Origin: Escherichia coli | GTDB lineage: Bacteria > Pseudomonadota > Gammaproteobacteria > Enterobacterales > Enterobacteriaceae | Assembly: GCF_013122565.1 (NCBI RefSeq) | Contig: NZ_CP053258.1 | Strand: one strand, 5' to 3' | Length of the DNA: 64,000 nt | In this document: positions 1 through 64,000 of the stretch, in pieces | How the letters are laid out: every line of letters starts with the position of its first letter | Position numbering within the stretch: position 1 is the stretch's first letter | Program-made: the position numbers and the translations under genes | The notes under the pieces: generated by a model | The model's input: only the letters and a program-made list of their open reading frames with translations | Databases searched by the model: none | What the model was told of the DNA's origin: nothing

Positions 1-1
1 C

Positions 2-997
2 GAAGAAACTGTTCAGGAGTGGGTGGACAAAATCCGCAAGCAGGTTGCCCCGTTCCTCGATTTCGACTGTGGAGAAAACTCTGCTATCGCGGCGAACAAC
101 TATGACTGGTTCGGCAATATGAATGTGCTGACCTTCCTGCGCGATATTGGCAAACATTTCTCCGTTAACCAGATGATCAACAAAGAAGCGGTTAAGCAGC
201 GTCTCAACCGTGAAGATCAGGGGATTTCGTTCACTGAGTTTTCCTACAACCTGTTGCAGGGTTATGACTTCGCCTGTCTGAACAAACAGTACGGTGTGGT
301 GCTGCAAATTGGTGGTTCTGACCAGTGGGGTAACATCACTTCTGGTATCGACCTGACCCGTCGTCTGCATCAGAATCAGGTGTTTGGCCTGACCGTTCCG
401 CTGATCACCAAAGCAGACGGCACCAAATTTGGTAAAACTGAAGGCGGCGCAGTCTGGTTGGATCCGAAGAAAACCAGCCCGTACAAATTCTACCAGTTCT
501 GGATCAACACTGCGGATGCCGACGTTTACCGCTTCCTGAAGTTCTTCACCTTTATGAGCATTGAAGAGATCAACGCCCTGGAAGAAGAAGATAAAAATAG
601 CGGTAAAGCACCGCGCGCCCAGTATGTACTGGCGGAGCAGGTGACTCGTCTGGTTCACGGTGAAGAAGGTTTGCAGGCGGCAAAACGTATTACCGAATGC
701 CTGTTCAGCGGTTCTTTGAGTGCGCTGAGTGAAGCGGACTTCGAACAGCTGGCGCAGGACGGCGTACCGATGGTTGAGATGGAAAAGGGCGCAGACCTGA
801 TGCAGGCGCTGGTTGATTCTGAACTGCAACCTTCCCGTGGTCAGGCGCGTAAAACTATCGCCTCCAATGCCATTACCATTAACGGTGAAAAACAATCCGA
901 TCCTGAATACTTCTTTAAAGAAGAAGATCGTCTGTTTGGTCGTTTTACCTTACTGCGTCGCGGCAAAAAGAATTACTGTCTGATTTGCTGGAAATAA
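2..997 (+). CDS. tyrS: tyrosyl-tRNA synthetase, C-terminal ~324 codons (5' end outside window)
   Basis: ORF 23..997 open to the window edge; translation ends ...[15 protein letters not shown], recognised as TyrS C-terminus. Confidence 0.93.
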
Positions 998-1012
998 TGC
1001 ATTAAGTGGAAA

Positions 1013-1044
1013 GGGGGAGTGAGAAATCACTCCCCCTGGTTTTT
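1013..1044 (+). terminator. rho-independent terminator/attenuator hairpin after tyrS
   Basis: perfect 10-bp inverted repeat gggggagtga / tcactccccc with gaaa loop, followed by tggttttt. Confidence 0.7.
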
Positions 1045-1055
1045 ATACAGGGAAC

Positions 1056-1919
1056 ATGATGAAAAATATTCTCGCTATCCAGTCTCACGTTGTTTATGGT
1101 CATGCGGGTAACAGTGCGGCAGAGTTTCCGATGCGCCGCCTGGGCGCGAACGTCTGGCCGCTGAACACCGTTCAATTTTCTAATCACACCCAATACGGCA
1201 AATGGACTGGCTGCGTGATGCCGCCCAGCCATTTAACCGAAATTGTGCAAGGCATTGCCGCCATTGATAAATTACACACCTGTGATGCCGTATTAAGTGG
1301 CTATCTGGGTTCGGCGGAGCAGGGTGAACATATCCTCGGTATCGTCCGTCAGGTGAAAGCCGCGAATCCGCAGGCGAAATATTTTTGCGATCCGGTAATG
1401 GGTCATCCGGAAAAAGGCTGTATCGTTGCACCGGGTGTCGCAGAGTTTCATGTGCGGCACGGTTTGCCTGCCAGCGATATCATTGCGCCAAATCTGGTTG
1501 AGCTGGAAATACTCTGTGAGCATGCGGTAAATAACGTCGAAGAAGCGGTTCTGGCAGCGCGCGAACTCATTGCGCAAGGGCCACAAATTGTGTTGGTTAA
1601 ACACCTGGCGCGAGCTGGCTACAGCCGTGACCGTTTTGAAATGCTGCTGGTCACCGCCGATGAAGCCTGGCATATCAGCCGTCCGCTGGTGGATTTTGGT
1701 ATGCGCCAGCCGGTAGGTGTTGGTGATGTGACGAGCGGTTTACTGCTGGTGAAACTGCTTCAGGGGGCAACGCTGCAGGAGGCGCTGGAACATGTGACCG
1801 CTGCAGTCTACGAAATCATGGTGACCACCAAAGCAATGCAGGAATATGAGCTGCAAGTGGTGGCTGCTCAGGATCGTATTGCCAAACCAGAACATTACTT
1901 CAGCGCAACAAAGCTCTGA
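1056..1919 (+). CDS. pdxY: pyridoxal kinase 2 (pyridoxamine kinase)
   Basis: 287-aa ORF, ATG start, recognised PdxY sequence. Confidence 0.93.
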
Positions 1920-1931
1920 AATATCTCATTT

Positions 1932-1955
1932 CGGCCCACAACGACCTGTGGGCCG
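1932..1955. terminator. putative bidirectional terminator hairpin between convergent pdxY and gst
   Basis: inverted repeat cggcccaca / tgtgggccg with 6-nt loop; weak U-tracts. Confidence 0.4.
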
Positions 1956-1965
1956 ATGGCTATTA

Positions 1966-2571
1966 CTACTTTAAGCCTTCCGCTGACAGCACGTCTTGTA
2001 CTTCCGGACGTTCAGCCATACGTTGCATAAATGCTGCAATGTGCTCTAACCCTTCCAGATTCAGTTTCACCGCGTATGCCCAGCGCAGAACCGTAAACAG
2101 ATAGGCATCAGCAATTGTAAATCTTTGCCCACAGATCCAGTGCTCATCCTTCAGTGCCTCGTGAACATATTGCAGCTTCTTCTCCAGCTGCGCGCGAACT
2201 GTCGGTTTGTACTCTTCCGGTGTATCAGGGCGAAACAGAGGTGTGAAACCTTTATGCAGCTCGGTGGCGATGTAATTCAGCCATTCGATGGTTTTATAGC
2301 GGGAAATACTGTTTACCGGTGCCAGCAACTGGCGGTCGGGGACGCTGTCGGCAAGATACTGCATAATCGCTACGCCTTCCGTCAGCAAAGTACCGTCATC
2401 CAGCAGCAATGCAGGTACCTGTCCCTTAGGGTTAACGGCAAAGTAATCGTCACCGTTTTCGAGACGTTTTTTCATTAAATCCACACTGACGAGCGTAAAA
2501 TCCTTTCCGCTCTCACGCAGGGTGATATGGGAAGCGAGAGAGCAGGCGCCCGGTTTGTAGAACAATTTCAT
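1966..2571 (-). CDS. gstA: glutathione S-transferase
   Basis: 201-aa ORF, recognised Gst sequence. Confidence 0.92.
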
Positions 2572-2620
2572 CGGTAACTCCTTTTGTCTGTGGTTTAAAG
2601 TATGGTAGTGCGTTGCTGAA

Positions 2621-2654
2621 CAAAAAAAAAGCCGCTAACGAAAAGTTAGCGGCT
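2621..2654 (-). terminator. rho-independent terminator of dtpA
   Basis: inverted repeat agccgctaac / gttagcggct plus a 9-nt A-run on + strand (U-tract on - strand), 23 bp downstream of dtpA stop. Confidence 0.75.
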
Positions 2655-2676
2655 TGTAAAAGAGTTTCCCTGAATT

Positions 2677-4179
2677 TTACGCTACGGCTGCTTTCGCCGC
2701 TTTGTCTGCAGCGTCATCCTGCGTCATGCGGTGCAGTTTCGGCGCGGTCAGCAGCATCAGTACTGCAATAACGGCAGTAGCGACACCAATCTGCAAGAAT
2801 ACGCGACCATAGACTTCCAGTGACATCAGCGGATCGGTAACGTTATCCGGCACAGCCATCATACCCGCAACATAACCACCAATCAGGTTTGCACCGGCAG
2901 TGGTCAGGAACCAGCTACCCATAATGAAGCCCATCAGACGCTGCGGAACGAGTTGTGCAACCATTGCCAGACCCAGACCAGAGATCATCAGTTCCCCGAT
3001 GCTCTGCAGGCCATAGCTTGCGACCAGCCAGCTTACAGACACGATACCAGCGTCAGACGCGAATTTCGCACCCAGCGGCAGAATCAGGAACGCACCAGAA
3101 CACATCACCATGCCGATTGCAAACTTGGTTGGCATCGGCAGGGTATCGCCCATCTTGTTATAGATAGCGGCCAGAATCGGACTACCGATGATGATCCAGA
3201 ACGGGTTCAGTGCCTGATACTGCTCAGGTTCTACGGCCAGACCCAGAATGGTGTGTTCAACGTTACGAATCGCAAAGAAGTTCAGTGACGTTGGCATCTG
3301 GCTGTACAGCACGAAGAAGATAATGGCTTCGAGCATCAGGATGAAGGCAACGATCATTTTACGACGCGCAGCACCTTTCATCGCGAAGGCTTCTTTACCG
3401 AAGATCACCACGATACCGAAGGCAACAACGCCCAGCGCCATACGCGCAACTTCCTGATTGTGCAGCAGCCAGGTGGCGATAGCGATCAGTGCCACAACAC
3501 CAATAATGGTCAGCAGCAGGTTACGGTAGTTGATAGGCTCGAAGTCTGGTTTTGAACCGTACTGTTTAACCCAGCGTTGGCAGAAGGCGAAGTTAACGAT
3601 AGTGATCAGCAGGCCTACAACGCTCAACGCAAACGCAACGCTCCAGCCGTATTTCGCAGCCAGCCACGGGGTGGCGATCATAGAGAAGAAAGAGCCGATG
3701 TTGACGGACATGTAGTACATGGTGAATGCACCGTCCAGACGTGGGTCGTTTTTCTCATAGCATGTAGAAAGCAGAGAAGACGGGTTAGCTTTAAACAGGC
3801 CGTTACCGACCGCAATAGCCGCCATACCCATATAAACAATACCGGCGTCGTGACCAGACCAGGCAACCAGAGCATAACCAATCGCCAGCACAATAGCGCC
3901 GAGCATAATTACGCGTTTAGTACCCAGTACCTTGTCACCTAACCAGCCGCCGATAGCGACCAGACCATAAACCAGGGCACTAAAGGAAGAGAAAAGGGTG
4001 ATTGAATCCGCTTCAGACATACCCAGTTGTTTAACCAGGTAAACAGCCATAATTCCTTGTAGGCCGTAATAACCAAAACGTTCCCATAACTCAATCGAGA
4101 AGATGAGATAGAACGCCTTCGGTTGTTTGAAAGCGTTCAAACTGACGCTTTCAGTTGGTTTTTGGTTTGCAGTGGACAC
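2677..4179 (-). CDS. dtpA: proton-dependent di/tripeptide permease (POT family)
   Basis: 500-aa polytopic membrane ORF recognised as DtpA/TppB. Confidence 0.92.
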
Positions 4180-4789
4180 TTTTACCTCTTTTTTTACATC
4201 CCATATTAACGGGGGTGCTTTCTCGCGTTATGTCTAAAAAACATACGCGCAATTGTTATAGTGGGAGGGGAAACGGCAGGTAATGTTCACTATCTTGCAC
4301 TTTCAGACAAGTCCTTTGTAATAATCTGTTACATATAACTGGGGCGGGGAATTCAACCATTCCGGGAAATGTTATGCAGCGTTAAATTTTTCAAAAAACG
4401 TAACGGCAGATTTTTTCACTGCATTGAGAGGGGGATGATGGCTTAACGGCGATATGTTCTGCTATTTAGCGTTTTTCCTAGTGAGATAGTCCAGTTTCTG
4501 AAAAATAGCCAGTGTAATGTTTTGTAGGTCAATATTTGTTGCGTGTGTAAATTTAAATGATTTTAACCTGATTCTTGCAATGTTTTTACATTGCCACAGC
4601 ATCGTGATCTTGATCACGAATGAATAGAAAATTTCGCTATTAAAAAAACAATTAACCTGCATTTTTGGTTATCCGCAAACGGATTACCTGATGATAACGC
4701 TAAGCAATGGCATCATTGACGTTAAAAAGATGTTTTAAAAGAGGATAAAGAAAGGTTATGAATGGGGTAATCGGTGTTACCCCTTATCA

Positions 4790-5425
4790 TTAGATGTCAA
4801 CTTTCTCTTTGTATTCACAAAGATCTTCAATAATACAAGAGCCACAGCGAGGCTTGCGGGCAATGCAGGTATAACGCCCGTGCAGGATCAACCAATGGTG
4901 GCAGTCGACTTTAAACTCTGCCGGAACCACTTTCAGTAGCTTTTCTTCTACCTGTTCGACGTTTTTCCCCGGCGCAAATTGAGTACGATTACAAACGCGG
5001 AAAATGTGCGTGTCGACAGCAATAGTCGGCCAGCCGAATGCAGTGTTTAATACGACGTTGGCTGTTTTACGACCTACGCCGGGCAGGGCTTCAAGCGCAG
5101 CACGATCTTCCGGAACCTCGCCATTATGCTGCTCCAGTAAGATACGGCAGGTTTTGATGATATTTTCTGCTTTGCTGTTATAAAGCCCAATCGTTTTGAT
5201 ATAGGTTTTCACCCCTTCAACGCCCAGTTCAAGCATCGCTGCAGGCGTATTCGCCACCGGGTAGAGTTTCGCCGTCGCCTTATTAACACTGACATCGGTC
5301 GCCTGAGCGGAAAGCAGTACGGCAATCAACAATTCAAAAGGCGAACTGAAATTAAGCTCGGTGGTGGGATGAGGATTGTTCTCACGCAGGCGAGTGAGGA
5401 TCTCCAGGCGTTTTGCTTTGTTCAT
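4790..5425 (-). CDS. nth: endonuclease III (DNA glycosylase/AP lyase)
   Basis: 211-aa ORF with C-terminal Cys cluster (CIARKPRCGSCIIEDLC); start ATG overlaps rsxE stop (ATGA). Confidence 0.93.
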   Translation of the reverse strand: MNKAKRLEILTRLRENNPHPTTELNFSSPFELLIAVLLSAQATDVSVNKATAKLYPVANTPAAMLELGVEGVKTYIKTIGLYNSKAENIIKTCRILLEQHNGEVPEDRAALEALPGVGRKTANVVLNTAFGWPTIAVDTHIFRVCNRTQFAPGKNVEQVEEKLLKVVPAEFKVDCHHWLILHGRYTCIARKPRCGSCIIEDLCEYKEKVDI

Positions 5426-6120
5426 CAGACATTCCCTGTTTCACCGTTTGGCAATGCACGTTCGGCAGCTGCTTCAGTACGGCGCTTTTTCATTCTTTCA
5501 TCAATCAGGTATTTTCCTGCCAGCATCAGTCCCAGGCCAATAAATGCACCTGGTGGCAGCATCGCCAACAGGAAAGGGGAGTCGGTGTGGAAAATCTCCA
5601 CGCGTAATACTTTTGCCCAGCTACCTAACAGCGCATCAGCACCGTCAAACAATGTGCCATTGCCGATAATTTCGCGTAGTGAACCCAGCACGAACATGGC
5701 GCAGGTTGCGCCCATACCAATTGAAAAGCCGTCCAGTGCCGAAAGCGCCGGACCTTTTTTGGCGGCGAAGGCTTCAGCGCGGCCCACAACGATACAGTTA
5801 GTGACAATAAGCGGAATAAAAATCCCTAATGATTGATACAGGCCAAAGGCGTAGGCGTTGATCAGCATCTGTACAGCGCTGACCACCGAGGCGATGATCA
5901 TCACGTAAATGGGAATGCGGATCTCGGCTGGCGTCCAGTGACGCAGCGTCGAAATGGTCAGGTTGGTCAGCGTCAGTACCAGCGTAGTCGCAAGTCCTAA
6001 ACCCAGAGCGTTAGTGGCAGTGGACGTGACCGCCAACAGAGGACAAAGGCCGAGCAACTGGACCAGCGCAGAGTTGTTTTTCCACAACCCCTGAACAATA
6101 ACGTCTTTAATTTCGCTCAC
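5425..6120 (-). CDS. rsxE: Rsx/Rnf electron transport complex subunit E
   Basis: 231-aa membrane ORF in rsx operon context. Confidence 0.9.
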
Positions 6121-6123
6121 GCT

Positions 6124-6744
6124 TTATTCTCCACAGGCAGGAAGTTGAGAAAGTTGTGCCGGTAACGTCTGAGCGTACAATCCGGCGCGTTTTACCGCAT
6201 TAACCACCGCGCGGGGAGTAATCGTCGCGCCGGTGAACTGGTCGAAATCACCACCATCTTTCTTCACCGCCCAGTGCGCATCATCCGCACCACTGATTTT
6301 TTTACCCGCAAAATGGGTGATCCAGTCAGAAAGGCGCAGTTCGATTTTATCGCCAAGCCCTGGCGTTTCGTGGTGCTCTGTCACGCGCGTGCCAAGTACC
6401 GTGCCGTTAAAATCGGCTCCCACCAGCAGCTGAATCGCACCGGAATAGCCATCTGGCGCGGTTGCTTCCAGAACGGCGGCTACCGGTTTGTCATTCTGTT
6501 TGGCGATGTAAACCCGATGCTCACCTTTACCTAACTCTGGCGCAGTTACCAGATAGCAACTCTGTGCCAGCGCATTGTTATAGCGTTCGGCTGGCAGCAC
6601 CTGATCAAATAACGCCTTTTGTTGCAGACTGGCCTGTTCAGCAATCGTCGTTTTGGTCATCTGGTTGATGGCCGCAGTTAACCCTGTTGAACCCGCTGCA
6701 AATAGCGCCAACGTAATGCCGTGTTTTCGGATAGTTTTCAGCAT
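6124..6744 (-). CDS. rsxG: Rsx/Rnf complex subunit G
   Basis: 206-aa ORF with N-terminal signal/anchor, operon context. Confidence 0.9.
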
Positions 6745-6747
6745 GGT

Positions 6748-7806
6748 TTACCCTTTGCGATGGCCGTAGACGCGCGGACGCGTGTAGTAATCGATCAGAG
6801 GAACCGTGATGTTCGCCAGCAGGACGGCAAAAGCCACGCCGTCAGGATAGCCGCCGAAACTGCGGATCAACCAGACCAATAAGCCCGCCAGCGCGCCGAA
6901 AATAAGACGACCACGATTGGTCGTAGAAGCGGTAACCGGGTCAGTCAAAATAAAGAATGCGCCGAGCATGGTCGCTCCAGACAGCAGATGAATTTGCGGT
7001 GCTGCCAGTGTTTCTGGTGAGAACAACCAGCCCAACGTTGCGCATAACGCCAGCGTTACTAAGAAGCTGAGGGGAATATGCCAGCGAATCGCTTTCTGCC
7101 ATAGCAACCACACCCCGCCAGCCAGCCAGGCGAGATTTACCCATTGCCAACCAGCGCCCGCCAGCATACCGCTGTAGATCGGATATTGCATAATCTGTTC
7201 AACCGAATGACCGGCACGGACAGAGGTTTTAAATGTATCCAGCGGTGTCGCCTGACTAATGCCATCAATACCTAAGCGTAGTGTGTTCATATCACCACCA
7301 CTGGCGGTATGCCCGCTGAAAATAACCTGTATGGCGTCGATAAAACCAGGGATGTTGACCGCAATTTCATGTGGCGGTAACCAGCTGGTCATCTGCACCG
7401 GGAAGGAGATCAGTAAGACCACATAACCAACCATTGCCGGATTAAATGGGTTTTGCCCCAGACCGCCATACAACTGTTTAGCGATGATCACCGCAAACAC
7501 CGTACCCAGCACGACCATCCACCATGGCGCGAGGGGGGGAATACTTACCGCCAGCAATAAGCCTGTCAGCAATGCTGAGTTATCTTTCAACGTTGCGGCT
7601 ACCGACTGCTTGCGTAGTTTGAGTACGAGAGCTTCGGCTAACAGAGCACTAACCGATGCCAACAGGATCTGAACGAGAGTACCCCAACCAAAAAACCACA
7701 GTTGCGCTGCGATTCCTGGCACGGCTGCGAGCAACACCAACAGCATAATGCGCGATGTCTGGCGCTGGTTATGGGTATAAGGGGAGCTAGCTATTCTGAA
7801 TACCAT
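6748..7806 (-). CDS. rsxD: Rsx/Rnf complex subunit D
   Basis: 352-aa polytopic membrane ORF, operon context. Confidence 0.9.
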
Positions 7807-10503
<2,697 letters not shown>

Positions 10504-10504
<1 letters not shown>

Positions 10505-11085
10505 TACAACTTCACCAAACCACTAAAGCCCATAAAGGCCAGAGACATAAGACCTGCGGTAATTAACGCAATGGCATTACCGCGAAAAGGTGCCGGGACA
10601 TCAGCCACAGCAAGGCGTTCGCGGATGGCGGCGAAGAGAACCATCACCAGCGAGAAACCGACAGCGGCGGAAAAACCGTACAGCGCCGACTGCAAGAAAT
10701 TGTGCCCGAGATTGATATTCAGCAACGCCACGCCGAGCACGGCACAGTTGGTGGTGATAAGCGGCAAAAAAATCCCCAGCAGACGGTAAAGCACCGGGCT
10801 GGTTTTGCGCACCACCATTTCGGTGAACTGCACAACCACAGCAATCACCAGAATAAACGCCAGGGTGCGCAGGTAAATCAGATTAAGTGGGATCAAAATC
10901 CACGTATCAATAAGCCAGGCGCAAATAGACGCCAGCGTCATCACAAACGTTGTTGCCAGCCCCATGCCCATCGCGGTTTCCAGCTTTTTGGAAACCCCCA
11001 TAAACGGACAGAGACCGAGAAACTTGACCAGTACAAAGTTATTGACCAGTACAGTTCCGACAAACAGTAACAGGTAGTCAGTCAT
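10504..11085 (-). CDS. rsxA: Rsx/Rnf complex subunit A
   Basis: 193-aa membrane ORF; stop overlaps rsxB start. Confidence 0.9.
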
Positions 11086-11161
11086 TTTTCGGCCTGAAAT
11101 AAAAAAGCCGCCTATTATCCGTTAATCCAGAGCAGGCGACAACAGGTTAACTGTAAGGTTA

Positions 11162-11602
11162 TTACGGATTCACAAACGTCGCTTTTACCCGCGACGAGCG
11201 TTTGAAATAGGGGACGATCAATGCGGTTGCCAACAAAGTAAACAGCAACTGGCGAACGGCTATGCCATCTTCCACGGGTGAAAAAGCGAACGCTTTTACT
11301 GCCAGTAAGACGGAAATAAGCAGCCAGATAATATAGTGTTTAGGAACACAACGCCGACGTTTAAAGAAAGCGATGGTCAACCACAGTGTGTAATACCACA
11401 TGGCGATAGCGGTAATAAAAGAAACGCCCCATAAGATTTGTGTTGTCAGTGCTTGTCCGCCGAGCGTTTGAAATGTTTGCGGAGAAGATAACGCAGCGGT
11501 ATACAGCAACAACGCCAGCGTCGTACTTAACAGAGCGACTAAAAGCCAGGCCAACGGGCCAAGCAACCAGCCTCCAATACGTTGTGGCGTTGTGGTGGTC
11601 AT
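11162..11602 (-). CDS. ydgK: inner membrane protein YdgK
   Basis: 146-aa ORF from ATG at 11602 (MTTTTPQRIGGW...); the track ORF extends upstream to a TTG. Confidence 0.8.
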   Translation of the reverse strand: MTTTTPQRIGGWLLGPLAWLLVALLSTTLALLLYTAALSSPQTFQTLGGQALTTQILWGVSFITAIAMWYYTLWLTIAFFKRRRCVPKHYIIWLLISVLLAVKAFAFSPVEDGIAVRQLLFTLLATALIVPYFKRSSRVKATFVNP

Positions 11603-11687
11603 AGGTTCTCCAGAATAGCGACGCAAACAGGCAAATCTAATTTTAGGGGCGTTATTATAAGGCTTTTATAACCGATCGCTACTTTCT

Positions 11688-11903
11688 TTATTGGACATAG
11701 TGCCAGACGGACTTCGGTACCTGGCCGAGGTCAAACAAACGCCCGCCAGAAACCAGCTCTGCGCGACGGTGATCGGCAGCACGATACATATTGATCAGTT
11801 CCTGATCGTCCGTCAGGGTGTAATTAAGATGGTCGTAGAGTTTTTCCAGACTTTCGAGTGAACTGATTTTGCGAAATTTTAATAAGTAGTCCTGAACAGT
11901 CAT
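11688..11903 (-). CDS. cnu: Hha-family nucleoid-associated protein Cnu (YdgT)
   Basis: 71-aa [15 protein letters not shown]... recognised as Cnu. Confidence 0.88.
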
Positions 11904-12174
11904 AAAAGGTCCATAAAATAATTAATACCAAAGGGGTAGGTATTATTAGTGATGATAAAATTTCACCAAAGTGAACGCTTGTTTTATTACAAAAATAAGA
12001 ATGCGCTGATGGCAAATATTCAGGGATGAAAAACTGCTCTGAAAAGAGTAACGCGCTTTACTATCCCTGACAATCACCAAAAACATCGAACAAGATAATA
12101 AATTCCTGGTTTAATATCCGACAAATGAAAACATGCACCCGGACGAGCAGCATGTCGCTCTACAAGCGCAGAGC

Positions 12175-12300
12175 TTACTTGTGTTGTACCGTAGTACTCT
12201 GTTCAGGTGGCTGATAGTTGTCAATGTGACTCGCCACGCCAAGAAGAATGACTGAAACGACAAGAACGATCCAACCTGTTAATTCAATAAGACGATTCAT
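12175..12300 (-). CDS. blr: 41-aa small membrane protein Blr
   Basis: my manual translation of the - strand gives MNRLIELTGWIVLVVSVILLGVASHIDNYQPPEQSTTVQHK; this ORF is below the track's size cutoff. Confidence 0.75.
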   Translation of the reverse strand: MNRLIELTGWIVLVVSVILLGVASHIDNYQPPEQSTTVQHK

Positions 12301-12542
12301 TACAACTCACATCTCTGTTGATTGATCCATTAACTTCAGGGGGTAAATGTTACTTAGCAATAATAGCTCCAGCAAGATTTTTACTGAGGTTTTTGCGATA
12401 TTTAGCTTTTGTCGTTGGAAAAATCGCTATTTTTTTGACTTAAGTTAAACAACATCCCTTATTGCTGGCAGGTTATTAAACTGTTGAGCGAGGGTAAAGG
12501 ATAGTGTCAAATAGCCATCATACTTCAATGAGAGGCAATGAC

Positions 12543-13583
12543 ATGAGCGACAACATCCGTGTTGGGTTGATTGGGTATGGTTATGCGAGCAAAACCTTCC
12601 ATGCGCCCCTGATTGCGGGCACGCCCGGGCTGGAACTGGCGGTAATCTCCAGCAGCGATGAAACAAAAGTAAAAGCCGACTGGCCAACGGTTACGGTTGT
12701 CTCTGAGCCCAAGCATCTGTTTAACGATCCCAACATAGACCTGATTGTCATTCCTACACCCAACGATACCCATTTCCCGTTAGCCAAAGCAGCGCTTGAG
12801 GCGGGTAAACATGTGGTCGTTGATAAACCCTTTACCGTGACACTGTCACAAGCGCGAGAGCTGGATGCACTGGCAAAAAGCCTGGGGCGTGTGCTGTCTG
12901 TATTCCATAACCGTCGTTGGGATAGCGATTTCTTGACGCTAAAAGGTTTGCTCGCGGAAGGCGTGCTGGGTGAAGTTGCTTACTTTGAGTCTCATTTTGA
13001 CCGCTTCCGTCCGCAGGTGCGCGATCGTTGGCGTGAACAGGGCGGCCCAGGCAGCGGTATCTGGTACGATTTAGCACCACATCTTCTTGATCAGGCCATT
13101 ACGCTATTTGGTTTACCGGTCAGCATGACGGTAGATTTGGCACAGTTACGGCCCGGAGCGCAGTCGACCGATTATTTCCACGCCATCTTGTCCTATCCAC
13201 AGCGGCGAGTCATTTTACACGGTACCATGCTGGCAGCCGCTGAGTCAGCACGGTATATCGTGCATGGATCCCGAGGCAGTTATGTGAAATATGGCCTCGA
13301 TCCACAGGAAGAACGTCTGAAAAGTGGCGAGCGTCTGCCGCAGGAAGACTGGGGCTACGATATGCGTGATGGCGTACTTACCCGCGTGGTAGGTGAGGAA
13401 CGTGTCGAAGAAACGCTGTTGACGGTGCCTGGGAATTATCCGGCTTACTATGCGGCGATTCGTGATGCGTTAAATGGCGATGGTGAAAATCCGGTTCCGG
13501 CAAGCCAGGCAATCCAGGTAATGGAGTTGATTGAGCTGGGCATCGAATCCGCCAAACATCGCGCGACTTTGTGCCTTGCATGA
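12543..13583 (+). CDS. ydgJ: Gfo/Idh/MocA-family NAD(P)-dependent oxidoreductase
   Basis: 346-aa ORF from ATG 12543; N-terminal Rossmann motif GLIGYGYASK. Confidence 0.85.
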   Translation: MSDNIRVGLIGYGYASKTFHAPLIAGTPGLELAVISSSDETKVKADWPTVTVVSEPKHLFNDPNIDLIVIPTPNDTHFPLAKAALEAGKHVVVDKPFTVTLSQARELDALAKSLGRVLSVFHNRRWDSDFLTLKGLLAEGVLGEVAYFESHFDRFRPQVRDRWREQGGPGSGIWYDLAPHLLDQAITLFGLPVSMTVDLAQLRPGAQSTDYFHAILSYPQRRVILHGTMLAAAESARYIVHGSRGSYVKYGLDPQEERLKSGERLPQEDWGYDMRDGVLTRVVGEERVEETLLTVPGNYPAYYAAIRDALNGDGENPVPASQAIQVMELIELGIESAKHRATLCLA

Positions 13584-13618
13584 AAAATGGATGGTGCAAT
13601 TTGCACCATCCATTTTTG
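13583..13618. terminator. bidirectional rho-independent terminator between ydgJ and add
   Basis: perfect 13-bp palindrome atggatggtgcaa/ttgcaccatccat flanked by aaaa and ttttt. Confidence 0.8.
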
Positions 13619-14620
13619 TTACTTCGCTGCGGCTTTTTCTCGCAGTGCGCGTTTTTCCTCAGCGCTGAGGAAAGCCATTTCCAGACCATTAATCTGTGCC
13701 TGGCGGATTTGCTCGCGGGATAACCCAGCAGCTGGCGCGGCAACGTTATATTCGTGAATGATATCCACTCCCTGTACGCCGGGATCGTCAGTGTTAATGC
13801 TGGCACGAATGCCATGCTCAAGGAACGTTTTCAGCGGATGGGCAGCCAGCTCTGCCACGGTGCTGGTCTGAATATTGGAGGTCAGACAGGATTCAATACC
13901 AATTTGTTGCTCGGCGAGAAAATCCATCAGCGCCCGATCTTCAATGGCTTTTACGCCATGTCCAATACGCTCCGCCCCCAGTTCACGAATCGCCTGCCAG
14001 ATGCTTTCCGGCCCGGCAGCTTCGCCTGCATGGACGGTAATATGCCAGCCCGCATCACGCGCGCGGTTGAAGTGAGAAAGGAACAGACTTCCAGGGAAAC
14101 CAAGTTCATCACCGGCTAAATCAAGTGCGGTAATCTGGTCACGGTGGGCTAAAAAGGCCTCTAGCTCTTGCTGACAGGCGGCTTCGCCGAAGGTCCGGCT
14201 CATAATGCCGATAAGCTTCGCCTGCACACCAAAGGTGCGGCAACCTTCACGTACGCCATCGATCACCGCTTCGACAACACCTGCAACAGGCAGCTGATGT
14301 GCCATTGCCATGTAGCCTGGTGAAAAACGCAGCTCGACATAGTGCAGGCCGTGACGGGCTGCATCTTCAATGTTTTCAAATGCCACGCGGCGACAAGCAT
14401 CAAGAGAGGCGAGAACTTTAACGCCCCAGTCAAGTTTGGTCAGAAAGCTCACCAGATCGGGTTCGTTGGCAATGACCTGAACGTGGGGAATCAGTGTTTC
14501 CAGGGATTGTGCAGGAAGCGAGATATTATACTGGCGGCCAAGTTCAAGAATGGTCTGGGGACGAATGTTGCCATCAAGGTGGCGATGGATATCAGTTAAT
14601 GGCAGGGTGGTATCAATCAT
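13619..14620 (-). CDS. add: adenosine deaminase
   Basis: 333-aa ORF recognised as Add. Confidence 0.92.
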
Positions 14621-14723
14621 GGTCGCACTCTTTTTCTGGATATAAAAGTGCGCACCATTATAAAAACAAAGCAGGGTAAAAATCCACGATTGCGCAACGA
14701 TTTTTTACGTTGCGCAATTGGGG

Positions 14724-15896
14724 TTAGCGAACAGCGCGGATGGCGTTAATTAATCCAGCCACACCTTTTTCCAGTTTCGAACGTGGGCAGCCGGCATTGA
14801 GTCGGACAAAACCACGACCTTCTTCACCGTAGGTATACCCCGGCATGATCGCGACTTTTTCTTGTTCGATAAGTGCTTTTTGCAACGCGTTGTCGTCAAT
14901 ATTCAATGGACGTAGATCAAGCCAGGCCAGATAAGTGGATTGCGGGATCTGCCAGTTGAGTTCAGGAAACGCGGCGTTCATTTTATCTGCGATATACGTC
15001 AGGTTATCTTTCAGATAGACGCGTAAGGCATCTAGCCACGGCGCGCCTTGCTGATAGGCGGCGATATGAGCAGTTAACGCCAGTACCGAAGGGGAAGAAA
15101 GCCCATCACGTCCTTTCAGTGCCGATAAATAGGCATCGCGACAACTGCTATTTTCTATAATCCCGTAAGCACCGGTCAGTGCGGGAATATTGAAACTTTT
15201 CGATCCCGACGTTAGCAACGCCCAGTCTCCCCGCGCCACATTACTCCAGGGAATATGCGGCTGCTTGCCCCAAACCATATCCATATGGATTTCATCGGAA
15301 ATAACCCTCACACCATGACGCTCGCACAGGTCAGCCATGATCTCCAGCTCATCGCACGTCCACACTTTCCCGGTAGGATTCTGTGGACTACACAGGAGCA
15401 TAATTTTACATTCTGGTTTCGCCAACACGGCTTCCAGCTTGCCCATATCGCAAAACCAGCCGTCAGCCTGCTTCTCTAAAGCAACGGGCATTACTGTGCG
15501 CTGATTACCTTCAATGGCCTTGTAAAATGCGTCATAGGCGGGTGTGTGGATCACCACGCCTTCACCTGTTTCAGACCACTGACGAATCAGTTCTGAAACC
15601 ATATAGATGACAGAAGGGCCATACACCACCGACTGAGGATCGATGGCGGTGTAATGCTGGGTGGAAAACCAGTGGGCAATAGCCGCGAGAAACTCATCGT
15701 TTTTCCAGCGGCTGTAGCCAAACACGCCGTGCATCAGGCGCTGATTCAGCGCCTCGATAATACAGGGGGCAGTGGCAAAATCCATGTCTGAAATCGTGAA
15801 AGGTAACAGGTCAGCAGTGCCGAAACGGTCAGCGACATAATCCCACTGCGTACACCATGTGCCATGACGATCCACGACCTTTGAAAAATCGAACAT
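14724..15896 (-). CDS. malY: PLP-dependent cystathionine beta-lyase / maltose regulon modulator
   Basis: 390-aa ORF recognised as MalY. Confidence 0.92.
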   Translation of the reverse strand: MFDFSKVVDRHGTWCTQWDYVADRFGTADLLPFTISDMDFATAPCIIEALNQRLMHGVFGYSRWKNDEFLAAIAHWFSTQHYTAIDPQSVVYGPSVIYMVSELIRQWSETGEGVVIHTPAYDAFYKAIEGNQRTVMPVALEKQADGWFCDMGKLEAVLAKPECKIMLLCSPQNPTGKVWTCDELEIMADLCERHGVRVISDEIHMDMVWGKQPHIPWSNVARGDWALLTSGSKSFNIPALTGAYGIIENSSCRDAYLSALKGRDGLSSPSVLALTAHIAAYQQGAPWLDALRVYLKDNLTYIADKMNAAFPELNWQIPQSTYLAWLDLRPLNIDDNALQKALIEQEKVAIMPGYTYGEEGRGFVRLNAGCPRSKLEKGVAGLINAIRAVR

Positions 15897-15905
15897 ATCT
15901 TATCC

Positions 15906-17498
15906 TTATGCCTGGACAGTATGCATCAGACCGGCCATTTCATCTTTTACTGACTGAACTTGTGGCCCGATAACAACCTGCAGGTTATGTTGATTAAGTT
16001 GTACTACGCCAATTGCCCGATTGTCCTTCAGTGCCTGCACATTAACAAGCGACATATCTTTCACAGACAAACGCAGACGGGTAATGCAGTTATCCAGGCT
16101 AACAATATTGTCGGCACCGCCTAATGCTTCGAGGATTGCAGGAACGTTGTAACCTGATTTACCCGGCGCACCGGCAACGGCTTTTTCGATTGAACTGGCA
16201 ACTTCGCTATCGCGTCCCGGGGTTTTCAGATTGAAGCGGGTGATAGCGAAACGGAAGATGACGTAGTAAACGACAAACCAGATTGCCGCCACCACTGGCA
16301 CCATGTACCACTTGGTTGACAGACCATGCAAAATACCGAACACCACAAAGTCGATGATATTGCCGTCGGTATTACCGATGGTGACGCCGAGCACAGACAT
16401 GACGGTGAAGCCGAGGCCGGTTAACAGCGCGTGGATGACATACAGAACTGGCGCTACGAACAGAAACAGGAATTCCAGCGGTTCGGTCGTGCCACCAACG
16501 ACACAGGCGATCAGGCCAGAAATCAGCAGACCTTTAATTTTATGGCGATTTTCCGGGCGCGCACAGTGAAACATCGCTAACGCTGCACCTGGCAGACCGC
16601 CGAGAAACGCAGGCATTTTGCCTTGCGAAAGGAAACGCGTGGCGCTTTCAGAAAAACCGTGAGTGGTCGGGCAACTCAATTGAGCCTGGAAGATGGTCAG
16701 TGCGCCGCTGACGGTTTGACCGCAGACTTCCTGCGTGCCGCCTGCATCGGTAAAGCGAATTAATGCCACCAGAATGTGATGCAGACCAAACGGCAACAGC
16801 AGACGTTCACCGGTACCAAACAGCATCGGTCCGAAATCACCCGCGCTATTGATCATATGGCCTAAGCCGCTAATACCCATGGCGAAAATCGGCCAGACTA
16901 ATGGAATCACCAGGCCGACAAGGCCCATCACCAGCGAGGAGATGATTGGTACGAAGCGCGTACCTCCAAAGAATGCCAGCGCATCCGGCAGGCGGATATT
17001 ATGGAATCGCTCATGCAGCATCCAGACGATAATACCGGCGATCACCGCACCGAGGATCCCGGTGTCGATCGACTGGATCCCAAGAATGCTCTGGATGTTA
17101 TTGGCTTTCAGAACGGCGGCGTCTGTGGTTGGCAGAATGCCTTTATTGGTCAACCAGAAGTTTACCGCGAGGTTCATTACCGCATAACCGACGAAGCCAG
17201 CGAATGCCGCTACGCCTTTGTTTTCGCGTGCCAGGCCCAGCGGGATGGCGATACAGAACATGACTGGCAGGAAACTAAAAGCAAACGAGCCAATCTTACT
17301 CATCCAGGTAAAGATAGCCTGCAACACGGGGTTGCCCAGGACCGGGATTAGGGTGATGACATCGTGGCTACTAAGGGAACTACCAATGCCGAGCATAATG
17401 CCGCAGAACGACAATAATGCCACGGGTAACATGAAGGTTTTGCCTAACTGCTGGAAGAACTCCCACAGCGTGACTTTCGGTGCTGTTTTCGCCGTCAT
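15906..17498 (-). CDS. malX: PTS enzyme IICB (glucose/maltose family)
   Basis: 530-aa product from ATG 17498 (MTAKTAPKV...); the track ORF is extended upstream in-frame. Confidence 0.9.
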   Translation of the reverse strand: MTAKTAPKVTLWEFFQQLGKTFMLPVALLSFCGIMLGIGSSLSSHDVITLIPVLGNPVLQAIFTWMSKIGSFAFSFLPVMFCIAIPLGLARENKGVAAFAGFVGYAVMNLAVNFWLTNKGILPTTDAAVLKANNIQSILGIQSIDTGILGAVIAGIIVWMLHERFHNIRLPDALAFFGGTRFVPIISSLVMGLVGLVIPLVWPIFAMGISGLGHMINSAGDFGPMLFGTGERLLLPFGLHHILVALIRFTDAGGTQEVCGQTVSGALTIFQAQLSCPTTHGFSESATRFLSQGKMPAFLGGLPGAALAMFHCARPENRHKIKGLLISGLIACVVGGTTEPLEFLFLFVAPVLYVIHALLTGLGFTVMSVLGVTIGNTDGNIIDFVVFGILHGLSTKWYMVPVVAAIWFVVYYVIFRFAITRFNLKTPGRDSEVASSIEKAVAGAPGKSGYNVPAILEALGGADNIVSLDNCITRLRLSVKDMSLVNVQALKDNRAIGVVQLNQHNLQVVIGPQVQSVKDEMAGLMHTVQA

Positions 17499-17512
17499 AA
17501 AACGACTCCTCA

Positions 17513-18701
<1,189 letters not shown>

Positions 18702-18812
18702 CCCTCTCTTTATCTGCTATACCTGGTAGTGTCCTTTCCTCAAGGTTAATGATAAAAAATGTGGCACACAGGCGGTGCCTTTTATTTTTACTGAAGTTCA
18801 CAGGAGGTTTAT

Positions 18813-19580
18813 GTGTTTAATTCTGACAACCTGAGACTCGACGGAAAATGCGCCATCATCACAGGTGCGGGAGCAGGTATTGGTAAAGAAATCGCCATTA
18901 CATTCGCGACAGCTGGCGCATCTGTGGTGGTCAGTGATATTAACGCCGACGCAGCTAACCATGTTGTAGACGAAATTCAACAACTGGGTGGTCAGGCATT
19001 TGCCTGCCGTTGTGATATTACTTCCGAACAGGAACTCTCTGCACTGGCAGACTTTGCCGTCAGTAAGCTGGGTAAAGTTGATATCCTGGTTAACAACGCC
19101 GGTGGCGGTGGACCTAAACCGTTTGATATGCCAATGGCGGATTTTCGCCGTGCTTATGAACTGAATGTGTTTTCTTTTTTCCATCTGTCACAACTTGTTG
19201 CGCCAGAAATGGAAAAAAATGGCGGTGGCATTATTCTGACCATCACTTCTATGGCGGCAGAAAATAAAAATATAAACATGACTTCTTATGCATCATCTAA
19301 AGCTGCGGCCAGTCATCTGGTCAGAAATATGGCGTTTGACCTGGGTGAAAAAAATATTCGGGTAAATGGCATTGCGCCGGGGGCAATATTAACCGATGCC
19401 CTGAAATCCGTTATTACACCAGAAATTGAACAAAAAATGTTACAGCACACGCCGATCAGACGTCTGGGCCAACCGCAAGATATTGCTAACGCAGCTCTGT
19501 TCCTTTGCTCGCCTGCAGCCAGCTGGGTAAGCGGACAAATTCTCACCGTCTCCGGTGGTGGGGTACAGGAGCTCAATTAA
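18813..19580 (+). CDS. hdhA: 7-alpha-hydroxysteroid dehydrogenase (SDR family)
   Basis: 255-aa ORF with GTG start; TGAGAGIG Rossmann motif and YASSK active-site motif. Confidence 0.9.
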   Translation: MFNSDNLRLDGKCAIITGAGAGIGKEIAITFATAGASVVVSDINADAANHVVDEIQQLGGQAFACRCDITSEQELSALADFAVSKLGKVDILVNNAGGGGPKPFDMPMADFRRAYELNVFSFFHLSQLVAPEMEKNGGGIILTITSMAAENKNINMTSYASSKAAASHLVRNMAFDLGEKNIRVNGIAPGAILTDALKSVITPEIEQKMLQHTPIRRLGQPQDIANAALFLCSPAASWVSGQILTVSGGGVQELN

Positions 19581-19808
19581 TACACTAACGAACCGGTAAA
19601 CAGCCGTATGTGTTGTTTACCGGGATAGCGTGTGCAATTCATCAACGTCTCTGCTAAACAACTGGCAGCCAAATTACGGCTATTGGTTAACCAATAACTG
19701 GATGAAAAGCATACGAATAGAGTGTGCCTTCGCACTATTCAACAGCAATGATAGGCGCTCACCTGACAACGCGGTAAACTAGTTATTCATGCTAACTATA
19801 ATGATTTA

Positions 19809-20399
19809 ATGATGGATAACATGCAGACTGAAGCACAACCGACACGGACCCGGATCCTCAATGCTGCCAGAGAGATTTTTTCAGAAAATGGATTTCACAG
19901 TGCCTCGATGAAAGCCATCTGTAAATCTTGCGCCATTAGTCCCGGGACGCTCTATCACCATTTCATCTCCAAAGAAGCCTTGATTCAGGCGATTATCTTA
20001 CAGGACCAGGAGAGGGCGCTGGCCCGTTTTCGGGAACCGATTGAAGGGATTCATTTTGTTGACTATATGGTTGAGTCTATTGTCTCTCTCACCCATGAAG
20101 CCTTTGGGCAACGGGCGCTGGTGGTCGAAATTATGGCGGAAGGGATGCGTAACCCACAGGTCGCCGCCATGCTTAAAAATAAGCATATGACGATCACGGA
20201 GTTTGTTGCCCAACGGATGCGTGATGCCCAGCAAAAAGGCGAAATAAGCCCAGAAATCAACACGGCAATGACTTCACGTTTACTGCTGGATCTGACCTAC
20301 GGTGTACTGGCCGATATCGAAGCGGAAGACCTGGCGCGCGAAGCGTCGTTTGCTCAGGGATTACGCGCGATGATTGGCGGTATCTTAACCGCATCCTGA
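19809..20399 (+). CDS. uidR: TetR-family repressor of the uid operon
   Basis: 196-aa ORF with N-terminal TetR HTH, directly upstream of uidA. Confidence 0.88.
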   Translation: MMDNMQTEAQPTRTRILNAAREIFSENGFHSASMKAICKSCAISPGTLYHHFISKEALIQAIILQDQERALARFREPIEGIHFVDYMVESIVSLTHEAFGQRALVVEIMAEGMRNPQVAAMLKNKHMTITEFVAQRMRDAQQKGEISPEINTAMTSRLLLDLTYGVLADIEAEDLAREASFAQGLRAMIGGILTAS

Positions 20400-20700
20400 T
20401 CCTCTTATTTCGCGGGCTGGTGATAACTGTGCCCGCGTTTCATATCGTAATTTCTCTGTGCAAAAATTATCCTCCCCGGGTTTGGAGAATTCCCCCCAAA
20501 ATATTCACCATAGCCATATGTCATGAGAGTTTATCGTTCCTAATACGCCCGAACGAACGTTCGATTGCTTATTTTATGGCTTCTGTCAACGCTGTTTTAA
20601 AGATTAATGCGATCAATATCACGCTGTGGGTATTGCAGTTTTTGGTTTTTTGATCGCGGTGTCAGTTCTTTTTATTTCCATTTCTCTTCCATGGGTTTCT

Positions 20701-20724
20701 CACAGATAACTGTGTGCAACACAG
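20701..20724. promoter_or_regulatory. nested palindromes upstream of uidA (candidate UidR/UxuR operator)
   Basis: CACAG-ataa-CTGTG-tgcaa-CACAG; arms form overlapping inverted repeats about 60-85 bp upstream of the uidA ATG. Confidence 0.4.
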
Positions 20725-20734
20725 AATTGGTTAA

Positions 20735-23967
<3,233 letters not shown>

Positions 23968-24005
23968 TATTCAATAAAAATAATCAGAACATCAAAGGTG
24001 CAACT

Positions 24006-25271
24006 ATGAGAAAAATAGTGGCCATGGCCGTTATTTGCCTGACGGCTGCCTCTGGCCTTACCTCTGCTTACGCGGCGCAACTGGCTGACGATGAAGCGGG
24101 ACTACGCATCAGACTGAAAAACGAATTGCGCAGGGCTGATAAGCCCAGTGCTGGCGCGGGAAGAGATATTTACGCATGGGTACAGGGAGGATTGCTCGAT
24201 TTCAATAGTGGTTATTATTCCAATATTATTGGCGTTGAAGGCGGAGCGTATTATGTTTATAAATTAGGTGCTCGTGCTGATATGAGTACCCGGTGGTATC
24301 TTGATGGTGATAAAAGTTTTGGCTTTGCCCTGGGGGCAGTAAAAATAAAACCCAGTGAAAATAGCCTGCTTAAATTAGGTCGCTTCGGGACGGATTATAG
24401 TTATGGTAGCTTACCTTATCGTATTCCGTTAATGGCTGGCAGTTCGCAACGTACATTACCGACAGTTTCTGAAGGAGCATTAGGTTATTGGGCTTTAACG
24501 CCAAATATTGATCTGTGGGGAATGTGGCGTTCACGAGTATTTTTATGGACCGATTCAACAACCGGTATTCGTGATGAAGGGGTGTATAACAGCCAGACGG
24601 GAAAATACGATAAACATCGCGCACGTTCTTTTTTAGCCGCCAGTTGGCATGATGATACCAGTCGCTATTCTCTGGGGGCATCGGTACAGAAAGATGTTTC
24701 CAGTCAGATACAAAGTATTCTCGAGAAAAGCATACCGCTCGACCCGAATTATACGTTGAAAGGAGAGTTGCTCGGCTTTTACGCGCAACTCGAAGGTTTA
24801 AGTCGTAATACCAGCCAGCCCAATGAAACGGCGTTGGTTAGTGGACAATTGACCTGGAATGCGCCGTGGGGAAGCGTATTTGGCAGTGGTGGTTATTTGC
24901 GCCATGCAATGAATGGTGCCGTGGTGGATACCGACATTGGCTATCCCTTTTCATTAAGTCTTGATCGTAACCGTGAAGGAATGCAGTCCTGGCAATTGGG
25001 CGTCAACTATCGTTTAACTCCGCAATTTACACTGACATTTGCACCGATTGTGACTCGCGGCTATGAATCCAGTAAACGAGATGTGCGGATTGAAGGCGCG
25101 GGTATCTTAGGTGGTATGAACTATCGGGTCAGCGAAGGGCCGTTACAGGGGATGAATTTCTTTCTTGCTGCCGATAAAGGGCGGGAAAAGCGCGATGGCA
25201 GTACGCTGGGCGATCGCCTGAATTACTGGGATGTGAAAATGAGCATTCAGTATGACTTTATGCTGAAGTAA
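24006..25271 (+). CDS. uidC: outer-membrane glucuronide porin
   Basis: 421-aa ORF with signal peptide and C-terminal aromatic residue (...IQYDFMLK). Confidence 0.88.
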   Translation: MRKIVAMAVICLTAASGLTSAYAAQLADDEAGLRIRLKNELRRADKPSAGAGRDIYAWVQGGLLDFNSGYYSNIIGVEGGAYYVYKLGARADMSTRWYLDGDKSFGFALGAVKIKPSENSLLKLGRFGTDYSYGSLPYRIPLMAGSSQRTLPTVSEGALGYWALTPNIDLWGMWRSRVFLWTDSTTGIRDEGVYNSQTGKYDKHRARSFLAASWHDDTSRYSLGASVQKDVSSQIQSILEKSIPLDPNYTLKGELLGFYAQLEGLSRNTSQPNETALVSGQLTWNAPWGSVFGSGGYLRHAMNGAVVDTDIGYPFSLSLDRNREGMQSWQLGVNYRLTPQFTLTFAPIVTRGYESSKRDVRIEGAGILGGMNYRVSEGPLQGMNFFLAADKGREKRDGSTLGDRLNYWDVKMSIQYDFMLK

Positions 25272-25277
25272 GAAAAA

Positions 25278-25301
25278 CGCCGGAGAGAAAATTCTCCGGC
25301 G
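25278..25301 (+). terminator. hairpin terminator after uidC
   Basis: inverted repeat cgccggaga / tctccggcg followed by ttt. Confidence 0.6.
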
Positions 25302-25334
25302 TTTCAGATTGTTGACAAAGTGCGCGTTTTTTAT

Positions 25335-25432
25335 GCCGGATGCGGCGTAAACGCCTTATCCAGCCTACAAAAGCTCATAAATTCAAAATGTTGCAGGAAA
25401 AGGTAGGCCTGATAAGCGTAGCGCATCAGGCA
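25335..25432. repeat. REP pair (BIME) in the uidC-ydgA convergent intergenic region
   Basis: gccggatgcggcgtaaacgccttatccagcctac (25335-25368) and inverted copy gtaggcctgataagcgtagcgcatcaggc (25403-25431). Confidence 0.85.
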
Positions 25433-25495
25433 ATCTCTGGTTTGTAATCAGACGAATACGCCGGAGTGAAAATTCTCCGGCGTTTTGGCCGTGAA

Positions 25496-27004
25496 TTACT
25501 GCTGCGGAATTGCCGGTACAGCCGGAACGTTAAGAGCTGGCATCGCAAACATGCCAACAAAATCTTCTAACGACATTTTCTGCCCGTTTAACGTGATCTG
25601 ACCGTTAGTATATTGCAGGCTGGTGGTGATGGTATTGTCCTGCAAGGTGGTCAGACGGAACATCTGCCCCATTGCTGATGCACCTTCAACTTGCTGTTTC
25701 GCCAGTTTTTTCGCTTGATCTTCCTGATAACCTTCCAGCTTCGCTACCTGAGTCATCAACTCAGTTGCCATATCCACCGGAATGGTCAGTTTCGCATCCA
25801 GAGATTTAACCGAACGATCTACTTCCTGCGCCAGCGTTTGCGGCGCTTCTTTAGTCGTTGCCGGATCTTTCAGGAACAGCGACAGATTCAGTGCACTTTC
25901 ACCCTGACTGTTTTTCCAGCTTAGTGGCGCGATAGTAATCACCGGATCGCCTTTCAACATCAGCGGCAGGGCGCTAAAGAAGGCTTCCGTCACTTTCTCC
26001 TGATAAAGTTCTGGATTGTTGGCAATTTCTGGCTGTGCCAGCAGCGCCTGAGTTTGCGCGTTATATTGCTGGCTAAACTGATGCCAGGCTTCGCCATCAA
26101 TTTGGCCGACTTTTAAAGTCAGCTTGCCGCTGCCCAGATCCTGATTCTGTACCTTCAGGCTGTTTAGCGAGTAATCCAGTTGGCTATTGATCGTTTTACC
26201 GTCATTGACCAGATCCGATTTACCGCTGATCTCCATGCCTTCCAGCAGTGCCAGTTCTTTGCCTTCCACTGAAATGGTCATTTTTTCCAGTGACAGTTTT
26301 TGATTTCCTACGCGCTCACCAAAACTTGCCAGCGTGCTGGAACCGTCGGTTTTCAGATTATTAAAGGTCAACTGTACTTTCTGGTTGTATTCGTTAACCG
26401 CGTCTATCCGACCACTTTGCGCCTCCCCGGAAAGGGAGATAGCTTTGCCGTCTCTGTCTGCATTTAACTGGAACTCGCCGCCGCTAAAGGCGACTTTTTC
26501 ATCCTTTTGCTCGTAATTCAGTGGCTTGAGCGAAATATCGGAACTGGAATCTCCGCTGTAACCAATGCGGGAGTTAATCTCAAAAGGCGTTTCACCTTTT
26601 GCCATATCAAACAGTGGCTTGCTAACTTCATTATTAACCAGCGTGGTTTGAATTGATGCCATCGACGGGATCAGGTTCAGTTTTTTTAGCTGGGCAAGGG
26701 GGAAGGGACCATGATCAACCGATTCGTTGAAGATGACGCTCTGACCGCTTTTAATCCACGGATTTTCTTTCCCGGCAATGGGTTTCACCAACAGTTGCAG
26801 CTGACTGCTGAATACGCCGCGATGATAGTTTTGATAACTCACTTCCAGGTTGGATTCAGGAGCGGTCAGTTTGAGTTGCGCGTTCGCCTGCGCGACCATG
26901 TCTTCGAGATGGGTTTCAATCTTCTTGCCTGTATACCATGCGCCGCCTGTCCAGACTACGCCTAGCGCAACAATGACGCCTACCGCTACCAGCGATTTAT
27001 TCAT
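25496..27004 (-). CDS. ydgA: DUF945-family exported/membrane-anchored protein YdgA
   Basis: 502-aa ORF with N-terminal signal/anchor. Confidence 0.85.
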   Translation of the reverse strand: MNKSLVAVGVIVALGVVWTGGAWYTGKKIETHLEDMVAQANAQLKLTAPESNLEVSYQNYHRGVFSSQLQLLVKPIAGKENPWIKSGQSVIFNESVDHGPFPLAQLKKLNLIPSMASIQTTLVNNEVSKPLFDMAKGETPFEINSRIGYSGDSSSDISLKPLNYEQKDEKVAFSGGEFQLNADRDGKAISLSGEAQSGRIDAVNEYNQKVQLTFNNLKTDGSSTLASFGERVGNQKLSLEKMTISVEGKELALLEGMEISGKSDLVNDGKTINSQLDYSLNSLKVQNQDLGSGKLTLKVGQIDGEAWHQFSQQYNAQTQALLAQPEIANNPELYQEKVTEAFFSALPLMLKGDPVITIAPLSWKNSQGESALNLSLFLKDPATTKEAPQTLAQEVDRSVKSLDAKLTIPVDMATELMTQVAKLEGYQEDQAKKLAKQQVEGASAMGQMFRLTTLQDNTITTSLQYTNGQITLNGQKMSLEDFVGMFAMPALNVPAVPAIPQQ

Positions 27005-27104
27005 AATGATTATCCATAAAATGAAATCAGGCGGACTGGCCGCCTGAAGGTGTTATAAGCCTTTAATAAGCTTAGCAAGAGATGTTAATTTTTTCAGTAA
27101 GCTC

Positions 27105-28280
27105 TTACAGCTTGTTGTAAACACGCGCTAAACGGCCGTGGCCTTTGACAGTCACCGGTGATTCGTTGGCGGCAATAAACGCTGATTCACCCGATTTAAG
27201 CTGTAACTGCTGAGAACCTTTCCACAACGTTGCATCGCCTTCGACGCAGAACAAAATGGCGGCACTCTGCTGGCTAATGGTGGTTTCTTTATCACTAAGG
27301 TCATGCAGCGAGAAGGCAAAATCATCCACAGGAATCGGGAAGTCCAGTTCTGCACCTTGTTTCACCGGCTGGGTCAACAACTGGTTAGCCGGTTTGGCTT
27401 CGAACTTCACATTGGCAACCAGTTCCGGAATATCAATGTATTTAGGCGTCAGACCCGCACGCAGCACGTTATCGGAGTTCGCCATCACTTCCAGCGCCAC
27501 GCCTTGCAGGTAAGCGTGCGGCGTTTCAGCGAACAGGAACATCGCTTCGCCAGGATTCAATTTCACCACATTCAGCAACAGCGGGGAGAACAGACCGCTG
27601 TCATCCGGGTAAAATTCAGAAATTAAACGAATCGTTTGCCACGGTTCACCCTGCTGACTGTCGAGCGCCGATTTTAAAATCGCCAGCGCGCGGGATTTTT
27701 CTTCACCCTGCATATTCAACAGGCTGGCGAACAGTTCGCTTAAACGTTCGGCATTAGGCTGTTGTAAAAAGTGAGCAATTGCCGGATGTGCACCTGCGAC
27801 TGGCTGGAGTAGGGAGACAATCTCGGAAAACTCACGAAACGCGTTCATCGCAAGGAAAGGCGTCAGCGCAAAAACCAGCTCCGGCTTGTGGTTAGGATCT
27901 TTATAGTTACGCTCGGCGGCATCCATCGGGATACCTGCGGCATTTTCTTTGGCAAAACCGATTTCAGAATTGCGTTTGTTTGGATGAACCTGAATGGAGA
28001 GCGGCTGTGCTGCGCATAATACTTTGAACAGGAAAGGCAGTTCGCCAAAGCGTTTGGCAACGGCCTCTCCGAGCAGAGTCGATTTATCACTCTCAATCAC
28101 ATCACGCAGTGAAACGATATCTCCGGCGGCATTCTGCACTCGTGAACTGCTTTTCGGATGTGCGCCCATCCACAGCTCGGCCATCGGCTGGCTGGACGGA
28201 TTTTCCATACCATAAAGTTCAGTCAACGCCGTTTTGCTGCCCCAGGCATAGTTTTGCACTGAGTTAATGAGTTTTTGCAT
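27105..28280 (-). CDS. manA: mannose-6-phosphate isomerase
   Basis: 391-aa product from ATG 28280 (MQKLINSVQNYAWGSK...); the track ORF is extended upstream. Confidence 0.92.
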   Translation of the reverse strand: MQKLINSVQNYAWGSKTALTELYGMENPSSQPMAELWMGAHPKSSSRVQNAAGDIVSLRDVIESDKSTLLGEAVAKRFGELPFLFKVLCAAQPLSIQVHPNKRNSEIGFAKENAAGIPMDAAERNYKDPNHKPELVFALTPFLAMNAFREFSEIVSLLQPVAGAHPAIAHFLQQPNAERLSELFASLLNMQGEEKSRALAILKSALDSQQGEPWQTIRLISEFYPDDSGLFSPLLLNVVKLNPGEAMFLFAETPHAYLQGVALEVMANSDNVLRAGLTPKYIDIPELVANVKFEAKPANQLLTQPVKQGAELDFPIPVDDFAFSLHDLSDKETTISQQSAAILFCVEGDATLWKGSQQLQLKSGESAFIAANESPVTVKGHGRLARVYNKL

Positions 28281-28478
28281 GATCAATCCCTGTTTTAATG
28301 TGGAAATTAATCCCGCTATTAAAGCAAGAATCCTACGGGAAGTAACCTGGAGCCGCAAAAAGTCGTACTAGTCTCAGTTTTTGTTAAAAAAGTGTGTAGG
28401 ATATTGTTACTCGCTTTTAACAGGGCAACGGAACACCCGCCCAGAGCATAACCAAACCAGGCAGTAAGTGAGAGAACA

Positions 28479-30125
28479 ATGTCAAACAAACCCTTTCATT
28501 ATCAGGCTCCTTTTCCACTCAAAAAAGATGATACTGAGTATTACCTGCTAACCAGCGAACACGTTAGCGTATCTGAATTTGAAGGGCAGGAGATTTTGAA
28601 AGTCGCACCCGAAGCGTTAACTCTGTTGGCGCGTCAGGCGTTTCATGATGCGTCATTTATGCTGCGTCCGGCTCACCAACAACAGGTGGCCGACATTCTG
28701 CGTGACCCGGAAGCCAGCGAAAATGATAAATATGTGGCGCTGCAATTCCTGCGCAACTCCGACATAGCGGCGAAAGGCGTTCTGCCAACCTGTCAGGATA
28801 CCGGCACTGCGATTATTGTTGGTAAAAAAGGGCAGCGTGTATGGACCGGTGGCGGTGATGAAGCGGCGCTGGCGCGCGGTGTTTATAACACTTATATCGA
28901 AGATAATCTGCGCTACTCGCAAAACGCGCCGCTGGATATGTATAAAGAGGTGAATACCGGCACCAATCTACCAGCGCAGATCGATCTTTATGCCGTTGAT
29001 GGCGACGAGTACAAATTCCTCTGTATCGCCAAAGGTGGTGGTTCGGCAAACAAGACGTATCTCTATCAGGAAACCAAAGCGTTACTAACGCCGGGGAAAC
29101 TGAAAAATTACCTGGTTGAGAAGATGCGCACGCTGGGTACGGCGGCCTGTCCTCCGTATCATATTGCGTTCGTTATTGGTGGAACTTCTGCAGAAACGAA
29201 CCTTAAAACGGTGAAACTGGCTTCCGCTAAATACTATGATGAACTGCCAACGGAAGGGAATGAGCACGGACAGGCGTTCCGCGATGTGGAACTGGAAAAA
29301 GAATTGCTGATCGAAGCGCAAAATCTTGGTCTGGGTGCGCAGTTTGGTGGTAAATACTTCGCTCACGACATCCGCGTGATTCGCCTGCCACGTCACGGCG
29401 CATCCTGCCCGGTCGGTATGGGCGTCTCCTGTTCTGCTGACCGTAATATCAAAGCGAAGATCAACCGTCAGGGGATCTGGATCGAAAAACTGGAACATAA
29501 TCCAGGCAAATATATCCCGGAAGAGCTGCGCAAAGCGGGAGAAGGTGAAGCGGTGCGCGTTGACCTTAACCGTCCGATGAAAGAGATCCTCGCCCAGTTG
29601 TCGCAGTATCCCGTTTCTACACGCTTATCGCTTAACGGCACGATTATCGTCGGTCGTGATATTGCTCACGCCAAACTGAAAGAGCGGATGGATAACGGTG
29701 AAGGGCTGCCGCAGTACATTAAAGATCATCCGATTTACTATGCGGGTCCGGCCAAAACGCCGGAAGGTTATGCCTCCGGTTCTCTTGGCCCAACGACCGC
29801 CGGACGGATGGATTCTTATGTCGATCAACTGCAAGCGCAGGGCGGAAGTATGATCATGCTGGCGAAAGGCAACCGCAGCCAGCAGGTGACGGATGCCTGT
29901 AAAAAACACGGTGGCTTCTACCTTGGCAGTATCGGTGGTCCGGCCGCTGTATTGGCGCAGGGTAGTATTAAGAGCCTGGAATGTGTTGAATATCCGGAAC
30001 TGGGAATGGAAGCCATCTGGAAAATTGAAGTGGAAGATTTCCCGGCGTTTATTCTTGTGGATGATAAAGGAAATGACTTCTTCCAGCAGATACAACTCAC
30101 ACAATGCACCCGCTGTGTGAAATAA
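28479..30125 (+). CDS. fumA: class I (Fe-S) fumarate hydratase
   Basis: 548-aa ORF recognised as FumA. Confidence 0.93.
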
Positions 30126-30129
30126 ACAG

Positions 30130-30154
30130 AGCCGCCCTTCGGGGCGGTTTTTTT
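30130..30154 (+). terminator. rho-independent terminator after fumA
   Basis: ccgccc-ttcg-gggcgg hairpin followed by a 7-nt T-run. Confidence 0.75.
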
Positions 30155-30267
30155 ACATGGCACGAAAGACCAAACATTTGTTATCAAATGGTAAATAATG
30201 AGTGAGCTAAAAGTTGCTTAACGAAAGCAAAACAGAAAGAAAAAATTAATCAGGTGAGGAGCAGGCC

Positions 30268-32630
<2,363 letters not shown>

Positions 32631-32672
32631 TTATAGCACAGTCGTGGTGACTTGACCATCGTGCGCGTAGTG

Positions 32673-45817: not shown

Positions 45818-47071
45818 TCAGGCGTGCAGACGACGATGCAAACGCGTCCCGACCAGCAGAGCAATGACCAGCATCAGAGCAATAAATGCGCCGACGCCGT
45901 TCCAGCCATAGTTATGCCAGAAAACACCCCCCAGCGTCCCGGCAATACTCGACCCCAGATAGTAACTGAACAGATACAGCGAGGAGGCCTGGCCTTTAGC
46001 GCGTTTTGCGCGGGGGCCGATCCAGCTGCTGGCAACGGAGTGGGCTGCGAAGAATCCGGCTGAGAAGAGTAACATTCCGGCAAAGATCAGCCACAGCGAG
46101 CTAAATAAGGTCATCAGTAAACCAAACAGCATAACTCCCGTCGAAAACAACATCACCGGACCGCGCCCATAGCGGGTGGTCATGGTTCCGGCTTTGGGTG
46201 AGCTCCATGTACCGGTCAAATAAGCCAGCGATAATAAGCCAACCACGGCCTGACTGACATGCCAGGGGGAAAGCATCAACCGATAGCCGATGTAATTAAA
46301 CAGCGTGACGAACGACCCCATCAGCAAAAAGCCTTCTGCGAACAATAACGGTAATCCCCGGTCACGCCAGTGCAGACGAAAGTTGATAAATAACGTCTTA
46401 GGGCGCAGCGAAGTCGGGCGAAAATGGCGTGATTCAGGGAGGATTTTCCAGAACATCAACGCCGAGGCCAGCGCGAAACAACCGATTGCCGCCAGAGCAA
46501 TTCGCCAGTTGAAAAAGTCCGTGAAGACACCGCTAATTAAGCGTCCGCTCATACCGCCAATTGAGTTGCCGCTGATATACAACCCCATTGAAAAGGCCAC
46601 GAAACTGGGATGGATTTCCTCGCTAAGATAAGTCATGCCAACAGCTGCCACGCCACTTAACGAAAGCCCAATCAAGGCGCGCATAATCAAAATGCCGTGC
46701 CAGCTGGTCATCATTGTCGAAAGTAACGTACAAATGGAGGCCAACAGTAGCGCCGTGACCATCACTGGTTTGCGACCAATGGCATCGGATAGGGGGCCAG
46801 TAAACAGCAAACCAATAGCCAACATCGCCGTGGAAATGGACAGTGAAATACTACTGTTCGCGGGCGTTAAGCCAAACTCCTGCGAAAGCACCGGAAGGAT
46901 AGGCTGCACACAATAGAGAAGTGCAAATGTTGCCAGTCCGGCAGAGAACAGCGCCAGGGTGACGCGCATAAATTGCGGCGTACCGCGTTTAATAAATTGA
47001 TTTGGCAGAGAAATGCTTTGCTTGTCAGTGTCGCTTGCCGGAGCGCCATCAACAGTTGTAGTACGGCTCAC
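45818..47071 (-). CDS. ynfM: MFS transporter
   Basis: 417-aa ORF with 12 predicted transmembrane segments. Confidence 0.85.
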   Translation of the reverse strand: MSRTTTVDGAPASDTDKQSISLPNQFIKRGTPQFMRVTLALFSAGLATFALLYCVQPILPVLSQEFGLTPANSSISLSISTAMLAIGLLFTGPLSDAIGRKPVMVTALLLASICTLLSTMMTSWHGILIMRALIGLSLSGVAAVGMTYLSEEIHPSFVAFSMGLYISGNSIGGMSGRLISGVFTDFFNWRIALAAIGCFALASALMFWKILPESRHFRPTSLRPKTLFINFRLHWRDRGLPLLFAEGFLLMGSFVTLFNYIGYRLMLSPWHVSQAVVGLLSLAYLTGTWSSPKAGTMTTRYGRGPVMLFSTGVMLFGLLMTLFSSLWLIFAGMLLFSAGFFAAHSVASSWIGPRAKRAKGQASSLYLFSYYLGSSIAGTLGGVFWHNYGWNGVGAFIALMLVIALLVGTRLHRRLHA

Positions 47072-47177
47072 TTGAAATCCTTGCTAAATATGCCTGTGGA
47101 TCAGGCTTATACATAGGGTAGGAAAATCGAATTGTTCTGTCTAATATATTAATAATCTCAAATAAGATGTTTTAAAT

Positions 47178-48071
47178 ATGAATATTGAACTTCGTCATCT
47201 GCGTTACTTTGTTGCTGTTGCGGAAGAGCTGCATTTCGGGCGCGCCGCTGCCCGCCTGAATATTTCGCAACCGCCGCTAAGTCAGCAGATTCAGGCGCTG
47301 GAGCAACAAATTGGTGCCCGACTGCTGGCACGAACCAATCGCAGTGTATTGCTGACCGCAGCAGGAAAACAGTTTCTTGCAGATAGTCGGCAAATCCTGT
47401 CTATGGTGGATGACGCTGCCGCTCGCGCTGAAAGACTGCATCAGGGTGAAGCGGGGGAGTTGCGCATTGGTTTTACTTCGTCGGCTCCTTTTATTCGGGC
47501 GGTGTCCGATACGTTATCGCTGTTTCGCCGAGATTATCCCGATGTCCATTTACAAACCCGCGAAATGAACACTCGCGAGCAAATCGCTCCGCTCATTGAA
47601 GGAACGCTGGATATGGGATTGCTGCGTAACACAGCGTTACCGGAGACGCTTGAACACGCAGTCATCGTCCATGAACCGCTTATGGCGATGATCCCGCACG
47701 ATCATCCCCTGGCGAATAATCCGAGTGTAACACTGGCTGAACTGGCGAAAGAACCCTTTGTCTTTTTTGATCCGCACGTCGGGACAGGGCTGTATGACGA
47801 TATTCTCGGACTGATGCGACGTTACCATTTGACGCCCGTCATCACTCAGGAGGTGGGCGAGGCGATGACCATCATCGGTCTGGTTTCCGCCGGTCTGGGT
47901 GTTTCAATTTTGCCTGCGTCATTTAAACGTGTTCAGCTCAACGAAATGCGCTGGGTGCCGATTGCTGAAGAGGATGCGGTTTCTGAAATGTGGTTGGTCT
48001 GGCCGAAACATCATGAACAAAGTCCGGCTGCGCGTAACTTTCGTATTCATCTGCTGAATGCTCTCAGGTGA
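47178..48071 (+). CDS. ynfL: LysR-family transcriptional regulator
   Basis: 297-aa ORF with N-terminal LysR HTH (LRYFVAVAEELHFGRAAARLNISQPPLSQQI), divergent from ynfM. Confidence 0.88.
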   Translation: MNIELRHLRYFVAVAEELHFGRAAARLNISQPPLSQQIQALEQQIGARLLARTNRSVLLTAAGKQFLADSRQILSMVDDAAARAERLHQGEAGELRIGFTSSAPFIRAVSDTLSLFRRDYPDVHLQTREMNTREQIAPLIEGTLDMGLLRNTALPETLEHAVIVHEPLMAMIPHDHPLANNPSVTLAELAKEPFVFFDPHVGTGLYDDILGLMRRYHLTPVITQEVGEAMTIIGLVSAGLGVSILPASFKRVQLNEMRWVPIAEEDAVSEMWLVWPKHHEQSPAARNFRIHLLNALR

Positions 48072-48100
48072 GGGAAATTTCAGCGAAAAAGCCCGAAAAA

Positions 48101-48116
48101 TGTGCTGTTAATCACA
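48101..48116. promoter_or_regulatory. CRP-like site upstream of mlc
   Basis: TGTGC-tgttaa-TCACA against consensus TGTGA-N6-TCACA, about 90 bp upstream of the mlc GTG. Confidence 0.45.
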
Positions 48117-48205
48117 TGCCTAAGTAAAAATTTGACGACACGTATTGAAGTGCTTCACCATAGCCTACAGATTATTTCGGAGCGCGAAAATATAGGGAGT
48201 ATGCG

Positions 48206-49426
48206 GTGGTTGCTGAAAACCAGCCTGGGCACATTGATCAAATAAAGCAGACCAACGCGGGCGCGGTTTATCGCCTGATTGATCAGCTTGGTCCAGTCTC
48301 GCGTATCGATCTTTCCCGTCTGGCGCAGCTGGCTCCTGCCAGTATCACTAAAATTGTCCGTGAGATGCTCGAAGCACACCTGGTGCAAGAGCTGGAAATC
48401 AAAGAAGCGGGGAACCGTGGCCGTCCGGCGGTGGGGCTGGTGGTTGAAACTGAAGCCTGGCACTATCTTTCTCTGCGCATTAGTCGCGGGGAGATTTTCC
48501 TTGCTCTGCGCGATCTGAGCAGCAAACTGGTGGTGGAAGAGTCGCAGGAACTGGCGTTAAAAGATGACTCGCCATTGCTGGATCGTATCATTTCCCATAT
48601 CGATCAGTTTTTTATCCGCCACCAGAAAAAACTTGAGCGTCTAACTTCGATTGCCATAACCCTGCCGGGAATTATTGATACGGAAAATGGCATTGTACAT
48701 CGCATGCCGTTCTACGAGGATGTAAAAGAGATGCCGCTCGGCGAGGCTCTGGAGCAGCATACCGGCGTTCCGGTTTATATTCAGCATGATATCAGCGCAT
48801 GGACGATGGCAGAGGCCTTGTTTGGTGCCTCACGCGGGGCGCGCGATGTGATTCAGGTGGTTATCGATCACAACGTGGGGGCGGGCGTCATTACCGATGG
48901 TCATCTGCTACACGCAGGCAGCAGTAGTCTCGTGGAAATAGGCCACACACAGGTCGACCCGTATGGGAAACGTTGTTATTGCGGGAATCACGGCTGCCTC
49001 GAAACCATCGCCAGTGTGGACAGTATTCTTGAGCTGGCACAGCTGCGTCTCAATCAATCCATGAGCTCGATGTTGCATGGACAACCGTTAACCGTGGACT
49101 CATTGTGTCAGGCGGCATTGCGCGGCGATCTACTGGCAAAAGACATCATTACCGGGGTGGGCGCGCATGTGGGGCGCATTCTTGCCATCATGGTGAATTT
49201 ATTTAACCCACAAAAAATACTGATTGGCTCACCGTTAAGTAAAGCGGCAGATATCCTCTTCCCGGTCATCTCAGACAGCATCCGTCAGCAGGCCCTTCCT
49301 GCGTATAGTCAGCACATTAGCGTTGAGAGTACTCAGTTTTCTAACCAGGGCACGATGGCAGGGGCTGCGCTGGTAAAAGACGCGATGTATAACGGTTCTT
49401 TGTTGATTCGTCTGTTGCAGGGTTAA
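48206..49426 (+). CDS. mlc: ROK-family global repressor Mlc (DgsA)
   Basis: 406-aa ORF with GTG start (MVAENQPGHIDQIKQTNAGAVYRLID...). Confidence 0.93.
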   Translation: MVAENQPGHIDQIKQTNAGAVYRLIDQLGPVSRIDLSRLAQLAPASITKIVREMLEAHLVQELEIKEAGNRGRPAVGLVVETEAWHYLSLRISRGEIFLALRDLSSKLVVEESQELALKDDSPLLDRIISHIDQFFIRHQKKLERLTSIAITLPGIIDTENGIVHRMPFYEDVKEMPLGEALEQHTGVPVYIQHDISAWTMAEALFGASRGARDVIQVVIDHNVGAGVITDGHLLHAGSSSLVEIGHTQVDPYGKRCYCGNHGCLETIASVDSILELAQLRLNQSMSSMLHGQPLTVDSLCQAALRGDLLAKDIITGVGAHVGRILAIMVNLFNPQKILIGSPLSKAADILFPVISDSIRQQALPAYSQHISVESTQFSNQGTMAGAALVKDAMYNGSLLIRLLQG

Positions 49427-49550
49427 CATTTTTTAACTGTTCTACCAAAATTTGCGCTATCTCAATTTGGGCCAGGAAAGCATAACTTAGACTTTCAAGG
49501 TTAATTATTTTCCTGGTTTATATTTGTGAAGCATAACGGTGGAGTTAGTG

Positions 49551-50246
49551 ATGCTGAAGCGTTTCTTTATTACCGGTACAGACACTTCTGTAGGGAAAAC
49601 GGTGGTTTCCCGCGCATTGCTACAAGCGTTAGCCTCCCAGGGAAAAACGGTTGCGGGATATAAACCCGTAGCGAAGGGGAGCAAAGAGACACCCGAAGGG
49701 CTGCGTAATAAAGATGCCCTGGTGTTGCAGAGTGTTTCAACCATCGAACTGCCTTATGAAGCAGTTAATCCTATCGCGTTAAGCGAAGAAGAAAGTAGCG
49801 TGGCGCACAGTTGCCCAATCAATTACACCCTCATTTCAAACGGCCTGGCAAACCTGACCGAAAAAGTCGATCATGTCGTGGTAGAAGGGACTGGCGGCTG
49901 GCGCAGTCTGATGAATGATTTGCGTCCACTCTCTGAATGGGTGGTGCAGGAACAACTGCCGGTGTTGATGGTTGTCGGTATTCAGGAAGGTTGCATTAAC
50001 CATGCACTGCTAACAGCTCAGGCGATTGCCAACGACGGGCTGCCGCTCATTGGCTGGGTGGCTAACCGAATCAACCCAGGACTGGCGCATTATGCGGAAA
50101 TCATTGATGTGCTCGGTAAAAAACTTCCGGCACCGCTCATTGGTGAACTGCCTTATCTGCCGCGCGCCGAACAGCGTGAACTGGGGCAATACATCCGCTT
50201 AGCTATGCTGCGCAGTGTGCTGGCGGTAGATAGAGTCACGGTGTAA
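49551..50246 (+). CDS. ynfK: dethiobiotin synthetase paralogue (BioD-like)
   Basis: 231-aa product from ATG 49551 with P-loop [11 protein letters not shown]. Confidence 0.88.
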
Positions 50247-51455
50247 CGTCCGCGAGATTACCGACGCAATTACGCAGGCAATCAATAAACCGGGGAGTAG
50301 CTGATACTCCCCGGTCATTTCACATATCATCAACGTCGACATAATCGGCGCGTGCGTGGTTGCCGCCAACAGTGTCGCCATCCCGGTCAATCCGAGTAAA
50401 AGCGTAATTTCTTCGCCATCAGGGAACCATAATCCCAGGCTACGACCATACAACATGCCAATGGCAAGACCGATAAATAGCGTCGGTGTAAAGACACCAC
50501 CGGGTGCGCCGGAACCGCTACTCGCCAGCACGGCACACAGTTTACAAAGGAAGATCCCGGCAATGATCATTAACAGTGGCGGGGCGGTTAAAAAGGATTG
50601 TACGGTGCTATAGCCGTTGCCCCACACTGCAGGTGTGAACAGGGAAAGCAGACCCACGATCAACCCGCCTAGTGCCAGTTGCCAGGGCGGCGCAAGTTTG
50701 AGACTCACAAATCCACGATGACAGGCGTTCATTAACGTTAACAACAGTGGTCCGCACAGACCTGCCAGCACACCTGTACTGATAATCAGCGCATAGTCAC
50801 GAGCCTGAACCGTCACTGAGAGTTGTACGCTGTAGAGTAACGCGTCGCTATGATTAATCAGATTGCTAACCAGCAATGCCACGACAGCGGAAATAATCAC
50901 CGGGCCGAGAGAGGCCAACATCATAGTGCCAAACAGCACTTCGGCTATAAATAAACTGCCAGCAAGCGGGGCGCGATAGGCCGCAGCCATTCCCGCCGCA
51001 GCTCCACAGGCGATCCATAATTTCCACTCCTGGCGTGGCGTAAAACGTTGGGTAAAACAGGAGGCGGCAAGGGCAGCTAAAAGAATCATCGCACCTTCGC
51101 GACCAATTGCACTGCCGCTGGTTACTACCAGCAGAGAGGCAAGCGATTTAACCAGGCTTGCTGCGTAATCAAACTGCCCATCGGTTTGCAACGCTTCCAT
51201 ATAATCGGTCGGCGCATGAGGGCGTTGCTGGGTAAATTTCTGCCAGCCCATCAGCAACAAACCCGCCGCCAGTCCGCCGAGCGCCGGAGTTAGCAGCCGT
51301 CGCCACGGGGAAAGATTTGTCGCTGCATTGACCAGACTGCCGGAGTCATTATTGAGGAACAACCACTCCAGTAGCAGCATCGCATGACGAAACCCGGCAA
51401 CGGCAAAGGCCGCGAGAATACCGACGGCTGTTGCGATAAGCAGACGGCGGAACAT
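50199..51455 (-). CDS. clcB: ClC-family voltage-gated chloride channel
   Basis: 418-aa product from ATG 51455; 3' end overlaps the ynfK 3' end by 48 bp. Confidence 0.88.
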
Positions 51456-51648
51456 AGTGCGCAGATCCGGATAGATGTGTAGATGATGCATGAGCAGAAA
51501 TGGGCAATGAAACACGGGCGACTATTTTGCGGCAAAAGAGGCCAGCTGCAAAAGCAGTGCGTGCTTTAAGAGACAAAAAACGTGACACTGTAACGTATTG
51601 TTGCCGAATCGCGCGTAATCGTCACCATCCGGCAATATTACGGTGATC

Positions 51649-52263
51649 CTATCGAAACAGCGGTTTAACCGCGACAGGAATTAACAGTTGTGATTGCCAT
51701 TGCGCCAGCGTTAAGCGAGCCAGTTCACCCAGTGCACGGTAGAAAGGGTGTTCTGCTTTTTCGATAAAAACATCAAGAAAACGTGTTGACCACGGAAAAA
51801 GGTGCCATGCCAGCAATTCTTCGCATTCTGTCTGGCGACCATTCTCCGCCAACCACGCAGCCATCAACAGCAGCGAACCAAAATGATCTTCCGGTTCATT
51901 TTGCTTCATTTCAAACTGAATGCCTTTCTCGCGCATCCACTGACGAAGTGCCAATGTTGAATCGCCAAACAGCACAGATTCGCGATCCAGCCAGACCGAC
52001 CCCCACGGCGGAGACGGCAGTGCCCACGGGCCGACAAACAAACGCTGCCAGGCCTGGGCGTGAGTCTCTTCACACTGTGCCTGAAAAGCCGTCACCAGCG
52101 GCGCTAATGACGCTTCTGGTAGAGGCCACTGAGTTTCCCAGCCGTCACGGGTGAGTACCGCAACCAGAGGTGCGGCTTCCGCACTCTCTGGAGCGTAATA
52201 AAACAGCGCGCCCAACACGCGCGCCACGACAGAAAAATTATCTTGCTGTGAAAAATGGGTCAT
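51649..52263 (-). CDS. dmsD: Tat proofreading chaperone for DMSO reductases
   Basis: 204-aa product (MTHFSQQDNFSV...). Confidence 0.9.
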   Translation of the reverse strand: MTHFSQQDNFSVVARVLGALFYYAPESAEAAPLVAVLTRDGWETQWPLPEASLAPLVTAFQAQCEETHAQAWQRLFVGPWALPSPPWGSVWLDRESVLFGDSTLALRQWMREKGIQFEMKQNEPEDHFGSLLLMAAWLAENGRQTECEELLAWHLFPWSTRFLDVFIEKAEHPFYRALGELARLTLAQWQSQLLIPVAVKPLFR

Positions 52264-52305
52264 TCCTAACATCCTGAAATGTGCGGGTTGCCCCGCACCA
52301 ATTTG

Positions 52306-53160
52306 TTAACCTGCAATAGCCATTCCTACCGTCATGTGCAGGCCATAAAAGAGCACACGCCCGATCATCTCACCGCCAAGAATGAGGATTAACCCCAGAA
52401 TAAGTCCGGCAACGTGTGGTTCACGGCGACGTATGAGCGGACAAAGCCAGCATCCTAGACCTGCGCATAACAATACCACACGCCAGACCTGTAAGGAGGC
52501 GTAATCTGGTACCAGTGCGCTGGCTTGTTGTACGGATGAGTAAATAGACGACAGAGACAAACCTTGCAGCACAATCACCCCGGCACAAGCGATCAGCGCC
52601 AGAACGCTAATGATGGCAAATGGTGTGGTATTAAATGTAACGCGGGCTGCCCGCAGAATTGCGGCAGCAAGTATTGGACCACTCAACAATACCGTCAGGA
52701 AGAAAGCCAGCGTAGTGTAACCGTTATGCCAGGTTGGCACAGTGTCGATTTGATACACGCAGGTCATCATCCAGACGAAAATGACGCCGAGCGCCATGCT
52801 GACAAGTAACCAGAGTTTCCCCAACGCTTGCGGCATTTTACCGATGACCGCCACCAGCCACCATAGTCCGCCAACGGCAAAAAATATGGAACCGGCAGCA
52901 ATCTCGTTACTCAGACCAGAAGCTCCGATTCGATTCAGTGAGTTAAACGCCCGCAGTGGCGATCCCAGGTGCATGACAGAGGCAATAAACCCGATGCCCA
53001 TCAACAGCCAGAGGAAAAACATGCCACGAACAATGTGCTGACGGTCTGTGTCATTTTTGGCGGCGAACCAGCCAATTCCGCTAACAATCAGCGCGCCTAC
53101 TACGCATTGACCCAATACGGTAAAGATAACCAGTGGCCATTCATGCCATCCATTTCCCAT
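52306..53160 (-). CDS. ynfH: DmsC-type membrane anchor subunit of the Ynf oxidoreductase
   Basis: 284-aa product from ATG 53160 (MGNGWHEWPL...); the track ORF is extended upstream. Confidence 0.88.
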   Translation of the reverse strand: MGNGWHEWPLVIFTVLGQCVVGALIVSGIGWFAAKNDTDRQHIVRGMFFLWLLMGIGFIASVMHLGSPLRAFNSLNRIGASGLSNEIAAGSIFFAVGGLWWLVAVIGKMPQALGKLWLLVSMALGVIFVWMMTCVYQIDTVPTWHNGYTTLAFFLTVLLSGPILAAAILRAARVTFNTTPFAIISVLALIACAGVIVLQGLSLSSIYSSVQQASALVPDYASLQVWRVVLLCAGLGCWLCPLIRRREPHVAGLILGLILILGGEMIGRVLFYGLHMTVGMAIAG

Positions 53161-53161
53161 T

Positions 53162-53779
53162 TTACACTTCCTCCGGATTAGCCAGATAACCAGTGGTATC
53201 GCCGGTCGGGCGGCTGTTGGCGTTAGGTTTGATAACGATATTGGGTTTTGTGAAATGCGCGCGCGGCAGTGGCGCGACGGCAGCAAGAGTGCCGTGCTTC
53301 TGGCGCAGCTCTTCAATTGGACCGAACTCAAGTGCACGCAGCGGGCAGGATTCGACACATATGGGTTGTTTCCCCTCGGCGACGCGCGAATAACAACCAT
53401 CGCACTTCGTCATGTGCCCTTTTTCAGCATTGTACTGTGGCGCGCCGTACGGACAAGCCATGTGGCAGTAGCGGCAACCGATACAAACATCTTCATCAAC
53501 CACCACAAAGCCATCTTCACGCTTATGCATTGCGCCGCTGGGGCAGACTTTTGTACATGCGGGGTCATCGCAATGGTTACAGGAGATGGAGAGATAATAA
53601 GCGAACACGTTCTGGCGCCAGACGTCATTATCTTCCTGCCAGTCGCCGCCAGCATATTCATAAATACGGCGGAAACTGACTTCCGGGCCAAGATCTTTAA
53701 AATCTTTGCACGCCAGTTCGCAGGTTTTACAGCCAGTACAGCGGCTGGAATCGATAAAAAATCCATATTGTGTGGTCAT
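53162..53779 (-). CDS. ynfG: DmsB-type 4Fe-4S electron-transfer subunit
   Basis: 205-aa ORF with four ferredoxin Cys clusters. Confidence 0.92.
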   Translation of the reverse strand: MTTQYGFFIDSSRCTGCKTCELACKDFKDLGPEVSFRRIYEYAGGDWQEDNDVWRQNVFAYYLSISCNHCDDPACTKVCPSGAMHKREDGFVVVDEDVCIGCRYCHMACPYGAPQYNAEKGHMTKCDGCYSRVAEGKQPICVESCPLRALEFGPIEELRQKHGTLAAVAPLPRAHFTKPNIVIKPNANSRPTGDTTGYLANPEEV

Positions 53780-53789
53780 GGGCTACTCC

Positions 53790-56213
53790 TTAAACCTTTT
53801 CGATCTGAACAAGATTGCTGTGCGACGGGTTTCCCTTTGCCAGCGGTGAAGGGCGGTGAGAGGTCAGAATATTGATACTGCCGCCGTGATCGACCCGGTC
53901 ACCAAACATATCCGCTTTAAGCCACGCACCTTGCCCGATGGCGGTAACGCCAGGCAGAATACGCGGAGTCACTTTTGCGGCAATCAGCATTTCTCCATTA
54001 TTGTTAAATACCCGCACGGTATCGCCATGACGGATACCGCGTTCCTGAGCATCAATGGGGTTGATCCACACCTCTTGTGGGCAGGCCTGCTGTAACACAT
54101 CAATATTGCCGTAGCTGGAGTGGGTACGTGCTTTGTAGTGGAAGCCCGTTAGCTGCAGTGGATAGGTTTTCCGCAGGGGATCGTCCCAGCCATCAAAACC
54201 TGGGGTATACGCAGGAAGGGGATGAATAATTTCATCTTTTTTCAATTCCCAGGTATCTGCAATCTTCGCCAGTCGTTCAGAATAAATTTCGATTTTCCCC
54301 GAAGGTGTTTTCAACGGGTTTGCCTGTGGATCTTCACGGAATGCGCGGAAAGCGACGTAGTGTTCTTCCGGGCATTTTTTCTTAAAGATCCCGGTCGTTT
54401 TCATCTCCTCGTAGTCGGGCATCTCAGGGTTACGTTCCTTCGTTTTCGCATGGAGATATTTGATCCATTCATGCTGACTGCGACCTTCAGTAAAGGTTTG
54501 ATAAACGTCCGGTCCTAAGCGTTTGGCGACTTCACTCAGCATCCAGTAGATGGGTTTGCGTTCAAATTTTGCTGAGGTTGCGGGTTGGGCGAGGATCACA
54601 TAGCCCATATTCCCTGCAGATTCATGAGAGATAAGGTCTTCTTGCTCTGTTGGCATCAGGTCGGGCAACAGGATATCGCAATACTTAGCCGAGGCCGTCA
54701 TGAAGTGGTCAATGCCGACAATCATCTCGCACTTGCTGTCATCCTGAAGCACCTCATGGGTGTGATTGATGTCGCCATGTTGATTGATCAATGTGTTACT
54801 GGCGTAGCACCATAAAAACTTGATGGGGACATCCAGTTTTTCTTTTCCACGAACACCATCACGGGTCGCGGTCATTTCCGTACCATGGTCGATGGCATCT
54901 GTCCATGTAAAGACGGAAATCTGCGTTTTAACAGGATTGGCTAGCATCGGGAACCATTCTACCCCCAGATCCCAGCTACCTTCGCGTACACCTGAGTTGC
55001 CGCCGTTTATGCCGACGTTACCGGTGAGAACGGAAAGCATGGCAATAGCGCGGGACGTTTGTTCGCCGTTGGAATGTCGTTGTGGCCCCCAACCCTGACA
55101 AATATAAGCAGGTTTTGCTGAACCGATCTCTCGTGCCAACTGGATAATTTTTTCTGCCGGGATGCTGGTGATTTTTGCTGCCCATTCCGGCGTTTTAGCT
55201 ATGCCGTCAGGCCCTTCGCCCAGAATATAGGCTTTATAATGCGCGTTACGTGGTGCGTTGGCGGGCAGCGTTTTTTCATCGTAACCAACACAATATTTGT
55301 CGAGAAATGGCTGATCGACCATGTTTTCAGTAATCAGTACCCAGGCAATCGCACAGGCCAGTGCGCCATCGGTGCCAGGGCGAATGGGCAGCCATTCATC
55401 TTCACGCCCGGCAGCTGTGTCGTTATAACGTGGATCGATGACGATCATGCGTGCGTTTGAACGTTCGCGGGCTTGCTCGACGTAGTAAGTGACACCACCA
55501 CCGCTCATCCGCGTTTCTGCCGGGTTATTTCCGAACATAACGACCAGTTTCGTATTGGCGATATCATCCGGGCTGTTGCCATCATTGGCACCGAACATAT
55601 AACTCATTGCGGCACTGATCTGTGCGGTACTGTAGCTGCCATAGCGACTGAGAAAACCACCGCAAGAGTTCATCAGACGGTACGGGACGTTTGAGTTGGT
55701 GATGTTTCCGCCATCTACACCTGTTCCGTACAGGACATGTACAGCCTCATTGCCGTAATCTTTTAGGATCCGCCGAAGATTATCACTGATGGTATCCAGG
55801 GCTTCGTCCCAACTTATCCGTTCAAATTTACCTTCACCGCGCTTGCCGACGCGCTTCATGGGATATTTCAACCTATCAGGATGATTCATCCGTCGGCGGA
55901 TAGAGCGCCCGCGTAAACACGCACGAACCTGATGATTACCGTAGACGTCGTCACCTGTCGTATCAGACTCCACCCAGTACACGGTGTCATCTTTCACATG
56001 CAAACGTAACAGACAGCGGCTCCCGCAGTTAACGGTACAGGAACTCCAGACCGCTTTCTCTTCTACCGGGGCCTCTGCCGCCCGGACCATTTGGGAAAAT
56101 GGCAGAGTGAAAGCACTGCTTGCCAGCGCAAGACTGCCAAGTGCGGAGGTTTTCATCAGACTTCTACGGCTGATTTCAGCCTTCATGAGCGCCTCTGTGG
56201 TATGGATTTTCAT
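53790..56213 (-). CDS. ynfF: DmsA-type molybdopterin oxidoreductase catalytic subunit with Tat signal
   Basis: 807-aa product; twin-arginine motif SRRSLMK near the N-terminus. Confidence 0.92.
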   Translation of the reverse strand: MKIHTTEALMKAEISRRSLMKTSALGSLALASSAFTLPFSQMVRAAEAPVEEKAVWSSCTVNCGSRCLLRLHVKDDTVYWVESDTTGDDVYGNHQVRACLRGRSIRRRMNHPDRLKYPMKRVGKRGEGKFERISWDEALDTISDNLRRILKDYGNEAVHVLYGTGVDGGNITNSNVPYRLMNSCGGFLSRYGSYSTAQISAAMSYMFGANDGNSPDDIANTKLVVMFGNNPAETRMSGGGVTYYVEQARERSNARMIVIDPRYNDTAAGREDEWLPIRPGTDGALACAIAWVLITENMVDQPFLDKYCVGYDEKTLPANAPRNAHYKAYILGEGPDGIAKTPEWAAKITSIPAEKIIQLAREIGSAKPAYICQGWGPQRHSNGEQTSRAIAMLSVLTGNVGINGGNSGVREGSWDLGVEWFPMLANPVKTQISVFTWTDAIDHGTEMTATRDGVRGKEKLDVPIKFLWCYASNTLINQHGDINHTHEVLQDDSKCEMIVGIDHFMTASAKYCDILLPDLMPTEQEDLISHESAGNMGYVILAQPATSAKFERKPIYWMLSEVAKRLGPDVYQTFTEGRSQHEWIKYLHAKTKERNPEMPDYEEMKTTGIFKKKCPEEHYVAFRAFREDPQANPLKTPSGKIEIYSERLAKIADTWELKKDEIIHPLPAYTPGFDGWDDPLRKTYPLQLTGFHYKARTHSSYGNIDVLQQACPQEVWINPIDAQERGIRHGDTVRVFNNNGEMLIAAKVTPRILPGVTAIGQGAWLKADMFGDRVDHGGSINILTSHRPSPLAKGNPSHSNLVQIEKV

Positions 56214-56273
56214 CATTACTCACTTATTGCTTTTCAAACAAAATGTCATGCCAGAATTTATGGTTGTAGTGGG

Positions 56274-58700
56274 TTATATTTTTTCGATCTCGACCAGATT
56301 CGTGTGCTGCGGGTTTCCCTTCGCCAGTGGTGAAGGGCGCAGAGTGGTTAGCGTATTCACACAGCCTCCATGGTCGATTTTATCGCCAGACATATTGGCC
56401 TCATGCCAGGCTCCCTGGCCCATAGCGCTAACCCCAGGGAGAATGCGTGGTGTCACTTTGGCTGGTAGCCGAACTTCGCCACGATGGTTAAACACCCGCA
56501 CCATATCGCCGTTGGCAATCCCACGTTTCTGTGCATCTATAGGGTTGATCCACACCTCCTGACGGCAGGCAGCCTTCAGGACATCAATGTTGCCGTAGGT
56601 CGAGTGAGTACGGGATTTGTAATGGAAACCAAACAGTTGCAGTGGGAAGGTACTACGTTCAGGGGAGTCCCAGCCTTCAAAGGTTGAGGCATAAACCGGC
56701 AGTGGGCTTATCACTTCATCTTTTTCCAGTTCCCAGGTACGGGCAATTTCCGCCAGCTTGCTGGAATAAATTTCAATCTTACCGGAAGGCGTTTTAAGTG
56801 GATTTGCCTCGGGGTCGTCACGAAATGCTTTGTAGGCGACAAAATGACCATTGGGATCTTTACGCTTATAGATACCCATTTTTTTCAGTTCGTCGTAAGA
56901 CGGTAACGCCGGATCTTTGGCAAGCATTTTGGCGTACAGATGTTGTAACCATTGTTCCTGCGTGCGACCTTCTGTGAACTTTTGATAGACGTCAGGTCCA
57001 AGACGTTTCGCGACTTCACTCAGGATCCAGTAAATCGGTTTACGTTCGAATTTTTCGCTGGTGACTGGCTGGAGGAAAATGAGATATCCCATGTTACCGG
57101 CGTAGTCGTTAGGAATAATATCTTCCTGCTCAACGGTCATCAGGTCTGGCAGCAGAATGTCGGCATATTTTGCCGATGAGGTCATAAAGTTTTCGATGAC
57201 CACAATCATTTCGCATTTCGATTCGTCTTGCAGAATTTCATGCGTTTTGTTGATGTCAGAATGCTGATTAACGAGGGTATTTCCCGCGTAGTTCCAGATA
57301 AACTTAATGGGCACATCCAGTTTATCTTTGCCCCGGACACCGTCGCGGAGTGCCGTCATTTGCGGGCCATGATCGATAGCATCCGTCCAGCTGAAGCAGG
57401 AGATTGACGTTTTGACCGGATTATCCAGCACCGGTAGGCGTTCTATCGTAATGGTATAGGTCGATTCACGCGCGCCACTATTTCCGCCGCTGATGCCGAC
57501 ATTGCCCGTCAAAATAGGCAACATAGCAATAGCGCGTGCGGTCAGCTCACCGTTTGCCTGGCGTTGCGGCCCCCAGCCCTGGCAGATATAAGCGGGTTTT
57601 GCTGTGCCAATTTCACGAGCCAGCTTGATGATACGGTCCACCGGGATACCGGTAATTTGCGAAGCCCACTGCGGCGTTTTCGCTGTTTTATCATCACCTT
57701 CACCAAGAATATAGGCTTTATAGTGACCATTTTTTGGTGCATCTGCGGGTAAGGTTTTTTCGTCATAACCGATGCAGTATTTATCGAGAAAAGGTTGATT
57801 AACGAGATTTTCGTTAATCAATACCCAGGCAATACCCGCCACCAGCGCGGCATCGGTGCCCGGGCGAATAGGGAGCCATTCGTCTTCACGACCGGCAGCC
57901 GTATCGGTATATCGCGGATCGATAACAATCATTTTTGCGTTCGATTTTTCGCGCGCTTTTTCAAGAAGATAAGTGATGCCACCGCCGCTCATACGTGTTT
58001 CTGCCGGGTTGTTACCAAACATCACGACCAGCTTGCTGTTTTCGATATCCGTGGTGCTGTTGCCATCATTACTGCCGTAGGTGTAGGGCATGGCACAGGA
58101 AATTTGCGCAGTGCTGTAGGAGCCATACTGGTTGAGTGAACCGCCGTAGCAGTTCATCAGACGTTTGACCGCCGAGGCGGATGGCGATGAGCGGGTCATA
58201 TTGCCGCCAACGATCCCCGAAGAGTACTGAATATATACAGCCTCATTGCCATATTGTTCGACGGTTTTTTTCAGGCTACTGGCGATAGTATCCAGGGCTT
58301 CACCCCAGCTAATCCGTTCGAATTTGCCTTCGCCGCGTTTGCCCACGCGTTTCATTGGATAATTCAAGCGATCGGGATGATTAATACGCCGACGGATGGA
58401 GCGACCGCGCAAACAGGCGCGTACTTGATGATTGCCATACTCATCGCTGCCGGTGTTGTCAGTTTCCACCCAGGTCACTTCATTATCTTTAACATGTAGA
58501 CGAAGTGCACAGCGGCTACCACAGTTGACGGAACAGGCACCCCAGACCACTTTTTCGCTGGCCTGTTGTACCGCTGCCGCTGCACTGCGCAGGGTGAACG
58601 GTAAAGAAAAACCGCCTGCAGCCAGCGCCAGAGAACCTATCGCGGTAGATTTAACGAGTGTTCTGCGGCTGATGCCCACCATTTGTTCATTTTTGGACAT
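56274..58700 (-). CDS. ynfE: DmsA-type molybdopterin oxidoreductase catalytic subunit (selenate reductase) with Tat signal
   Basis: 808-aa ORF; twin-arginine motif SRRTLVK; paralogue of ynfF. Confidence 0.92.
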   Translation of the reverse strand: MSKNEQMVGISRRTLVKSTAIGSLALAAGGFSLPFTLRSAAAAVQQASEKVVWGACSVNCGSRCALRLHVKDNEVTWVETDNTGSDEYGNHQVRACLRGRSIRRRINHPDRLNYPMKRVGKRGEGKFERISWGEALDTIASSLKKTVEQYGNEAVYIQYSSGIVGGNMTRSSPSASAVKRLMNCYGGSLNQYGSYSTAQISCAMPYTYGSNDGNSTTDIENSKLVVMFGNNPAETRMSGGGITYLLEKAREKSNAKMIVIDPRYTDTAAGREDEWLPIRPGTDAALVAGIAWVLINENLVNQPFLDKYCIGYDEKTLPADAPKNGHYKAYILGEGDDKTAKTPQWASQITGIPVDRIIKLAREIGTAKPAYICQGWGPQRQANGELTARAIAMLPILTGNVGISGGNSGARESTYTITIERLPVLDNPVKTSISCFSWTDAIDHGPQMTALRDGVRGKDKLDVPIKFIWNYAGNTLVNQHSDINKTHEILQDESKCEMIVVIENFMTSSAKYADILLPDLMTVEQEDIIPNDYAGNMGYLIFLQPVTSEKFERKPIYWILSEVAKRLGPDVYQKFTEGRTQEQWLQHLYAKMLAKDPALPSYDELKKMGIYKRKDPNGHFVAYKAFRDDPEANPLKTPSGKIEIYSSKLAEIARTWELEKDEVISPLPVYASTFEGWDSPERSTFPLQLFGFHYKSRTHSTYGNIDVLKAACRQEVWINPIDAQKRGIANGDMVRVFNHRGEVRLPAKVTPRILPGVSAMGQGAWHEANMSGDKIDHGGCVNTLTTLRPSPLAKGNPQHTNLVEIEKI

Positions 58701-58799
58701 AACTCACTCCCTGTTCTTTATCGTTATATAAAAGTTTATATATTGAATATTTAGCGCGCTAATAATAGAGGGAGTCTACCCATTTTGGGTTAAGAGTTA

Positions 58800-58813
58800 T
58801 TAATCCATATCAA
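58800..58813. promoter_or_regulatory. FNR-like site upstream of ynfE
   Basis: TTAAT-ccat-ATCAA against consensus TTGAT-N4-ATCAA, about 100 bp upstream of the ynfE ATG. Confidence 0.4.
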
Positions 58814-58898
58814 TAGAAGGGTATGAGTAATAAGGTGGGATTATGTTGTATGTTCAAATCGCCGGATGTGTCGTATCCGGCGTTCAGTCGATAATGTA

Positions 58899-59204
58899 TT
58901 ACTGTGGTTCGGCAGGCGCGCCATCCTGGGTAGACTGCGCGGGAGCAGAGACGTTACCGCTGGTGGTGCGGGTGTAGAGAATTTTATGCGTATCATTAGC
59001 GCAATGCCCGACGACCTGGGAATCAGGCTGATCAACCTGGTCATTGGGTACAATACTTAACGTGAAGCTGCTTTCGGGTACGCCATTATTGATAATGCGC
59101 TGTGATATATCGCTCTGTATGCGCTCACAGGATCCCGGCGCGGCGAGTACCGCGGGTGAGGCGAGGGCGAGCAGAAGCGTGGCACAGCAGGTTGAGAGTT
59201 TCAT
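58899..59204 (-). CDS. ynfD: DUF1161-family secreted protein
   Basis: 101-aa product with signal peptide (MKLSTCCATLLLALASPAVLA). Confidence 0.8.
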   Translation of the reverse strand: MKLSTCCATLLLALASPAVLAAPGSCERIQSDISQRIINNGVPESSFTLSIVPNDQVDQPDSQVVGHCANDTHKILYTRTTSGNVSAPAQSTQDGAPAEPQ

Positions 59205-59311
59205 CATAAGCTCCTTACGCGAAGATAACTTCTTTAAGCATAGCATTTAACGTGTAAAGTACTGTATTTGCTACTATGATTGAGAATCATCTCTACTCTC
59301 TGGTGACTGAT

Positions 59312-60022
59312 GTGAAATACAAATTACTGCCATGCTTACTCGCGATATTCCTCACAGGATGTGACCGCACAGAGGTAACACTTTCATTTACCCCTGAGAT
59401 GGCCAGTTTCTCTAATGAATTCGATTTTGATCCGCTGCGTGGTCCGGTAAAAGATTTCACTCAGACATTAATGGATGAGCAAGGTGAAGTGACGAAACGT
59501 GTTTCTGGGACTTTGTCGGAAGAAGGCTGTTTTGATTCACTCGAATTACTGGATCTGGAAAATAATACCGTGGTCGCTCTGGTACTGGACGCCAATTATT
59601 ACCGTGATGCCGAGACGCTGGAGAAGAGAGTACGTTTACAGGGAAAATGCCAGCTAGCAGAATTACCTTCTGCCGGGGTGAGTTGGGAAACCGATGATAA
59701 TGGCTTCGTGATTAAAGCCAGCAGCAAACAGATGCAGATGGAATATCGCTATGATGATCAGGGGTATCCGCTGGGTAAAACCACGAAAAGTAACGACAAA
59801 ACATTATCTGTCAGCGCCACGCCATCAACGGACCCGATCAAAAAATTAGATTATACAGCGGTTACTTTACTGAATAATCAACGGGTTGGTAATGTAAAAC
59901 AGAGCTGTGAATATGACAGTCACGCCAATCCGGTGGACTGTCAGCTAATCATTGTTGATGAAGGAGTAAAACCCGCCGTCGAACGGGTTTACACCATCAA
60001 AAATACTATCGATTATTATTAA
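59312..60022 (+). CDS. ynfC: UPF0257-family lipoprotein
   Basis: 236-aa product from GTG 59312 (MKYKLLPCLLAIFLTGC...) with lipobox LTGC. Confidence 0.82.
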   Translation: MKYKLLPCLLAIFLTGCDRTEVTLSFTPEMASFSNEFDFDPLRGPVKDFTQTLMDEQGEVTKRVSGTLSEEGCFDSLELLDLENNTVVALVLDANYYRDAETLEKRVRLQGKCQLAELPSAGVSWETDDNGFVIKASSKQMQMEYRYDDQGYPLGKTTKSNDKTLSVSATPSTDPIKKLDYTAVTLLNNQRVGNVKQSCEYDSHANPVDCQLIIVDEGVKPAVERVYTIKNTIDYY

Positions 60023-60024
60023 TA

Positions 60025-60585
60025 CTATTGTGCGGTCGGCTTCAGGAGAGTCTGACCCGGTGTTTTGTGCTCTGCCAGATACTGATGCTGGAATATACAC
60101 ATGCGAATGGCATTACGATATTGACCATTAATAAAGAACTCGTGCATCAATTCACCTTCAACCGTAAAGCCAAGCTTGCGGTAAATGTGAATCGCTTTTT
60201 CATTCTCTTTATCGACGATCAGATACAGCTTATAGAGATTGAGAACGGTGAAGCCATAGTCCATTGCTAATTTGGCGGCACGGGTTGCCAGACCTTTCCC
60301 CTGATACTCCGGGGAGATAATTATCTGAAATTCTGCCCGGCGATGAACATGGTTAATTTCCACCAGCTCCACCAGACCGGCTTTTTCGCCGTCACATTCC
60401 ACCACAAAGCGCCGTTCGCTCTGATCGTGAATATGCTTATCATACAGATCAGAGAGTTCAACAAAGGCTTCGTAGGGTTCCTCAAACCAGTAACGCATCA
60501 CACTGGCGTTATTGTCGAGTTGATGTACATAGCGTAAATCTTCACGCTCCAGCGGGCGTAGCTTAACACTGTGGGCGCTTGGCAT
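60025..60585 (-). CDS. speG: spermidine N1-acetyltransferase
   Basis: 186-aa ORF recognised as SpeG (GNAT fold). Confidence 0.93.
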
Positions 60586-60619
60586 AACGTGTCCTTACAT
60601 TCCTTAAATCAATAACAGG

Positions 60620-60961
60620 TTAGGGGGTAATAACGCGGCCAGTTCGACGGTCCAGGCAGCGCAAAGTATTTGGCTCCCAGTAGGCATTGATGTTGGCGCT
60701 TTGCTCGCATTTATCGCGGTTATCAAAAGCGGCGTCGGCTTTATCCCACTCTTTTTCAGTGCGTTTATTCACTTTCTGGCGCAGATTGCGCGTGTCATTC
60801 CATTGCTCTTTTTCCATAGCGGCGTGCTGGCGGCTTTGTGCACTGTCGCCAGACTCAATCACCAGTTTGTTAGTTTCGGCATGAACAGTTGTGCTCAATG
60901 CCAGTGCGCAAGGCAGCAGAAAAGCGAGCAGGCCGATTCGTTTGCTGAGAGTGATTTTCAT
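60620..60961 (-). CDS. ynfB: DUF1283-family secreted protein
   Basis: 113-aa ORF with signal peptide. Confidence 0.82.
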
Positions 60962-61095
60962 AATTCATTCCCTGTATGAATGATTAAAGGTGATTCTACA
61001 CCATCCACTGCGAACGCAAAACGTACCAGGAGGGTGTTTATATTGATGATATTATGTCGCCCTATAACTATACATGATGTCAATAAGTGACAAAG

Positions 61096-61422
61096 ATGAT
61101 TAAAACAACGTTATTATTTTTTGCTACTGCGCTGTGTGAAATTATTGGATGCTTTCTGCCCTGGTTGTGGTTAAAACGAAACGCCAGTATCTGGCTGTTG
61201 CTTCCGGCGGGGATTTCACTGGCGCTGTTTGTCTGGTTGTTAACGTTGCATCCTGCGGCGAGTGGGCGTGTTTACGCGGCTTATGGTGGCGTTTATGTCT
61301 GCACGGCGTTGATGTGGCTGCGCGTTGTGGATGGCGTGAAACTAAGTCTTTATGACTGGACGGGGGCGTTGATTGCGCTTTGCGGCATGTTGATTATTGT
61401 TGCGGGCTGGGGGCGCACGTAA
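61096..61422 (+). CDS. ynfA: UPF0060-family inner membrane protein
   Basis: 108-aa product from ATG 61096 ([18 protein letters not shown]...). Confidence 0.85.
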
Positions 61423-61627
61423 GGACATAAATCCATTTTATCAATAAGATACGAGGATGTGTCAGCTGACAAAAGGTATTCTATTTCATCTTTTGTCAAC
61501 CATTCACGGCGCAAATATACGCCTTTTTTTGTGATCACTCCGGCTTTTTTCGATCTTCATACTTGTATGGTAGTAGCTCAGTTGCGTAGATTTCATGCAT
61601 CACGACAAGCGATGCAAGGAATCGAAC

Positions 61628-62842
61628 ATGAAGATCGTAAAGGCTGAAGTTTTTGTTACCTGTCCGGGGCGTAATTTCGTCACATTAAAAATCACCACTG
61701 AGGACGGTATTACGGGCCTTGGGGATGCCACCCTCAATGGACGTGAGCTTTCCGTGGCCTCTTATTTGCAGGATCACCTTTGTCCGCAGCTTATTGGTCG
61801 CGATGCGCACCGTATCGAAGATATCTGGCAGTTTTTCTATAAAGGTGCTTACTGGCGTCGCGGTCCGGTTACGATGTCGGCCATTTCAGCGGTTGATATG
61901 GCGCTGTGGGATATTAAAGCCAAAGCTGCCAACATGCCGCTTTACCAGTTACTCGGCGGCGCGTCTCGTGAAGGGGTGATGGTTTATTGCCATACCACCG
62001 GTCACAGTATTGATGAAGCTCTGGATGATTATGCCCGTCATCAGGAGCTGGGATTCAAAGCCATCCGCGTGCAGTGCGGAATCCCTGGTATGAAAACCAC
62101 CTACGGCATGTCGAAAGGTAAAGGTCTGGCTTATGAACCCGCAACCAAAGGACAGTGGCCGGAAGAGCAGCTGTGGTCGACGGAGAAATACCTCGATTTC
62201 ATGCCGAAATTGTTTGACGCGGTACGTAACAAGTTTGGTTTTAATGAACATTTGCTGCATGACATGCACCATCGCTTAACGCCTATTGAAGCGGCGCGCT
62301 TTGGTAAAAGCATTGAAGATTATCGCATGTTCTGGATGGAAGACCCGACGCCTGCGGAAAACCAGGAATGCTTCCGTCTCATTCGCCAACATACCGTCAC
62401 ACCCATCGCAGTGGGTGAAGTCTTCAACAGCATCTGGGACTGCAAACAACTGATTGAAGAGCAACTCATCGATTATATCCGCACCACGCTGACCCATGCA
62501 GGCGGAATTACCGGTATGCGCCGGATTGCCGATTTTGCTTCGTTGTATCAGGTACGTACTGGCTCACACGGTCCTTCCGATTTGTCACCAGTCTGCATGG
62601 CTGCGGCGTTGCACTTTGATCTGTGGGTCCCCAATTTCGGTGTCCAGGAATACATGGGTTATTCCGAACAAATGCTCGAAGTCTTCCCGCACAACTGGAC
62701 TTTCGATAACGGCTATATGCATCCGGGAGACAAACCGGGTCTTGGTATCGAATTCGATGAAAAGCTGGCGGCGAAATATCCCTATGAACCTGCTTATCTA
62801 CCAGTCGCACGTCTGGAAGATGGCACGCTGTGGAACTGGTAA
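61628..62842 (+). CDS. rspA: enolase-superfamily mannonate-dehydratase-like starvation-sensing protein
   Basis: 404-aa product from ATG 61628 ([17 protein letters not shown]...). Confidence 0.92.
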
Positions 62843-62853
62843 GGAGTAAGATT

Positions 62854-63873
62854 ATGAAAAGCATATTAATTGAAAAACCGAATCAACTGGCGATTGTCGA
62901 ACGTGAAATACCCACCCCGTCAGCGGGTGAAGTACGAGTAAAAGTGAAACTTGCCGGAATTTGTGGTTCAGATAGCCATATTTACCGTGGGCATAATCCT
63001 TTTGCGAAATATCCGCGCGTCATTGGTCATGAATTCTTTGGCGTCATTGATGCGGTGGGTGAAGGTGTGGAAAGCGCCAGAGTCGGTGAACGTGTTGCTG
63101 TCGATCCGGTGGTCAGCTGTGGTCATTGCTATCCGTGCTCTATAGGTAAACCGAACGTTTGTACGACACTGGCTGTATTAGGTGTGCACGCTGACGGTGG
63201 TTTCAGTGAATATGCCGTGGTTCCGGCAAAAAATGCGTGGAAAATTCCTGAAGCAGTGGCCGATCAATATGCGGTAATGATCGAACCTTTTACCATTGCG
63301 GCTAACGTAACCGGACATGGTCAACCGACTGAAAATGATACCGTTCTGGTTTATGGTGCCGGTCCAATCGGCCTGACGATCGTTCAGGTATTAAAAGGCG
63401 TCTATAACGTTAAAAATGTGATTGTTGCCGATCGCATTGATGAACGACTGGAAAAAGCGAAAGAGAGCGGGGCAGACTGGGCGATTAATAACAGCCAGAC
63501 ACCGCTTGGCGAGATTTTCGCTGCAAAAGGCATCAAGCCGACATTAATTATCGATGCGGCTTGTCATCCTTCTATCCTGAAAGAGGCCGTAACGCTGGCT
63601 TCTCCAGCGGCACGTATTGTATTGATGGGCTTCTCCAGTGAACCGTCTGAAGTGATTCAGCAAGGAATTACCGGAAAAGAACTCTCTATTTTTTCTTCAC
63701 GCTTAAATGCAAATAAATTCCCGGTCGTTATCGACTGGTTAAGTAAAGGGTTAATTAAACCAGAAAAATTAATTACCCATACGTTTGATTTCCAGCATGT
63801 TGCTGATGCCATTAGTTTATTTGAACAGGATCAAAAACATTGCTGCAAAGTCTTACTCACTTTTTCTGAATAA
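62854..63873 (+). CDS. rspB: zinc-dependent alcohol dehydrogenase family protein
   Basis: 339-aa product from ATG 62854 with GHEFFG zinc motif and GAGPIG Rossmann motif. Confidence 0.92.
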   Translation: MKSILIEKPNQLAIVEREIPTPSAGEVRVKVKLAGICGSDSHIYRGHNPFAKYPRVIGHEFFGVIDAVGEGVESARVGERVAVDPVVSCGHCYPCSIGKPNVCTTLAVLGVHADGGFSEYAVVPAKNAWKIPEAVADQYAVMIEPFTIAANVTGHGQPTENDTVLVYGAGPIGLTIVQVLKGVYNVKNVIVADRIDERLEKAKESGADWAINNSQTPLGEIFAAKGIKPTLIIDAACHPSILKEAVTLASPAARIVLMGFSSEPSEVIQQGITGKELSIFSSRLNANKFPVVIDWLSKGLIKPEKLITHTFDFQHVADAISLFEQDQKHCCKVLLTFSE

Positions 63874-63930
63874 TACCAATAACGGCGAGTAAGTAGTACG
63901 CATCTTACCTCTTTTTTAGAGATAACCATT

Positions 63931-64000
63931 ATGACAATAGAAAAACACGAAAGAAGCACTAAGGATTTGGTGAAAGCAGCAGTATCGGGATGGCTGGGCA
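63931..64000 (+). CDS. ydfJ: 5' end of an MFS transporter gene (ydfJ-like); only 23 codons in window
   Basis: ATG 63931 gives MTIEKHERSTKDLVKAAVSGWLG, running off the window; preceded by an RBS-like gagata. Confidence 0.5.
   Translation, partial: MTIEKHERSTKDLVKAAVSGWLG

Follow-up and report, generated by a model that had tools for sequence, protein, structure and literature searches.

The nth-dtpA intergenic region of Escherichia coli occupies positions 4180-4789 (610 bp) of the 64,000-nucleotide stretch of DNA that we analyzed, hereafter the window. Both flanking genes lie on the minus strand, and the gap is bounded exactly by the GTG start codon of dtpA at 4179 and the stop codon of nth at 4790. 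The product of nth is the 211-aa endonuclease III, and that of dtpA (synonyms tppB and ydgR; K-12 locus tag b1634) is a 500-aa permease translated from GTG. The counterpart in K-12 MG1655, at 1712159-1712768, is likewise 610 bp and carries no annotated feature; the two gaps differ by 10 substitutions and no indels, and all 10 spare the -35 and -10 elements, the transcription start site and the CRP core described below. The region thereby matches the dtpA promoter and leader of K-12 in both locus and sequence. A megablast search of 5426 complete E. coli genomes recovered the stretch in 5423, with nth and dtpA as its annotated neighbors. G+C content is 0.37 across the gap and 0.33-0.37 at 4400-4800, with the flanking genes at about 0.50-0.55. 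In length the gap ranks second among the 57 inter-ORF gaps of the window (median 57 bp) and first among those between co-directional genes. The preliminary description of this DNA had noted an unusually long, AT-rich gap upstream of dtpA with several hairpins, and these features are real: the hairpins and palindromes we found are a G+C-rich hairpin at 4764-4783, a CRP palindrome at 4603-4618 and two hairpins in the leader. Our analysis identifies the gap as the already-known dtpA (tppB) regulatory region and leader, not a hidden gene. Positions within it are given below as the distance from the nth stop codon on the sense (minus) strand, such that the window coordinate equals 4790 minus the position, and older K-12 coordinates were converted by adding 1976, the shift in bp between genome versions.

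Using the DtpA protein as query against a single genome of each species, we obtained 80 Enterobacteriaceae loci, from Escherichia, Citrobacter, Salmonella, Klebsiella, Kluyvera, Enterobacter, Kosakonia, Atlantibacter, Franconibacter, Siccibacter and other genera. The nth gene lies directly upstream of dtpA in all 80 species, and the gap measures 570-640 bp in 71 of them; these 71 were aligned, and identity to the window was averaged over the 66 species outside Escherichia. The alignment delimits four conserved blocks that extend to about -385 relative to the dtpA transcription start. Block A (4584-4661, positions 129-206, minus strand; identity 0.67) consists of CAGGTTAAT-N2-T7, AAATTTCTAT, the CRP site and GATAAC..ATGTTAA. 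It is separated by a spacer of variable sequence (4528-4583; identity 0.31) and nearly invariant length from block B (4447-4527, positions 263-343, minus strand; identity 0.69), which carries ATTTTTCAGA..TGG.CTATATCACTG and AGCAGAACATATCGCC. Block C (4366-4421, positions 369-424, minus strand; identity 0.68) contains CAGTG.AAAAA and GAAATTTAACGCT..ATAACATTT, and block D (4276-4365, positions 425-514, minus strand; identity 0.72) is the core promoter. Identity reaches 0.74 in the leader, as against 0.31-0.36 in the spacers and 0.53 at four-fold degenerate sites of dtpA. By this comparison, the distal blocks are under selection as strong as that on the known promoter. The distal 302 bp are single-copy in 5423 of the 5426 complete E. 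coli genomes, with no paralogous copies, and only one E. coli genome has them disrupted, by an IS66-family element between blocks A and B, at about 4577.

The spacing of the conserved motifs is close to rigid. Measured to GTGAACATTAC in the -10 block, ATGTAACAGA lies 44 bp away in 81/81 sequences, AATTTAACGCT of block C 98 bp away in 81/81 and AGCAGAACATAT, the B3 motif of block B, 173 bp away in 80/81. Farther out, 55 sequences have the CRP core 326 bp from the -10 block and 6 have it at 327 bp, and the CAGGTTAAT motif is separated from the -10 block by 368 bp in 60 of 68 species and by 366-369 bp in all 68. The part of the gap next to nth behaves differently. From the nth stop codon to block A we counted 28 different lengths, ranging from 93 to 258 bp, and the lack of indels therefore does not extend to the entire locus; the control for the near indel-free 368 bp is this adjacent nth-proximal segment, rather than enterobacterial promoters in general.

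Most of the variable segment is an unconstrained spacer (4662-4763), with a mean identity of 0.34 over the 66 non-Escherichia species, that runs from the conserved blocks to a G+C-rich hairpin, GGGGTAACACCGATTACCCC (4764-4783, minus strand), found by hairpin detection 6 nt past the nth stop codon. Across the 71 aligned species each genus has one such hairpin at the same place, and the sequences are unrelated. Genus-specific hairpins of unrelated sequence after nth are the usual signature of a terminator, and we consider this hairpin the probable terminator of the rsx-nth operon, a function assigned from sequence and one for which the U-tract is weak.

Transcription of dtpA starts at 4275 (plus or minus 1; position 515, minus strand). 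This assignment corresponds to K-12 1712673, the single start given for b1634 in a SMRT-Cappable-seq supplement (PMC6131387), and the same dtpA start is implied by OmpR and GadX ChIP-exo tables after the 1976-bp shift. Reading back from the mapped start, we place the -35 hexamer TTGTCT at 4305-4310 and the -10 hexamer AACATT, within GGATAGTGAACATTACC, at 4282-4287; block D additionally holds an invariant ATGTAACAGATTATTACAAAG. A consensus promoter scan of the gap found no promoter, the dtpA core included, which fits an activator-dependent promoter. A weak core promoter also fits the report that a single A-to-T change beside the -10 element, which sweeps repeatedly in long-term stationary cultures, raises dtpA mRNA 23-fold.

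Several regulators have been mapped to this promoter. An OmpR ChIP-exo peak at 1710621-1710680 in older K-12 coordinates (centre -46.5, about -76 to -17) falls at 4292-4351 in the window, adjoining the -35 element; the peak centre and the published start both lie on the fully conserved block D of the window. A fragment from -201 to +15 suffices for the published dtpA fusion, which depends strongly on OmpR, being activated at low and repressed at high OmpR, and dtpA was reported in the same work as non-responsive to osmolarity (PMC5175337). A GadX ChIP-exo peak at 1710534-1710554 (older coordinates; PMC4918353 supplement) converts to 4418-4438, about -151, in a poorly conserved spacer. YdcI ChIP-exo places binding somewhere upstream of dtpA, tppB is cited as a member of the Lrp regulon, and an arcA mutant expresses dtpA at a 2.5-fold lower level. 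The complex regulated promoter suggested by the preliminary description is thus borne out, with OmpR and GadX binding in the gap, YdcI upstream, CRP in vitro and conserved blocks reaching to about -385.

The CRP site in block A, CGTGATCAAGATCACG (4603-4618; K-12 1712330-1712345), is centered 335.5 bp upstream of the dtpA start. It matches TGTGA-N6-TCACA at 8/10 half-site bases with correct spacing, and at least 8/10 of these bases are kept in 56 of the 71 species. The identical K-12 sequence, ttCGTGAtcaagaTCACGatg, was reported as a novel CRP site with a Kd of 2.1 nM in vitro (2026 preprint, PMC12871828), and direct evidence of binding to the distal blocks exists for CRP alone, from in vitro work only. 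The location of its site at -335.5 rules out the established class I and class II contacts, and no conserved promoter-like site was found at a canonical distance on either strand.

A tight and conserved CRP site usually lies at a promoter, which raises the alternative that a second, distal, CRP-activated promoter produces a dtpA mRNA whose leader is about 390 nt long, or else a non-coding transcript of its own directed towards dtpA or nth. The window does contain an extended -10-like TGcAAGAAT at intergenic positions 211-219, and in most other genera an ArcA-box-like TGTTAA-N5-TGTT repeat overlaps the place where this -10 element would sit, a point that can be set beside the lower dtpA expression of the arcA mutant. 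For a transcript running towards nth, a T-rich tail comes after the post-nth hairpin on the plus strand. However, a sigma-70 matrix scan over the alignment on both strands found no promoter held in the same column close to the CRP site, with at most 23% of species passing the threshold; the best conserved -10-like element in that scan is TATAAC at +16 to +21, not near the CRP site. The best -10 candidate would lie 46.5 bp from the centre of the CRP site, not 41.5 or 61.5 bp, and the DNA on the nth side is not conserved. Neither a conserved RNA structure nor a conserved terminator lies between the CRP site and the known start, SMRT-Cappable-seq gives only 1712673 in this gap, albeit by a method that selects long transcripts and would miss short RNAs, and tppB has no entry in the available portion of the ArcA ChIP tables. 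Taken with these observations, a distal promoter is in our judgment unlikely.

A different reading of the distal conservation is that it does not serve dtpA, and reflects either nucleoid organization, with an orphan CRP site and H-NS or Fis bound to A+T-rich DNA, or a mutational cold spot. The region is indeed A+T-rich, 40 CRP sites without an assigned promoter are listed in PMC12871828, and the link between the distal blocks and dtpA is one of sequence comparison. Against this, the conservation takes the form of sharp, sequence-specific blocks between saturated spacers, not a diffuse A+T bias, and the adjacent 100 bp of the same gap are free in both sequence and length. The blocks also travel with dtpA: in Kosakonia, an inserted gene for a 152-aa membrane protein separates nth from block A, whereas dtpA has kept the blocks beside it. 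We therefore rate this reading as very unlikely, and below the distal promoter in probability.

Motif searches gave little to assign to the remaining conserved DNA. An OmpR matrix built from seven porin sites (F1-F4 and C1-C3, confirmed as exact in K-12) scored at best 6.5 on the gap, where the maxima of shuffles averaged 8.0 (P 0.83); the OmpR motif scan proposed in the preliminary description thus yields no enrichment. We had also read AACAT at -12, -55, -98, -141 and -183, 43 bp apart, as OmpR half-sites, and dropped this reading as unsupported; three identical 4-mers in an evenly spaced chain, as in the 43-bp AACA periodicity, arise in 33% of shuffles. Matches to the Lrp consensus are no more numerous in the gap than in shuffles; the best, 14/15, is AAATTTCTAT on block A, with three weaker ones on blocks B and C. 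An IHF consensus scan of the gap returned 0 matches, and internal repeats were limited to short two-copy families at chance level. Two further candidates were rejected. The FNR pattern matches only the CRP palindrome (12/14), whose GTGA half-sites are of the CRP type, and the direct repeat just downstream of the CRP site that would serve as an ArcA site is good in many genera and degenerate in E. coli.

The preliminary description had raised the possibility that an sRNA or leader peptide is hidden in the gap. An Rfam scan of 3900-5100 by E-value at permissive thresholds, which supplies the covariance-model search it proposed, returned only chance sub-threshold hits to eukaryotic families and hence no credible match. 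RNAalifold, run on 110-column windows from 40 diverse species on both strands, gave a consensus energy of 0.0 at positions 1 to 457 and only about -1 to -2.4 in windows over block D, and blocks A-D contain no terminator-like sites. A 3'-end table, which may be incomplete in the portion available, has no entry for dtpA or for K-12 1712200-1712699. An independent short transcript in the gap, of a size that the transcript data consulted would miss, is unlikely, and the suggestion of an sRNA finds no backing in family matches, in conserved structure outside the leader or in a conserved terminator.

The same applies to coding potential, where the view that the gap holds no convincing ORF stands. 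The longest ORF (4462-4662, minus strand) encodes 66 aa and is intact only in E. coli, both the window and K-12 included; three other Escherichia species have it shortened to 38 aa, and other genera lack its ATG. It crosses the spacer of 0.31 identity and is annotated neither in K-12 nor among the E. coli records listed, and we judge it spurious. Neither this nor any other ORF of the gap has a Pfam or NCBIfam match, and a six-frame analysis of ORF synteny in the 71 species found none conserved across genera in blocks A-C. Within the leader, a 12-codon upstream ORF (uORF; 4206-4244, minus strand) overlaps hairpins 1 and 2, and its TAA stop occupies the same column in 47 of the 71 species. The encoded peptide, however, differs between species (variant MSLTHHAPDNPC), the ATG lies within a hairpin stem and gives way in some species to CTG, GTG or GCG, and the E. 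coli uORF lacks an upstream Shine-Dalgarno sequence; we regard it as incidental, and the proposed leader peptide fails on both its peptide and its start codon. The existence of either a hidden small protein or a regulatory leader peptide is therefore highly improbable, the least probable of the alternatives considered here. Given that no conserved RNA structure, ORF or family match was found upstream of the start, we conclude that blocks A-D act as DNA.

The transcribed part of the gap is short. The preliminary description was correct in proposing a leader but not in calling it long, as it measures only 96 nt (4180-4275, minus strand) and five-sixths of the gap is untranscribed DNA and the nth terminator. 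From its 5' end the leader comprises a 5' segment, hairpin 1, hairpin 2, an A-run and the Shine-Dalgarno sequence GAGG (4185-4188). The 5' segment (4255-4275, minus strand), CCCCUCCC followed by UAUAAC, is nearly invariant over its first 21 nt (GCCGTTTCCCCTCCCA.TATAAC in DNA). Hairpin 1 (4224-4249, +27 to +52, minus strand) forms in all 56 distinct sequences, with folds of -8 to -16.5 kcal/mol and a mean z of -2.5, and the leader is the only window of the RNAalifold analysis with a consensus structure (-6.2; z -8.8 against column shuffles). In a structure-blind alignment, 84.6% of hairpin 1 cells pair, compared with 16-40% when the partner is slid; six of the seven pairs show changes on both sides, and the observed covariation was reached in 0/500 shuffles. 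Hairpin 1 is thus a conserved structure backed by compensatory changes, one of the features of a structured cis-regulatory leader such as a riboswitch or attenuator. Hairpin 2 (4200-4213, minus strand), CCCGUUAAUAUGGG, is conserved and nearly invariant, such that it shows little covariation and is uninformative in this respect. Since a U-tract follows neither hairpin, the leader is not an attenuator, and we found no sign of a terminator or switch in it. In the minimum-energy fold of the leader, CCUC at +8 to +11 (4265-4268) is predicted to pair with GAGG of the ribosome-binding site, the only long-range pairing in the prediction. This helix is 4 bp long and invariant; the overall fold does not stand out (z -1.16), and we put the pairing forward as an idea only.

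Constraint continues into the coding sequence. The GTG start and the CA-rich early codons, ACTGCAAACCAAAAACCAAC (4154-4179, minus strand), lie just outside the gap and are invariant, synonymous sites included. Codons 3-9 (ACTGCAAAC.A..AAACCAAC) do not vary even at four-fold sites, which points to a constraint at the RNA level. Control of tppB by the small RNA GcvB has been reported (PMC9299463, PMC4474525); tppB figures among the GcvB R1 targets, with verification in Salmonella and RIL-seq chimeras in E. coli. We infer that codons 3-9 are a candidate GcvB pairing site, at which the predicted duplex energy is no better than that of shuffles (P 0.15). GcvB targets such as dppA and oppA resemble dtpA in having a CA-rich stretch at the translation start region, and differ in that the dtpA candidate lies in codons 3-9, outside the gap, with a duplex that does not stand out from shuffles.

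Together, these data support a model in which the gap is made up of the probable nth terminator, a spacer of about 100 bp, an array of about 385 bp (blocks A-D) acting at one weak sigma-70 promoter and a 96-nt leader, an account we consider probable. The promoter would be too weak to act alone and would be controlled by several DNA-binding proteins, which would sit at fixed distances and on fixed helical faces within a looped or wrapped nucleoprotein complex. A weak promoter, the mapped factors, blocks reaching to -385 and a fixed register all point to such a higher-order protein-DNA complex, and the fixed faces of a looped or wrapped complex would explain why spacers are free in sequence yet fixed in length. 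CRP bound at the distal site may play an architectural part, bending the DNA at the far end rather than contacting RNA polymerase directly. At the mRNA level, stability and translation may be governed by the leader hairpin together with the CA-rich start region, with translation controlled by GcvB.

A more specific form of this model is possible, although we hold it only tentatively and with more doubt than conviction: the 368 bp between block A and the -10 element would form an enhancer-like module, with the DNA folded onto the weak, OmpR-dependent promoter by CRP and the proteins bound to blocks A-C. In a variant, block A would instead drive a CRP-dependent short transcript absent from current annotations. 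Were the module real, selection would act on the length of the spacers and not on their sequence, and a single promoter would integrate signals from carbon, amino acids and the envelope.

For the array at a weak promoter, as we interpret the gap, the closest precedent by analogy appears to be ompF. The asnS-ompF gap is 602 bp long and lies between co-directional genes, much like the 610-bp gap at dtpA, and ompF too has a weak OmpR-dependent promoter, with OmpR sites F1-F3 beside the -35 element and a distal site, F4, about 280 bp further upstream. Activation at low OmpR and repression at high OmpR, a feature of ompF, has been reported for dtpA as well. Unlike ompF, however, dtpA has as its distal protein-bound element a CRP site (in vitro) rather than an OmpR site, the matrix derived from F1-F4 and C1-C3 does not pick out its distal blocks, and the gene is reported to be unresponsive to osmolarity.

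Other systems share individual features. CRP contacts RNA polymerase from sites located between -41.5 and -93.5. The dtpA site is like those of class I and class II CRP promoters, for example lac and galP1, in being a near-consensus 16-bp palindrome of nanomolar affinity, but it lies at -335.5 from the only mapped start, with no promoter at a canonical distance. The Lrp complexes of ilvIH, pap and gltBDF are similar to the dtpA array in that conserved sites extend over more than 200 bp upstream with their spacing kept and the spacers free. In Salmonella, tppB is leucine-inducible. The gene is cited as Lrp-regulated, and the best match to the Lrp consensus falls on a conserved dtpA block; the number of consensus matches at dtpA, however, is not above chance.

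Control of dtpA is usually described with a short OmpR-dependent fragment, and rigidly spaced conserved DNA reaches almost twice as far upstream. What is new here is the depth and rigidity of this upstream conservation, the conservation of the CRP site and the covarying leader hairpin, a modest advance on a known regulatory region. The tight CRP site in the array is used by no model of dtpA regulation. The arrangement may also bear on strain construction, as the nth-ydgR gap serves as a neutral landing pad. Intergenic DNA, nth and ydgR are mentioned together in one paper on integrating synthetic constructs at specific chromosomal sites and in two on promoter reporter assays encoded in the genome. 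If a landing-pad insertion lies inside the array, it would cut dtpA off from conserved upstream elements and would place reporters beside CRP and OmpR sites.

The nth-dtpA intergenic region (window 4180-4789), which is used as a neutral landing pad, is in fact a conserved regulatory array. The DtpA protein of Escherichia whittamii (locus L003) is 100% identical to that encoded in the window, whereas the gaps upstream of the two genes are only 82% identical, and almost all of this divergence lies in the spacers. The CRP core (window 4603-4618) holds a pair of GATC (Dam) sites with a spacing of 6 bp, both of which are retained in most genera; by eye, this pair appears to account for all GATC sites in the gap.

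Among 5423 E. coli genomes, the sole disrupted copy is that of strain GZ2408C (L086), in which an IS66-family element, carrying an ISCro1-like transposase with TnpA and TnpB, separates the CRP block from block B, at approximately window position 4577. In Kosakonia quasisacchari (L056, 1832-2290), a gene for a predicted membrane protein of 152 aa, encoded on the opposite strand, is inserted into the interval between nth and the conserved array upstream of dtpA. Further loci of Kosakonia and Phytobacter carry an insertion of this kind at this location, and the gap is thereby lengthened to approximately 1060-1185 bp.

Downstream of the mapped dtpA start, at +16 to +21, is a nearly invariant TATAAC (window 4255-4260), with TTACCT located 17 bp upstream of it. 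No other -10-like element in the gap is as well conserved: it passes the threshold in 62% of species, and it reads TATAGT on the opposite strand. It could specify a second start approximately 27 nt downstream, act as a sigma-dependent pause site, or belong to a divergent promoter.

A hairpin with an 11-bp stem is located within dtpA itself, at codons 9-18 (window 4127-4154; mRNA GAAAGCGU...ACGCUUUC), directly 3' of the CA-rich start region. Most species form this structure, with a mean of -9.9 kcal/mol; read on the opposite strand, it precedes a T-run and receives a terminator-like score. Since the conserved peptide ESVSLNAF overlaps the hairpin, its occurrence across species may be explained by amino-acid conservation.

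The co-directional layout of the nth-dtpA gap is shared with the asnS-ompF gap of K-12 (L084, 986800-987600), which is 602 bp long. There, the OmpR sites lie 210-170 bp (F1-F3) and 490 bp (F4) from the ompF ATG.

As a side observation, nth, ydgR (dtpA), and the word "intergenic" are named together in three papers, of which one deals with the integration of large synthetic constructs at specific chromosomal sites and two with genomically encoded promoter reporter assays.

Follow-up and report, generated by a model that had tools for sequence, protein, structure and literature searches.

Within the 64,000-nucleotide stretch of Escherichia coli DNA analysed here (the window), an open reading frame (ORF) of 41 codons plus a TAA stop lies at 12175..12300. 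The first-pass annotation, made from the letters alone, had read it as blr, a gene for a small membrane protein, located between cnu and ydgJ. The ORF list of the window shows its coordinates to be exact, and to them we add the strand, which is minus: the start ATG is at 12300..12298, the stop TAA at 12177..12175, and the translation is the 41-aa MNRLIELTGWIVLVVSVILLGVASHIDNYQPPEQSTTVQHK. The neighbours are as had been described. Downstream and on the same strand lies cnu/ydgT (11688..11903, minus strand), a 71-aa Hha-family gene, and upstream, in divergent orientation, lies ydgJ (12544..13583, plus strand), which encodes a GFO/IDH/MocA oxidoreductase and has its annotated ATG at 12544. The AT-rich flanks, earlier put at about 270 and 240 bp, measure 271 bp for the blr-cnu gap (11904..12174, GC 0.373) and 243 bp for the divergent control region of blr and ydgJ (12301..12543, GC 0.362); the GC content is 0.502 for the whole window and 0.421 for the blr ORF. 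The blr-cnu gap contains the 3′ end of blr and presumably also the cnu promoter.

The translation matches the Pfam family PF24673 (Blr_divisome) with 87.9 bits (cut-off 27, E 2.9e-25), residues 1-41 aligning to profile positions 1-41, and the NCBIfam equivalog NF033231 (small_Blr) over its full length with 91.3 bits (cut-off 40, E 1.8e-26). RefSeq labels the same ORF blr, with the product named 'division septum protein Blr' or 'beta-lactam resistance protein'. Both profiles, the RefSeq annotation and the gene order across genera agree with one another and support the earlier reading of the ORF as blr, a previously described gene for a small membrane protein. It is a textbook example of how size cut-offs can hide a true gene, and its first description, reportedly in 2000, called it 'intergenic'. 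Its confirmation shows that a first-pass annotation is able to recover genes of this kind. The significance of the present case is mostly one of annotation hygiene, the gene being already known.

The MG1655 counterpart is b4409 (1704551..1704676), and the gene order add-ydgJ-blr-cnu-ydgK-rsxA holds in the window, in E. coli PapRG-04-4 and in MG1655. K-12 Blr (b4409, YP_025303.1) has the same length and the same place between ydgJ and cnu as its counterpart in the window, and the two are identical at 39/41 residues and 124/126 bases; residues 36-37 are Thr-Thr in the window protein and Ala-Ser in K-12. The 1-kb region of the window occurs at an identity of at least 95% in 5424/5426 complete E. 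coli genomes, where the ORF is annotated blr, and the ORF itself (at least 95% identity, at least 80% of the length) in 5390/5426. No match to the ORF was found in 26 genomes among the 5426 complete E. coli genomes searched. An isolate of K-12 MC1000 (NZ_CM170063.1) carries a scarless 390-bp deletion with a 2-bp microhomology (TA) and a junction at about position 2016 of its locus; the deletion is equivalent to 12114..12503 of the window and takes out blr with its promoter and also most of the sequence upstream of ydgJ. With 26 complete genomes lacking a match and the 390-bp deletion in this one isolate, blr is dispensable.

Among the same 5426 genomes, the top match to 11600..12600 of the window reaches only 99.3% (PapRG-04-4, from a baboon in the Gambia), and the blr ORF of the window is 100% identical to that of O157:H7 strains. 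The strain from which the window comes is probably absent from this set of genomes. The blr-cnu gap has three changes private to the window, namely the loss of 1 bp at about 11968 and two substitutions, at about 11984 and about 11994.

The start codon and the upstream frame

Translation of the sequence before blr reveals a 7-codon ORF in frame with it (12307..12330, minus strand), which would encode MDQSTEM*. The codons read ATG GAT CAA TCA ACA GAG ATG TGA GTT GTA, after which comes the blr ATG; the upstream ORF thus stops 6 nt before that ATG, and its final ATG-TGA forms a start-stop pair. The upstream ORF is what remains of an N-terminal extension whose frame is still open in Salmonella, in Citrobacter and in E. 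coli of the K-12 type. The difference resides in the codon three before the blr ATG (12309..12307), which is TGA in the window and TGG in K-12 (equivalent region at 2522..2545 of locus L007), and in K-12 the frame that is closed in the window continues without a stop to two ATGs (-12 and -30 nt) and to a TTG, a start at which would yield 66 aa. Database Blr entries of 66 and 68 aa are explained by this open upstream frame of the K-12 type. Using a 40-nt probe with a 28-nt seed required to cover the variant, the TGA haplotype was found in 399/5426 complete E. coli genomes (~7%), mostly O157:H7, and the TGG haplotype in 4980/5426 (about 92%).

Beyond E. coli, E. fergusonii has TAA at the same upstream codon and lacks the upstream ATG. 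Every non-Escherichia orthologue with visible upstream sequence keeps an ATG at -12 nt, and in several of them, for example in Enterobacter (locus L005), Ile or Phe replaces the E. coli Met1. The upstream frame is also open in Salmonella and Citrobacter, whose Blr is annotated with 41 or 51 aa, and it holds ATGs at both -12 and -30 nt. Across genera the annotated Blr lengths of 41, 45, 51 and 53 aa are a matter of start-codon choice, the length of the core being unchanged. The deposited 41-aa Blr of Enterobacter (L005 2501..2626, GCA_037199315.1) is called from an ATT start; the ATG 12 nt upstream (45 aa, MTSIINR...) looks the likelier start, in line with further entries from Enterobacter and Lelliottia.

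That the real protein of the window genome might likewise be longer, with 45 or 51 aa, is what the ATG at -12 nt in every orthologue outside Escherichia, the Ile or Phe found in some of these at the 41-aa start, the open frame of K-12-type E. coli and the 51-aa annotations of Salmonella and Citrobacter would favour. However, the TGA at 12309..12307 leaves the 41-aa form alone unless it is read through, and E. fergusonii, which has a TAA and no upstream ATG, keeps the 41-codon frame under selection. We therefore consider a longer protein in the window genome very unlikely: translation in the window can start solely at the ATG at 12300, because of the in-frame TGA three codons upstream.

The 41-aa reading of the window gene does not extend automatically to the remaining strains. 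The TGG of the K-12 type makes 45- and 51-aa in-frame forms possible, and sequence alone does not settle the N-terminus of Blr in strains of the K-12 type or in the other genera (41, 45 or 51 aa). It is conceivable, if rather doubtful, that the Blr start is evolutionarily plastic and the textbook K-12 length incomplete, with isoform or dosage differences between E. coli lineages; if true, K-12 and the other TGG genomes of E. coli, about 92% of the total, could make a 45- or 51-aa Blr. The TGG>TGA change forces the 41-aa form and could couple translation of blr to termination and reinitiation at the upstream ORF. The TGA/TGG polymorphism is a natural experiment showing the 41-aa form to be sufficient for maintenance, and is a mildly useful by-product of the analysis. 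This start-codon question is the sole point where the blr locus exceeds its textbook description.

Conservation of the frame and its flanking signals

A protein search with Blr retrieved 97 relatives, distributed over Escherichia, Shigella, Salmonella, Citrobacter, Enterobacter, Lelliottia, Leclercia and Intestinirhabdus. When 30 of these, drawn from eight genera, are aligned, thirteen columns are invariant, namely R3, E6, L7, G9, S16, L20, A23, H25, D27, N28, Y29, Q30 and P31. The frame was compared at the DNA level between the window and E. fergusonii, Salmonella, C. koseri and Enterobacter, all of which have add, the divergent ydgJ, blr, cnu, ydgK and rsxA in identical order. Pairwise Nei-Gojobori counts for blr give pS of 0.66-0.90, that is, synonymous sites near or at saturation, against pN of 0.05-0.16, and a dN/dS of 0.03-0.08 where computable between the window and its relatives. 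The differences between the window and Salmonella genes are distributed as 5/3/23 over codon positions 1/2/3, and among the blr pairs third-position changes exceed those at positions 1 and 2 combined by about 2-4 to 1. The blr frame has zero internal stops in all five taxa, whereas each of the other five frames has 1 to 7. Conservation in close relatives, on which the first-pass annotation had staked its reading, is therefore borne out: the frame is intact in the relatives compared and under purifying selection, and the blr reading stands.

These data bear on whether the ORF is instead a chance open frame in AT-rich intergenic DNA with no functional product. The inspected 2.8 kb is overlapped by 47 ORFs of at least 20 aa, a chance background, and besides blr the two flanking gaps contain or overlap four ORFs of 40-50 aa; ORF length by itself is no evidence beyond chance, and the Shine-Dalgarno match before the blr ATG is weak. 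What tells blr apart from chance is its homology (E 2.9e-25 and 1.8e-26) together with purifying selection on the blr frame only. Low amino-acid divergence at saturated synonymous sites, the thirteen columns invariant in eight genera and equivalog scores far over the cut-offs all argue against a chance frame, which is effectively refuted by the blr frame alone being stop-free in the five taxa; a tagged Blr protein has, moreover, been handled experimentally (PMC10470546). We regard a chance origin as extremely improbable. Two ORFs that overlap blr, one of 50 aa at 12111..12263 (minus strand) and one of 40 aa at 12133..12255 (plus strand), were ruled out as coding since their frames are stopped in the relatives. 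A 24-aa Blr fragment labelled Pseudomonas aeruginosa (P0089) comes from a 240-bp contig, and is most likely enterobacterial DNA contaminating the assembly and no real Pseudomonas homologue.

Phylogenetic footprinting of the aligned ydgJ-blr-cnu interval points to a promoter-like element upstream of blr (12347..12375, minus strand), with a -35 hexamer TTGCTG at 12375..12370, a 17-nt spacer and a -10 hexamer TAACAT at 12352..12347. The pattern of TTGCYG, 17-nt spacer and TAACAT (TAATAT in E. fergusonii) is kept in the five taxa, and the spacer sequence has diverged while the hexamers and their 17-nt spacing are retained in E. coli, E. fergusonii, Salmonella, C. koseri and Enterobacter. These features suggest a weak, sigma-70-like and phylogenetically conserved blr promoter, from which transcription would be expected to start near 12340. 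A consensus promoter scan returned four promoter-like sites against 2.5 expected, none of them convincing for blr, and missed the conserved element because its -35 hexamer matches at just 3/6 positions.

At the other end of the gene, RNA folding indicates a putative terminator-like 3′ end (12121..12174, minus strand) consisting of hairpin 1 (12174..12157), which starts directly after the blr stop, and hairpin 2 with its U tract (12155..12121), the tract being UUUUCAUUUGU. The fold has an energy of -24.1 kcal/mol, with a z-score of -1.57 against shuffles, a mild gain over shuffled sequence. The K-12 locus has the same promoter-like and terminator-like elements as the window, and it retains both 3′ hairpins despite three stem substitutions, which exchange Watson-Crick and G-U pairs. 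These hairpins of E. coli blr were not found outside Escherichia in the genera aligned; in Salmonella and Citrobacter, where they are absent after the stop, a different hairpin occurs about 130-190 nt downstream. The plus-strand terminator-like site that the consensus scan placed at 12157..12174 is nothing but hairpin 1 seen from the opposite strand.

Salmonella (L003 2810..2840), C. koseri (L004 2819..2847) and Enterobacter (L005 2704..2735) share a hairpin in the blr-cnu gap that is followed by a T-rich stretch. Its stems show compensating changes, the paired arms being CAGGCGCC/GGCGCCUG, CAGGUG/CACCUG and CAGGCAUC/GAUGCCUG, and in these genera it could serve either to terminate blr or as a leader element of cnu; in the aligned E. 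coli sequence (about 12030..12055 of the window) the pairing has been lost.

Conservation of the ribosome-binding site, the other check that the first-pass annotation had named, was not found: the Shine-Dalgarno duplex is worth -2.9 kcal/mol in the window, -4.7 in K-12 and about 0 in other genera. Being weak and unconserved, it lends no support to the gene, and it is not counted against it either. Rfam models, scanned over 11000..13800 with hits admitted up to E = 1, matched neither gap nor blr. The sole Rfam matches were sub-threshold ones in the convergent region of ydgJ and add, among them one to the Salmonella sRNA STnc390 (13563..13623, plus strand; 30.8 bits against a gathering score of 50, E 4e-4), and this STnc390-like stretch between the ends of ydgJ and add is probably a shared terminator region.

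As a short, separately transcribed unit that has structured 3′ hairpins and lies beside a nucleoid-protein gene, the locus might also be read as acting mainly as RNA, whether as a small regulatory or a dual-function RNA, with an incidental peptide. Against this stand the lack of any Rfam match on it at E up to 1, and the codon-periodic conservation, which implies selection at the protein level; furthermore, the hairpins and untranslated regions are unconserved beyond Escherichia, whereas the peptide is conserved. Because of this codon-periodic conservation and the unconserved untranslated parts, an RNA-only function is exceedingly unlikely, and we retain the reading of blr as a protein-coding gene.

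Architecture and proposed role of Blr

The Kyte-Doolittle profile of the window protein has its 19-residue maximum (2.46) at residues 4-22, and AlphaFold2, supplied with the 30-sequence alignment, gives a single helix at residues 2-27, with block-mean pLDDT of 94-98 across the first 20 residues, and an unstructured tail at 28-41. Blr is thus predicted to have one transmembrane helix (about 2-27), preceded by a minimal N-terminus and followed by a polar C-terminal tail of 14 residues. Its best conserved segment is not the hydrophobic core but the junction of helix and tail, A-S/N-H-I-D-N-Y-Q-P-P-E. The core of this segment, H-x-DNYQP, is invariant within the stretch SHIDNYQPPE, and A23, H25, D27, N28, Y29, Q30 and P31 are all present in the window protein. 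As the most conserved part of Blr, this juxtamembrane motif may well be its functional surface. Salmonella and Citrobacter Blr share the synteny, the helix, the H-x-DNYQP core and the promoter hexamers with their spacing, and differ in the last eight residues.

The net negative charge of the tail, together with the lone Arg close to the N-terminus, favours an N-in/C-out topology. Such a topology also agrees with the cleavage of Blr by RseP, which generally acts on type II (N-in/C-out) proteins, and by periplasmic proteases (PMC10470546). A PDB sequence search with the Blr family profile found no solved relative.

Karimova, Davi and Ladant reportedly described in 2012 (J Bacteriol 194:5576) a septal GFP-Blr whose localisation depends on late division proteins, and deletion of blr is said in the same work to aggravate ftsQ(ts) at low osmolarity. 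The primary paper for the beta-lactam phenotype of Blr is reportedly that of Wong, McMurry and Levy in 2000 (Mol Microbiol 37:364).

Later papers credit Blr, a membrane protein of 41 aa, with increasing resistance to beta-lactams and other peptidoglycan synthesis inhibitors (PMC12429562 and PMC12350097, citing Wong 2000). In a bacterial two-hybrid (BACTH) assay it interacts with 7/12 divisome proteins (PMC7648144, citing Karimova 2012), although the DrpB paper cautions that for small membrane proteins such counts probably contain some false positives; that paper also states that no DrpB-Blr interaction was observed (PMC7648144). The role that Blr is thought to have, according to PMC10470546, is stabilisation of the divisome under stress, and the same source reports that RseP cleaves Blr in vivo and in vitro and that periplasmic proteases also cut it. 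The septal localisation, the late-divisome interaction and the beta-lactam phenotype come from the literature on K-12 and would apply to the window protein by analogy.

Taken as a whole, the locus is almost certainly the chromosomal E. coli blr, a short minus-strand unit of its own whose helix-and-tail product is reported to be a divisome accessory. The ORF list, the Pfam and NCBIfam profiles, RefSeq, dN/dS, AlphaFold2 and the Kyte-Doolittle profile converge on a coding sequence for a single-pass small inner-membrane protein. We propose that the transcript would run as a separate short unit from the promoter at about 12375..12347 to the hairpins and U tract at 12174..12121, and that translation from the ATG at 12300 would yield the 41-aa Blr with its single transmembrane helix and polar tail. 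On the strength of the literature and the two-hybrid results, Blr would then be a non-essential accessory component of the divisome that contacts several late division proteins. It would stabilise the divisome under stress, and its loss would lead to higher susceptibility to beta-lactams and peptidoglycan synthesis inhibitors, as the literature suggests; Blr would also be cleaved by the intramembrane protease RseP.

A small single-helix membrane peptide that falls into RseP substrate class I with HokB and HokE (PMC10470546) could alternatively be a type I toxin-like hydrophobic peptide, akin to Hok, Ldr, Ibs or TisB, and not a divisome factor, yet this is hardly credible for a single-copy gene at a fixed syntenic site in eight genera, with no antisense RNA family (Rfam, 11000..13800, both strands) and no conserved antisense ORF, with antisense frames that carry stops and give no conservation signal in the five taxa, with a conserved polar periplasmic motif besides the hydrophobic helix, and with a reported loss phenotype of drug sensitivity and not of lost toxicity (PMC12429562, citing Wong 2000).

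As a divisome accessory, Blr finds its closest functional parallels among other small membrane proteins of enteric bacteria. YmgF (72 aa) and DrpB have no sequence relation to Blr, which is the only family that the window ORF matches, but like Blr they are described in PMC7648144 and PMC12429562 as small, non-essential, enteric-restricted inner-membrane proteins with a septal ring location or interaction. MgrB, AcrZ and CydX have other partners and no homology to Blr, itself without a PDB relative; they nevertheless resemble it, on the accounts given in PMC12350097 and PMC10723866, in being shorter than 50 aa, in having one helix and in acting by binding a larger membrane partner.

Follow-up and report, generated by a model that had tools for sequence, protein, structure and literature searches.

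Why does the short spacer between two convergent Escherichia coli genes, uidC and ydgA, hold two nearly identical hairpins, one on each side of a pair of REP sequences? REP and BIME sequences, which account for about 1% of the E. coli genome, have been on record for some 40 years. The spacer lies in a stretch of 64,000 nucleotides, called the window below, along which all positions are counted. A sequence-only reading of this DNA had suggested that a REP insertion left a copy of a terminator hairpin on each of its sides, which could be a footprint of BIME mobilisation, and had offered a paired bidirectional terminator as the alternative. Our analysis supports the former: we hold it about 0.9 probable that insertion of a BIME-1 element produced the hairpin pair by duplication. 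The features of the spacer and its neighbours are as follows.

24006..25271, + strand: uidC ORF (glucuronide uptake porin), from the ORF list and named from all matching E. coli records
25275..25304, no strand: left copy of the duplicated target hairpin, AAACGCCGGAGAGAAAATTCTCCGGCGTTT, from repeat search, folding and the anchored duplication test
25305..25455, + strand: complete BIME-1 (RIB/RIP) of 151 bp, the inserted unit, from presence/absence, paralogues and alignment to the family consensus
25305..25334, + strand: left terminal motif CAGATTGTTGACAAAGTGCGCG..., an imperfect terminal inverted repeat with the right end, found in all copies
25335..25368, + strand: Y-type REP/palindromic unit, in iREP orientation on the + strand and ending in CTAC (types per PMC3333891, PMC8266576)
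25369..25402, + strand: long linker (L motif) with an IHF-like site, from the sequence, its core kept in paralogues
25381-25393: predicted IHF-like site ATTCAAAATGTTG, one mismatch against WATCAANNNNTTR
25403..25431, + strand: Z1-type REP of 29 nt, beginning with GTAG, its length in agreement with z1 in PMC8266576
25432..25455, + strand: right terminal motif ...GGTTTGTAATCAGACGA, a diverged copy with 4 mismatches against the family consensus GTTTGTCATCAGTCTC
25456..25485, no strand: right copy of the duplicated target hairpin, ATACGCCGGAGTGAAAATTCTCCGGCGTTT, from repeat search, folding and the anchored duplication test
25496..27004, - strand: ydgA ORF (DUF945 protein), convergent with uidC, from the ORF list and named from all matching E. 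coli records

The uidC stop codon ends at 25271, 3 nt ahead of the left hairpin copy, which in turn adjoins the first base of the BIME-1 element; the ydgA stop codon occupies 25496-25498. The ORFs thus have the convergent arrangement that had been read from the letters, and the two inverted REPs reported between the hairpins are there as well, one of Y type and one of Z1 type. The reference WATCAANNNNTTR is the IHF consensus, and alignment showed that the linker core AAATTCAA...TTGCA is conserved in paralogues. With the motifs used, a motif search found a single REP/BIME in the window, the one at uidC-ydgA. Three further matches to the terminal motif, at 40557, 53401 and 62594, were rejected as chance, since they lie in unrelated sequence with no REP motif near. 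The Rfam scan returned only a sub-threshold naRNA4 match (37 bits against a gathering score of 59.5), which reflects the similarity to REPs, and no other RNA family. A promoter scan gave one weak sigma-70-like match, on the - strand, that did not stand above shuffles. The MG1655 RefSeq record lists no repeat feature at this spacer, so there is no curated REP/RIP name for the element.

The repeat search recovered the hairpins as a 31-nt direct repeat at 25274-25304 and 25455-25485, 94% identical, with a start-to-start spacing of 181. As duplicated copies they are 30-31 nt long, carry 2 mismatches, stand in direct orientation and bracket the 151-bp BIME-1. Each copy is an inverted repeat with 12-nt arms, 100% and 92% complementary. 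The 29-nt segments quoted in the sequence-only reading are present, at slightly other positions: they lie at 25276-25304 and 25457-25485 instead of 25275-25303 and 25458-25486, off by one base in opposite directions. Folding of both hairpins, which that reading had proposed as a check, gave strong structures on either strand, with -21 / -22.1 kcal/mol for the left copy and -19.9 / -20.3 kcal/mol for the right copy. The z-scores ranged from -4.0 to -6.8 on either strand, and 0 of 200 shuffles folded as well. We then scored the duplication with an anchored test, in which the suffix of the left flank is compared, ungapped, with the prefix of the right flank, and 1,482 mismatched flank pairs serve as the null. 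The uidC-ydgA flanks scored 25 (n=30, 28/30 identical) against a null 99th percentile of 5.5, and chance is therefore no explanation for the hairpin repeat.

The comparison of alleles indicated how the pair arose. A 601-bp query across the spacer found matches in 5,425 of 5,426 complete E. coli genomes, and the arrangement of hairpin, BIME-1 and hairpin (the 601-bp allele) was present in 1,750 of the 5,425. Alleles sampled from the remaining genomes spanned 421-422 bp, that is, 181 bp less, which is exactly the repeat spacing, with exactly one hairpin separating the stop codon of uidC from that of ydgA. We aligned the window and K-12 with four of the short alleles, including O157:H7. The single hairpin in the four is AAAAAACGCCGGAGAGAAAAATCTCCGGCGTTTTGG; the left copy of K-12 equals this empty-allele hairpin over the duplicated segment, and the right copy differs from it by 2 nt. 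Because the sampled shorter alleles lack the 181 bp and keep one hairpin, the hairpin pair is best read as a target-site duplication made by BIME-1 insertion, in line with the proposed mobilisation footprint. The inserted block was understated, however, when it was described as two REPs: the insertion holds, and its unit is the complete 151-bp BIME-1 with terminal inverted repeats of its own. Both hairpins without the REP block, the state that had been named as telling against a duplication linked to the insertion, were sought across the E. coli alleles and were absent from every sampled one.

A synthetic "precise excision" version of the window was also used as a query against E. coli genomes. 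The sampled filled (two-piece) matches were at least 97.6% identical and the sampled empty (one-piece) matches at most 95.0%, so that the filled and empty states belong to two flank haplotypes that have diverged deeply; among the sampled alleles, none was an empty allele on the filled haplotype. The polarity, insertion as opposed to deletion, would follow from the logic of a locus-specific duplication that flanks an interspersed repeat. The uidC-ydgA locus itself is an ordinary, old BIME-1 insertion, which is present in K-12 too.

When compared with genomes that are empty at uidC-ydgA, the 152-base interval enclosed by the hairpins aligns with other loci along 96-97% of its length, at 84-86% identity. 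Alignment with full-length paralogues at fepA-entD, rlmC-artJ and asnB-nagD defined the unit as CAGATTGYTGACAAAGTGCGCG..., the Y-REP, AAAAGC..AAATTCAATATATTGCAGG, the Z1-REP and ...GTTTGTCATCAGTCTC, in this order and over ~151 bp, and the uidC-ydgA element aligns to positions 1-147 of the family consensus. The unit is bounded by imperfect terminal inverted repeats, CAGATTGYTGACAAAG ... GTTTGTCATCAGYCTC: compared by eye, CAGATTGCTGACAAAG agrees with the reverse complement of the right end, GAGACTGATGACAAAC, at 12 of 16 positions. As a motif pair the termini read CAGATTGCTGACAAAG and GTTTGTCATCAGCCTC, and the two are kept alike in Escherichia, Pseudocitrobacter and Klebsiella indica.

The architecture of BIME-1 (RIB/RIP) has been described (PMC3333891, PMC1187871), and under the definitions in PMC3333891 and PMC8266576 the element has inverted Y and Z1 units and occurs as one copy per locus. 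It carries the long conserved linker with a predicted IHF consensus site. It belongs to a dispersed, extragenic, multi-copy family at gene 3' ends, with full-length paralogues in every E. coli genome, and the copy studied here lies between convergent stop codons. BIME-1 is known to be present or absent among E. coli isolates (PMC1187871, PMC3333891), and such whole-element presence/absence was found at uidC-ydgA, rlmC-artJ and ymdF-rutG. To judge by its sequence, the inserted element is a member of BIME-1 (RIB/RIP), with all of the features that define the family at that level.

An exact search with the left-end 17-mer, one genome per species, gave at least 120 loci. Among the matches listed there were ~45 full-length elements, from E. 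albertii, E. whittamii, two divergent "E. coli" genomes, Pseudocitrobacter and K. indica, and 39 distinct loci among the matches listed entered the anchored test. A score of at least 10 was reached by 24 of these 39 listed loci, compared with 0.13% of the mismatched flank pairs. In 23 of the 24 anchored duplications among the matches listed, the duplicated segment was a locus-specific hairpin of 16-30 bp (median 21) with a folding energy of -5.6 to -20.9 kcal/mol, and 9 of these 23 listed cases were perfect. Most of the duplicated segments are the palindrome itself, with 0-1 unpaired bases at the ends. Their boundaries are roughly symmetric and fall 0-4 nt outside the GC stem; by eye, the number of extra nucleotides beyond the stem varies, with a sum of 2-8. 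The direct register outscored the inverted one at 22 of the 23 loci (among the matches listed), with one tie, and an inverted duplication by fold-back was rejected on this ground. Among the matches listed, a hairpin adjoined the left junction at 28 of 39 loci and the right junction at 30 of 39, compared with 5.3 and 8.8 for shuffled flanks. At least four T within 8 nt downstream were seen at 13 of the 24 loci with an anchored duplication among the matches listed, and at least four A upstream at 18 of the 24.

Duplications at other kinds of sites appear to be shorter. One clear 10-bp duplication lies on non-hairpin DNA, and there are candidate duplications of 4-7 bp at non-hairpin sites or at one hairpin foot (GTATG, ATGCTAT, AAAGCC); the latter are weaker, because 1-4% of mismatched flank pairs score 4-6. 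About one third of the loci among the matches listed showed no clear duplication, perhaps because the copies there are old, have decayed or were deleted in part. The gudD-barA locus (L055) has a perfect 23-bp duplication; no clean empty allele for it was matched in E. coli, the region being too different between that strain and E. coli proper. Judging from these junctions, whole-hairpin duplication is general for the element family and not peculiar to uidC-ydgA.

Two further loci are polymorphic in the same manner. At rlmC-artJ the element is bracketed by two copies of another hairpin, with an 18-bp duplication in the filled alleles, K-12 included, and the empty allele (strain ECONIH2) has a single hairpin, AAGCCGCAGGTGCGGCTT. 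A third allele of this locus has kept the element and lost only the right hairpin copy. At ymdF-rutG, CFT073 is empty and has the single hairpin CACCGCCGGTTACCCCGGCGGTT; K-12 C600 and strain SCPM-O-B-8794 both duplicate this hairpin with the same boundaries, but the elements that they carry point in opposite directions. In reverse complement, the K-12 copy can be aligned along the full 151 positions of the consensus and scores 108, compared with 39 in forward orientation. The indicated reading is that one hairpin received two independent insertions; less probably, the element was inverted between its palindromic flanks. The length of the duplication is set by the target and not by the element, and its boundaries are the same for either orientation.

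The sister element in K. indica, ~175 bp long, has the same termini and contains palindromic units of the Klebsiella type, and its copies are nearly identical to one another. Among the matches listed, the whole-hairpin duplications are perfect in 5 of the 8 complete copies (one has AAAAGCCTGCTCAACGAGCAGGCTTTT at either end, for instance) and near-perfect in 2 of the 8; the remaining listed copy, 1 of 8, has a perfect 10-bp duplication of non-hairpin DNA, GTTTTTGTTT. On this comparison of copies, their near identity together with perfect duplications indicates recent gain, and K. indica may be a lineage in which the element is still active.

The data themselves lead from a single ancestral hairpin, through insertion of BIME-1, to duplication of the whole palindrome. 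At uidC-ydgA, the ancestral spacer would have held one hairpin with an A-run, a GC stem and a T-run, a bidirectional structure resembling an intrinsic terminator and common to uidC and ydgA. The 151-bp BIME-1 would have been inserted there and the whole ~30-bp palindrome duplicated, one copy adjoining each end of the element. Because the duplicated segment is the target's own hairpin, because its boundaries are nearly symmetric and because duplications on non-hairpin DNA are shorter, we infer that the integration machinery would cut the two strands at opposite feet of the hairpin. A palindrome extruded as a cruciform or as paired hairpins would bring both feet together, and gap repair would then copy the hairpin onto both sides. 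On ordinary DNA the same machinery would make short staggered cuts; on an extruded hairpin, the duplication would be the hairpin. The cuts seem to follow the base of the paired region and not a fixed stagger, since the number of extra bases varies; a fixed small stagger across a cruciform junction was considered and fitted this variation poorly. More speculatively, bending at the IHF site in its middle could fold the element of 151 bp so that its ends come together.

To our knowledge, no enzyme other than TnpA-REP is known to act on the REPs of E. coli. This REP-associated Y1 transposase would be one candidate for the cutting, acting in a way not yet described, and an unrecognised transposase that reads the terminal inverted repeats would be another. 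C^T is absent from the inferred target cuts of the uidC-ydgA hairpin, which counts against cleavage by TnpA-REP there. Target-site duplication by BIME-1 combined with cutting at opposite feet is, in our judgment, a likely account of the locus. A cruciform-type mechanism as such, which we read from the anatomy of the junctions, is put forward tentatively, at somewhat worse than even odds. Only just short of even do we place the broader proposal, in which BIME-1/RIB and its Klebsiella relatives are, or recently were, true transposons whose machinery reads DNA structure, not sequence, and cuts both feet of extruded terminator hairpins or cruciforms, with the palindrome setting the length of the duplication. 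If true, the proposal would add a hitherto undescribed way of choosing and duplicating a target. It would account for the position of REP/BIME sequences at gene 3' ends, would create tandem terminators around each insertion and would give a first sequence-level handle on REP/BIME dissemination.

Of the other explanations, a single-strand route that involves TnpA-REP and is coupled to replication survives best. Here the hairpin would be duplicated without staggered cuts across a cruciform: a nascent strand (or displaced flap) with the copied hairpin would fold back and escape processing, and single-stranded BIME-1 with a 5'-phosphotyrosine would join its 3'-OH. Synthesis would resume upstream of the template hairpin, copying it a second time, and the next round of replication would fix the order hairpin-element-hairpin. 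The enzyme is suited to such steps, as it acts on REP/BIME DNA in single-stranded form only, which it binds and cleaves by way of a covalent intermediate, and performs strand transfer, with one active REP per BIME strand (PMC3333891, PMC8266576). The sole sequence hint toward mobilisation by TnpA-REP is a TC^T(G/C) two nucleotides inside each 3' end of the element, which fits the enzyme's C^T requirement. In addition, the internal REPs change with the host genus (Y/Z1 in E. coli, Klebsiella-type in Klebsiella) and the termini stay constant, as would be expected with a host-specific REP-binding enzyme, and the left-flank dinucleotide is YT at 22 of the 39 loci among the matches listed. The TC^T inside both 3' ends and the REPs that vary with genus between constant termini make this route a serious rival. 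Against it, TnpA-REP is a Y1 HUH enzyme that cleaves single-stranded DNA at C^T, and insertion by its IS200/IS605 relatives leaves no target duplication (PMC3333891); the re-copying step is without precedent. Moreover, the near-symmetric boundaries, the same for both orientations at ymdF-rutG, fit a symmetric double-strand structure more naturally, and the short candidate duplications on non-hairpin DNA resemble ordinary staggered cuts. On balance we regard the route as unlikely, at perhaps one chance in several.

Far less probable is that the filled state is ancestral and that the one-hairpin alleles arose by loss of BIME-1, through deletion between hairpin repeats that were already there. 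Slipped-strand or recombinational deletion acts readily on direct repeats of 18-31 bp, and the rlmC-artJ allele that lost only its right hairpin copy shows that local deletions do occur. A 1997 study of natural isolates is also said to have described "excisions of a whole BIME-1", which counts in the same direction, as does the presence/absence of BIME-1 by which Chiapello et al. 2005 (PMC1187871) summarise that study. Deletion, however, could account for the origin of empty alleles but not for the presence of two locus-specific hairpins at the ends of an interspersed repeat at 23 or more unrelated loci. Recent deletions would also have given empty alleles on the filled haplotype, which the identities (at most 95.0% as against at least 97.6%) show to be absent from the sample, and the near-identical K. 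indica copies with perfect duplications point to recent gain. That the hairpins are independently evolved or selected terminators, one per convergent gene and with no mobility event, is hardly credible: each copy does retain a T-run on one strand only, functionally a putative one terminator per gene, and REP/BIME sequences are known at the 3' ends of transcription units (PMC3333891; PMC12306157), but convergent evolution would not yield copies that are 94% identical in direct orientation, asymmetric loop included, the single hairpin of the empty alleles serves both genes, and the pattern repeats with unrelated hairpin sequences at many loci.

Duplication of the target hairpin by the inserting element also sets the family apart from the systems it resembles. 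The BIME-1/RIB/RIP elements of E. coli are known from Gilson, Bachellier and Hofnung, from Boccard & Prentki 1993 and from Oppenheim et al. 1993. The element studied here shares with them the Y and Z1 units inverted around a linker with an IHF site, the length of ~140-150 bp, the single copy per locus and the extragenic position at gene 3' ends. It departs from the published picture of BIME-1, in which transposon hallmarks are said to be lacking (PMC8266576, PMC3184786), in that the full unit has terminal inverted repeats and a hairpin-sized target duplication. REPINs are said to be mobilised by RAYT / TnpA-REP (Bertels & Rainey 2011; Nunvar 2010; Ton-Hoang 2012). With these the element has in common an inverted REP doublet as the replicative unit, which is non-autonomous and tied to a single-copy Y1 HUH transposase recognising GTAG-REP; by the recognition rules in PMC3333891, it has GTAG-tagged REP hairpins, one GTAG-REP per strand. 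IS200/IS605 chemistry, however, predicts insertion beside a short specific sequence without duplication, whereas the duplications here are defined by structure and 16-30 bp long. At least 23 loci carry whole-hairpin duplications, and at three of the loci studied the empty sites have one copy. The conserved termini also lie ~30 bp outside the REPs, unlike those of REPINs.

A review describes REPs as lacking the signatures of MITEs (PMC3184786). Like the classical MITEs (ERIC/IRU, Correia/NEMIS, RUP), the elements studied here are nevertheless non-coding, intergenic, ~100-200 bp long and bounded by terminal inverted repeats, and they have flanking direct duplications, found at 24 of the 39 loci among the matches listed and measuring 16-30 bp where the target is a hairpin, or 10 bp, possibly 4-7 bp. 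A predicted IHF site is present, as an IHF site sometimes is in Correia. The duplications of classical MITEs, in contrast, are fixed, short (for example, TA) and set by the transposase, whereas the length here follows the target palindrome. Nor did we find a parent insertion sequence with matching ends: in a weak search, ~0.4 Mb of enterobacterial flanks held no pair of left and right ends more than 200 bp apart.

A preference for stem-loop targets at gene ends is shared with IS1397/ISKpn1 and the class C group II introns. IS1397 and ISKpn1 insert in REP loops, IS1397 with target duplications of 3-4 bp, and class C group II introns insert after intrinsic terminators, without duplications. The nearest precedent that we found is the set of REP dimers "inserted within palindromes" in T. 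roseum, H. neapolitanus and A. variabilis (Di Nocera 2013, PMC3733652). The palindromes that bracket those dimers follow a family-wide consensus, unlike the locus-specific hairpins copied whole on both sides here. The main REP/BIME/RAYT/REPIN literature, a coverage that ends short of the 1990s BIME-1 papers (Bachellier 1997, Boccard & Prentki 1993), yielded no description of flanking hairpin duplications, and a hairpin-duplicating transposition signature of the whole BIME-1 family is apparently undescribed before. The mechanism of REP/BIME dissemination is poorly understood (PMC8266576). A reproducible junction signature, with exact ends, terminal inverted repeats, a hairpin-sized duplication and one-hairpin empty sites, makes the question testable.

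Insertion into a terminator hairpin may also alter termination. In the empty allele the hairpin is undisrupted, with six A upstream and TTTT downstream, and its GC stem-loop and T-run mark it as a predicted intrinsic terminator. In the filled allele, TTTCAGATTG comes after the left copy on the + strand and TTTTGG after the right copy; when the - strand is read, the sequences next to the right and left copies are TATTCG and TTTTTCTTAC, respectively. In the terminator scan, only the left copy on the - strand, which has the full T-run, agrees with the terminator consensus (site 25305..25274). TGG comes after the right copy, which leaves GTTTT on the + strand, below the threshold of the scan; on the side that faces the element, the A-run of this copy is broken. 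The insertion thus appears to have split one bidirectional terminator, in that for each gene the T-run of the proximal hairpin is cut short by the element and that of the distal copy is intact. The paired bidirectional terminator put forward in the sequence-only reading aptly describes this consequence of the insertion and fails as an origin of the hairpin pair.

The uidC and ydgA transcripts would each probably read through the proximal hairpin into BIME-1 and stop at the distal copy. Since the proximal T-runs are cut short and the distal ones intact, BIME-1 probably lies within both 3' UTRs, between tandem terminators. Each such insertion would convert one bidirectional terminator into two half-strength copies and put a REP pair, predicted to bind IHF, into the 3' UTR of each neighbouring gene. 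Because the insertions split terminators and enter 3' UTRs, presence or absence of the element may lead to differences between strains in termination and mRNA stability, at dozens of loci. When folded as RNA, the 229-nt segment as a whole is also predicted to be able to form a single long nested hairpin, with the two copies paired to one another (-90.2 kcal/mol, z = -6.8).

The filled alleles of the uidC-ydgA locus, in which the 151-bp element BIME-1 lies between two hairpin copies, and the empty alleles, which have a single hairpin, differ in their flanking DNA as well. Comparison of window positions 25100-25700 with E. coli genomes separated two flank haplotypes, approximately 5% apart, that carry the filled and the empty alleles, respectively. 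Over 420 bp, identity to the window was at least 97.6% for the filled alleles and at most 95.0% for the empty alleles. A split of this depth is unusual in E. coli core DNA and suggests that the polymorphism is old or that the segment was imported. Separately, the annotation of O157:H7 strain TX 376-2 gives uidC as a pseudogene with a frameshift.

The window has the E. coli gene order of uidC, ydgA, manA and the fumarate hydratase genes. Among 5,426 complete E. coli genomes, the best match of positions 25100-25700 and 27200-31200 reached only 98.0-99.0% identity, and the source of the window therefore lies just beyond the E. coli diversity that was sampled. The left hairpin of the window has the loop AAAATT (25289-25292), the same as the right copy, whereas the loop is AAAAAT in K-12 and in all empty alleles. 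Either gene conversion between the two copies, which lie 181 bp from each other, or parallel substitution could account for the AAAATT loop on the left.

At ymdF-rutG, a further polymorphic locus, BIME-1 is inserted in opposite orientations at the same terminator hairpin in K-12 C600 and SCPM-O-B-8794, and this hairpin is empty, without BIME-1, in CFT073. The ymdF-rutG terminator hairpin is an apparent insertion hotspot. At rlmC-artJ, a third allele, found in strain 2013C-3264 and in O157:H7 (L014), retains a diverged BIME-1 and has lost the 24 bp that contain the right hairpin copy. In this O157:H7 genome, the neighbour of artJ is a sulfatase gene, not rlmC.

Outside E. coli, Klebsiella indica TOUT106 harbors a sister element of approximately 175 bp (L124-L132; single copies, 163-181 bp) with the termini of BIME-1 and palindromic units of the Klebsiella type. 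Its copies are nearly identical, and most have perfect duplications of the hairpin on their flanks; this pattern suggests a recent burst. The element of an uncultured Pseudocitrobacter (L070, at approximately 2782-2931) has a longer duplication at its flanks, 36-39 bp in length, that takes in a second stem as well as an A-run. This duplication is shifted by approximately 8 nt from the right end of the element and falls outside the simple whole-hairpin pattern.

Follow-up and report, generated by a model that had tools for sequence, protein, structure and literature searches.

Dual coding across the ynfK/clcB overlap, and a conserved hairpin within clcB that probably helps to form the 3' end of ynfK transcripts

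Introduction

When two convergent genes share their last codons, it must be asked whether both proteins really end where their stop codons place them and, with no DNA left between the genes, by what signal either transcript could end. Both questions are raised by ynfK and clcB of Escherichia coli in the window analyzed here, by which we mean the whole stretch of 64,000 nucleotides (GCF_013122565.1, NZ_CP053258.1), with positions counted from its first letter. Convergent pairs account for about 7% of gene overlaps, and theirs is the sole orientation in which long overlaps have been judged possibly real (Pallejà et al. 2008, PMC2478687, with reference to earlier work by Rogozin et al. 2002). The ynfK/clcB overlap is itself of an ordinary, known kind and is already in the reference annotation. 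We compared the locus across the Enterobacteriaceae and found that the overlap is dual-coding and that a hairpin under selection lies within the clcB coding sequence shortly after the ynfK stop codon.

The ynfK and clcB genes and their shared codons

The gene ynfK (bidA, b1593) occupies positions 49551..50246 on the plus strand, from an ATG start codon at 49551 to a TAA stop codon at 50244-50246, and encodes a 231-residue paralogue of BioD. The coding sequence was assigned from the open reading frame (ORF), the NCBIfam bioD model, the K-12 annotation, and the length of the orthologues; the mechanically called ORF opens earlier, with a GTG at 49539. The product matched the bioD model (TIGR00347) at 135 bits (cut-off 83) as a BioD-type dethiobiotin synthase, and it matched BioD of PDB entry 1a82 with E = 3e-65. 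A literature search for the origin of the gene name bidA, combined with biotin, returned unrelated matches only. On the minus strand, clcB occupies 50199..51455, with its ATG at 51455 and its TAA at 50201-50199, and encodes a ClC-type chloride channel or Cl-:H+ antiporter of 418 residues. This assignment was based on the ORF, the K-12 annotation, and the NCBIfam ClcB model (NF002437; 863 bits, cut-off 425), the match to which reaches the last position of the profile. Upstream of ynfK and on the same strand lies mlc (dgsA; 48206..49426, plus strand), identified from its ORF and the K-12 annotation; a table in PMC4448311 gives "mlc,ynfK" as one operon entry, and ynfK is activated by FNR (PMC3688515).

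The shared segment spans 50199..50246 on both strands, 48 bp that are read as identical triplets in the two genes, each of which contributes 15 sense codons and its own stop codon. In this register, the first position of a codon in either gene pairs with the third position of a codon in the other, and the second positions pair with each other. YnfK residues L217-V231 plus the stop codon are thus antisense to ClcB residues L404-S418 plus the stop codon, with V-D-R-V of YnfK (226-229) opposite D-S-I-Y of ClcB (407-410). The ynfK stop codon TAA is read as Leu404 (TTA) in ClcB, and the clcB stop codon TAA as Leu217 (TTA) in YnfK. An identical overlap is present in the K-12 MG1655 RefSeq annotation (clcB, 1665315..1666571 on the plus strand; bidA (b1593), 1666524..1667219 on the minus strand), and the locus was found in 5421 of 5426 complete E. 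coli genomes. The 48-bp convergent overlap reported in the earlier note on this DNA is therefore borne out by the sequence, the ORFs, and the K-12 RefSeq annotation alike. If both proteins are made at full length, each mRNA would carry the antisense of the last 15 codons of the other gene.

Conservation of the overlap and of both C-termini

Since the extent of an overlap depends on just two stop codons, the relevant test is its conservation across species. The ynfK locus was compared in 80 species-level Enterobacteriaceae genomes, and overlap lengths were counted over 65 species-level loci, that of the window among them, in which clcB appears to be intact. The genes overlap in all 65, by 27 bp (three loci: L003, L064, and L071), 39 bp (one), 45 bp (15), 48 bp (33), or 66 bp (13), always a multiple of 3. 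Between genera it is the ClcB stop that shifts and the YnfK stop that stays put; YnfK is 231 residues long in 79 of the 80 loci, clcB-less species among them.

A sequence alignment places the last residue of E. coli BioD (structure 1a82) opposite YnfK residue 220, so YnfK has a specific C-terminal tail of 11 residues, encoded at 50211..50243 on the plus strand and absent from BioD. Eleven of the 12 clcB-less species keep a 231-residue YnfK ending in [VA]-D-R-[VI]-x-A before the stop codon, and in these species the codons of the tail are relaxed (GTA to GCC or GTT, AGA to CGN, and the stop codon to TGA). Where clcB is present, Val226 is encoded by GTA in 63 of 63 species and Arg228 by AGA or CGA in 60 of 63; these choices are forced because the complements encode ClcB Tyr410 (TAC) and Ser408 (TCT or TCG). 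On the ClcB side, ClC homologues at 40-50% identity end in "...RRLxxxSIYxx", and SIY, the motif found at the C-terminus of ClC-family proteins, is present in the part of ClcB that overlaps ynfK. For three ClC homologues the genomic neighborhood was checked: two (P0128 and P0130) lie apart from ynfK and one (P0121, 72% identical) is adjacent to it. Because the homologues share this ending, ClcB residues 401-410 are ancestral, and a labile tail is confined to the final eight or so residues.

These comparisons show that the overlap is real, ancient, and dual-coding, with codon constraint seen from both frames. Its best explanation, which we consider probable as a whole, is that both C-termini are functional, i.e., the tail of YnfK with its D-R motif and the helix-R exit motif R-x-L-x-x-D-S-I-Y of ClcB, and that by coincidence the two would be compatible in antisense when read on shared triplets. 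One alternative is an artefact, in which a stop codon has been mis-set by a frameshift or stop loss, one gene ends earlier, and no true overlap exists. Such artefacts are common among long overlaps (124 of the 178 overlaps of more than 60 bp in the survey of PMC2478687 were attributed to 3'-end extension), and the ClcB stop is indeed not at a constant position in different genera, so that overlap lengths range from 27 to 66 bp. However, the stop codons were read straight from the sequence and agree with K-12 RefSeq, YnfK keeps its length in nearly all orthologues, including those without clcB, and with the shortest ClcB variants there is still an overlap of 27 bp. The overlapped ClcB segment, in addition, holds a family-wide motif. 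The invariant length of YnfK, the SIY motif, and the 65 overlaps in 65 loci rule out a mis-set stop, a reading to which we assign next to no probability. The earlier note had proposed that conservation of both C-termini be checked across species and had named an earlier end in orthologues as the outcome that would refute it: both C-termini are kept, and the overlap is present in every orthologue pair in which the two genes are intact.

A hairpin under selection within clcB

A GC-rich stem-loop was identified from its fold and conservation at 50289..50315 on the plus strand, 42 nt downstream of the ynfK stop codon and within ClcB codons T381-G389. It is a 27-nt inverted repeat, ACCGGGGAGTA-gctga-TACTCCCCGGT, with arms at 50289-50299 and 50305-50315 and a 5-nt loop at 50300-50304. 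The stem has 11 bp, seven of them GC pairs (as a range, the stem size is given as 8-11 bp), and folds with about -21 kcal/mol on either strand. On the clcB strand it is read as ACC GGG GAG TAT CAG CTA CTC CCC GGT, that is, T381-G-E-Y-Q-L-L-P-G389, a segment that belongs to the conserved ClC helix-R motif. The earlier note had stated that the overlap leaves no room for a terminator between the genes. That there is zero intergenic DNA stands; as a statement about termination it is not supported in that form, as a lack of intergenic room does not equal a lack of a 3'-end signal and a conserved stem-loop is present inside clcB. A search of Rfam 15 with the hairpin assigned it to no family (best matches 23-24 bits against gathering thresholds of 55-56, E = 0.5-1).

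Several lines of evidence bear on whether the structure is itself maintained. The first is codon choice. Pro388 is encoded by CCC in 59 of 59 species, the largest codon-entropy deficit among 230 conserved degenerate clcB columns, and CCC makes up 24% of the Pro codons in these clcB genes. Thr381 is ACC in 59 of 59, the third-largest deficit among the same 230 columns, and Gly382 is GGG in 49, GGA in nine, and GGC in one (GGG or GGA in 58 of 59). The second is covariation. The stem pair between alignment columns 49 and 63 is GC in 22 species, CG in 35, UG in three, and mismatched in five, with Glu GAG occurring together with Leu CTC in one state and Gln CAG together with Leu CTG in the other, such that a change of residue in ClcB (Glu to Gln) accompanies a synonymous change (Leu CTC to CTG). 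Over the whole alignment, 92.6% of the cells of the stem are paired, compared to 19-43% in slid registers, and the covariation score exceeded that of 500 of 500 shuffles, with the species being phylogenetically related. The third is a comparison with synonymous recodings of the 13-codon peptide, in which the mean energy was -17.6 kcal/mol for the natural sequences and -8.4 kcal/mol for the recodings, a gap of about 9 kcal/mol. When this test was slid along clcB codons 250-403 and all of ynfK, only the window at the hairpin stood out (z about -3.2), and all others fell within about +/-1.5. Finally, in a 50%-identical ClC gene that does not adjoin ynfK the peptide motif is present and the hairpin is absent. 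Because codon choice, covariation, the recoding null, uniqueness, and specificity agree, the hairpin structure itself is shown to be under selection.

It could still be argued that the palindrome is not an RNA element, and is either a by-product of the peptide T-G-E/Q-Y-x-L-L-P-G or a DNA operator for a dimeric protein. The peptide does lie in the conserved helix R of ClC proteins, the second-position bases of the Gly/Pro and Thr/Gly codons pair automatically, and a symmetric operator would likewise keep its halves symmetric. However, synonymous recodings of the very same peptide give up about 9 kcal/mol of stability, the codons CCC and GGG, although rare in general usage, have become fixed, and the same peptide region in the non-adjacent ClC gene forms no hairpin. 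Changes in one arm are almost only of the G.U-compatible kind, a signature of RNA, and once the element is free of coding it gains a T7-T8 tract typical of terminators (see below). We consider both the by-product and the operator highly improbable.

Persistence of the hairpin where clcB is lost

The most telling evidence on the strand and the beneficiary of the hairpin is its survival in genomes without a functional clcB. In four lineages (L011, L021, L049, and L052), clcB survives only as a dead 3' stub, 55-110 codons long and marked by stops or deletions, and both the overlap with ynfK and an intact stem are retained. In five loci clcB is absent, yet a lineage-matched stem is located directly after ynfK. 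Two of these are from Citrobacter amalonaticus: one (L016) has the Glu-type stem CCGGGGAGC/GCTCCCCGG followed by T7, and the other (L013) a shorter stem of the Glu type, GGGGAG/CTCCCC, followed by T8. The other three, from Lelliottia (L073) and Trabulsiella (L045 and L075), have the Gln-type stem CCGGGCAGC/CTGCCCGG. In at least two other clcB-less loci (L039 and L043), unrelated canonical terminators follow ynfK. Because the hairpin outlives clcB or is replaced by other terminators, ynfK appears to need a 3' stem-loop, and genomes with clcB would encode that stem-loop within clcB.

The strand on which the hairpin acts

The two strands were compared by means of synonymous changes that preserve a G.U pair on one strand only. 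On the ynfK-sense strand such changes occur at two sites (GGA in nine species and GAA or CAA in 12), and they arose in several separate genera. The codons that would keep a G.U pair on the clcB-sense strand only (Thr ACT and Pro CCT) were found in none of the 65 species. This argument comprises four synonymous sites in species that are phylogenetically related. The excess stability over recodings is seen on the ynfK-sense strand in every species, where no more than 23 of 300 recodings matched the stability of the natural sequence, and is lost on the clcB-sense strand in three species (L025, L053, and L058). Overall pairing differs little between the strands, at about 92.7% for the ynfK sense and 90.8% for the clcB sense. 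We infer from these patterns that the ynfK-sense strand is the selected one and that the hairpin acts on ynfK-sense RNA.

Some observations favor the opposite strand, on which the hairpin would serve clcB as an intragenic intrinsic terminator, an attenuator, or a translational pause in its mRNA. A terminator scan called the hairpin on the minus strand (12 pairs, tail TATTGATTGC) and made no call on the plus strand; the totals of this regional promoter and terminator scan were not above the shuffled expectation, and the scan was not relied on. The mean energy on the minus strand, -17.7 kcal/mol, equals that on the plus strand, and in 31 of the 65 species the pair next to the loop is C.A in the ynfK sense and would form G.U in the clcB sense. 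The better U-rich tail in E. coli is likewise that of the clcB-sense RNA, UUUAUUGAUUG, and Leu390, encoded by TTA or TTG in 50 of 59 species, gives the clcB-sense RNA a U-rich tail. The Leu390 skew was rejected as decisive for a clcB-sense U-tract, as other Leu columns (Leu356) are similar and the tract is not conserved (e.g., GGG CTG CTG ATC in L010). Against a function for clcB, the hairpin persists when clcB is a stub or gone, the wobble codons ACT and CCT of the minus strand go unused while those of the plus strand are used, and the three species that lack excess stability on the minus strand keep it on the plus strand. Termination at this site would moreover yield clcB mRNAs without a stop codon. 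A role of the hairpin in clcB expression, in which it would halt clcB transcripts that are not being translated some 90 nt ahead of the stop codon and shield ynfK from the polymerase, is accordingly unlikely in our estimation.

The stem-loop might also act in both directions, either as a terminator for the two strands or by positioning head-on collisions of RNA polymerases. The fold is stable on both strands in most species, the plus-strand flanks are A-rich on the 5' side and weakly U-containing on the 3' side, and in clcB-less L016 and L073 the hairpin is located between ynfK and a convergent gene for an ABC ATPase, a classical site for such an element. Collision-driven termination of convergent pairs, in addition, needs a stem-loop in the nascent RNA (bioRxiv 10.1101/2022.10.23.513370). 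In genomes with clcB, however, the element is 90 nt inside the clcB ORF and action on clcB would truncate its mRNA, and both the wobble asymmetry and the three losses of fold confined to the minus strand favor a single strand. We regard bidirectional action as rather improbable.

Termination of the ynfK and clcB transcripts

The tail that follows the stem in ynfK-sense RNA, UCAUUUCA, holds 4 U in 8. Canonical intrinsic terminators are expected to have about 5 or more U in 8, a content above that of the ynfK-sense tail TCATTTCA and seen only in the two C. amalonaticus loci (L013 and L016). The tail is too U-poor for a canonical intrinsic terminator because the ClcB codons for E-M-T fix its letters. 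Published data show that the 3' end of ynfK is Rho-dependent. Adams et al. 2021 (PMC7815308, Supplementary file 2) identified a Rho termination region that is "primary" for ynfK and antisense to clcB, with its top score (4.2, p = 1.5e-6) 10 nt past the ynfK stop codon, at K-12 position 1666514 on the minus strand, which corresponds to 50256 on the plus strand of the window; this coordinate falls upstream of the hairpin and is coarse, the scores having been calculated in 800-nt windows. In DirectRNA-seq, 85 reads upstream and 11 downstream were counted without bicyclomycin, and 292 upstream and 159 downstream with it (PMC7815308). The 85 reads compared to 11 imply that read-through from ynfK into antisense clcB is limited. 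In the same study, ynfK is in the Rho table only, and neither ynfK nor clcB is entered in the Term-seq tables, which may simply reflect low aerobic expression of the FNR-activated ynfK. The TERMITe Term-seq supplements likewise have no entry for clcB, ynfK, bidA, or b1593.

Rho-dependent transcripts of E. coli have been shown to end at stable stem-loops without U-tracts, which block 3'-5' exonucleases and have rut sites just downstream (Dar & Sorek 2018, PMC6061677). Past the hairpin, the ynfK-sense RNA has a mildly C-rich, G-poor stretch at 50320..50480 on the plus strand, with a C/G ratio of 1.1-1.9 in 60-nt windows. This enrichment is modest and not specific, and the stretch is a possible Rho loading region.

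Taken with the published Rho data, the conservation pattern suggests that the hairpin probably forms and protects the 3' end of the mlc-ynfK transcript, acting together with Rho; it is this joint transcript that it would end, since the two genes are listed as one operon. Because intergenic DNA is absent, the 3'-end signal of this transcript would have been placed inside clcB. The ClcB codons for M-T and E-M would bar a proper U-tract, and the hairpin most likely cooperates with Rho, serving as a pause site and as an exonuclease-resistant 3' stem-loop, with Rho freeing the polymerase slightly further on.

A reciprocal arrangement was not found. No 3' hairpin for clcB was detected inside ynfK (all 13-codon windows gave |z| <1.5 on both strands), and YnfK codons 150-216 contain no island of synonymous constraint. 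Read-through of clcB transcripts into antisense ynfK is plausible; these transcripts presumably continue until Rho or polymerase collisions halt them, a conjecture as regards both means of termination.

Comparison with known systems

Like other convergent overlapping pairs, ynfK and clcB are two genuine genes on opposite strands that have 3' codons in common and are conserved across species. At 48 bp their overlap is below the class of more than 60 bp scrutinized in PMC2478687. The putatively real long overlaps of that survey are mostly conserved in very close species alone, whereas ynfK/clcB is conserved family-wide, and here the two-frame constraint is directly visible.

The 3' end of ynfK resembles Rho-dependent terminators with a protective stem-loop (PMC6061677) in having a stable stem-loop without a U-tract soon after the stop codon, read-through that is sensitive to bicyclomycin (PMC7815308), and a mildly C-rich region thereafter. 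It differs from them in that the stem-loop is located in the coding sequence of a convergent gene and is kept through the codons of that gene. With intrinsic terminators the hairpin shares a GC-rich stem of 8-11 bp, a 5-nt loop, and a position downstream of the gene, and in clcB-less relatives the homologous stem can be followed by T7-T8; in E. coli and the other species with clcB, it departs from them in its 4 U in 8. The bidirectional terminators and collision sites of Wang et al. 2022 (preprint, 10.1101/2022.10.23.513370) likewise involve a convergent pair and one stem-loop that can fold on both strands. Those elements are, however, between gene boundaries, whereas the present hairpin does not lie between two convergent genes, as a bidirectional terminator would; it is inside one of the ORFs and its conservation is strand-asymmetric.

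In excludon-type antisense regulation, convergent or divergent operons give rise to mRNAs that overlap in antisense. The ynfK/clcB pair is similar in that two functionally unrelated mRNAs necessarily overlap in antisense, and dissimilar in that this obligatory overlap is only 48 nt and that Rho limits read-through. That the overlap and the hairpin together form a device for regulatory coupling between ynfK and clcB is doubtful. If they did, FNR-induced anaerobic transcription of ynfK into the 3' end of clcB would down-tune ClcB, through the obligatory 48-nt mRNA duplex and through polymerase collisions at a site set by the hairpin; an effect in the opposite direction would also be possible. 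Selection on the structure of an antisense RNA would meanwhile dictate codon choice and also the Glu or Gln at residue 383, beside the chloride-coordinating tyrosine of the channel.

Implications

We found no paper describing the embedded hairpin in the literature searched, and we regard an embedded, covarying 3' hairpin, together with coding in three layers, as a modest new observation. The locus is a clean, family-wide example of three information layers in one stretch of DNA: two C-termini are encoded from opposite strands on the same triplets, and the probable RNA 3'-end hairpin of one transcript is written in the codons of the opposing gene. The hairpin is kept there by the choice of rare codons and by a residue change coupled to a synonymous one, which points to a route by which genes without intergenic space can obtain a 3'-end signal. 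The need of ynfK for a 3' hairpin would also explain the persistence of dead clcB 3' stubs beside ynfK. In practice, it would be unsafe to assume neutrality for synonymous sites in clcB codons 381-389 and 404-418, and the expression of mlc-ynfK may be disturbed if the 3' end of clcB is recoded or deleted or if clcB is codon-optimized.

Early stop codons at the ynfK and clcB 3' ends

The convergent genes ynfK (+ strand, 49551-50246) and clcB (- strand, 50199-51455) share their last 48 bp (50199-50246), and early stops are found in both among related loci. In E. coli strain E69 (positions 3670-3672 of its own locus), a change of CTG to CTA that is synonymous for YnfK Leu224 converts ClcB Gln412 to a TAG stop; ClcB therefore terminates at '...DSIYR' and the overlap with ynfK is down to 27 bp. 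As a stop at ClcB position 412 is also present in two Superficieibacter species, the final 6-7 residues of ClcB appear to be dispensable. The reciprocal case is a metagenome contig (L082:3761-3796; ClcB 72% identical), in which Arg228 AGA is TGA, making YnfK four codons shorter (227 aa) and the overlap 36 bp. This contig retains the conserved hairpin that lies past the ynfK stop (50289-50315 in the E. coli window); on the ynfK-sense strand its stem includes a G.U pair. An OpuA-type ABC transporter operon precedes clcB in this contig in place of dmsD. Unlike ynfK and clcB, the gene for a distant ClC homologue (45% identity) shares only 4 bp with a convergent M28/M20 peptidase gene (L084:3751-3754), a short overlap of the kind that is common among convergent genes.

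Flanking sequence and gene starts

The spacer from the ynfK stop to the hairpin (50247-50288) corresponds to ClcB codons 390-403, several of which display low synonymous variation (Ser401 TCG in 51/59, Ala393 GCC in 43/52, and Val396 GTG in 29/31). It carries the conserved + strand string CGYCCGCGAC, and a window scan of the spacer did not find a conserved fold. Four loci (L011, L021, L049, and L052; ~3650-3960) retain just 55-110 codons from the 3' end of clcB, a non-functional stub that contains internal stop codons or deletions and directly abuts dmsD or another gene; both the hairpin and the stretch shared with ynfK are intact in these stubs.

At the opposite ends, mechanical ORF calling starts ynfK at a GTG (49539) upstream of the annotated ATG (49551), and clcB at a GTG (51515; 438 aa) upstream of the annotated ATG (51455; 418 aa). 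Because, for the 418-aa form, the NCBIfam ClcB profile begins at position 12 and ClcB is annotated as 431 aa in some relatives, the annotated clcB start may deserve checking.

Reported regulator binding and loss of ynfK

A 2026 genomic-SELEX study reported a weak HusR (YnfL) peak within ynfK (intensity 72, old coordinate 1,664,668) that lacks a consensus box (PMC12844172). By approximate coordinate conversion, this peak falls at ~50125 of the window, with some 75 nt separating it from the downstream overlap. In one Shigella sonnei lineage, ynfK is reported to have been convergently pseudogenised on 8 occasions, its SNPs comprising 5 nonsynonymous and 0 synonymous changes (PMC6811581). Shortened YnfK variants of 213-227 aa are likewise present among the protein matches. 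A frameshift near the 3' end of ynfK would alter ClcB too.

Follow-up and report, generated by a model that had tools for sequence, protein, structure and literature searches.

Tandem ynfE and ynfF of an Escherichia coli ynfEFGH-dmsD operon are diverged, independently evolving paralogues that are only rarely fused in register

The ynfEFGH-dmsD locus

We analysed a 64,000-nucleotide stretch of Escherichia coli DNA (contig NZ_CP053258.1; hereafter the window) in which two genes for catalytic subunits lie in tandem on the minus strand. The promoter-proximal gene, ynfE, occupies positions 56274..58700 and its paralogue, ynfF, positions 53790..56216; each is an ORF of 2,427 nt (808 aa, counted for ynfF from the first ATG). 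RefSeq starts ynfF one codon downstream (56213; 807 aa), and the REL606 ynfF CDS is 2,424 nt. An earlier note on this DNA gave these ORFs exactly and named them as tandem ynfE/ynfF, paralogues of DmsA type, a naming borne out by NCBIfam models and by the RefSeq annotation of syntenic loci. The 56274..58700 product scores 1793 bits against the selenate_YnfE model (NF041885; cutoff 1675) but only 1473 against selenate_YnfF (NF041884; cutoff 1650), while the 53790..56216 product scores 1773 bits against the YnfF model and only 1481 against the YnfE model. YnfE and YnfF also pass TIGR02166 (1285 and 1392 bits, respectively; cutoff 778), and Pfam PF04879, PF00384 and PF01568 match a protein identical to the window YnfE, as well as the YnfF adjoining it.

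In the alignment of YnfE with YnfF, an N-terminal cysteine cluster (C-x3-C-x3-C...C) is present in both proteins, as CSVNCGSRC...ACLRG and CTVNCGSRC...ACLRG. This cluster appears to be of the [4Fe-4S] FS0 type and, with the predicted molybdopterin and molybdopterin-dinucleotide-binding (Mo-bisPGD) domains, places both proteins among the DmsA/YnfE/YnfF DMSO-selenate reductase A subunits. Both N-termini read ISRR-x-L-x-K, then GSLALA, then LPF; the twin-arginine signals ISRRTLVKSTAIGSLALAAGGFSLPF and ISRRSLMKTSALGSLALASSAFTLPF align with VSRRGLVKTTAIGGLAMASSALTLPF of DmsA and are, by sequence, of the DmsD-binding type. The two Tat signals had been called similar, and both are indeed twin-arginine signals; however, the Tat regions are less alike than the genes on average, with 19/36 aa and 62/108 nt identical.

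The ynfF stop codon lies 10 nt from the start of ynfG (53162..53779, minus strand), which encodes the Fe-S electron-transfer subunit (TIGR02951 DMSO_dmsB, 266 bits, cutoff 214; syntenic annotation). The membrane anchor gene, ynfH, spans 52306..53160 on the minus strand (284 aa as annotated); these coordinates are transferred from the REL606 annotation, and PF04976 (DmsC) matches the syntenic gene. In the ORF listing ynfH reaches upstream to 53400 (364 aa), and this 364-aa version has no match in NCBIfam. The Tat proofreading chaperone is encoded by dmsD (51649..52263, minus strand; NF008632, 346 bits, cutoff 162, match from ORF residue 4), and DmsD binds the signal peptides of YnfE, YnfF and DmsA (PMC5203670). 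Catalytic subunits, Fe-S subunit, membrane anchor and chaperone thus follow one another on one strand, and the RefSeq gene order at the syntenic locus is clcB-dmsD-ynfH-ynfG-ynfF-ynfE-ynfD-ynfC-speG.

Because a terminator scan finds no terminator-like hairpin in the 57-nt spacer between ynfE and ynfF (56217..56273, minus strand), the two genes are presumably co-transcribed. A combined sigma-70 and terminator scan of 56150-58950 returned no feature in the spacer or upstream of ynfE. A pattern search identified a candidate FNR half-palindrome, TTGATATGGATTAA, at 58800..58813 (minus strand), ~100 nt upstream of the ynfE ATG and with 9/10 consensus bases; since the window holds 6 such sites against 2.7 expected, this match is weak by itself. 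The ynfEFGH-dmsD operon is under anaerobic (FNR) control (PMC5203670).

The region therefore comprises ynfE and ynfF, encoding paralogous catalytic subunits of a membrane-bound, Tat-exported selenate/tellurate reductase, with enzymology and regulation taken from the literature. Selenate and tellurate reduction by these genes is described in PMC5203670, in PMC12724226 and in Fujita et al. 2021 as cited in PMC12096835. In Salmonella, YnfE and YnfF share 71 % identity, and selenate is reduced mainly by YnfE (PMC5203670); the two have been termed paralogous isoenzymes, and Enterobacter has a single-gene srnABCD (PMC12724226).

Divergence between ynfE and ynfF

According to the earlier note, the two genes share long runs of identical nucleotides and extended segments that are nearly the same. 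Alignment contradicts this. Globally, ynfE and ynfF are 68.9 % identical in nucleotides and 70 % in protein; across 100-nt windows the median identity is 70 % and the maximum 83 %, and third codon positions are just 47 % identical. The copies form colinear repeats at 72-77 % identity, with a spacing of 2484 nt that widens to 2496 nt in the 5' portion of each gene. The longest runs that they share exactly measure 17, 17, 15 and 15 nt, and 17 nt is the maximum in any register.

The first shared 17-mer, GGGTTGATCCACACCTC, lies at 54058..54074 in ynfF and 56542-56558 in ynfE; the second, AGAATATAGGCTTTATA, lies at 55222..55238 and 57706-57722, respectively. The 16-mer that had been quoted as an example of near-identity, GGTTGATCCACACCTC, does occur in both genes (at 54059 and 56543), but it is merely part of the first of these 17-mers. 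When the aligned codon columns were shuffled, the longest run was 20.5 +/- 3.8 nt and reached at least 17 nt in 91 % of shuffles (P = 0.91), so that the 17-mers are a product of amino-acid conservation alone. A shared 16- or 17-mer between paralogues that are 70 % identical is the chance expectation, and is no sign of near-identity. The similarity in DNA amounts to no more than protein conservation demands, and the short exact matches, 17 nt at most, lie within conserved peptide motifs.

Origin and age of the pair

At the 80 species loci surveyed, YnfE orthologues are 81-90 % identical. Beyond E. coli, the only loci with a tandem YnfF were those of Salmonella, C. amalonaticus and Pseudocitrobacter; most Enterobacteriaceae carry a ynfE-type gene only, and the two-gene arrangement is the exception. 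In a neighbour-joining tree with p-distance-type corrections, the YnfF clade was recovered in 100/100 bootstraps and fell outside the Enterobacteriaceae YnfE clade, although its sister group shifted between bootstraps. Nonsynonymous divergence (dN) between YnfE and YnfF of one genome is 0.21-0.23 in four species, compared with 0.08 between E. coli and Salmonella orthologues and 0.25 between YnfE and DmsA. We also tried to date the duplication by dS; however, orthologues of E. coli and Salmonella already differ with a pS of ~0.72, and with synonymous sites saturated at that distance dS cannot date the split of ynfE from ynfF. Judged by dN, the split would be ancient, roughly as deep as that from DmsA and predating the radiation of the Enterobacteriaceae. 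We are highly confident that ynfE and ynfF are an ancient, independently evolving pair of the FNR-controlled ynfEFGH-dmsD operon, stable apart from rare fusions at short homologies.

We consider it rather unlikely, though worth weighing, that ynfF is instead a fairly recent duplicate of ynfE, which arose in the ancestor of Escherichia, Salmonella and Citrobacter and passed through an early burst of neofunctionalisation, and not an ancient paralogue that has been lost often. The confinement of ynfF to four groups among the 80 species loci fits such an origin, as does the fact that YnfF is nearer to YnfE (71 %) than to DmsA (67 %). Moreover, at its 3' end and at the junction with ynfG, ynfF retains a Klebsiella-like tail of the ancestral single gene, as a tandem duplication would leave. 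However, the YnfF clade lies outside all Enterobacteriaceae YnfE, and even outside the YnfE of Serratia and Sodalis. Had YnfF gone through an early burst of divergence, this basal position could be due in part to long-branch attraction. Since the split of E. coli and Salmonella, YnfF has been the slower-evolving of the two (dN 0.054 vs 0.079 for YnfE), and any acceleration was therefore necessarily early and transient. A recent duplication would alter the age of the pair, not the conclusions on its present identity or on recombination.

Gene conversion and natural fusions

The pair had also been proposed as a substrate for gene conversion and homologous recombination. We looked for conversion in four ways: by windowed pS, by run length under codon shuffling, by the direction of allele sharing, and by a cross-species phylogeny with a dN table. 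Between ynfE and ynfF, pS is 0.70 overall and 0.59-0.91 across all 60-codon windows, with no tract of low synonymous divergence along the whole length. Alleles specific to the window relative to REL606 showed no excess bias towards the paralogue's type, and sharing was symmetric. Identity of YnfE to YnfF within a genome is ~70-71 % in E. coli, Salmonella, C. amalonaticus and Pseudocitrobacter, whereas orthologues are 88-92 % identical and group across species. With pS saturated and allele sharing symmetric, gene conversion finds no support; ynfE and ynfF evolve independently, without concerted evolution.

For RecA-type exchange in E. coli, the minimal processing segment is ~23-30 bp, as PMC8918686 gives it, citing Shen and Huang 1986. 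The identity tracts of ynfE and ynfF all fall below this length, which makes efficient RecA-dependent homologous recombination unlikely. Nevertheless, the proposal of a recombination substrate survives in part: a flank-joining search identified an in-frame, in-register ynfE'-'ynfF fusion in 10/5,426 complete E. coli genomes (0.18 %), and the pair is therefore a weak but real substrate. Two of the fusion genomes (H31 and H39) were read at single-base level, and the other eight (H32-H38 and H40) were assigned by their identical span, bit score and annotation. The fusions represent two clonal events with two junction types. In the JCC-EE7 type, the crossover lies in a 14-nt identity tract (sense AACCCGGCAGAAAC; ynfE 57997..58010, ynfF 55513-55526), and 650/655 diagnostic sites fit a single breakpoint. 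In the ECONIH4 type, the tract is at most 10 nt (AACGGCGA..; ynfE 57545..57554, ynfF 55061-55070), and 648/655 sites fit. One fusion protein was found again in 141 index blocks of independent assemblies, and a chimera that is YnfE over its 5' 47 % and YnfF over its 3' 53 % appears to be fixed in an E. coli clone that has been widely sampled. The chimeric proteins are WP_104457354.1 (ECONIH4 type) and WP_256683566.1 (JCC-EE7 type), and PGAP names the chimeras with a generic family name or as 'ynfF'.

Other candidates proved to be of a different kind. Among the flank-joined genomes, AZ191 joins ynfE nt ~885 out of register to ynfF nt ~330 and also carries SE15-type deletions, and FDAARGOS_1285 has ynfE cut at ~1071 nt and adjoining ynfG, with no in-register exchange. 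Partial hits such as SE15 (83 % coverage) were considered as possible ynfE x ynfF recombinants; alignment instead revealed two ynfF-internal deletions of ~580 and ~275 bp, which bear no relation to the 2484-nt register.

It is very improbable that ynfE and ynfF form a recombinationally active repeat, along the lines of the earlier note's reading, with near-identical segments driving frequent recombination or conversion that keeps the copies alike. The tandem, same-strand, in-register arrangement and the fusions themselves would accord with such activity; yet the fusions are rare and clonal, exact matches do not exceed 17 nt at 69 % identity, pS is at least 0.59 throughout, allele sharing is symmetric, and the identity of the two copies is constant in four species while orthologues are far closer. 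We favour a low-rate, short-homology exchange in register, which would remove 2,484 nt and leave one full-length ynfE'-'ynfF chimeric gene, restoring the one-gene operon layout typical of other Enterobacteriaceae. The exchange would proceed by RecA-independent slippage or annealing, or by rare homeologous recombination. The chimeras may be functional. We tentatively suggest, as a possibility to be taken seriously, that recurrent in-register exchange reverts the operon to its ancestral one-gene layout, that the clone-fixed chimera is perhaps a functional domain swap, and that such events, where the crossover falls at the very 3' end, could explain the patchy distribution of ynfF, including the lack of ynfF in E. 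whittamii and the C. freundii group. Natural in-frame YnfE-YnfF chimeras are also ready domain-swap material for asking why YnfE, and not YnfF, has most of the selenate-reductase activity.

Stability of the two-gene layout

The same two-gene layout is found in 5,126/5,426 complete E. coli genomes. The copies are nowhere near-identical over read- or k-mer-like lengths, and because they are 69 % identical in DNA there is no assembly risk; the assembly collapse raised in the earlier note is implausible with a longest exact match of 17 nt. That the two-copy structure, in whole or in part, is an artefact of a collapsed or falsely duplicated repeat has a negligible probability, since the copies differ at 31 % of positions, far past what any assembler would merge, each matches its own orthologue at ~98 % identity across thousands of complete genomes in which the pair is laid out and spaced alike, and an independent Logan assembly encodes this very YnfE protein among the same neighbouring genes. 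Judged by comparison with other genomes, the pair is stable and appears unambiguously assembled. The paralogues are too diverged for assembly or mapping trouble, and there is little consequence for this window.

Comparison with known systems

The tufA/tufB genes, rrn operons and IS copies are ~99 % identical over hundreds of nucleotides and undergo concerted evolution. Like these, ynfE and ynfF are paralogues in the same genome that could in principle pair ectopically; unlike them, they have 69 % identity, no exact match longer than 17 nt and no concerted evolution.

The srnABCD operon of Enterobacter cloacae is orthologous and has one catalytic gene, whereas the window has an extra ynfF between ynfE and ynfG. 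The Enterobacter loci surveyed have a single catalytic gene followed directly by a ynfG homologue. SrnA, which has ~86 % identity to YnfE, complements the loss of ynfEF in an E. coli deletion strain (PMC12724226).

DmsABC resembles the window system in belonging to the TIGR02166 DmsA/YnfE subfamily, in its DmsD-bound Tat signal and in its Fe-S and Mo-bisPGD architecture; its other subunits, DmsB and DmsC, are paralogous to YnfG and YnfH, respectively (PMC12096835), with which our profile matches agree. DmsA shares 67-68 % identity with YnfE and YnfF, but it is encoded elsewhere on the chromosome, by the sole catalytic gene of its system, and the window proteins score 1319 and 1341 bits, below the DmsA-specific cutoff of 1600.

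The closest counterpart is the ynfEFGH-dmsD operon of E. coli K-12/B, described by Lubitz and Weiner 2003, Guymer et al. 2009 and Fujita et al. 2021 as cited in PMC5203670 and PMC12096835. The window shares its genes, order, spacing, neighbours (clcB ... ynfD, ynfC, speG) and family assignments. Relative to REL606 the pair is 98.2 % identical in DNA, with allelic differences only (66 substitutions in ynfE and 22 in ynfF), and none of the 5,426 complete E. coli genomes matches the window lineage better than at 98.6-98.8 %. The ynfE/ynfF locus of the window is a known, ordinary operon that is already well described.

The ynfE/ynfF operon

The window carries two adjacent minus-strand open reading frames of 2,427 nt (808 aa) each, ynfE (56274-58700) and ynfF (53790-56216), and the frames that follow are identified by NCBIfam as YnfG (a DmsB-type Fe-S subunit) and DmsD. 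The NCBIfam models cleanly told the two paralogues apart: the upstream protein exceeded the cutoff in the YnfE model alone (1793 bits, cutoff 1675) and the downstream protein in the YnfF model alone (1773 bits, cutoff 1650). RefSeq annotation of E. coli REL606 and SE15 gives the syntenic order clcB-dmsD-ynfH-ynfG-ynfF-ynfE-ynfD-ynfC-speG-ynfB-ynfA-rspA. Because reading frames, NCBIfam and syntenic annotation agree, the gene identification and coordinates in the earlier note, a first reading made from the sequence alone, were correct. An FNR-like site (TTGATATGGATTAA, 58800-58813), found by sequence match, lies ~100 nt upstream of ynfE, and neither reading the 57-nt ynfE-ynfF spacer nor scanning it revealed a terminator. 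The spacer of Salmonella enterica subsp. arizonae (locus L018, about 7437-7530 in its own coordinates) is longer and carries a GC-rich inverted repeat, CTCCGGGGCG...CGCTCCCGGAG, which the window lacks. The operon is already known, and the divergence of its tandem paralogues is ancient.

Similarity of the two copies

Repeat detection placed ynfE and ynfF in colinear register, with segment identities of 72-77 % and the copies 2484 nt apart; toward the 5' end of the genes a four-codon indel widens the spacing to 2496 nt. The earlier note had described long, nearly identical stretches, which we did not find. Global alignment gave 68.9 % nucleotide identity (70 % for the proteins), identity in 100-nt windows was 70 % at the median and peaked at 83 %, and the longest exact runs common to both genes in any register were 17, 17, 15 and 15 nt. 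The 16-mer quoted as an example is indeed common to the two genes (54059 and 56543), where it lies inside a 17-mer. Common 17-mers are what amino-acid conservation would yield on its own: identity at codon positions 1, 2 and 3 was 78, 84 and 47 %, and shuffling the aligned codon columns yielded a longest run of 20.5 +/- 3.8 nt, with 91 % of shuffles reaching 17 nt or more. The Tat signals do have the RR motif, GSLALA core and LPF in common, but their similarity is below that of the remaining gene sequence (19 of 36 residues and 62 of 108 nucleotides identical), in agreement with a published remark on differing n-regions (PMC5203670).

Origin of the pair

We surveyed one genome per species and recovered 80 loci with YnfE orthologues (72-96 % identity). 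Among these, a tandem YnfF orthologue, 89-91 % identical to the window's YnfF, was found only in Salmonella (two subspecies), Citrobacter amalonaticus and Pseudocitrobacter. The two-gene arrangement is the exception among Enterobacteriaceae, most of which have one ynfE-type gene with ynfG 10 nt on, as in Klebsiella (e.g. K. pneumoniae, L083), Enterobacter, Kluyvera, the C. freundii group and Escherichia whittamii (L008, 5001-8055); Serratia has the same layout. Enterobacterales-type loci also turned up in records named Chryseobacterium sp. 18061 (L056, 84 % identity to the window's YnfE) and Martelella alba (L075, 78 %, clustering with Sodalis in the tree). The two labels stand for a Bacteroidota species and an alphaproteobacterium; these are probably mislabelled or contaminated assemblies.

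The 3' end of ynfF and its 10-nt ynfG junction (…GAAAAGGTTTAA-GGAGTAGCCC-ATG) are the same as the single-gene tail in Klebsiella and E. whittamii, while ynfE differs from that tail in its last codon and has a new spacer. Such a pattern is consistent with a single ancestral gene having been duplicated in tandem. In a DmsA-rooted neighbour-joining tree, YnfF sequences formed one clade in 100/100 bootstraps, outside the entire Enterobacteriaceae YnfE clade. Within-genome dN between ynfE and ynfF was 0.21-0.23 in all four species with both genes, compared with 0.08 for YnfE between E. coli and Salmonella, 0.13 between E. coli and Serratia, and 0.25 between YnfE and DmsA. We favor an ancient duplication followed by many losses, which is backed by both the tree and dN, although long-branch effects are possible in the tree; the other reading is that the gene was duplicated later and YnfF then diverged in an early burst. 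The E. whittamii gene, YnfE-type except for its last ~10 nt, represents either the ancestral state or a loss via crossover in the terminal AGATCGAAAA tract. The YnfF clade and the dN values in four species show that the copies have evolved independently over a very long time.

Recombination between ynfE and ynfF

The earlier note proposed the pair as a substrate for homologous recombination. PMC8918686 puts the minimal efficient processing segment of RecA-mediated exchange at roughly 23-30 bp in E. coli and describes mismatch repair as aborting exchange between diverged sequences; no identity tract near that length exists between ynfE and ynfF in any register, the longest being 17 nt. To see whether exchange occurs nonetheless, we built a query from 2.5 kb of each flank, left joined to right, and ran it against all complete E. 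coli genomes. Flank matches were merged only within 3 kb of each other, so that a genome needed to have lost about 1.9 kb or more at the locus. Fifteen genomes qualified. In eight (ECONIH4, six '0H' isolates and CAVP776) the span is 7,428 bp and the flanks enclose exactly one gene, of 2,427 nt, which PGAP names only 'DmsA/YnfE/YnfF family'. In two (JCC-EE 7 and CP137696) the span is 7,429 bp and the one gene, also of 2,427 nt, is annotated ynfF.

We assigned each of 655 strictly diagnostic positions to ynfE or ynfF, reading two of the ten fusion genomes (H31 and H39) base by base and assigning the other eight by identical span, score and annotation. Each fusion type showed one E-to-F switch. 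The ECONIH4 type resembles YnfE through nt 1146 and YnfF from nt 1157 onward (648/655 sites concordant), which confines the exchange to a tract no longer than 10 nt (57545-57554 in ynfE, 55061-55070 in ynfF). The JCC-EE7 type (650/655 concordant) switches in a 14-nt tract, AACCCGGCAGAAAC (57997-58010 and 55513-55526). Both junctions lie in conserved patches with 80-86 % local identity over +/-25 nt. The ECONIH4-type protein recurs with identical sequence and neighbors in 141 index blocks (ENA, NCBI and Logan assemblies), and the JCC-EE7-type protein is on four contigs; both are real alleles, not one-off assembly errors. From the tract lengths, the fusions may arise by short-homology deletion, probably RecA-independent, or by rare homeologous exchange. 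Since in-register fusions of two junction types occur in natural genomes, at about 0.18 % of complete E. coli genomes, the pair is a weak but genuine recombination substrate. These chimeras, like the restricted phyletic range of ynfF, are modest by-products of the analysis.

The remaining five genomes carry out-of-register or IS-associated deletions. FDAARGOS_1285 (L005, 2477-3547), in which ynfE is cut off at about nt 1071 and adjoins ynfG, and AZ191 (L006, 2504-4629), which joins ynfE nt ~885 out of register to ynfF nt ~330, are two further independent rearrangements. The operon is dispensable, with repeated losses: an ynfEF match was absent altogether from 104/5,426 complete E. coli genomes, and many genomes (e.g. 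H46-H70) carry a roughly 6.3-kb deletion of ynfE, ynfF, ynfG and part of ynfH, their flanks making up 71 % of the query over a span of about 3.5 kb. In SE15, internal deletions of about 580 bp and 275 bp make ynfF (L001, 3001-4570) a pseudogene and ynfE is intact, a state shared by other strains at 83 % coverage (e.g. H27, H28); what 'ynfF' expression studies measure in these strains may be a dead gene.

Gene conversion and assembly collapse

Gene conversion, also raised earlier, found no support. Nei-Gojobori pS between the copies was 0.70 (dS about 2, saturated), and no 60-codon window had low synonymous divergence, pS being at least 0.59 in each. The window and REL606 differ at 66 sites in ynfE and 22 in ynfF; the paralogue's base was carried by the window allele at 26 and 3 of these and by the REL606 allele at 23 and 7, giving no signal of directional bias toward the paralogue, and YnfF is one clade across species. 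By the same counts polymorphism in ynfE is three times that in ynfF. In the 500-nt bin at 57500, identity to REL606 is down to 95.8 %, with a peak of differences at 57500-58000, and SE15 ynfE is likewise divergent from REL606 (64 differences).

Assembly collapse is not supported either, because copies differing at 31 % of sites could not be merged by an assembler, and 5,126/5,426 complete E. coli genomes have the same uninterrupted two-gene layout. An independent Logan assembly (SRR11451224), the only one on record with the exact YnfE protein of the window, has the same neighbors around it. The window's best identity to any of the 5,426 genomes was 98.6-98.8 % (tested on 20000-44000 and 53790-58700); it belongs to an Escherichia lineage with few complete genomes. 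Region 20000-44000 matched each E. coli genome in a median of 22 places (up to 41) and must hold a dispersed repeat, e.g. a REP/BIME or IS-like element.

Comparison with characterized enzymes

The literature describes YnfE and YnfF as alternative catalytic subunits of the Mo-bisPGD/[4Fe-4S] kind, exported by Tat and partnered by YnfG (Fe-S) and YnfH (quinol-oxidising anchor). The signal peptides of YnfE and YnfF are bound by DmsD. Most selenate-reductase activity is YnfE's (PMC5203670), and PMC12096835, citing Fujita et al. 2021, also implicates the pair in tellurate reduction. The published 71 % identity between Salmonella YnfE and YnfF (PMC5203670) agrees with the long independent evolution found here, and Enterobacter SrnA, a single orthologue, complements an E. 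coli ynfEF deletion (PMC12724226).

Follow-up and report, generated by a model that had tools for sequence, protein, structure and literature searches.

The stretch of Escherichia coli DNA analyzed here (64 kb in length; hereafter the window) runs as the reverse complement of K-12, and its minus strand carries ynfD, coding for a DUF1161 protein, and ynfE, coding for the catalytic subunit of a selenate/tellurate reductase in the ynfEFGH-dmsD operon. The intergenic region between the two spans positions 58701-58898 exactly (198 bp), and beyond ynfD, which is a gene of 306 nt in the K-12 annotation, lie ynfC, speG, ynfB, ynfA, rspA, and rspB. The elements identified in the intergenic region and at its borders, viz., an FNR site, a NarL-type repeat, a -10 hexamer, a palindrome and a ModE-like element in the ynfE leader, and a GC-rich stem-loop followed by a G-poor tract at the end of ynfD, are collected in Table 1. 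When a 400-nt sequence around the region was used as the query, matches at 90-99% identity, lying over ynfD and ynfE, were recovered in 5382 of 5426 complete E. coli genomes. This is the same locus as the ynfEFGH-dmsD (ynfEFGHI) promoter of K-12: a 241-nt alignment spanning the intergenic region shows seven positions that differ between the window and K-12 MG1655, and the FNR site, the 7-2-7 repeat, the -10 hexamer, and the ModE-like element are all identical. The two differences that fall within any of the elements discussed below are both in the loop of the hairpin. A further three fall in the segment from the FNR site to the ynfE ATG, including one between the FNR and NarL sites and one near the start site, and none of them affects the FNR site, the 7-2-7 repeat, or the -10 hexamer.

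The transcription start of ynfD was transferred from K-12, where it is listed at 1655563 (+) with 114 reads (Kim et al., 2012), and direct reading shows that the 50 nt printed in that table as its upstream sequence agree with window positions 59230-59280. Among the entries listed in the TSS tables of that study, ynfD is present and ynfE is not (Kim et al., 2012). A scan against Rfam at E≤10 recovered no family above noise in the region, its only hits (BTE, STnc130, and Pseudomon-groES) being sub-threshold chance matches.

Table 1. Features of the ynfD-ynfE intergenic region and the flanking genes, in window coordinates.
Feature	Position	Strand	Basis
ynfD transcription start, 26 nt upstream of the ATG	59230	-	transferred from K-12 data (Kim et al., 2012)
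ynfD CDS, DUF1161 protein, 101 aa; TAA stop at 58901..58899	58899..59204	-	ORF list; alignment to K-12
GC-rich stem-loop in the ynfD 3′ UTR; RNA CGCCGGAU-ACGACAC-AUCCGGCG	58860..58882	-	repeat search, folding
G-poor, C>G tract downstream of the hairpin	58780..58859	-	base counts
FNR binding site, TTGATATGGATTAA on the gene strand, 9/10 consensus positions	58800..58813	-	scans, Myers et al. (2013), conservation
NarL-type 7-2-7 inverted heptamers TAACCCA-AA-ATGGGTA, predicted operator	58777..58792	-	pattern match, position conserved
-10 hexamer TAGACT	58773..58778	-	direct reading; conserved
Probable ynfE transcription start, A; 66-nt leader	58766	-	derived from the FNR site at -40.5
Perfect 12-nt palindrome TTAGCGCGCTAA, +5..+16 of the ynfE leader	58751..58762	.	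inverted-repeat search
ModE-like candidate operator CGTTATAT-AAAAGTT-TATATATTG (+ strand), +22..+45 of the ynfE leader	58722..58745	.	pattern and conservation
Shine-Dalgarno GGGAG, 6 nt before the ynfE ATG	58707..58711	-	direct reading
ynfE CDS, selenate/tellurate reductase catalytic subunit, 808 aa	58700..56274	-	ORF list, K-12 annotation, genome matches

The FNR site and the promoter of the ynfE operon

The sequence-only reading of this region had placed an FNR-like site at 58800-58813, and both direct reading and a consensus scan recover it there as TTAATCCATATCAA, the reverse complement of the gene-strand sequence TTGATATGGATTAA. Its center precedes the ynfE ATG by 106.5 nt and falls at about -40.5/-41.5 relative to the start of transcription. 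It has the 14-bp inverted-repeat form TTGAT-N4-ATCAA and agrees with it at 9 of 10 positions; one half-site is weak, with TTAAT in place of TTGAT, the change being at the most conserved G. A match of this quality is unremarkable by itself, as the consensus with at most one mismatch occurs six times in the window against an expectation of 2.7. The PWM scan that the sequence-only reading had proposed as a check was run with a matrix built from 62 other ChIP-bound FNR sites (Table S6 of Myers et al., 2013). It gives the site 13.5 bits, the third-highest score among about 64,000 window positions, with around one site of such a score expected per 64 kb, or ~0.003 per 198-bp region. Scores of this order do occur among the sites bound in vivo, this one falling in their lowest 18%.

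Published work on a sequence with identical elements has established that FNR occupies this site in vivo and that expression from the promoter depends on FNR, along with the repression by nitrate/NarL and the distance to the start site. In K-12, the site reported for ynfE under a ChIP-seq peak of FNR is TTGATATGGATTAA (Myers et al., 2013, PLoS Genet 9:e1003565; Table S6), without any listed overlap with Fis, H-NS, or IHF enrichment. Its coordinate there, 1655980 in the older K-12 numbering, corresponds to 1657956 in NC_000913.3, i.e., to the same FNR site. The ynfEFGH-dmsD operon is classed as directly FNR-activated, and its FNR site is placed at -40.5 relative to the start on record (Table 1 of Myers et al., 2013), the start-site source being given in a footnote as EcoCyc or Kim et al. 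(2012). The same study recorded a sigma-70 occupancy at ynfE of 27 under aerobic versus 709 under anaerobic conditions, and fnr-/WT expression ratios of ~0.026-0.027 for ynfE, ynfF, and ynfG, ynfE being down ~40-fold in the mutant (Myers et al., 2013). Its Table S8, which tabulates one earlier study, lists ynfD as FNR-repressed and ynfEFGH-dmsD as activated (Myers et al., 2013). The anaerobic control of ynfEFGH-dmsD by FNR that had been surmised from the sequence is hence borne out by the presence of the same 14-mer at the ChIP-seq peak, the direct activation of the operon, and the conservation of the site across genera. The proposal had further tied the FNR assignment to a start site compatible with a position of about -41.5, and it holds because the start on record places the site at -40.5.

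The K-12 ynfEFGHI promoter was reportedly characterized by Xu, Busby, and Browning in 2009 (J Bacteriol 191:3172). Of two papers that cite their study, one describes ynfE as FNR dependent, and the other speaks of activation of the ynfE promoter by FNR and its repression by NarL. The second paper also reproduced the anaerobic induction and nitrate repression with the ynfE promoter of E. coli Nissle 1917, and the promoter already serves as the trigger of an anaerobic, low-nitrate biosensor in gut E. coli.

To assess conservation, ynfD loci were collected from 80 species, and the ynfD-ynfE spacer was taken wherever ynfE follows. The sequence TTGAYNNNNRTTAA is found 100-108 nt from the ynfE ATG in Escherichia, Citrobacter, Salmonella, Enterobacter, Lelliottia, Leclercia, Silvania, and Kosakonia, and the site is degenerate in the ynfE promoter of Klebsiella. 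Orthologous promoters thus retain both the FNR site and its spacing, and even the defective half-site (TTAA, not TCAA) is itself conserved across genera. Equally fixed are the 7-nt gap between the FNR site and the 7-2-7 repeat and the ensuing -10 element of the form TAnACT, which in Citrobacter and Salmonella is TAAACT. At the 7-2-7 position, Citrobacter, Salmonella, Enterobacter, Lelliottia, and Leclercia carry sequences resembling TACYYMT-NN-AKRRGTA (e.g., TACCTCC-AA-ATAAGTA in Enterobacter), and the orthologous copies are better matches than that of the window (e.g., TACCCAT-AA-CTGGGTA in C. braakii). Within the leader, the alignment shows that the 'CATTAGC' core of the palindrome TTAGCGCGCTAA is also kept across genera. 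Upstream of about -15 from the FNR site, the spacer cannot be aligned even between Escherichia species.

These data bear directly on the alternative that TTGAT-N4-ATTAA is a chance match, or a CRP-type site, with the anaerobic control of ynfE being indirect. The frequency of one-mismatch matches in the window and the defect in one half-site would fit such an account. However, direct reading shows half-sites of the FNR type (TTGA) rather than of the CRP type (GTGA), the PWM expectation for a region of this size is minute, the spacing to the -10 element is fixed across genera, and the same sequence is found at a ChIP-seq peak. The published ChIP-seq and expression data effectively refute this account, and we accord it practically no credence.

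The remaining anatomy of the promoter is consistent with FNR acting as a class II activator. No two-hexamer sigma-70 promoter was called in 58500-59400, as is expected of a class II activator-dependent promoter without a -35 element, and the TAGACT hexamer is placed 21 nt after the FNR site. If the published distance of -40.5 is taken at face value, the start would be the A at 58766, 7 nt after TAGACT. Following the FNR site after a gap of 7 nt, the 7-2-7 repeat extends over both the spacer and the -10 element, its last two bases being the first two of the hexamer. Its two mismatches to the TACYYMT heptamers put it at the level of chance when taken alone (three such matches in the window against 2.8 expected), and it is the conservation of its position together with its overlap with the -10 element that points to the repeat as the likely operator in the repression by nitrate/NarL known from published work. 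We infer both this operator assignment and the exact coordinate of the start from the above arrangement. Folding of the ynfE leader revealed no significant RNA structure (-6.7 kcal/mol, z = +0.7), so the palindromes in the leader are more likely to be sites at the level of DNA.

Taken together, these elements make up a class II promoter at which, under anoxia, dimeric [4Fe-4S]-FNR binds TTGATATGGATTAA (58813..58800, minus strand), ~41 bp upstream of the probable start at 58766, and recruits RNA polymerase to a ynfE promoter with only a weak -10 hexamer and no -35 element. When nitrate is present, phospho-NarL would most likely occupy the 7-2-7 repeat (58792..58777), covering the spacer and the -10 hexamer, and thereby block the FNR-driven recruitment. 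The same logic operates at the E. coli promoter of dmsABC, which codes for paralogous enzymes: it combines a class II FNR site at about -41.5 (given as -41.5 by Myers et al., 2013) with nitrate repression through NarL, and dmsA has been published as being under the control of ModE and FNR. The dmsABC and ynfE promoter sequences, however, cannot be aligned, and the FNR site upstream of dmsA, which we picked by eye as TTGATACCGAACAA, has a defective half-site different from that of ynfE.

The stem-loop at the 3′ end of ynfD

The inverted repeat that the sequence-only reading had noted just downstream of ynfD is present at 58860-58882, with arms CGCCGGAT and ATCCGGCG at 58860-58867 and 58875-58882, respectively, and a 7-nt loop. 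On the ynfD-sense RNA it begins 16 nt after the TAA stop and forms an 8-bp stem with 6 G-C pairs. Folding of the RNA, which had been suggested as a check, yields a stable stem-loop (-13.7 kcal/mol, z = -4.2), and only 1 of 200 shuffles was as stable; the window as a whole contains 24 GC-rich perfect 8-bp stems versus 1.3 in Markov-1 shuffles, these being nested counts. Across seven E. coli strains and one Escherichia of a cryptic clade, no change is seen in the 5′ arm, whereas 5 of the 7 loop positions vary. Just two changes are seen in the stem, A to G and C to T (the latter in a strain with a deletion), and both result in G.U pairs on the ynfD-sense RNA and in C.A mismatches on the opposite strand; compatibility of both with the sense strand would arise by chance one time in four and is weak evidence. 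The opposite strand of the hairpin region also folds stably (-17.8 kcal/mol), and a hairpin on that strand was considered and rejected, as no gene is transcribed that way and the stem variants would give C.A mismatches.

The hairpin is single-copy in each genome. At the same position, unrelated GC-rich hairpins of -14 to -19 kcal/mol are found in Citrobacter, Salmonella, Leclercia, Kosakonia, and Silvania, whereas essentially no comparable hairpin is found at the end of ynfD in Enterobacter and Lelliottia. Some Buttiauxella, Cedecea, and other outlying loci have hairpins followed by 5-7 T in 8 nt, in the manner of canonical terminators. In the window, the 80 nt after the hairpin comprise 19 C and 6 G, and only 0.0125% of 80-nt windows have as few G; this tract overlaps the ynfE promoter, and is also simply an AT-rich promoter sequence.

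The sequence-only reading had offered the hairpin as the possible terminator of ynfD. The stem-loop itself is real, lies on the right strand, and closely follows the stop codon, which upholds that part of the proposal. It lacks a U-tract, the tail AUUUGAAC having 3 U in 8 as opposed to the at least about 5 U in 8 of an intrinsic terminator, and the hairpin is thus not a canonical intrinsic terminator. A scan that requires 5 U of 8 likewise called no terminator-like site on either strand in 58500-59400. That the hairpin might nonetheless work as a conventional Rho-independent terminator, efficient by itself, draws on the stability of its GC-rich 8-bp stem near the stop codon, the three U that come one base after the stem, and the aerobic silence of ynfE though ynfD is then transcribed. 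In addition to the deficient tail and the negative scan, the equivalent hairpins of Citrobacter, Salmonella, and Kosakonia, whose tails are equally poor (1-4 T), speak against this. A search for a mapped ynfD 3′ end in Term-seq supplementary tables of Adams et al. (2021) found no ynfD entry and no coordinate in the range 16578xx-16580xx. We hold such autonomous termination to be rather improbable.

A different possibility is that the hairpin is a decayed or internally deleted palindrome of the REP/BIME type with no specific role at this place. Like the REP/BIME elements of Enterobacteriaceae, it is extragenic, GC-rich, and palindromic; its stem ends, GCCGGAT...ATCCGGC, resemble the outer stem of E. 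coli REP sequences; and the same position is taken up by REP/BIME-like elements in sister Escherichia species, with E. albertii, E. whittamii, and Escherichia sp. E1V33 carrying longer REP/BIME-like palindromes there (CTTATCAGGCC...GTAGGCCTGATAAG), in a part of the spacer where, as noted above, the sequences of Escherichia species are not alignable. Against this, a 51-nt query finds one place per genome in the 5382 E. coli genomes at E≤10, in a blastn search whose word size of 11 misses relatives sharing only the 7-nt stem ends, and not the many dispersed copies per genome that are typical of REP/BIME. The window contains no second GCCGGAT-N(3-30)-ATCCGGC, and NC_000913.3 has no repeat feature between ynfD and ynfE. 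Moreover, the hairpin is a perfect stem-loop of 23 nt, as opposed to an imperfect palindrome of about 35 nt with the REP core, and the retention of its stem while the loop drifts argues for constraint. REP membership, not being supported by the copy number, was rejected on this ground and on that of the missing K-12 repeat annotation. The hairpin may be of REP-derived origin, and we judge a relic devoid of a local role to be rather unlikely.

The perfect 8-bp inverted repeat, with its conserved arms and variable center, also has the pattern of a protein site, i.e., of a DNA operator at which a dimeric regulator would act on ynfE from about -95 to -117. Yet all other genera that retain the FNR/NarL core lack the palindrome and have unrelated sequence in its stead, its variants break the symmetry of the DNA while keeping the pairing of the RNA, it directly follows a stop codon, as 3′ structures typically do, and Table S6 of Myers et al. 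(2013) gives no overlap of the ynfE FNR site with Fis, H-NS, or IHF enrichment. An operator function is accordingly very hard to credit.

All functional statements on the hairpin are inferences of the present analysis. The reading that fits better than an intrinsic terminator is that of a stem-loop defining or stabilizing the 3′ end of the ynfD mRNA, perhaps together with Rho. As ynfD has its own start and is listed as FNR-repressed, and ynfEFGH-dmsD as activated, the two are distinct units, and some boundary between them is needed. The ynfD mRNA would start at ~59230 and end in the 8-bp GC-rich stem-loop (58882..58860), which lacks a U-tract and would most likely act as a barrier at, or stabilizer of, the 3′ ends of ynfD transcripts. 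Termination itself might be either hairpin-dependent and inefficient or Rho-dependent within the G-poor tract, which could be a Rho loading region (58780..58859), and in either form would help to separate the aerobic ynfD unit from the anaerobic ynfE unit. A trimming mechanism reportedly acts at the 3′ ends of Rho-terminated transcripts. By analogy, the end of ynfD may be likened to the stem-loop ends of such transcripts in E. coli, the kind of end treated by Dar and Sorek (2018; NAR 46:6797), in that a stem-loop without a U-tract follows the stop and is succeeded by a G-poor tract with C>G.

A ModE-like element and the inputs to the ynfE operon

The ynfE leader contains a further candidate site, which has the form of inverted half-sites of the CGYTATAT / ATARCG type, their TAYAT motifs being 7 bp apart, as at modA and moaA. 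It was found with the pattern CGYTATAT-N7-TAYATARCG, derived from the sequences upstream of these two genes, which we take to be ModE operators. The element also resembles the K-12 sequences themselves, viz., CGTTATAT-N7-TACATAACG upstream of modA and CGCTATAT-N7-TACATAGCG upstream of moaA. It has two mismatches to the pattern, and matches with at most three mismatches are expected 0.62 times per 64 kb. At the same distance from the ATG, sites with 1-3 mismatches are present in all 23 Escherichia, Citrobacter, and Salmonella loci (e.g., CGCTATAG-ATATCAA-TATATAGCG in Salmonella); the corresponding position in other genera has 5-8 mismatches, which amounts to background, whose mode is about 7. 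As mentioned above, dmsABC is ModE-dependent according to published work, and the ynfE leader carries a candidate ModE operator. Our literature search, whose scope lay outside dedicated studies of ModE targets, returned no link between ModE and ynfE. The combined proposal that the element at 58722-58745 is a genuine and hitherto undescribed ModE operator, and that the ynfD hairpin with the G-poor tract is a Rho-assisted insulator, is in our view unlikely.

The region consists of two separate and ordinary features that are largely known, and the control of ynfEFGH-dmsD by FNR and NarL has already been published. We are confident in the overall reading, in which the ynfEFGH-dmsD promoter is of the class II FNR-activated type and the preceding ynfD mRNA ends in a stable stem-loop that probably serves as a 3′-end barrier or stabilizer. 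This has little importance beyond annotation. What the present analysis adds are a precise placement of each promoter element in the sequence of this strain; evidence, drawn from a comparison of genera, for the conservation as one unit of the sub-optimal TTAA half-site with the 7-nt gap and the NarL-type repeat; and a corrected reading of the ynfD hairpin as something other than a canonical terminator. Were the insulator genuine, aerobic transcription of ynfD would be kept out of the anaerobic ynfE operon. Were the ModE operator genuine, the selenate/tellurate reductase operon, along with dmsD, would be tuned by molybdate besides oxygen (via FNR) and nitrate (via NarL), through a layer of regulation specific to the Escherichia-Citrobacter-Salmonella clade. 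For the operon of a molybdoenzyme, such an input from molybdate would come as no surprise and is what one would expect, given the ModE dependence of its paralog dmsABC.

The ynfE leader and its start region

Downstream of the inferred ynfE start, the leader carries a sequence resembling a ModE operator, its position counted from that start (see the table). In the locus comparison, Escherichia, Citrobacter, and Salmonella all keep this ModE-like sequence at a constant place in the leader, whereas Enterobacter, Klebsiella, and Kosakonia lack it. The 12-nt palindrome near the start retains a 'CATTAGC' core across genera, and the equivalent place in Enterobacter, Lelliottia, and Leclercia is occupied by a short GC hairpin (e.g., CCCGGTTGTAGTCACGGG).

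Features of the ynfD-ynfE region and related sites (window coordinates unless a locus is named)
Feature	Position	Location or remark
FNR site of ynfE	58800-58813	weak half-site, TTAA, not TCAA
Perfect 12-nt palindrome TTAGCGCGCTAA	58751-58762	shortly after the inferred ynfE start site
Candidate ModE-like operator CGTTATAT-N7-TATATATTG	58722-58745	ynfE leader, +22..+45
REP/BIME-like palindrome pairs	first ~100 nt past the ynfD stop	L003-L005
ynfC-ynfD divergent spacer	59205-59275	
Site antisense to ynfC	about 59800	K-12 1656955 (+), downstream of speG
Other high-scoring FNR matrix matches, GTGATCTTGATCAC and TTGTTTTACCTCAA	4604-4617 and 32418-32431	
Natural deletion, E. coli SC434 (NZ_LR778142.1)	1496-1712	L089
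Klebsiella FNR-site position	about 1840-1880	L066, L069, L070, L075, L080

Variation in and around the intergenic spacers

The 23-nt hairpin that follows ynfD in E. coli is replaced by REP/BIME-like palindrome pairs in E. albertii, Escherichia sp. E1V33, and E. whittamii, where the ynfD-ynfE spacer measures 243-250 bp, as against 198 bp in the E. coli window and 130-158 bp in most other genera. A natural deletion in E. coli SC434 begins right after the hairpin, so that the 3' region of ynfD is fused with the end of ynfH; the ynfE promoter and ynfEFG are lost, and dmsD is retained. About 100 of 5382 genomes have a match that spans under 80% of the length of the 400-nt query. On the other side of ynfD, the start sites of ynfC and ynfD lie back to back at a distance of 56 nt (Kim 2012), and their shared spacer appears among the RpoS-holoenzyme SELEX targets (Shimada 2017). 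The site antisense to ynfC is listed in the supplementary data of Adams et al. 2021.

The FNR site and its conservation

Two further sequences in the window score as high as the ynfE site with the FNR matrix. One of these, GTGATCTTGATCAC, is identical in sequence to an FNR site near tppB that was predicted but found to be unbound (Myers 2013), and its position corresponds roughly to the K-12 coordinate of that tppB-proximal site. At ynfE, the weak half-site is itself kept in nearly all promoter-retaining genera of the comparison (loci L002-L081), which suggests that a sub-optimal site has been selected for and is not a product of decay. In the five Klebsiella loci, the corresponding position reads TTGACCAGGGATAA, with four mismatches, and falls within a long hairpin, GACCTTATCCCTG-cattgac-CAGGGATAAGGTC; given this placement, the ynfE promoter of Klebsiella may be organised differently.

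Follow-up and report, generated by a model that had tools for sequence, protein, structure and literature searches.

In Escherichia coli the gene ydfJ exists both as an intact transporter gene and as one split by a prophage, and DNA that ends inside this gene raises the question of which state it comes from. The stretch analysed here (64,000 nt, hereafter the window) stops 70 nt into an open reading frame downstream of rspB. A sequence-only reading had taken this frame for the 5' end of a ydfJ-like gene encoding an MFS transporter, had stated that the gene is interrupted by the prophage Qin in K-12, and had expected either a prophage junction or an intact transporter gene beyond the window, depending on strain, with an uninterrupted frame of about 430 aa in the flank taken to mean that no prophage sits at this junction. 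The questions are therefore what the frame is, where a prophage junction would lie relative to the last letter of the window, and which of the two states is the probable one in this lineage.

The window end and its relation to K-12

The genes at the window end are in the order ynfA-rspA-rspB-ydfJ', and the features from rspA onward are as follows.

61628..62842, plus strand: rspA, open reading frame for a ManD-type enolase-superfamily enzyme (D-mannonate dehydratase), which opens the rspAB unit 5' of ydfJ
62854..63873, plus strand: rspB, open reading frame for a 339-aa Zn-dependent oxidoreductase, starting with the ATG at 62854 and ending with the TAA at 63871-63873
63874..63930, plus strand: rspB-ydfJ intergenic spacer, 57 nt, the same sequence in all aligned loci
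63931..64000, plus strand: 5' end of ydfJ, 70 nt (23 codons and 1 nt), with its ATG at 63931

The product of rspA matches the NCBIfam models NF043051 (ManD, 744 bits, cutoff 550) and NF011654 (819.9 bits), and the gene is collinear with K-12 rspA (b1581). The product of rspB matches the equivalog model NF007489 (693.3 bits, cutoff 376), and an exact-protein look-up in the public collection placed the identical RspB protein in 37 blocks. The last frame is still open at position 64000, and its 70 nt read MTIEKHERSTKDLVKAAVSGWLG, so the window does end 70 bp into a ydfJ-like gene downstream of rspB, as had been described. The 23 residues encoded within the window agree at every position with the N-terminal end of full-length YdfJ proteins of 455 aa. 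Positions 63874-64000 match the rspB-ynfP/ydfJ' segment of K-12 MG1655 at 100% identity. The same sequence is found in seven homologous loci of other strains, and every locus without an insertion sequence (IS) in alignment A1 agrees with it. Because the last 3 kb of the window are matched in 5,389 of 5,426 complete E. coli genomes (megablast), the frame at 63931 is not due to chance. The apparent truncation of ydfJ is an artefact of the window end, and no DNA feature cuts the gene; the 70-nt edge frame should be labeled in annotation as the window-cut 5' end of ydfJ rather than as a small gene or a pseudogene.

Over its full 64 kb, the window is collinear with K-12 from 1,716,944 to 1,652,769 at 98.6–98.9% identity, and no IS element was found in it. 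On these two grounds, an origin from Shigella was rejected. Two local length differences from K-12 were observed far from the window end. Within rsxC (window 7856-8278, minus strand) there is an in-frame tandem repeat of 96 nt in 4.4 copies with a 90% match, and the matching rsxC stretch of K-12 is about 98 nt longer; given this difference in length, the copy number of the repeat varies between strains. Between tqsA and pntB, about 80 nt of K-12 (1674576-1674656) are missing from the window at around 42194-42200, which is probably a polymorphism of a REP-type intergenic element.

The attachment core and its occupancy across E. coli

In the annotation of K-12 MG1655, the cryptic prophage Qin occupies 1632277-1652745 (20.5 kb, inserted after nt 93 of the ORF), and the order is ynfP (b4534, 36 aa, adjoining rspB), intQ, Qin and ydfJ (b1543, 427 aa). 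The ynfP translation consists of the first 31 residues of YdfJ followed by KSHAC. The Qin interruption in K-12 named in the sequence-only reading is borne out by this split into a 36-aa ynfP and a 427-aa ydfJ, and it agrees with the published account that site-specific integration of Qin took place at the 5' end of ydfJ, removing the promoter and 28 N-terminal codons (PMC6379469). Qin is also recorded in ydfJ for strains W, K-12, B, and Crooks (PMC3032704), and in SE11 the gene is the site of a lambda-like prophage, PP_SE11-3 (PMC2608844).

Intact and prophage-bearing loci share their sequence through ...GAATTTATGGATTTC (also given as ...CTGCGCTTGAATTTATGGATTTC) in alignment A1, and they diverge after nt 93 of the ORF, which corresponds to window position 64023 (switch at 64023/64024); from there, intact loci continue into ydfJ with CAGTTATATT, whereas prophage loci continue into phage DNA with AAGAGTCAT. 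The core recurs as GAATTATGGATTTC at the far end of Qin in K-12, and the two K-12 copies, GAATTTATGGATTTC and GAATTATGGATTTC, differ by one T (L016:6200-6360 and 26650-26900). Since the core is repeated at both ends of Qin in K-12, the att core as deduced from these sequences is about TGAATTTATGGATTTC, comprising nt 78-93 of the ORF (codons 26-31, window-equivalent 64008-64023). The window stops 7–8 nt before this core, and occupancy therefore cannot be read from the window alone; all 23 codons in the window belong to the N-terminal piece that is left beside rspB upon Qin-type integration. The core also includes the ATG of Met29 of YdfJ, and because the phage-side copy carries this ATG, the truncated 427-aa ydfJ of K-12 keeps a start codon.

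The phage tyrosine integrase recombines at the core, leaving a stub of 36 or 42 aa next to rspB, and the other 427 codons are cut off from the promoter and the first 28 codons by 11–97 kb of prophage. The sequence of an occupied site from 64001 on would read ...GGATTTCAAGAGTCAT..., with a minus-strand integrase gene after it. In the prophage loci, the gene directly past the stub encodes an integrase of 426–431 aa (Arm-DNA-bind_2 and Phage_integrase), and an excisionase-like DUF1233 protein, YdfE, YdfD, DicB, and a CI/Cro-type module are also encoded past the stub. In L002-L009, L013, L020, L023, L024, 100181, and KL53, the integrase and excisionase genes lie no more than about 150 nt from the ydfJ stub and are encoded on the other strand.

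To count the two states, 600-nt queries across the junction were searched against the 5,426 complete E. coli genomes, requiring at least 80% coverage in one place.

Intact junction: 2,010 of 5,426 genomes, 37%
Qin-type junction (rspB end, stub, integrase): 2,674 of 5,426 genomes, 49%
Neither junction: about 740 of 5,426 genomes, about 14%

The Qin-type share agrees with the published occupancy of 48% among 638 strains (PMC6379469), and with 2,010 intact and 2,674 Qin-type junctions the outcome does depend on strain, as the sequence-only reading had anticipated. These frequencies make it necessary to consider that a Qin-type lambdoid prophage begins 23 nt past the window end. This arrangement is the commonest state of the site in E. 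coli, both in our count and in the published one, and the 70 nt of ydfJ in the window are compatible with the intact and the prophage state alike. Moreover, the nearest complete genomes differ from each other, A30 being intact and 100181 and KL53 occupied, so that even a clone-mate could differ in occupancy. An inference of the state of the window from its nearest complete genomes was dropped on account of this disagreement.

The genomes with neither junction draw attention to other ways in which ydfJ might be disrupted past the window, for instance by IS insertion, by deletion, by frameshift, or by integration of another kind of element. For example, L010 (GCA_014170675.1, CP059917.1) has an IS66-family insertion after nt 12 of the ydfJ ORF, L011 has a frameshifted ydfJ split into 188 and 254 aa, and L018 retains an 82-aa remnant of ydfJ after a deletion. 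However, the window is uninterrupted through nt 70 of the ORF, which excludes an IS66 insertion of the L010 type, and its 64 kb are, as noted above, collinear with K-12 and free of IS elements. The IS66-family element of L010 (L010:12836-15414) consists of three ORFs, for an HTH_Tnp_1 protein, TnpB_IS66, and a DDE_Tnp_IS66 transposase; as the same strain also bears a Qin-type prophage, its ydfJ stub has been struck twice.

State of the site in this lineage

The exact 798-aa YnfF protein of the window occurs in one contig of the whole collection, Logan SRR11451224_16 (59,583 nt). The fetched part of this contig (L029) is identical to window 43790-64000 over 20,211 of 20,211 nt without gaps, and it reaches 2,186 nt past the window end. 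Given 20 kb of perfect identity, as against a difference of at least 0.7–1.1% elsewhere, we take L029 to represent the genome from which the window comes.

Past the window end, L029 reads CTGCGCTTGAATTTATGGATTTCCAGTTATATTCG, which is an unoccupied site. The core TGAATTTATGGATTTC is followed by CAGTTATATTCG, belonging to ydfJ, and not by the phage sequence AAGAGTCAT that marks the Qin-type switch. An uninterrupted ydfJ of 455 aa is followed by ydfI, and these two are the only genes in the 2,186 nt of L029 beyond the window, in which no integrase or excisionase gene was found. The uninterrupted MFS frame that had been named as the sign of a prophage-free junction is thus present in the identical contig, which was read for 2.2 kb beyond the window, but the length given for it, about 430 aa, does not hold, since full YdfJ has 455 aa and the 427-aa protein is the truncated form of K-12. 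In addition, exactly this YdfJ protein is found in nine contigs, all of which have the order ydfJ-ydfI-ydfZ-rspR-ydfG-dcp and lack phage genes for 10 kb.

These observations bear on the alternatives raised by the population frequencies. A prophage starting 23 nt past the window end would require that L029 comes from a close relative that lacks or has lost it; occupancy does flip among close relatives such as A30 on the one hand and 100181 and KL53 on the other, but the sole public sequence identical to the window has an unoccupied site and an intact 455-aa ydfJ, and nine of nine contigs with this YdfJ have the intact arrangement. We therefore regard such a prophage as improbable. Some other disruption of ydfJ beyond the window, which would place the window among the roughly 14% of genomes with neither junction, is more improbable still; L029 is free of any disruption of the gene. 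Taken together, we are confident that 63931-64000 is the start of ydfJ and that the site is most likely unoccupied, with a 455-aa ydfJ followed by ydfI in this lineage.

Public genomes that resemble the window are generally at some distance from it. The closest of the 5,426 complete RefSeq genomes of E. coli are 98.9% identical over the last 25 kb and 99.3% over the last 3 kb (megablast), and loci retrieved via RspB, YnfA, SpeG, or YdfJ are 0.75–2.4% off the window. Exact-protein matches to RspB, YnfA, and SpeG come only from other lineages, 1–2% away, and both junction states occur among them. A lineage-specific 53-nt pattern in rspB had no match in the GTDB representative genomes. The exact-protein index did not have the YnfE of the window on record, yet L029 is identical there and has an 808-aa gene called; this omission means that the index is incomplete, and its negative results are not evidence of absence. 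A tentative reading, which may hold but to which we give somewhat less than even weight, is that the window stems from a lineage of E. coli that has been sampled very sparsely and in which the unoccupied att site and the intact rspAB-ydfJ-ydfI cluster represent the ancestral state. As a separate observation, divergence among the genes at the window end is highest in ynfE (about 56274-58700), which differs from L001 at 67 nt (2.8%) and 12 aa, compared with about 1.3% elsewhere, and which could be a recombined segment.

The polymorphism of intact and occupied ydfJ is already published, and the locus is an ordinary one that adds nothing new in this respect. That lambdoid prophages integrate in this gene is textbook knowledge for E. 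coli, and the state found here matters very little; if an unseen prophage did begin just past the window end, that would be equally ordinary.

Predicted product, expression, and comparison with known loci

The 455-aa YdfJ encoded in L029 matches TIGR00883 (metabolite/H+ symporter) over model positions 1-400 of 400 with 462.9 bits, above the cutoff of 443.45; the ORF of L029 was scored here since the 23 codons in the window are too short to be scored alone. Precomputed Pfam matches of the same protein are MFS_1 and Sugar_tr. By position as well, the gene corresponds to ydfJ: rspA-rspB directly precede it in the same orientation and ydfI comes after it, and the order rspB-ydfJ-ydfI is likewise found in A30 and in K-12 once Qin is taken out. 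As judged from these sequence matches, the gene at the window edge is ydfJ, a predicted MHS-family (metabolite/H+ symporter) transporter of the MFS superfamily, and the earlier call of an MFS transporter is upheld by the protein of the 100%-identical contig.

Comparison among lineages points to a gene in use. The ydfJ of L029 differs from that of four other lineages by 7 nt and 0 aa, and from that of five further lineages by 13–18 nt and 1–3 aa. This scarcity of amino acid differences relative to nucleotide differences indicates that ydfJ is a working gene under purifying selection.

A scan of 63500-64000 returned no promoter-like and no terminator-like sites, and the RNA fold of the rspB-ydfJ spacer (−6.4 kcal/mol, z = 0.09 relative to shuffled sequences) has no unusual structure. 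A terminator between rspB and ydfJ, suggested by eye from a hairpin (GAGTAAG...CTTACCTC) followed by T6, was rejected, as neither the terminator scan nor the fold supported it. With no such sites in this interval and no unusual structure in the spacer, ydfJ is probably co-transcribed with rspAB by read-through.

The gene lies in the conserved cluster rspA-rspB-ydfJ-ydfI, and the repressor gene rspR is close by. Its neighbors encode a ManD-type dehydratase, a Zn-dependent dehydrogenase, a mannitol-dehydrogenase-family reductase (ydfI), and the GntR-type regulator RspR, and this context suggests that the substrate of YdfJ may be a sugar acid. Such clusters were reportedly tied to L-gulonate/sugar-acid catabolism by Wichelecki et al. 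in 2014. We found no transport data for YdfJ in the searchable literature. The intact allele keeps rspA-rspB-ydfJ-ydfI together, and therefore strains that carry it, rather than K-12, suit tests of transport by YdfJ.

Compared with known systems, the locus departs from the prophage-bearing forms and closely resembles the intact ones. The Qin-type lambdoid prophages (Qin of K-12, W, B, and Crooks, and PP_SE11-3 of SE11) use the att core located 8–23 nt past the window end. Unlike the sites that they occupy, the window contains neither a prophage gene nor an integrase or att junction, and the same holds for the 2.2 kb beyond it in the identical contig. The K-12 locus is similar in sequence on both sides of its insertion: the part of ynfP/ydfJ adjoining rspB is 100% identical to window 63874-64000, and the C-terminal 427 aa of K-12 ydfJ match positions 29-455 of the intact protein at all but 1 residue. 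The difference is that K-12 has the 20.5-kb Qin after nt 93 of the ORF, whereas the lineage of the window is most likely without it. The intact YdfJ of strain A30 (WP_000151243.1), which PGAP names 'MHS family MFS transporter YdfJ', is encoded in the same place, between rspB and ydfI; its N-terminal 23 residues are the same as those in the window, and it differs by 1 aa from the 455-aa protein of the identical contig. Relative to intact ydfJ alleles in general there is no difference of substance, the DNA of this lineage being about 1% off all sampled alleles, mainly at synonymous sites.
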